NCBI GenBank assembly: GCA_051294375.1 | Contig: JBJCIZ010000206.1 | Coordinates: forward strand, 12,515 to 39,133 | Length of the DNA stretch: 26,619 nucleotides | DNA from: Paraspadella gotoi | Lineage: Eukaryota; Animalia; Chaetognatha | Direction of reading: 5' to 3' | Notes under the pieces: generated by a model | Databases searched by the model: none | Seen by the model: the letters and a program-made list of their open reading frames with translations, nothing else | What the model was told of the DNA's origin: nothing | Part shown: positions 1 to 26,619 of the stretch, one piece after another | How positions within the stretch are numbered: position 1 is the stretch's first letter | Layout: each line of letters begins with the position of its first letter | Position numbers and translations under genes: made by a program

Positions 1-362
1 AATTTTTTTGTTTTATTAATGAAAAATTTAAAAAAATAAAGTTCAGCCAATAATGATGATGATTTTTTAAAGTTTTTCTATTTTTAACCAATTTATTATT
101 AAAATTTGAAAAAAATTATAGTACTAACTTTCATTTAACTTTTTAAGCTCTACAAGAACCCCGTTCTTAAAAAAATCAAATTTTTTAAAATTTTTTTTGT
201 CATTTGTTATATATTAAATAATATTTAAAAGCTTCAGTGCAACAACCCAATGAACTAATTCAAAAAGTTACATTGAAATATCGATTTAGTAGTAGAAGGA
301 AAAATAAATTTTTTGAGAGAATAGAAGTTATAAAAAGTTTCATTTTTGGCCCGCCTTACTAA
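1..362. repeat. AT-rich dispersed repeat fragment (MITE-like), related to ~6680-7180
   Basis: ATTTAACTTTTTAAGCTCTACAAGAACCCC (~133-162) resembles ATTTAACTTTTTATGCTCTATCAGAATCCACC (~6988-7019). The segment ends in CGCC-TTA, as seen at 6511-6517 and 8444-8450. Confidence 0.4.
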
Positions 363-493
363 TATATTGCATGTGATTAAACAATGTTATCAGAATAAAA
401 TTTAATCAATTTATGTATTTTGTAAGTATTTTAAGTATTTTTTATCAGTGAGTAAAATAACAACTTTTTTATTCGCTAATTTTTATCTCGACC

Positions 494-770
494 TTCTCTT
501 TCTCTCTCTCTCTCTCTCTTTGCAATTGCAACGATCCTGTATGCTCATTTTTTGCTCTCTCTCTCTCTCTTTGCAATTTCAACGATCTTTTGCTCATTTT
601 TCTGCTCTCTCCTCTTTTCTCTCTCTCTCTATCTCTTTGCAATTGCGACGATCCTTATGCTTTTAGGATTTTTTAACTTGCATCATTTTTCTCTGCTTGC
701 ATCATTTTTTCAACTTGCATAATTTTTTAAAATTGCATCATTTTTTCACATTAATTAATTAATTAATTAA
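494..770. repeat. (CT)n microsatellite with short tandem sub-repeats
   Basis: Three CTCTTTGCAATT(G/T)C(A/G)ACGATC units with CT runs, about four TTGCAT(C/A)ATTTTT units, then (TTAA)n. Confidence 0.85.
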
Positions 771-799
771 AACATTTTTAGTAATCATGAATAGTAATC

Positions 800-1745
800 A
801 TAATAATAAAGATTCAAGTAAATGTGACTTATGTTTTTTCCATTTAAACTCATTTCCACTGGCACAATTTCGTCAAAACTATCTAGCTTCTTCACACACT
901 TTCCTACCCGCTCACAAAATTTCATCTCAATCTATTATGGGTTAAAATAAGTAAAAAGATTCAAGTAAATGTGACTCATATTTTTTCATTTAAACTCATT
1001 TCCACTCGTACGTTTCTACCGAAACTTTATATTAAGCAACGTTAAACATTTTTCTACCCACACAAAAAAATTGAACTCAATCTATCGATCCAATTATTAC
1101 GAGTTATTGGAGCTTTTGCTAAGAGGGACGGATTTATTGACTAATTAATTAATTTATTGATTAATTAATTGACTAATTGATTAATTAACTGATTAATTAT
1201 TTGATTTATTAATATCATCCTTCATTTACATTTAATATAAAAGGAAAAAAAGCATAATCAATTAGTGAAACAGGTTTTTGTTTTTTTTCCATTAAACTCA
1301 TTTCCACTCCATTTCCATCGAAACTTGATTTCCAGCTCAATCACACGCTTTCCCTCCCAAATACAAAATTTCAAGTCAATCGCCCCTCCACTTTGAGTAA
1401 TTGGTGTTCAAATAGTGACATTATTTTTTTATATTTTCCATTAAACTCATTTCCACTCGCACGATTCACATCGAACTTCATATACAGCTCATTACACACT
1501 TCCTACCACACACACAAATTTCATTCCAATCCATCCATCCAATCACGAGTAATTGGTGTTTTTTGCTAGGTGGGACGGACGGACAGACGGACGGACGGAC
1601 ATCGTTTTTTTTTTTTGCCTATTTATCATAATTCGATGTTCTGACATGATATAAGTGACTGCCCGACAATATTGAGGGGCGGACCGACGGACCGACAAAG
1701 TGAATAATAGAGTCGGGATCTGCTGATAAGCAGATCCGACAAAAA
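800..1745 (+). mobile_element. Non-autonomous Helentron-associated (HINE/DINE-1-like) element
   Basis: Four internal sub-repeats containing TAAACTCATTTCCACT (~845, 991, 1293, 1442). A (GGAC)n microsatellite lies at ~1573-1600. A terminal hairpin GTCGGGATCTGCT-GATA-AGCAGATCCGAC (1712-1740) is followed by an A run. An inverted homolog lies at ~16632-16860. The family call is by architecture only. Confidence 0.6.
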
Positions 1746-2755
1746 AATAAATAATTCTTCTTTTTCTCTCTTTTCCCTCTTTAGAACGAACAAAGAAGCA
1801 ATAAAATAAAACCAAATAAATGAAAAAATTAATAAAAAAATTATTATAAAAAATTTAAGAATTAATAATAGAAGGAAGGAATCTTAAAAAGACATTAAGG
1901 CTAACTAAAAATATCCTTCAATGATGATATACTTTTTAATAAAACGAAAAAAAAAAAATTATTAATCAATAAATCTTTTGATCATAGCTCAATCATTAAT
2001 AATATCAATCAATAAACTATATTCATTTATATTTTATAATTATGGTCATGGTTATGAAGACTAACAACTAGAAAAATAATGAGAAGAAAAAGAGATAGCG
2101 AAAGAGAGAAAGAGAAAACGAGAAAACTTAATATAAAATTTTTGACTTTTTTTATATTTGTGTTATGCAAAGAAAAACTTGTATGCATGATTTATCATGT
2201 TGTATTATTTGATTAGCTGATAAGCTCAATTCATGGCTAATTTCAAGATTGCTCAAACCAATTTTTCTTTTACTAACTATAATGTGTATATCGTGTTTGG
2301 ACATAACTTTCGCCAAACGTGGAATGGAAATAAACTTATTTCGTCCGTGTATAATTGATAAAACTTTACGTATGATTGAGAATAATTATTATTAATCATT
2401 GGTTATTTTGTATTAAACCTTCTCTTTTCTTGTACAGATCACGTGATATAATTATTGATCAGCTCGTGTCGGGGTTTTATATTATGATCTATTTTCTCAG
2501 TTCCTTACTCTAAGCATTTCTAATGATTAATGTTGCCTTTGGCCGTCCTTACCTTTTGCTGCAGATTGAGCATGATTTCATAAGAACTTTATTTGGTCTC
2601 TAATATCCACTGAACTTACCCAAATCATATCAAGCTACAATCAGTTCTATCAAGTTTTGCCATCTGCGAATCAGTTAATAACCTTAATGGCCCATACTTC
2701 CGTCTGATGCAAAGATCAAGGCAATCTGTGAAGATTTGGTTTGATTTGAACTTAC

Positions 2756-2909
2756 GCGATTGCGCAGCCCACATTGAACATTGTCGTCCGGAGACCCCAT
2801 TCTTCCGTCCTCTTGAAGTCGGAGAGAGAATTGTGGCACGACTCCGCATTCCACTCTGCAAGTCCGCCACTGCAGCGTCGAAGGCGCACCCCAACAATCC
2901 CTCCAAAGT
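2756..2909 (-). other. Candidate coding exon, unknown product
   Basis: GC-richer island bounded on the minus strand by CCATAG| and |GTAAGT. Open frame reads FGGIVGVRLRRCSGGLAEWNAESCHNSLSDFKRTEEWGLRTTMFNVGCAI. Confidence 0.25.
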
Positions 2910-3817
2910 CTATGGCAAATTCCCATCTTTTTTTTTCACGTCATATGGTCTTGAGCATTTTCATATTGAGCCTAATTAATCATAATCATACGTAAAGTTT
3001 TATTAATTATACACAGACGAAAGTTTATGTCCAACACCTCTATCTGAAATAGAAGATAAAGAAGATTCAGGAGCCAGAGTTAAAGAGAAAATTACCATTA
3101 AATACTTTAGTTTGTTTTAAATATTAGTATTTTAAAGTTTAAAATGTTAGTTTTAACGGTTAAGCGAATTTCCTAAAAAATTAACGGTTAACGAAACTAG
3201 GATTGACCCGAGGACGATTCCTATAAGTTCTGCTTTTTCAATAGATTTTTGAACATAAAAAAGCAGGAAAATTAGTTTAGGATTATCATGGTCGCATAAC
3301 CCGCGACCAAGAGCAGTACAGAAAGATCATTCCAAAGCAACTAAATTAAGCTATTGCTAAAAGCTTTTTGAAAATTAAGCAATAATTGTGCATAATCGTT
3401 ATGCTGCTGTTTATTGAGTTTTCTAAACCTGAAAAGTAAAGTAAAAATATTTTTGACGCTGAAAAACCGGAAGTGACCTTTTTTAGTAATATTTTTAGTT
3501 TGATATTTTTTGTACTAATAAAAATATAAATGTTCATGTTTATTCTTATATTTTCTTGGGTAAAAATATTAAAAAGTGTATTAAATTTTTTTTTCTTTAT
3601 AAAATAAATAAAAACCTTAAAAACTCTATTTGACGCTCGTAGCACTTTGACGCTCTGGATCCACCCCGTACTGTATTTTTTTAAAATTAAATGGGCACCA
3701 CAACTGCTCTTGATCAGACGAATCCATAGAACATGTCATTTCGGGTCTAAAAATGTCAGAAAAGAATCTACTATTTATTGTATTTATTAGTATTTATTTA
3801 GCTTAATTGATTTTTGA

Positions 3818-4068
3818 CTGTACGCTTTTATCCCCCCGTCTTTCGCCAGCGGAAGCTTTTCTTTTTACAATCTCATGGAGGATTTCGTATCTGGATCTCG
3901 TCTCAACGTCGACGACTCTCGCTACTCCTTCTCCAAAGTCTTCACTTTCTCTGGTGCCGAACTCCAGGCGTTTCACCCTAACCCCAACCCTCTCTTTGCT
4001 CCCGTCGCCACTTTCGACTTCTCGCGTCGGCGCGACCTCTCCTACGAATGTCTCTCTTTTTCATTCAG
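3818..4068 (+). other. Candidate host coding exon, unknown product
   Basis: GC-richer island with open frame ...MEDFVSGSRLNVDDSRYSFSKVFTFSGAELQAFHPNPNPLFAPVATFDFSRRRDLSYECLSFSF, ending at donor-like CAG|GTGAAA. No clear acceptor. Confidence 0.3.
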
Positions 4069-4091
4069 GTGAAAATCCTGTCAGGACTCTG

Positions 4092-4180
4092 CAGGGTTGG
4101 CATTAAAAAACCCACCCAAAAAAAACCAAAAAAACCCAGCTAAAAACACCCAAAAAACTCACTAAAAAATTACTTAATTT
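4092..4180 (+). mobile_element. Possible end fragment of a hAT-like non-autonomous element
   Basis: Starts CAGGGTTGGCA, followed by repeated AAAAACCCA-type subterminal motifs. The other end was not found. Confidence 0.3.
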
Positions 4181-4281
4181 TTCAATATTAAACAATAAAT
4201 TGTTAAAGCAAAAATTTAAGTGATATAATTTTTATAATTTTTAAAAAGATTAATATATATTTTAAATAATAAAAAATAACC

Positions 4282-4552
4282 TAGGAGAATACGTCGCTCT
4301 TAGAAGTTTTAAAGGAAGATTTTTTCAACGGAGATTTTCTTTCGCCCCTGGGGAAAATTCCGGTAAAAAATAAAAATGCTCAATTCCGACAGTGTGCATC
4401 TGAAGAGCTCGCATTTTTTCCCTCATCAACATTTTGATATCAAACAAGCCCCAACAAATAGACTGCTTCTGTATAAGAAAATTATCCATCTCTGATTTTC
4501 TATAGAAATGAAAGGGATTTTTTTCTTGAAAACGATATAATATCATGTTGTG
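4282..4552 (+). repeat. Dispersed repeat (truncated MITE-like end); inverted homolog at ~20870-21197
   Basis: TGCATCTGAAGAGCTCGCATTTT is nearly the reverse complement of AAAATGCGAGCCCTTCAGATGCA (~21034-21056). Also TAGGAGAATACGTCGCTCTTAGAA matches the reverse complement of TTCTAAGAACGACGTAAGACTCCTA. Confidence 0.75.
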
Positions 4553-4666
4553 GCGGATTCACACCGCCTCACATCCACCATCCTTCAGCCAAATCTATTG
4601 GCTCAGAGGGGAACACACCATCCCAGGCGTAGTGTTCCATCCACAGTCCTAATGACTTCCCTCTGC

Positions 4667-4746
4667 GTTGGCAAAGCGAGACCGTCCTAGGGTAACCGCG
4701 CCAGTGACTGGAGGCGTCACTGAGGGTGGAAGCCCCCAAAGTCAAC
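4667..4746 (+). ncRNA. Candidate twister ribozyme (type-P5 permutation), copy 1
   Basis: P5 GUUGGC/GUCAAC; then AAA-GCGA-GA-CCG-UCCUAGGG-UAA-CCGC-GC; P3 CAGUGAC/GUCACUG; P4 GGG/CCC around loop UGGAAGC. The order matches twister core elements (GA+T1, U|AA, P2, GC for T2, AAGC loop). Deviations: A-C mismatch in P2, one nt missing in T1, very short P1. Confidence 0.6.
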
Positions 4747-5144
4747 AGTGAGATGCCCCATCCCAATGGGCATCACAGGCAACCGGCTGTTGCCATAATT
4801 GGTGAGCCCTACTATCGAACATGCAACTCTCAGGGTACGCTACGACAAACGCCTATGCCCTGCGACTTTGGGTACGCTACGACAAATGCCTATGCCCCTG
4901 GGGTATGCTACGACAAACGCCTATGCCCCCACAACTCTCGTTCCTCTCTCTCCCACTATGGTAACAGTCTTGTCAGACACCTCTCAGGCTTGAGGAACCT
5001 GAGTGATGTCTTGGCCCGGGGATCCTGTGGCGGTATATTCACACCGCCTCGCGTCACAATCCTTCAGCCAAATCCATTGGCTCAGAGGAGGAACACACCA
5101 TCCAGGAGTAGTGTTTCATCCACAGTCCTAACGACTTCCTCTGC

Positions 5145-5223
5145 ATTGGCAAAGCTAGACCGTCCTAGGTAACCGCGCCAGTGACTGGAGGCGTCACTGA
5201 GGGTCAGAAGCCCCAAAGCCAAC
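5145..5223 (+). ncRNA. Candidate twister ribozyme (type-P5 permutation), copy 2
   Basis: P5 UUGGC/GCCAA; GA-CCG-UCCUAGG-UAA-CCGC-GC; identical P3; GGG-UCAGAAGC-CCC. P2 (GCUA) and T1 (CAG vs CCG) carry mismatches. Confidence 0.5.
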
Positions 5224-5557
5224 AGTCAGATGCCCCATCCCAATGGGCATCACAGGCAACCGGCTGTTGCCATAATTGGTGAGCCCTACTATCGAACACG
5301 GAACCTTCTCAGGGTACGCTCGACAAACGCCTATGCCCTGCCGACTTCGGACGCTACGACAAACGCCTATGCCCCTGGGGTACGCTACGACAAACGCCTA
5401 TGCCCCACAACTCGCGCTCTTCTCTCTCTCTCCCACTATGGTAACAGTCTTGTCGACACCTCTCAGGCTTGAGGAACCTGAGTGATGTCTTGGCCCGGGG
5501 ATCCTGTGGCGGTATATTCACACCGCCTCACATCCACCATCCTTCAGCCAAATCCAT

Positions 5558-6514
5558 CCAAAGTTACATACGAAAATTCTAAAGTCAATTATGAACAACG
5601 TAACATCAGTGAACATCAATTTGTAAAAAAAATTAATTTTGTTTTTTAATTTTCGCAGTAGGCTATATTTATATATAGTACTATCCTTATAAAATCGAAA
5701 AATTTCAAAATAGGCTTTTCTTAATTTTGATTGCATTTGAATTCCTGTCAAAAGTTGAAAAAGAAAATAAATCATTTTTAAAAATTCTTTCATTAAGTGG
5801 GTTAAAAAATTTAAAAAACTATTATTTAATATAGGGGCAGATAGCTTATTATTAAATGAATGGATAATTTTTATATTGGTTGTACAAATTTTCATAAAAT
5901 TCAGCTCCTTGTATTTGATGCTAGTGCGGAGTACAATAAGTATTCCCGATCTAATACTTAGGGAGTGTCTTTTCATACAATTGAAACATTCTTGAAATAT
6001 TTTCCACTTCATTGATAGGAAGCCAGGTACTCTGGGATGAATAAACGAGTCTGGTGAGAGAGTCTTGATTGAAAGTTGCGGACCTGCCTATGTCATTATC
6101 TTGTAAGAGTGATGGAGGCCTTAAACCACAAGCCTGTCCAAAGGTCAGGGGCAAGATAGGCTTATTTTTAAATGAATGGATAATTTTTATATGGTTGTTA
6201 CCAATTTTTCATATAAAAAGTTAATTTTCAACTAATAATATAGCTTTTTCTAAATTTTTGACCCACTTAATTTTAAAAAGAGTTATATTCTTTTTATCAA
6301 TTTTTTATGACGAATCCAAATCTTGCAAAAAAATCTTTAAAAAAATTTTTTGAAATTTTAAATTTATTGTTTGTACTAGTATAAATATGGCTTACTGCGT
6401 AGAATTGTAAAATTTATTATAAATTTTTTATTACATAAATGTTCATTAGTATATGTTGTTCGTTCCTCATTTTAGAATTTTAATTAAAGTTAGATTTAGA
6501 AATTTTACTACGCC
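5558..6514. mobile_element. Non-autonomous DNA transposon with long diverged inverted arms (~5560-5830 and ~6230-6514)
   Basis: ATTAAGTGGGTTAAAAAATTTA pairs with TAAATTTTTGACCCACTTAAT, and CGCAGTAGGCTATATTTATA pairs with TATAAATATGGCTTACTGCG. The right end ACTACGCC|TTA recurs at 8440-8450. A TTA flank would fit PIF/Harbinger-like (inference). Confidence 0.6.
5900..6146 (-). pseudogene. Degraded N-terminal APE-endonuclease-like fragment of a LINE ORF2
   Basis: Frameshifted pieces TFGQACGLR (cf. WNxxGLR), IKTLSPDSFI..TWL (cf. PDxxxIQETWL) and SGILIVLRTSIKYKEL (cf. GGxxIxVR..I.Y.E) occur in the expected order. Confidence 0.45.
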
Positions 6515-6670
6515 TTACAGTGTTCAATGCAATATATAGGGGAAACAAAAAATAGTTTAAGAATAAGATTTAACGGTCATAAACATTCTATAAGTAGGGG
6601 GAGACTAACTCAGTAAGGTGGTTAAGAAATTTGAATTAAGCACCTGCTCAAACGAAAATTTAGACATTTT
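6515..6670 (+). pseudogene. GIY-YIG endonuclease fragment of a Penelope-like element
   Basis: Translates LQCSMQYIGETKNSLRIRFNGHKHSI (C...YIGET...LR.RFN.H motif), then degrades. Confidence 0.85.
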
Positions 6671-7179
6671 TAAAAAAATTTGAATAGACAAATTTTTTTA
6701 ATATTACTCCATACTCCATATATTAATTTTTTAATATTTATTTATAAATAGGAAAGGCTAAAAAAATTTTTAGGATTTTTTATTTTTAAGATCAGATTCA
6801 GGTAGCTTGCAAAAAGTTGTCTACACAAAGTATAATTCTTTTTTTGACATTTTGATCATAAGTGTGTGAAAAATATGAAAAACTATTTATAATCATCATC
6901 ATCATTATTTTTCGATAATTTTATTACTTTTTCCTAATTTTGACTAAGAAAACATAAATATTTTTGAAAGTGGTAGTTAAATTTTTTATTTAACTTTTTA
7001 TGCTCTATCAGAATCCACCAAAAAAAGTTAAGATTGATTAAAAAATTTTTTTATCATTATATAGTAATATTGTAATTTTAATAGCAACAATAAAAGCATT
7101 AAAATCGAACTTTTTAAAAACATCTTTTTTTACCTAAAAGTAGACTTCAAGACTAAAGTTTTGAACCACCGCCCCTATT

Positions 7180-8426
7180 GAATTTAATTTCATAGTAGAT
7201 TTCTACTATAAGGTCAAAAAAAAGTACTCAAATTATCCATCAACATTTTAACAATGAAAATCATGGTCTAGAAAACTTACGAATTATACCAATAGAAAAA
7301 ATTTAGACCAATGAATAATATAATAAATCAAAATAAATTAAGACTAGAAAGGGAAGCACATTGGGAAAGAAAATTTCAATCTCTTTACCCTTTTGGATTA
7401 AATGTAAGATTAAAAGGTATAGGAGATTTTGTACCATTTCAACAAAACTATCAAATATAAGGAAATACAAAAAGAAAAAAACGATCACACGGAAAAAGAA
7501 AACGAAAAAATAGAAGACCAGGGCATATTTTTACTTTAACTTATTTAAAAAAATTATATAATAAAATAAAGAATCAAGAATATCACATGCATTATATTAA
7601 AACCTATCTTTATAGTTTGCCACGAGGAAAATTATTAATTCTATACAATGAGAGTAGAAATATGAATGATAATGAATACAGAAATTTACGAGATAGCATT
7701 ATAATGATATCAGGTATACAATTATTTAAACCAGTTTTAACAGAAAAAATTAGAAAAAGAAAATAATACCACATTAATTTTATAGATAATGGCTTAGACT
7801 ATATTAATCTTAGTGGGATTTTAAATAGTAAAACCATACAAAACAAAATACCAGCATATTTTAATTACAAGGAACCCCCAATAATAGGATATAGATATAA
7901 TAAGAGCATAGCAGGTTTAATATTTAATTGTAAAAAATGCTTGCAAAATGAGGATGTTAATAATATTGATATAAATTTAATGGTCTGTGATTGTGAAAAT
8001 TCTGCATTTAAAGATCCACATAATAACCATATTATAACAGGTAATTTGAATATAATAGAAAATGAAAATTTCAAGAAAATTTTGAAAAAAGGGCCAAAAT
8101 ATAGATTACCTAGAAAAATAAATTGGATAAAAAATATGGATTATGGATAATATAGTAAACTTCATAGATATGTATGCTAAAGATTGGTTAAAAAAAGAAA
8201 ATCAGGCCAATAAAGACAAATATAAATAAATATCAATGTTTTAAATGTATGGAAAAAAGAAGTTTTAAATTTAGTTAAAAAATGGATAGAATATTGCAAG
8301 AAAGTTAAAAATACTTTCCCATTAAATATTACGGGTTCTTTAAAAACTGAACTAAATAGATTACAAGATAATTTTATAATAACACCAGCGGACAACTCAA
8401 AACAATATTTTTTTTACATGTAAAAA
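7180..8426 (+). mobile_element. Penelope-like retroelement, Naiad/Chlamys-type (GIY-YIG before RT), degraded and cut by a gap
   Basis: In order: HQHFNNENHGLENLRIIPIEK..LRLEREAHW..FQSLYPFGLN (GIY-YIG C-half); basic KKRSHGKRKRKNRR; HYIKTYLYSLP; LFKPV; NGLDYINLSGIL..IPAYFNYKEPPIIGY; CDC..HIITGNLNIIEN..KGPKYRLPRKINW; LQDNFIITPAD..NNIFFTCK (start of PLE RT). Several frameshifts and stops. Confidence 0.85.
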
Positions 8427-8436
8427 NNNNNNNNNN
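8427..8436. other. Assembly gap (10 N)
   Basis: Run of N. Confidence 1.
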
Positions 8437-9484
8437 TTCACTACGCCTTACTATTGAATTAATACTCAAATTACTGCATTTAGCAGTTAAACATTGTGTA
8501 TTTTCTCTCTTTTCGTTGTTCATAAGAGGCAGTGATTTCTATCGAGGAATTAAGCAAAAAAACCACTTTTTACAAGATTGCTAGAATATTACCAACAATA
8601 TTGATTAAATTTGAATCCTAAGACAAAGAGGGCTGGACTACGGATTAATTGAAATTATCTGCTGCATTTTCTAATCAAGAATAAATATCATTTTTGCTAC
8701 TTTTAATAAAAAGAATTATGTCCATTTTTGTCTATTTTGACTTTTGTCTTGAGATTTGAACGACAAGATCGTTGAAGAAAAATTTTTTACTCCGGAATTC
8801 GGGTCCTTCTAATATTCTTTACCTCTGAGTTGTTTCATTTGTCATTGATCATCTATTGTTTGTCTATGAATTAATTTTTAAATTGACTAGTGAAAAACTT
8901 ACATTTTTATATTTTATTACAATTTGTTAAACGAAAATACTTAAAAATGTTCACAATTCTAATCAAATATTCCCTATTAACGGTGCTTCTGGTACCTAAA
9001 AAATTAGGGCAAAAAATTTAATACTTTTGCTGCAAAAAAATTTTCAAACCTACTTTTAATTTGTGAGGATTTGTGAGGAGCGTTTTATTTGAACTAAAGC
9101 TCGATTTTTGACTTATTTTATAGTTTTAATAGATGAGAAACACACTAAAGTTGAAAAATTTAAAAAAACCGCCTTCTTTTATAGAAAGGGGAAGCGTCAG
9201 AAAATTAATTTCTCTCAATCGACAGCTTTTTGCGGAAAATATTTCCGCAAAATTCTGTCGATTTTTTAAATCTGCTCGGCAACCAAACTTTGAATACAAT
9301 CATACGCAACCCAATATTTTTTTTCTTACAATATATTTGATAGATTTCCTTTCTTTTCGTTGTTAAATAGATTTAGGTAAACAATTTTTATTTTCACAAC
9401 GCAGTTTATTTATTAAATAATGCTGACATGTTTCGAAATGGCAAATTTACAATTTTGAATTACAAAAGTTTTGGCAAAAAACAA

Positions 9485-10540
9485 TTGAGGAGAGAGGGAG
9501 AGAGAGACACAGAGAGGAGGAAAGAGAGAGAGAGTGAATCAGAGGGATAAACTTCCTTCCCCCTAAACAAAGAATTGGAGGAAGTGATAACAAATAGGAG
9601 GGTGAGGACAGTGAAGTTTTAGCTCAGATAGAGAGAGACATGGGGGAAAGGAAATGAAAGATGAGAAAAGAAAATGCAGAGGTAATAAATTAAAATTTAC
9701 ATTAGGACAATGTATAACCAAAAATAAATTTATAAACTAAATGAAAGTAGGAGTAAATAAATTAATAACAACTACACTTGAATAATTTATAGTTTAGTAT
9801 TGGAAAACGAAAGGAAAATTTGACGTTTGTGAAAAGAGAAAGATAAAGAAAGAAGATCAAAGTGAACTGGCCCCCTCCCCCTTTAGGGCCATCAGTTGAG
9901 GGTCAGTGGCAGATTGGAGCTGGTCATTGGAATGGTCATTTGCCTGCGACTGGATGAGGTTGGGAATGAATCACAATGTGACCGTTATGTCGACAAGACC
10001 TGTCATCCCTGCAGCTTGCTCTCTTCTCCCCTGCTGAGGCCTGAGGCCTGGTCCCCTTCTTGCCTGCTTGGCAGTTGGCTCTGGAACCCGCCATCTTCCA
10101 GCTGAAGCCGTCTTTGAGGCGGGCGCCCAGGATGAGAAGAGTCATCCATTGTTTACAATACATTTTCAAGATTTTTATACATCCAGTATGATATAAATGC
10201 AAAAAATGAGTGAGAATGAGAAAAAGATAAGAGAAGAGAGAGCATGAGTGGAAAAAAAGTTGCAGGGAGAGAGAGAAAGAGTGGAAAGAAATGAATATAT
10301 GGGGAGAAGGGGGAGAACGAAAACAATTAAGAGAAAAGAAAAGATAAGAAAGAGGGAAGAAAGAGAATCAGAGAGGGAGAGTAAAGCAGATATAGAGAGG
10401 AAGGGAAATAAAGGTAAAGGAAGAAAAGAAGGGATGACACAGAGAAATATGAGGACAGAAAAGTCGGAGAAAGGGAGAGAAAGAGAGAAAAAGAGAGAAG
10501 GTTCAAGCTAGAAAAAAAATAGTAGAGAAAATGAAAAAAA
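9485..10540. repeat. Two GA-rich low-complexity tracts (~9485-9680, ~10200-10540) flanking a GC-rich island
   Basis: Degenerate (GA)n/(GAAA)n purine tracts on the + strand. Confidence 0.7.
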
Positions 10541-10888
10541 GTTTTAAAATATAGCGTGCCGTTTTTTTTTCTAAGCTTTAGTATATCTAAAAAACGTGAT
10601 AGATCTGACGAGCAATTTAATCTTTAAAAGTTGCCCTTACCATGAAAAATCGTTTTAGTTTCATCTTAATTAGGGCAGATACCATGATTAGAATGATTAA
10701 CGTAAAAGAAATTATGTCTTACCGTATTTTGAAAGCATAGAAATTCACCCAGTGAGTTCTATGTTATAAGGAGAAGATAACTATAGCCAACCATTTTTTT
10801 AAAATTATTTATTCATTTATTTATTTATTACTTATTTCATATTTATCAGTGGGAAAAAAAAATAATAGTTATTTAAGTTCCAATTCCA

Positions 10889-11220
10889 TGAGAGTCCTTT
10901 TCTGAGCTATTCTAACATCGAAAGCAGGGATTTCTTTTACAAGATTTTATTTCTGATCAGCAATAAACTAGAGGGAGCGACGAGAGAAGTGAAAATACAA
11001 ATTCTACAGAGGCAAAAACGATCGAACCTTAACGAAGGGCACCTCGAAAAATTTCTAATTAAATGTTAATACTGATCGGACGCTTACGAGAGCATCTGAA
11101 TAGCTCTGATAATATTTGAAAATGTGTTTTTGTTTATTTAGGTTAAGTTCGAATTAAAGTATTTGAAATGTATTTAAAAATACTAAGGCGCGATTTCCAG
11201 TTTTCATTCCGGAGCTTTCA
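10889..11220 (-). repeat. 3' LTR (approximate)
   Basis: Direct repeat of 15372-15721 (CTTTTCTGAGCTATTCTAACATCGAAA, ATTCTACAGA..CAAAAACGATCGAACC), with TG...CA ends. Confidence 0.75.
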
Positions 11221-11229
11221 GAACCCCCC

Positions 11230-14200
11230 AGCTGCGCGTTCTCGGTATGAGAGGGCGTATTGTTCTATTTGAAGCGTTTGTGGCGGGCTGCAGCGACGCT
11301 GAGGACGCTGGATGAAGGCGCCGGAGGGAGGGTCTGGAAGGGCCGCCGCGGCGCTTGATCGCGTCGCTTGACTGGGAGGCAGTTAGGCGTTTGGAGGGCG
11401 CCCGGCGCGGAGCGCGCGGAACCGTCGGGGTCGCCCGCGTCTTTCGGTGAATGGTTGAGGCGGTCGACGGAGACGTCGTCGTACGGCCGCCGATTTCGAG
11501 GCGGAAGGTCTTTGAGGCGCGTGTAGACCCGGAAAGGGGCCGTCGTAGAAGGCTGCAAAGGCGTGCGGTGGGGCCGCGTCTCACGAGACGAAGGCACGTC
11601 TTTGAGTTCGTCTGGGAAACGTTGAATGCGCGCGCGGGGCGTGGCGACGTGCCGTCGATTGGGGCGGAGAGTGCCTTGCACTTCTTCTCGGAGGGTCGGA
11701 GAACTCTGTGTGCCGGGCGCCGCTGTCGAGGACAAAATCGGGCCGGCAGTGGCCAACTCCTCGCCGGTAGACGAGCTCAGCGGCAGAGGCGTGGAGTCTT
11801 TCTTTGAAGCGGTGCGCAGGCCGAGCATCACCCATTGGGAGTTTGTCGACCCAATCTGCGGACGGCGAGATTTGGCGCGGAGGGACGGCCTTTGAGGTCC
11901 CGGTGGACGTTCCCATGCCGTTTGCTTGAGGATGTGGTACGACGTTGCTGTGTGAGGTTGGCTTCCAAGTGGTGACGCGCCAGTTGACGCCCAGGTTCGG
12001 ACACCAACTGAGTTGCCGCGGTCCGAAGTGATTGTTGGAGGGTCGCGCCGAAACGTGCGACCAACGGAATCGATAGTGCGCGCGCCCCGTCACCGCAGTT
12101 GATGTCCTGAAAGAGGAAGCGCCTCTGGCCAGCGCGTGAAGCGATCCGACGTGGAGAAATTATTGTGAAGCCCGTCGACGCCGAAGTCGGTCCACGGGGT
12201 CAACGTGGACTGCTGGAACCTCTTTTCAGGAGGGACGAGTCCTCTATGGGCGCCGACACGTTGCGTCCTCAGCTTTCGCCGCTGCGCGGACGGCCTGCCG
12301 CGCCAGTTGGCGGCGTCTTTCGCCGCGCCGGGAAACAAATTTTTTTTGTGACGATGCGACTTGGAAGTCTTTATTCCAGGGTGCGCACGTGTTAGGGCGT
12401 CGAAACTGTCCGAGCGCCATCCTTCGGCACGAGCGGCCCGCGCGACGCCCGTCGGCGGGAAGACGTCGCCAGAGGATGGGAATGCGTCGGAAGTTTGTTG
12501 TTTGAGGCGGCGGCGCGGGCACTGGACGTCTGGGAGGCGGTCGGTGTCGGCGTTCGTCCGTTTGGTCCCCGCCATTGCCTGCGAAGTCGACACGCCGGAG
12601 ACGATGACCGCCATGACGTCGTCGGGGTGCTGACGACGCGCGAGAGGGCGTCGGCGACGACGTTGGCTTTCGGAGACGTGTTTGAGTTCGTCGGTGGAAC
12701 TCCGAAACGGCACCGCAGAAGCTTGATTGCCTTGGCGCGCCGTCTTGGAGTCGGTCTTCTTGTTGATGGAAGGCACCAGGCTGCGTGGTCCGTGAAGAGC
12801 GTGAAGGGACGCCCTTCGAGGGAAATAACGGAAGTCGCGCACGGAGAGGTGGTGCCGGCCAGCAGCTCCGGTGTAGGGTGGATATTTCTTTGGCTGTCGT
12901 TATCATGGCCTTGGAGAAGAAGCGAGGGGGGGCGCCAGCGACCTCGACGAGCTGTTCGAGGAACGCGCCGTCGGCGAAAGTCGGAGGCATCGCCGTGAGC
13001 GCGGTGGCGCCGCCGTGACGGGATGATGAGCTCCCCCACGGCCGTCAGCTGAGGGCCTTTTTGGTCCGGGTTAAACGCTTTCCAGTTCGGTTTTCAGTCA
13101 ATCGACGATTGGGCTGTGACGACCTTTGAGAGCCGCGTAGAGAGGCGCCATCAGGCTCAGCCGCGCGTGGAACAACGGTGAAGATTCACCATTGCCGAGG
13201 AACCTTGAAAGCTTCCTTGACGGTTCTTTGGGACGCGGGAATCCGTTGTCGCGGCCACCTTTGAAGGAAGTTGGACGGACACCCCCGAGCGTCGATGTGG
13301 TGACCAGGAAGTCGAGGGAGTCGACGCCGAACCAGGCCTTCTCAGCGTTGATGACGGATCCGTCTTGCTCCTGGAGGCGGTCGAAAAGGCGCTTAAGGTT
13401 TTCAGGTGCTGAGTCCGATCCTGAGGCGACGAGGATGTCGTCGAGAGATGCGAACACTCTCGGCAGCCCCTTGCAGACGGACAGTCCATGAGCCGTTGGA
13501 AGCTTGAGCGGGTTTCTATCGGCCGAAGGGCATTGCGGAAGGTATTCGAAGACCAAGGAGTTGTGATGGCCGTCTTCGGGATGTCTTCTTCCGCCACGGG
13601 ACTGGTCGTACCCCTGAGCAATTCGACCTTGGAGAAGACGGTCATCCCGCCAAGGTCGGGGAGAGTCAGTGAGTGTTTGACGGTGATATCGATTCGTTCC
13701 TTGCGTGGCGGCGTTGAGGCGTCTGTAGTCGCCGCCAGGCGCGGAAACTTGCCGTCGTTTGGCGACGACCCCTGTGAAGCGGAGATGCCACGGAGATTGA
13801 GGACGGATAACGGACAGATTCGAGAGAGGCGCTGAAGTTTTCCTACAACTACCTTTTTGACGGCGCGAGCTTCGTCCGGCGACCAATCGAACGATGCCCT
13901 TGCGAATACCGGATGCCCTTCCGTTGGATGCCGAATGGGAAACGCAGTGACGAGGCGTTGAGGCTTCGAATTTTGGGGGTTAGGTCGGGATCGATCGCGA
14001 TAGAGTCAATGCAACGTTGGAGACTGCCCAAAGGTGATAGGTCGGCTAGTAAGGAAATGGCCGCTGACAGTACGAGCAGGGATGGTTCTCGAACCGTGCT
14101 CCGGTCGATGGGCGACAGCACGCGCAAAGAGATCGACCAGGAGTCCAATGGAGGGCGACAAGGAAGTCGGTCGCCGGAGGAACTTTGGAACGCATTGGAC

Positions 14201-14450
14201 TTCAGGCCACGACGCAGTTGCGACGAGGGCATTTGGAAGGCGAAGCGGAGTGGTCAGTGGTAGCGGCTATCCCGAAAGCCGGATGGAACGAATCCGTTTG
14301 ACAGACCCGGAGCAGGCCGACGCTGCCGCCCGGTTGGTCCTAGTTCCCACGTCGAGGCCGGGAAGGAAGCTGACATTCCGCGACCGGATGTCGCGAGGAA
14401 TCCGTGCCGGAGGTAGTCTCGCACGTGAGCAGGAGGAGAGGCGACGGTCG
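11230..14450 (-). pseudogene. pol: Gypsy pol (protease, RT, RNase H, integrase), many frameshifts
   Basis: RT: GDYRRLNAAT, TVFSKV, PVAEEDIPKTAITTP, FQRLMD, FASLDDILVAS. RH: DASDF, GAFLEQ, FFSK, LEGRPFTLFTDH, NVVADALSR. INT: AHPGIKT, DRFTRWPEALPL, ARFG, HPQANG, WVDKLP, LGLRTA, SAAELVY. PR: degenerate ...NVSFLP. Confidence 0.93.
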
Positions 14451-14599
14451 CCGCGCATCAACTGACGCCCAGGCGTTGTCGTTTCCCGAATTTCATTCTT
14501 GGGTACTTAATTCCAGTAACACCTCCGGCGCGCCAAGCAACGGCGCTCCTGCACCGCGCGGCCTTAGGCGCGCGAGTAGCAGGCGATGACTTCACGCAA

Positions 14600-15347
14600 G
14601 ATTGGCAGTCGGCTTATGAACGTTCGCGCCACACAGCAACATCGGGAGGAAATTGGACCTCCATGGCGGCGTCGCAAAGGGCTTGAAGGACCCGGAGTCC
14701 GTCGCGAATTCCACCTCAGTTGACGATTCGCGTTACCGTAACGGATTCGAAGTAGTATTTGTCCGCAAGACACTTCGCAGAGGTACGTCGGCGACCACCG
14801 GCGTCTGAGTGTACGAACGAGCAGGCGGACATACGACCGGCAAGGCGATGCCCGGCAGAAGTCGCAGCGCGATGACGTCGTCCATCTTGACGGCCAGTCG
14901 GGATGAGAGAACGAAGCTCGCTGGACAACTACCTGCGGGCGTTTCCACGAGGGTTTGACAGTGGAGAGGAGTTTGGCGGACGCCGTTCCGGCTTTCGGAT
15001 CGCCGGAAGGTGTTCCAGGAGGCGCAGTTTAAGCGCGTTGAAGGGAGATCCTCGAGCTACTCGCAGTCCGATCTAGAAAAAATTCGCGGATTTTGCGGGG
15101 AGGGACCTACCCTGGGAGAGTGACTGTGCACGGAACATAGGTAAGTAGCGCGAGTGGCGACGCACGTAATGCGCGCGATTGGCAAATGTGGGCTCGGCAG
15201 CGGACGAACAAGTTGAGGCTTCATTGGGCCAAAATCTGGAAGTATTGACGGATACGGCACGCAGCGGCGACGAGCGTCTTGTACTTCCCGGCATCTTGAA
15301 GTTAGGTCTGCGGAGAATGGGGGACTCAAGGAATTCGTCATGTTCAT
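14600..15347 (-). pseudogene. gag: Gypsy gag, frameshifted
   Basis: AVSV..LPDFWPNE(P)QL..AAEPTFA.ARIT..TR matches the VKLPxFWPxxPxLWFxxxEAxF..IT...R motif of invertebrate Gypsy Gag. Lies upstream of pol. Confidence 0.75.
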
Positions 15348-15371
15348 TGTTCGCTAGTAGGAACTTTCAAT

Positions 15372-15721
15372 TGAAGAGACCCACTTTTCTGAGCTATTCT
15401 AACATCGAAACGCAGGGAAATCTTCTTTTAAGATTTTAATTTCGCATCAGCAAATAAAAACAAGAAAGAGAGAGAGAGTGAAGAATACACATTCTACAGA
15501 GCAAAAACGATCGAACCATGTAACCGAGAGCACCTACGAAACATTTCTAAATAAAAGTTAAATACTGATTCGGACACTATAAACGAGACATCTCGGAAAA
15601 TAAGCTCCTGAAATTATGAAAATGTCGTTTTTGTTATTTTAGGTAAGTTAGAAATATAAAGTATATTGAATGCTATTATAAAATAACTTAAAGGCCGCCA
15701 CGATTTAGTTATTCTAATCCA
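15372..15721 (-). repeat. 5' LTR (approximate)
   Basis: Direct repeat of 10889-11210, with TG...CA ends. No clean PBS visible. Confidence 0.75.
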
Positions 15722-16021
15722 TGTTAAAATTCACTTTATCATTTATTATATTTATTACTATATTTCATATTATTCAGTGGGAAAAAAAATATATAGTTAT
15801 TTAAGTCCAAATTCCATTGTTGAAAATACTCAAATAGAAATCACTGCCAAAGTTAGCAGATTCGAAAAACGAAAGTTTTTAAGTTTTTACAACGATTTTA
15901 TTACAAATTATAAATGTTAAAAATTTGGATTTTTATCAGTGAATAAACAACATTTAAAAAATTGGGAATGCGGGGGTAAAAAGTTGATTTGTAAAGCGTT
16001 CCATTTTCTCCATCGATTTAG

Positions 16022-16301
16022 AGCCAACGTGGAACTTTGGATTTCGTGTCTGCTTCTCTTTTCACGGCGATCGACATTCTTCAATTTTTCTCTACGGCTG
16101 GTCTACTACGCCCACCCGACATCCAGGTTTTACGATGGCGGCGCTCGTCAACAATACAGCGCGCCTTTTGCGTGGGAACCAAAGCACCGATCGGGGACTC
16201 GGGAGTTGGCTTCCGTTGGCGGCGTCGTCGGCGTTCGGTTGCGGAGACCGATCTCCGAATCCGGCGATTCGGAGCAGAATTCGAAATTGGAGGCGAAGAT
16301 G
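16022..16301 (+). other. Candidate host coding exon, unknown product
   Basis: Pyrimidine tract plus TTTAG| acceptor; GC-rich open frame ANVELWISCLLLFSRR...GGVVGVRLRR...LEAKM; possible donor ATG|GTGACC. Confidence 0.3.
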
Positions 16302-16631
16302 GTGACCCAACTGAACCAATCAAGTTCCACCTCACATCTCACCGCTTTTCTATTATTTTTTATTTAATTTTTTTTCTTCTTGAATATTTCAATTATTTAA
16401 TCGACTGAGATAGAAATTATTATCGGCGTTTTTCCTTCCAGTTATACAGCTTTTTCAGAGGAATTATAAGCCTGATCCCCCCCCCATCCCCTAATGAATT
16501 TTAATGTCAGGCATCGGGAATTTAATATCAGTCGTGAACAAAAACACAATACTTTGCAATCATTTTTTTAATAACGGCATTTTTTCATTTATACTATGAC
16601 TGTGACATTACAAAGGTGGGCTCTAGTAAAT

Positions 16632-16860
16632 TTTTAGCCCGGATCTGACTTATCACAATTGCCAACTCTATATCCACTTTGTCGGTCCCCCCCCTCAATC
16701 TGTGTCGTGACATTCACTAAAATCGTGTCAGAACACCGAATTATGATAAGATTTAGCAAAAAAAAATTCCGTCCCGTCCAAACCATGGTCGTCTAGTCTG
16801 TGCGTCCGTCCCCCTCTGAAATAACTCCAATTACTCAGTGTTAGTAACTAGCAATTGCAG
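16632..16860 (-). mobile_element. Diverged inverted copy of the 3' end of the HINE-like element at 800-1745
   Basis: ACTTTGTCGGTCC, TGTCAGAACA.CGAATTATGATAA, GTCCGTCCC and CCAATTACTC are reverse complements of motifs in 1547-1740. Confidence 0.75.
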
Positions 16861-17750
16861 TGAATTTATTTTGTAAGTAGGAGGAAGTGATAGTGCATTT
16901 TTTAATTATTCATTTGTTTTATCTTTTTGGTGATTTATTTATTTTTTTTATAAAATACACGTTTTTCGTTTGAAAAATGAGAGAAAACTATAAAAGAATA
17001 TGCAATCAAATTATTATTTTTTTTATAGGACAAACGGAAGTAATGTTAATAACATTCAGATTAAGTGTCATAAGTTTTTGTTGACACATAATCTGCTTCG
17101 CATAAAATATGCGACCCAATTTACTGGAACTTTGGTATTAACAATCTCTATGTAACTACAAATAAAACTATTGAGGCGAATTCTATTTTGACCCCTGAAC
17201 CGAGATATTAGCCGCCCCGGAGGGGTCATCATAATAAGAGGCAAAAAAATGGTTAAAAAAATTTTTCTAAAATTTTTCTAAATATTTTTATATTCTTGAA
17301 AAGTTGCACGCACATTTACAACTTCCAAAAAAACGTATTTATTATTACCAAAAAAATATATTCATATACATGTATTTATATTAATATGTATATATTATAT
17401 ATAACTATATATTGTGTTGTTACAATTTCATAGATTATTTAACTTAATTTTCAGGGTTTCTTACATCCAGTGGTTCAATCAGATTTGGGAATAATTCAGG
17501 AAAATTAGAAAAAAATAATGCTTAAATAATGCTTAATTTAGCAAAACATCATCAATATTATAAACTAGAAATGCAAAATAGATTTTACAAAACGCATGTA
17601 GATTTTAAGTTCTTTTGCTCACTTTCAGTCTGTAAATCTACAGAAAATATAATAAAAAATAAAAAAATAATAAACAAAAGAAGATTGAGCAGAAACCGTT
17701 TTTTAAAAAAAAAACTAAAATTATTTTTCGTAGTATGGAAATGTGGGAAA

Positions 17751-17879
17751 AATTCTATGAGAGGGATTTTTTGAAAATGTTATTCCGTTTTCCAAGTATT
17801 TAGATCTTTAACGCCCAAAATTTCATTTTCTTTTTTTTTCCTATGAAGAAAATGATTTGGAAATCCCTCTCATAGAATT
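17751..17879. repeat. Perfect 19-bp inverted repeat with 91-bp spacer
   Basis: AATTCTATGAGAGGGATTT (17751-17769) / AAATCCCTCTCATAGAATT (17861-17879). Confidence 0.9.
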
Positions 17880-18483
17880 GGGGCCTTCACCTCAAGTAAA
17901 TTATGTTTTATTTCATACAAATACTTGCGTCGCCGTTTGGGCTTGCGCAACTTTTCGATAGGCTTCTTTTTATTATTAGGATATAAAATTAGGAAAAAAA
18001 ACGGGTTGAGTGAAATATAAAACGAATCAGCAGATTTTCAGATTTTCGGACCTCTACTTTTCAAATCACTAGCTTCTGTATACCCTATTAAATAAAACTT
18101 TTCTTATTAATTTAATTGCTAAAATAGAAAATTAATGACTGATAGTGATAGTATGTGCTCTGTGCTTTAATTTTCTCTTCGGTCCAGGCTATTAGGAATG
18201 ACTACGACAAGGAATGCAAAAGACGAAGTTTGAAAACTGACTGGTTTTCTTCTCTTAATTGATTCTGTTTCGCTTTTGATGTTGCTGAGAAACTATTTCT
18301 TTGTTGTCGTCCTCGGCCCACATTAAATAACAAACAGGATGAGCTCCACCGGATTATCAACCTGGATTTACGCCAGTTTTCGTCGCACAAAGCGAAGATT
18401 TCAACGTCTTCAAAGACCAGGTTTCTCATAATTTCAGACCATTTAGTGGGGATACAAGTCGTTTCGAAACTAGACATACTTCC

Positions 18484-19310
18484 TAAATAAATTTGGTACC
18501 GTTGGAAAGAGAATTGCGAAAATTAGCCGAAATCCAAAATTTCATGTTAAATCGGAGCTAAGCGTTCAAAAGTAATCGGAAAAAAAAGATCGGCGAAAAA
18601 ACGTGCGTCTCGAGGCGGATGCGAACTCGCGCTATTTAAGAAAAAAGGGTCATTCAAATCAAACTTCAAAATAGGCTACAAATGGAGAACAAAATTCAGG
18701 AAAGCTGAGCTCTCGGCGATTTCCGAAAATCTATTCACTTTAAACATTTGATGCATTTCTACCCCATTTTATATCGGTTTTAATTATAATATCATGTCTG
18801 CTCTTGTAAAAATAAAATTCGTTGCAAAAATAAAATCAAACTTGTTGTAATCTCTCAACAACTAAAAAAGAAAGAATTACATTACCAATTATAATATAAA
18901 ATATAAAGAAAACCTAGTCTGAAGTTGCACGGTTAAACGAAAAGGCCAATCCATCTGAATATTTTTTATGAATTTTTTATTAGTGACATTTGAAAAATGT
19001 ATAGGATGAACATTTTGTAAATTTCACTTTTATCCTTGAGAAATGAAACGTTTTTATAACTTTAACCCTGAAGTTCTTTCTAACTGGAACGCGTTTATCA
19101 AAATGTCTTCTCTGATTACATTTTTACAAATGTTTTTTAAGATTGCTAATCAACTTTTAATTCAATATTTATTGCTGGGGATGAGCAGTCGTTTCTCTAA
19201 ACTATTGAGTTATTTTTAAAATAAATTTGGTACCGATCGATAGGAAATTTAAAAACTATCATATATGCAAAATTCATAAAAATCGGATAATCCGTTCAAA
19301 GTTATGGCAA
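18484..19310 (+). repeat. Two diverged direct copies (~18484-18580, ~19217-19310) of a MITE-type internal motif
   Basis: AAATAAATTTGGTACCG...AAAATT(T)CAT..AAATCGGA..TAA.CGTTCAAA occurs at both sites. Confidence 0.6.
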
Positions 19311-19889
19311 TAAAACAGTCGCGAAAATCGCGCTTCAAATCCGATCCACTTCGCTTAAAATCGAACTCGTTTTGATCCAATAAGGATTTGAACTAAGCCT
19401 TTAAACCGATAATAGCGATTATGGCGAAACCGGGCCTCAATAAGAGAAAATAAAGAATAAAGCCCCGGAAAAAAGGAATCCTTACAAAACTAATCACAAA
19501 AATAACATAATTATAACAGAATAAAAAAGGGAAAAGACAAGAGAGCCAAAGAAGGTAATTAAATTGAAAGTATATTGAGGCTGATCCACCAGCAAAAACT
19601 ACTATTAAACTAACTCAATTAATATCGTTAATTCAAGATTGAGAATTCACTATCGTCACTTCACGATTTAATTTTTCATTTTTGAATCATTTTAATTTTA
19701 GTAACTGATTTTAATATGATAGTATCTAAAACTATAATTAAAAAGATAATGATTGATAATGGTAAAGTTAAATTGTATGCAATGAATAAATTAATTAAAA
19801 CAATGATGATGACGATAGTATTTAATATCTCAAATTTGTCATATCTGAATCCGGATTGACTACGATAATTTAGCGGTAATCAGCTAAAA

Positions 19890-20645
19890 ATTATGCAAGT
19901 GAAATAAGGATATGCAAAGTTGAAAAAGGTATGCAAGTTGAAAAAGGTATGCAAGGTTGAAATAAAGTATGCAAGTTTGAAAAAGTATGCTAAAGTTGCA
20001 TTGAAAAAAGTATGCAAGTTGAAAAAAAGTATGCAAGTTGAAAAAAGTAATTGCAAAGTTGAAAAAAGTATGCCAAGTTTGAAAAAAAGTATGCGAAGTA
20101 TGAAAAAAGTATGCAATTTGAAAAGTATGCAACTTTGAATAAAAGTATGCCAAGTTGAAAAAAGTATGCATCCTTTGGAAAAAGTATACATACTTTGAAA
20201 AAAGTATGCATACTTCGAAAAAACTATGCATACTTTAAAAAAAGTATGCATACTTTGAAAAAAGTATGCATACTTTGAAAAAAGTATGCATACTTTAAAA
20301 AAAGTATGCATACTTTGAAAAAAGTATGCATACTTTGAAAAAAGTATACATACTTTGAAAAAAGTATGCATACTTTGAAAAAAGTTTGCATACTTTGAAA
20401 AAAGTTTGCATACTTTGAAAAAAGTTTGCATACTTTGAAAAAAGTTTGCATACTTCGAAAAAACTATGCATATTTTGAAAAAAGTATGCATACTTTGAAA
20501 AAAGTATGCATACTTTAAAAAAAGTAGGCATACTTTAAAAAAAGTAGGCATACTTTAAAAAAGTAGGCATACTTGGAAAAAATAGTATGTAAGTTGGAAA
20601 AAAGTATGCAATTTGGAAAAAAGTATGCATACTTTAAAAAAGTAT
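19890..20645. repeat. Minisatellite: ~19-bp AAAAAAGTATGCAAGTTG-type units grading into a 20-bp unit with palindrome AAAGTATGCATACTTT
   Basis: Directly visible; near-perfect 20-bp period over ~20160-20570. Confidence 0.97.
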
Positions 20646-20869
20646 CTTGTAGAAAAGACAATAAGCTATCCGAATCCGTACTGATATGTATGATTTGTCA
20701 ATTTTTCTTTTTCTTTCTCTCTCTCTCTCTTTCTTTCTTGTTAAACTTTCTTCTCTTTATTAATTAATTTCCTCGTCATTCAGCGTATTTTCATAAAGAA
20801 ATAAGATAAAGAGACTTACAAGGGACAAACGACGCCTCGAATCGGTTCCCTTGAATTCGCAAAGTTTAT

Positions 20870-21197
20870 TGTAAAATCACAACATATGTTAAATGCGTTG
20901 ACATTGTAATGAAGTTGAAGAAATCCTTTATTTTATATATAAAAATCGCGTCAAGAATATTTTCCCGAGCGGACCAGTCTATTTGAATCTGATGGTTGAT
21001 GTCAAAATGCATGGTTATTTGTCAAGAGAAAAAAAAATGCGAGCCCTTCAGATGCAACAGGATCGGAATCGAGTGTTTTTTACATCTATTTTTTACCTGA
21101 ATTTTTCCCAGGGGTTGACATTATTTGGTAGTCAGATTTAACGAAAATCTCCATTGAAAAAGTCTTCCTAGATTTCTAAGAACGACGTAAGACTCCT
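20870..21197 (-). repeat. Dispersed repeat, inverted homolog of 4282-4552
   Basis: Shares the reverse-complement blocks listed under 4282-4552. Confidence 0.75.
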
Positions 21198-21546
21198 AAT
21201 TTAAACTGAAGATTTTTGTTCATGACTGAAAACCAACAGAGTAACGAGATTAATTGTTTAATTCTCCCTTTAAACTATCCCATACCGTGTTTTAACTTCT
21301 TACCTAGATTTTAACCACCAGATTGAAAAACAAATCTTTAAAAAATGTGCTTACCCATTTAACTTAAACATTTTGTTATTTACCCATTAAAAAAATGATT
21401 GAAAACAGAATGTTTACATATAAATAAAAACTTTTTTTTTTTTTTATTACTGATGACTATAATGTATTTTTCGATATATTAGCTCTTAATACATCAATGA
21501 TTACGTATTGTTATGACCTTTCCTCTTAAACCGAAAGTACAACGTA

Positions 21547-22061
21547 NNNNNNNNNNNNNNNNNNNNNNNNNNNNNNNNNNNNNNNNNNNNNNNNNNNNNN
21601 NNNNNNNNNNNNNNNNNNNNNNNNNNNNNNNNNNNNNNNNNNNNNNNNNNNNNNNNNNNNNNNNNNNNNNNNNNNNNNNNNNNNNNNNNNNNNNNNNNNN
21701 NNNNNNNNNNNNNNNNNNNNNNNNNNNNNNNNNNNNNNNNNNNNNNNNNNNNNNNNNNNNNNNNNNNNNNNNNNNNNNNNNNNNNNNNNNNNNNNNNNNN
21801 NNNNNNNNNNNNNNNNNNNNNNNNNNNNNNNNNNNNNNNNNNNNNNNNNNNNNNNNNNNNNNNNNNNNNNNNNNNNNNNNNNNNNNNNNNNNNNNNNNNN
21901 NNNNNNNNNNNNNNNNNNNNNNNNNNNNNNNNNNNNNNNNNNNNNNNNNNNNNNNNNNNNNNNNNNNNNNNNNNNNNNNNNNNNNNNNNNNNNNNNNNNN
22001 NNNNNNNNNNNNNNNNNNNNNNNNNNNNNNNNNNNNNNNNNNNNNNNNNNNNNNNNNNNNN
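21547..22061. other. Assembly gap
   Basis: Run of N. Confidence 1.
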
Positions 22062-24399
22062 ACGCCTCCGAACGCCAATATCCACGGGCGTGAAATTCAA
22101 AAATTTCACACGACCGCGTTTCTAAACGTAAAAATACGGATAAAGCCATGTTGAAATATGGTATTTAGTATGGCCCGGATCGCGCATGATCAATGCATTG
22201 ATTCTCTTAATAACCTACGTCAACCATTTTCAATACAGACCGGAACGCGCTTAAAAAAGCTTTTAGCGTGGCGAAACTTGATATCCTTTCTTTTGCTCTA
22301 AATTTAATATAAACTCTCTAAATTTACCTCCGCGCTCTACCTGAAACAGATAGTAAAAAACAATAAGTTTCTTTCGATGGTCTTAGAACAAAAAAAAAAT
22401 TGAAGGCTTGTACTATGCAGTTTTCACCTAAAAAACCAATTCATTTGATTGCTTATCAAGCAATTGATATTGCAAGATTTTTAATTTTCTTTTTTTATCT
22501 TGTAGAGAAAACATAAGCTATCCGAAACCGTACTGATATTGTATGATTTGTTCTAATTTACAAAAGATCTAGCAGGTTTTTGGGAAAAGGGAAAAAACCG
22601 CCTGACCAGTTTATTTAAATCCCATTTTTGGGCATGATAAAATGGGAATTTCGATCGCGCTCTAACTCCGTTGGCTTCCAAGACGCCAAGTCTTTCGAAA
22701 TCTACCCATATTGATATAATTTATATGGCCTTGACTATGCAGTTTTGAATAGAAGTGAAATATAAAGGAAATCTTGATGCGAACTTCGATTCGAACGATG
22801 GCGCACCCCTAATTATTCAAGTCGTTAGGCTGCAACTCTTCAAATTCAGTGTACATTCATTGTAGCTCGAATTTCGTTACACTCTATTTAACTAGGACTA
22901 AGCTCTGGACGAACAAAGGCCACGAGGTTTTTTTAATATATATTCTTATACCCGGCCAGGGTAAGAAGAATGATGGCAATTGTTGTTAATATTAAGTTTC
23001 AAAAAAATCCTACCATAAATATAGAAAACTATTAACCAAACATACTTCTCCGGAAATCAACCCGTACTTTGGAAAAGATAGAAGATTTTCCCGAATCTGA
23101 CTCCGGTTAAAACTCTTAGAATTTCCGATCGCTTAGGCTCTTTTACTTTACGTTTTAAATACAAAATTCACCAAAATGGACTAATTTCACAGTTTCCCGA
23201 TGATTCGGTATCATATTCGTAGTTCAAAACATTAGAACGTCGAATTTCAGCCTAAGCCTCGCATGCGTGATCAGGGCCTCATAAAAAATGACTGGAAAAA
23301 TAGTAGTCAGCGGAAAATAAGAATACCGAAGTAAACAAAATAAATGTGAAGATACATTATTTTTGTACGATATATGCAAAATTTGGCAAATAAATGACTA
23401 AAAATGAGTAATAAAATGAGACGGGATGAAGAGTTAAAATTATAAGGAAACGCTTAAAAAAGGATTAAGAGAGAAAACTAGTCAATTTCAGAGAGAGAGC
23501 ATTTAAATTACCTAAGGCATTAACATAATTATAAATATTATTATATTATAATTATAAACTTTAAAGGCAACAAAATCTATTTTTCAGTTAAATTTTTAAA
23601 TAAAATTAATTTAATTACATATTAAATTTATATAAAATTAAAATAAAAATTTGGTAAAGTTTTAAATATTTTCAGTAAGAGAAAATAAAATTATAAGAAA
23701 GGAATGACCACTAACTAATTTTGAGCTCTTTATTATTTTTATAATTTCACTTTCTCTTAGTGTGAATCTTGATTAAATTTCCATTTTAATTTGATTTAAA
23801 TTAAATTTATTTCACTTAAAAAAATTGAAAATAGATAATTGTTCCCTTCAAAGTTTAAAATTATATTATTTTGTTAATATCTTTGCTCTCACTGAAATTG
23901 ATTCTTTCATTTCTTATTCACTCTCCTCAATCTTATCTATCCTTACCACCAAAGAAGTGTCCTTTTTTAAATTTTTGTTGGAAGCTTTATGGGTGGCTCT
24001 CTCCATCCATCTCTCTAAATTAAACTTTTAAAATTTTTTTTATGAGGGAAACATTTTAGAATAAATTAAAAAAATTAAAATTGGATAAAGATTACATAAA
24101 ATATTTAAAAAATTAAGGCTTGATAAACGTACCGTGGTTTACTCGGAACAATAAACTTTCGCTCTATCATATAGATCAGTGACGCCCAACAAAGAATTCT
24201 ATTACTCTAAAATTTAAAATTTGAACATTTAAGCTTATATTCTGGCTTATTTCATCAAAAATGGTATGCCCAAAGTGCCCATGTGTTTAAGGTAGAACTT
24301 TATTTGCATAAAAATTCAGAGTTATAAACATTAAAACTAATTATCATTGATTTTATTACAAATTTAGGATTGTTTGTTGCCAATACAAGATTTTTATTG

Positions 24400-24445
24400 T
24401 CATAGAACATGTTCGATCTGTTTATTCAGTCTTCATCAGCTTTGA
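24400..24445 (-). ncRNA. Degenerate copy of minimal hammerhead ribozyme
   Basis: Minus strand UCAAAG-CUGAUGA-AGACUG...CAGAUC-GAAC-AUGUU-CUAUGA; lacks one A of GAAAC. Confidence 0.45.
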
Positions 24446-24613
24446 AGAACTCGAATGCAACAGGCGTAAATCGTTGTATTGGCAAAAAATACAATTCCTA
24501 ATTATCACTTAGCAACAAAGAACGAATAAATAATACAATGGTTACAAAATTAAAAATTTAAAGTCCAAATATTTAAAATTTAACTGAATCGGGATTGCAA
24601 GACGACGTTTGGA

Positions 24614-25191
24614 NNNNNNNNNNNNNNNNNNNNNNNNNNNNNNNNNNNNNNNNNNNNNNNNNNNNNNNNNNNNNNNNNNNNNNNNNNNNNNNNNNNNNNN
24701 NNNNNNNNNNNNNNNNNNNNNNNNNNNNNNNNNNNNNNNNNNNNNNNNNNNNNNNNNNNNNNNNNNNNNNNNNNNNNNNNNNNNNNNNNNNNNNNNNNNN
24801 NNNNNNNNNNNNNNNNNNNNNNNNNNNNNNNNNNNNNNNNNNNNNNNNNNNNNNNNNNNNNNNNNNNNNNNNNNNNNNNNNNNNNNNNNNNNNNNNNNNN
24901 NNNNNNNNNNNNNNNNNNNNNNNNNNNNNNNNNNNNNNNNNNNNNNNNNNNNNNNNNNNNNNNNNNNNNNNNNNNNNNNNNNNNNNNNNNNNNNNNNNNN
25001 NNNNNNNNNNNNNNNNNNNNNNNNNNNNNNNNNNNNNNNNNNNNNNNNNNNNNNNNNNNNNNNNNNNNNNNNNNNNNNNNNNNNNNNNNNNNNNNNNNNN
25101 NNNNNNNNNNNNNNNNNNNNNNNNNNNNNNNNNNNNNNNNNNNNNNNNNNNNNNNNNNNNNNNNNNNNNNNNNNNNNNNNNNNNNNNNNNN
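24614..25191. other. Assembly gap
   Basis: Run of N. Confidence 1.
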
Positions 25192-25562
25192 CTCCGGTCA
25201 TTGGTCTCGTCGTCCCGGGCTTCAACGGGTTAATCTTTTTCCTTTCAGATTACATTAAATATTTAAAAATTTAAGGCTTGATAAACGTACCGTGGTTTAC
25301 TCGGAACAATAAACATCTGCTCTGATCATTATCAGATTAGGTGCAGTCACAAAGAATTCTTTACTCTAAAATTTAAAATCTTGAACATTTAGCTGTATTT
25401 ACTGGCTTATTTCATCAAAAATGGTAGCCCAAAGTTGCAGTTATAAGGTAGAATTTATTTGGCATTAAAAATCAGAGTTATAAACAGTTAAACACTAATT
25501 ATCATTGATTTGATTACAAAATTTTAGGAATTGTTTGTTTGCCAATACAACGATTTTTATTG

Positions 25563-25611
25563 TCATAGAACATGTTTCGACTCTGTTGATTCGAGTCTTC
25601 ATCAGCTTTGA
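25563..25611 (-). ncRNA. Minimal type I hammerhead ribozyme (Penelope-associated type)
   Basis: Minus strand UCAAAG-CUGAUGA-A-GACUC-GAAUCAACA-GAGUC-GAAAC-AU-GUU-CUAUGA. Core boxes intact, 5-bp stem II, palindromic ACAUGU stem III, stem I UCAAAG/CUAUGA (5 of 6 pairs). Confidence 0.8.
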
Positions 25612-26070
25612 AGACTCGAATCAACAGAGTCGTAAATCGTTGTATTGGCAAAAAAACAATTCCTAATATTCACTTAGCAACGAAAAGAGAGAAAATAATA
25701 CAATGATTACAAAATTAAAAATTTAAAGTCCAAACTTTTAAAATTTAACTTGGAATCGCGGATTGCAAGGACGACGTTTGGAGTGATTTACTATGAACCT
25801 TAATGAACCTTAATATCAAAATTAAAGGAATAAATAACAAACTACAGGGCATTACAGCATATTTTCATATCTAACTTTTGTTTATCTACTCCCCCATATC
25901 AAGTAAACCGACAAATTTTTGAAACAATATTTTATTGAAAACTTTATTAATACAATAATTAATTGGTATATGATTTAATGACAGGTAAGCGCAAATTTTT
26001 ATGTTCATTTTCATCGCTTAACTTGTATTTTTGTTTTTGCTGAATTTACAAGATTGTAATCGAAGAGATT

Positions 26071-26122
26071 GGGGTTAGGGAGGGGTTAGGGTTAAGGGTG
26101 GTTTAGGGTTAGGGGTGGTTAG
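26071..26122 (+). repeat. Short degenerate interstitial (TTAGGG)-like tract
   Basis: GGGGTTAGGGAGGGGTTAGGGTTAAGGGTGGTTTAGGGTTAGGGGTGGTTAG. Confidence 0.7.
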
Positions 26123-26619
26123 TAGGCCGGAACAGGTTGAAAACTAGAAGTTCTCTCAAATAAATAATGGTTAAGTGTCTGTTAGAGAATATGAAAATGA
26201 AAATAATTTTTAAAATTTAGCTTATTCATAAGCGCACGGAAGCATTTAAAGATAAAGTTTAAAAATTTAATATTATGAAGAGAATGATATACTTGCAAAA
26301 GCTCTAACATAAAAAGTAAGCTGGCCCAGCCTTGGTTCAATTAAAAGTGTCAAAAGTGAATAATTTAAAATATTAAATCCCTTTTCAAAATATATAACCT
26401 GTTTAAATTATTATAAATTATTATAAAATATTATTATTTATATAAGTAACATGAAAGAGCCTGAGAAAAAAAGATTTAAGATAGCCAATCACAATTTAAT
26501 AAAAATCATAAATTTATTCTCCAGCTATTGATTTTTAAAAAGATGTCTCGTTTTTGAGTATCTTAATTAAAAAAATAAAATTTGAAAGGGCTTTCAGAAA
26601 ATAATAATATTAATATTAT

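Follow-up and report, generated by a model that had tools for sequence, protein, structure and literature searches.

The DNA analysed here, a stretch of 26.6 kb that we call the window, carries a small non-coding LTR element with a twister-like ribozyme motif at the same place in each of its two complete LTRs. From the sequence we judge it fairly likely that this element is active and acts as an LTR retrozyme, with a twister in place of the hammerhead and a circle-based cycle. Its anatomy as an LTR element of the TRIM type is close to certain, and descent of the motif from a genuine twister is highly probable. In the available text of the sources consulted, LTR retrozymes are described from plants and carry type III hammerheads (PMC7761336, PMC4918200), and animal retrozymes are described as non-LTR elements with a type I hammerhead and neither PBS nor PPT (PMC7761336; bioRxiv 10.64898/2026.07.22.740005); the same split is covered by PMC6765202, PMC11722881 and PMC12029980.

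Anatomy of the element and of its family copies

Two full units stand head to tail (4549-5025, 477 bp; 5026-5504, 479 bp) and are followed by the first 53 bp of a third (5505-5557). The two are about 92% identical, with 449 of 489 aligned columns matching, 18 substitutions and 22 gap columns, and their GC content is 52-56% compared with 23-35% in the adjoining 500-bp bins. The original prediction, made from the window's sequence, of a GC-rich head-to-tail tandem of about 477 nt in 2.1 copies therefore holds, and so does its statement that no ORF is conserved: the ORF list contains no Met-started frame common to both units, only two stop-to-stop frames of 154 and 95 aa. The 477-bp period is not among the TRF repeats for the window. 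What had been overlooked is that each unit divides into a 249-bp LTR and an interior of about 229 bp, with PBS-like and PPT-like sites at the boundaries. The order in the window is LTR-interior-LTR-interior-truncated LTR, and the supposed 53 bp of terminal redundancy are really the start of a truncated third LTR. One LTR-interior-LTR copy measures 249 + 228 + 249 = 726 bp, below 1 kb, and combines direct repeats of 100-250 bp, fixed ends and a short non-coding interior, the features that define a TRIM. The parts of the element, all on the + strand, are as follows.

4545-4548 (+): possible 4-bp target-site duplication, ATGT, in the left flank, proposed from the sequence; its right side would be hidden by the truncation of LTR3
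4549-4797 (+): LTR1, 249 bp, TGTGGCGG...GTTGCCATA, TG...TA with an imperfect 6-bp terminal inverted repeat; from piles of contig ends
4587-4603 (+): 6-bp hairpin containing ATTGG (a CCAAT box on the opposite strand, a promoter role being a guess); from sequence, with variants 4593 and 4594 in the loop
4610-4638 (+): 7-bp hairpin upstream of the ribozyme, partners 4615 and 4633 both variable; from contig variants
4800-4820 (+): PBS-like site, TGGTGAGCCC...TCGAAC, 2 nt past the LTR end; from sequence and position
4833-4930 (+): three 31-bp hairpin-forming repeats in interior 1 (a packaging or protein-binding role being a guess); from repeat and fold analysis
5018-5025 (+): PPT-like GGGGA then TCC (GGGGATCC), directly 5' of LTR2; from sequence
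5026-5274 (+): LTR2, 249 bp; from unit alignment and sequence
5277-5297 (+): PBS-like site 2; from sequence
5312-5406 (+): three 31-bp repeats in interior 2; from repeat analysis
5497-5504 (+): PPT-like site 2; from sequence
5505-5557 (+): LTR3, ending after 53 bp, with an unrelated abundant repeat from about 5560; from unit alignment and contigs

The LTR termini, TGTGGC...GCCATA, are complementary at 5 of 6 positions, and the earlier claim that terminal inverted repeats are lacking is thus wrong at the level of the LTR. The primer site is PBS-like by position, with TGG standing 2 nt after the LTR and TCGAAC further on; a tRNA gene search of the window found none. The PPT-like tract is likewise assigned by its place before the next LTR and is short, GGGGA then TCC only. 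The rest of the truncated LTR3 was sought across the window and not found. Both flanks of the element (4400-4548 and 5560-5800) are abundant repeats of other families, the right one beginning exactly at the break in LTR3.

We studied the family through contigs of public runs, 12 of the 14 listed runs containing part of the stretch and nine of these coming from one organism (A) in three studies. Five runs were compared (X1, X5, X9, X10 from a biofilm and X11 from a second organism, B), one of which may be the window's own source and two of which, X9 and X11, are perhaps RNA. Among the rows listed, a junction immediately before the first letters of the LTR leads into unrelated DNA in 126 of 4979 contigs of X1, 102 of 1714 of X5 and 22 of 313 of X9, and a junction behind GCCATA (4797) does so in 92, 75 and 14 contigs respectively. 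These piles come from the best 20 of 486 loose-end rows, and the same piles appear in a separate contig comparison. Agreement among the flanks beyond the junctions is low, only 0.43-0.64; the element is dispersed and abundant, with insertions in many unrelated flanks. These two fixed junction points, present in contigs of three studies, indicate that each unit combines an LTR with an interior. On the left the flank is rich in A and closes with ATAT, on the right it opens with AT and is rich in T, and this symmetric arrangement, which has no poly-A tail, would fit insertion by an integrase rather than a poly-A-tailed insertion. One contig (X5 record 12, 1034 nt) carries a solo LTR, 4557-4797, between other DNA on either side, and summed depth over 4555-4810 is several times that over the interior, a ratio that is not a copy number.

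Copies of the family thus occur as LTRs, with fixed ends and in one case alone, an outcome that the original prediction had itself named as refuting it, and the frame of an animal non-LTR tandem repeat in which the element had been placed gives way to the design of plant-type LTR retrozymes and TRIMs; the idea of a retrozyme is not removed by this change. Nor does the element resemble an RTE LINE with a twister at its 5' end, since the ORF list holds no endonuclease or reverse transcriptase frame in or after it and the 3' ends of its copies enter unrelated flanks.

Only three contigs of X10 and one of X11 (depth 6) belong to the family, too few for any claim of spread between species. In X10 record 10, and at loose ends behind 4827 in X5, X9 and X10, the LTR end and the PBS-like site are common and the sequence then diverges; these two parts may also belong to sister families or to the helper itself. 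A 3737-nt contig of X9 (record 27, depth 45) has LTR 4654-4800 at one end and may represent either an extended copy of the family or a solo LTR lodged in another repeat.

Beyond the host, metagenome contigs scanned by 16-mers gave at least 120 loci, and among the matches listed none extended beyond 19-25 bp; four viral scans and one scan of prokaryote genomes returned no relative.

The twister-like motif and its variation

The motif has the P5-type permutation, and its two copies and predicted cleavage site are placed as follows.

4667-4746 (+): twister-like motif 1, P5-type permutation, in LTR1; from a descriptor, the Rfam P5 and P1 consensus lines and other copies
4693-4694 (+): predicted cut at U|A, 145 nt into LTR1; from the UAA register against the Rfam consensus
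5145-5223 (+): twister-like motif 2, in LTR2, with a predicted cut at 5170|5171; from Rfam alignment, descriptor and contigs

In motif 1, P5 (4667-4672/4741-4746) is followed by AAA and by P2 (4676-4679/4696-4699), with GA at 4680-4681 and the CCG of T1 at 4682-4684; a short P1 (4685-4692) leads to U|AA, and T2 (4700-4701/4732-4733), P3 (4702-4722) and P4 (4724-4726/4734-4736) complete the fold, with a loop 4 that is one base short. P2 consists of 3 bp plus a C-A, P1 of 2-3 bp and P4 of 3 bp. UAA, GA, GC and U-nnn-AAGC all stand in register with the Rfam P5 and P1 consensus lines. The motif occupies the same place in LTR1 and LTR2, where the original prediction had located it, and the two U|A sites lie 477 nt apart. 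The twister call, the cuts at 4693|4694 and 5170|5171 and a 477-nt monomer all remain good as predictions.

Of the two pseudoknots, T2 (2 bp) pairs in both window copies, GC with GC as had been proposed. T1 (3 bp) is broken in both copies as assembled, in line with the mismatches already noted in them, and pairs in most family copies; the loop U-CGG-AAGC proposed for the family is indeed present in other copies. Motif 2 differs from most of them at 5156 (P2) and 5206 (T1), the intact form of the latter accounting for 535,832 of 548,550 depth in X1, and the base missing behind 4727 in the loop of copy 1 is present in 79 contigs of X1, 58 of X5, 17 of X9 and one of X10. The window's private differences are often single-base gaps in one-letter runs, which, together with the broken frames of a nearby Gypsy element, makes assembly error a likely cause of its flaws. 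T1 reads CCG/CGG here, as against GGG/CCC-like letters in the Rfam P5 and P1 lines and GUA/UAC in phage controls, and since the letters differ from the controls on either strand, both partners have changed together. Distant covariation for T1 was not obtained from the scans outside the host: among loci with the CCG/CGG pattern, the descriptor accepted none of 120 from viruses and two of 120 from genomes, the two being taken as chance matches with 2 mismatches and a broken P4, and Rfam gave no match on the 20 loci submitted out of 65 from one viral scan.

The Rfam models, which had been suggested as a check, do not recognise the motif. There was no significant ribozyme match on the whole window, and on a 1.1-kb stretch the best was twister-P1 at 17.4 bits (E 1.5, gathering threshold 67.2) over 5166-5237, with none for P5 or P3; the sub-threshold P1 alignment falls in the same register as the motif. 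P1 is 8 bp long in the Rfam P5 consensus but 2-3 bp in this element, whose P3 hairpin of 21 nt takes the place of a linker of 4-6 nt, and these differences likely explain the miss. Neither strand contains a CUGANGA hammerhead core, and no Rfam hammerhead model matches.

We also used a descriptor of the P5 topology, written after the motif had been seen. All four zero-mismatch matches among 240 phage loci were Rfam twister-P5 above gathering (contigs L266, L278, L290 and L301, which then served as controls), and none of three two-mismatch phage matches tested, out of five such, was an Rfam twister. By this descriptor, copy 2 has 3 broken features and copy 1 has 4, and in a first version with slightly narrower ranges copy 2 was the sole match with at most 3 on both strands of the window. 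Dinucleotide shuffles of one unit (n = 24,866) reached at most 3 mismatches in 60 cases, 56 of them at 3, four at 2 and none at 1 or 0, and the common family form has one flaw by hand count, the C-A in P2.

Variation among the copies was taken from depth-weighted unitig calls (the full list of 28 rows at 2% or more; position 4728 was dropped as a by-product of a one-base gap, and 4799/5276 was left out because it differs in one contig comparison and is absent from the variant list of the other). Within 4667-4746, 4 of 9 apical-loop positions vary compared with 3 of the other 71 (Fisher p=0.002), and of these three, a change at 4737 creates an A-U pair, one at 4742 retains a G-U, and one at 4716, in 3%, disrupts the terminal pair of P3. 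No variant at 2% or more occurs at the catalytic and pseudoknot positions that are unpaired (GA, CCG, UAA and AAGC). Of the pairings proposed for a check, the CCG/CGG of T1 is kept in most copies, and P2 has the fixed C-A, with no variant at 2% or more. The whole core is kept in an X10 contig that departs from copy 1 in 11 letters and in 8 gap positions, of which four fall within the P3 loop. The hairpin partners 4615 and 4633 vary in 70 and 77 contigs of X1, 54 and 58 of X5, and 13 and 15 of X9, which would exchange A-U for G-C if the two are linked. The non-loop part of the ribozyme varies at 3 of 71 positions against 12 of 97 in the upstream LTR, a difference that is not significant (p=0.10). 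As the final 51 nt of the LTR are also free of variants, the youth of the family explains part of the conservation.

A proposed life cycle and its alternatives

In the cycle that we favour, a transcript spanning two LTRs would cleave itself once per LTR at the same site and so release a unit of the following extent.

4694-5170 (+): predicted 477-nt monomer, consisting of the last 104 nt of the LTR, the interior and the first 145 nt of the next LTR; from the cut sites

Such a monomer would lack a terminal repeat for strand transfer, and circularisation would restore a whole LTR. The terminal R repeat on which normal strand transfer depends would be lost through the two identical cuts, and a circle is then the simplest template that could still work; reverse transcription from the PBS could run around it to give arrays, and a Ty3/Gypsy helper would reverse-transcribe and integrate it. 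Plant retrozymes are modelled in the same way, with a circle and reverse transcription around it (PMC7761336, in its available text). Beyond the anatomy of the DNA, we infer every step of this cycle. The monomer folds with a z-score of -2.38, only 2 of 100 shuffles being as stable, and the LTR end and PBS region pair with the far interior. As for the helper, the Gypsy element of the window itself was considered and for now rejected, as it shares no sequence with the element. The divergence seen in X10 record 10 and at the loose ends behind 4827 has the pattern that ties plant retrozymes to their Gypsy partners, partial sharing of the LTR end and PBS followed by divergence (PMC4918200, in the text available).

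Folding bears on whether the motif would act at all. A nested fold compatible with the twister lies 11.5 (copy 1) and 10.3 (copy 2) kcal/mol above the minimum when pseudoknots are not scored, compared with 2.1-4.6 kcal/mol in the four phage twisters. Part of this gap would be offset by the three G-C pairs of T1. The preferred fold of copy 1 is a rod in which GGGU and a strand of P2 pair with the side of P4 and loop 4, the CCG of the P2 strand being able to pair with loop 4, and the P3 stem and P5 are common to both folds. The rod may be functional, or may mean that the motif is silent. If functional, it might stop a ligated circle from cutting itself again, much as plant retrozyme circles are predicted to keep their hammerhead in a 'blocked' fold (PMC4918200). 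In natural twisters examined in the CHiTA study, as far as its available text goes, imperfections in P1 and P2 and P3 hairpins are well tolerated, pseudoknots and catalytic bases are sensitive, and flanking sequence can alter activity (PMC11662667); the sensitive parts are those kept in this element.

These observations must be set against other explanations. An unlikely one is that the element is a TRIM whose active twister serves linear RNA processing, trimming 5' ends or read-through 3' ends with one LTR cut, while strand transfer is ordinary and the array arose by unequal recombination. The twisters of retroelements described so far in the available text of PMC8501958 and PMC7761336 act on linear Perere-3/RTE RNA by trimming its 5' end, the competing fold would yield partial cleavage, and TRIMs often occur in tandem or as solo repeats with no ribozyme involved (PMC6934838). 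The same motif stands in both LTRs, however, where cutting at both would lose the R repeat, and the layout is that of plant LTR retrozymes, for which circles have been shown (PMC4918200, PMC7761336). Another reading is an ordinary high-copy TRIM in which the twister is an inactive relic captured in the rod and the loop-biased variation reflects selection on a hairpin for packaging or reverse transcription. The gap of 10-11 kcal/mol, the fixed C-A in P2, the weak P1 and the missing Rfam match all point that way, as do the service of the P3 stem and P5 in both folds and the equally loop-biased variation of other LTR hairpins. Against it, GA, CCG, UAA and AAGC show no variants at 2% or more and are kept in the divergent X10 contig, and tested twisters tolerate flaws in P1 and P2 (PMC11662667, in its available text); we regard this explanation as improbable.

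Closer to the frame of the original prediction would be a non-LTR tandem retrozyme of the Penelope-mobilised type, with a twister for the type I hammerhead. A head-to-tail order, a single ribozyme per unit, a Penelope-like fragment 2 kb away and a closed path of 488 nt formed by two X10 contigs would all suit it. We nevertheless consider it very improbable, as the TG start and the TA end each have a fixed place of their own in the unit, a solo LTR and PBS-like and PPT-like sites exist, the excess of summed depth over the LTR, read as above, is large, collapsed LTR-interior-LTR copies also give a closed path, and animal retrozymes are described without LTR, PBS or PPT in the available text of PMC7761336. 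Least credible of all is that a GC-rich hairpin region yielded the pattern by chance. The descriptor was post hoc, and copy 2 as assembled has p of about 0.002 per unit in a setting where many windows were read, but the common family form, by hand count, beats all 24,866 shuffles and the Rfam P1 model aligns in the same register.

Relation to known elements and to the neighbouring sequence

The closest parallel to an LTR retrozyme with a twister is found in the plant LTR retrozymes (Cervera, Urbina and de la Pena 2016, PMC4918200), which, in the available text of that paper and of PMC7761336, are also non-coding, with a ribozyme in each LTR (here the twister-like motif) and an interior bounded by PBS and PPT (here PBS-like and PPT-like sites), and also form solo LTRs, dimer to tetramer arrays and a predicted structured monomer between the cuts, with a Gypsy helper proposed. 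They differ in having a type III hammerhead where this element is twister-like, LTRs of 300-400 bp and monomers of about 600-1000 nt (here 249 bp and 477 nt), a PBS for tRNA-Met (here PBS-like by position only), and plant hosts in which circles have been shown (here probably an invertebrate and a predicted circle). Metazoan non-LTR retrozymes, as described in the text available (PMC7761336, 10.64898/2026.07.22.740005), resemble it as tandem non-coding repeats with one ribozyme per unit and a likely animal host, but use type I hammerheads in units of 150-400 bp derived from Penelope pLTRs and have no LTR, PBS or PPT.

Animal TRIMs (biv-TRIM, PMC6934838; Helenus and Ajax, PMC10886601) share the size below 1 kb, repeats of 100-250 bp, and solo and tandem forms, and have a PBS and a PPT where this element has PBS-like and PPT-like sites, and those of Helenus and Ajax also have structured RNA in the LTR, their cargo being tRNA or 5S (PMC10886601). 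No ribozyme is reported for them in the available text, the word being absent from that of PMC6934838 and occurring once, in a reference, in that of PMC10886601. The PPT of biv-TRIM is the 7-nt GGGGAGA, compared with GGGGA then TCC here, and TRIM arrays also form by recombination without ribozymes (PMC6934838, in the same text). The twister T-variants of Schistosoma Perere-3/RTE (PMC8501958, in the part available) likewise belong to a high-copy animal retroelement and have a weak or missing P1; there a coding non-LTR element bears a single twister at its 5' end, whereas here a P5-type permutation lies in both LTRs of a non-coding one. The Rfam twister-P5 family (RF02684) has the same order, P2'-GA-T1-P1-UAA-P2-GC-P4-U-T1-AAGC-P4', but its model is without the P3 hairpin, of 21 nt in this element, whose T1 is CCG/CGG and whose score is not significant.

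A search of the full-text literature, with subscription journals, Repbase and the CHiTA supplement (with possible LTR-borne twisters) outside its scope, brought up no paper on an LTR-borne twister. On the evidence at hand the element probably works like an LTR retrozyme while standing outside both the hammerhead-defined retrozyme family and, at threshold, the Rfam twister families. There is perhaps an even chance that no retrozyme with a twister, and none of the LTR type outside plants, has preceded it, and that it is a Gypsy-dependent invertebrate element in which a different ribozyme class in the LTR independently gave rise to a circle cycle, which switches from a self-cutting fold to a protected rod and back, and which exists in very many copies. 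If so, both known pairings, of LTR with type III hammerhead in plants and of non-LTR with type I in animals, would be broken; a circle-based life cycle would have evolved again with another catalyst, with a bearing on the repeated origin of viroid-like circles from genomic retroelements; and the twister would have a second role in retroelements beside the 5' trimming of RTE LINEs, the only role in the literature examined. Since the Rfam models miss a P5-type form with P3, other such families would be overlooked.

A Pfam search of 16 frames of the window gave no matches. A GC-rich Ty3/Gypsy element at 11200-15400 (-) retains reverse transcriptase, RNase H and integrase remnants with many frameshifts, its best named relatives being flatworm and mollusc sequences at 30-38% identity. 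It is flanked by an AT-rich direct repeat of 300 bp (15384-15685 and 10897-11182, 79% alike), outside which a second repeat of 94 bp stands in swapped order. At 7461-8150 (+) lies a Penelope-like fragment, 67% identical to proteins of about 915 aa with an N-terminal GIY-YIG, a layout described for Naiad/Chlamys Penelope-like elements in the available text of bioRxiv 10.1101/2021.04.23.441226. Judged from these two neighbours, the host is probably an invertebrate. Short GC-richer islands at 3818-4072 (+) and 16000-16400 are exon- or promoter-like and have no Pfam match. A near-perfect 27-bp hairpin at 25575-25635 matches a miRNA model by shape only, and a 101-bp direct repeat (24485-24585 and 25650-25750, 88%) stands astride an N gap. 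Further repeats are a 20-bp satellite of about 38 partly self-complementary copies (19886-20645), a diverged tandem repeat of about 146-150 bp (827-1535), and a MITE-like sequence (2339-3022) whose 50-bp inverted repeats, 90% complementary and 584 bp apart, enclose a GC-richer core with an open frame of 121 aa.
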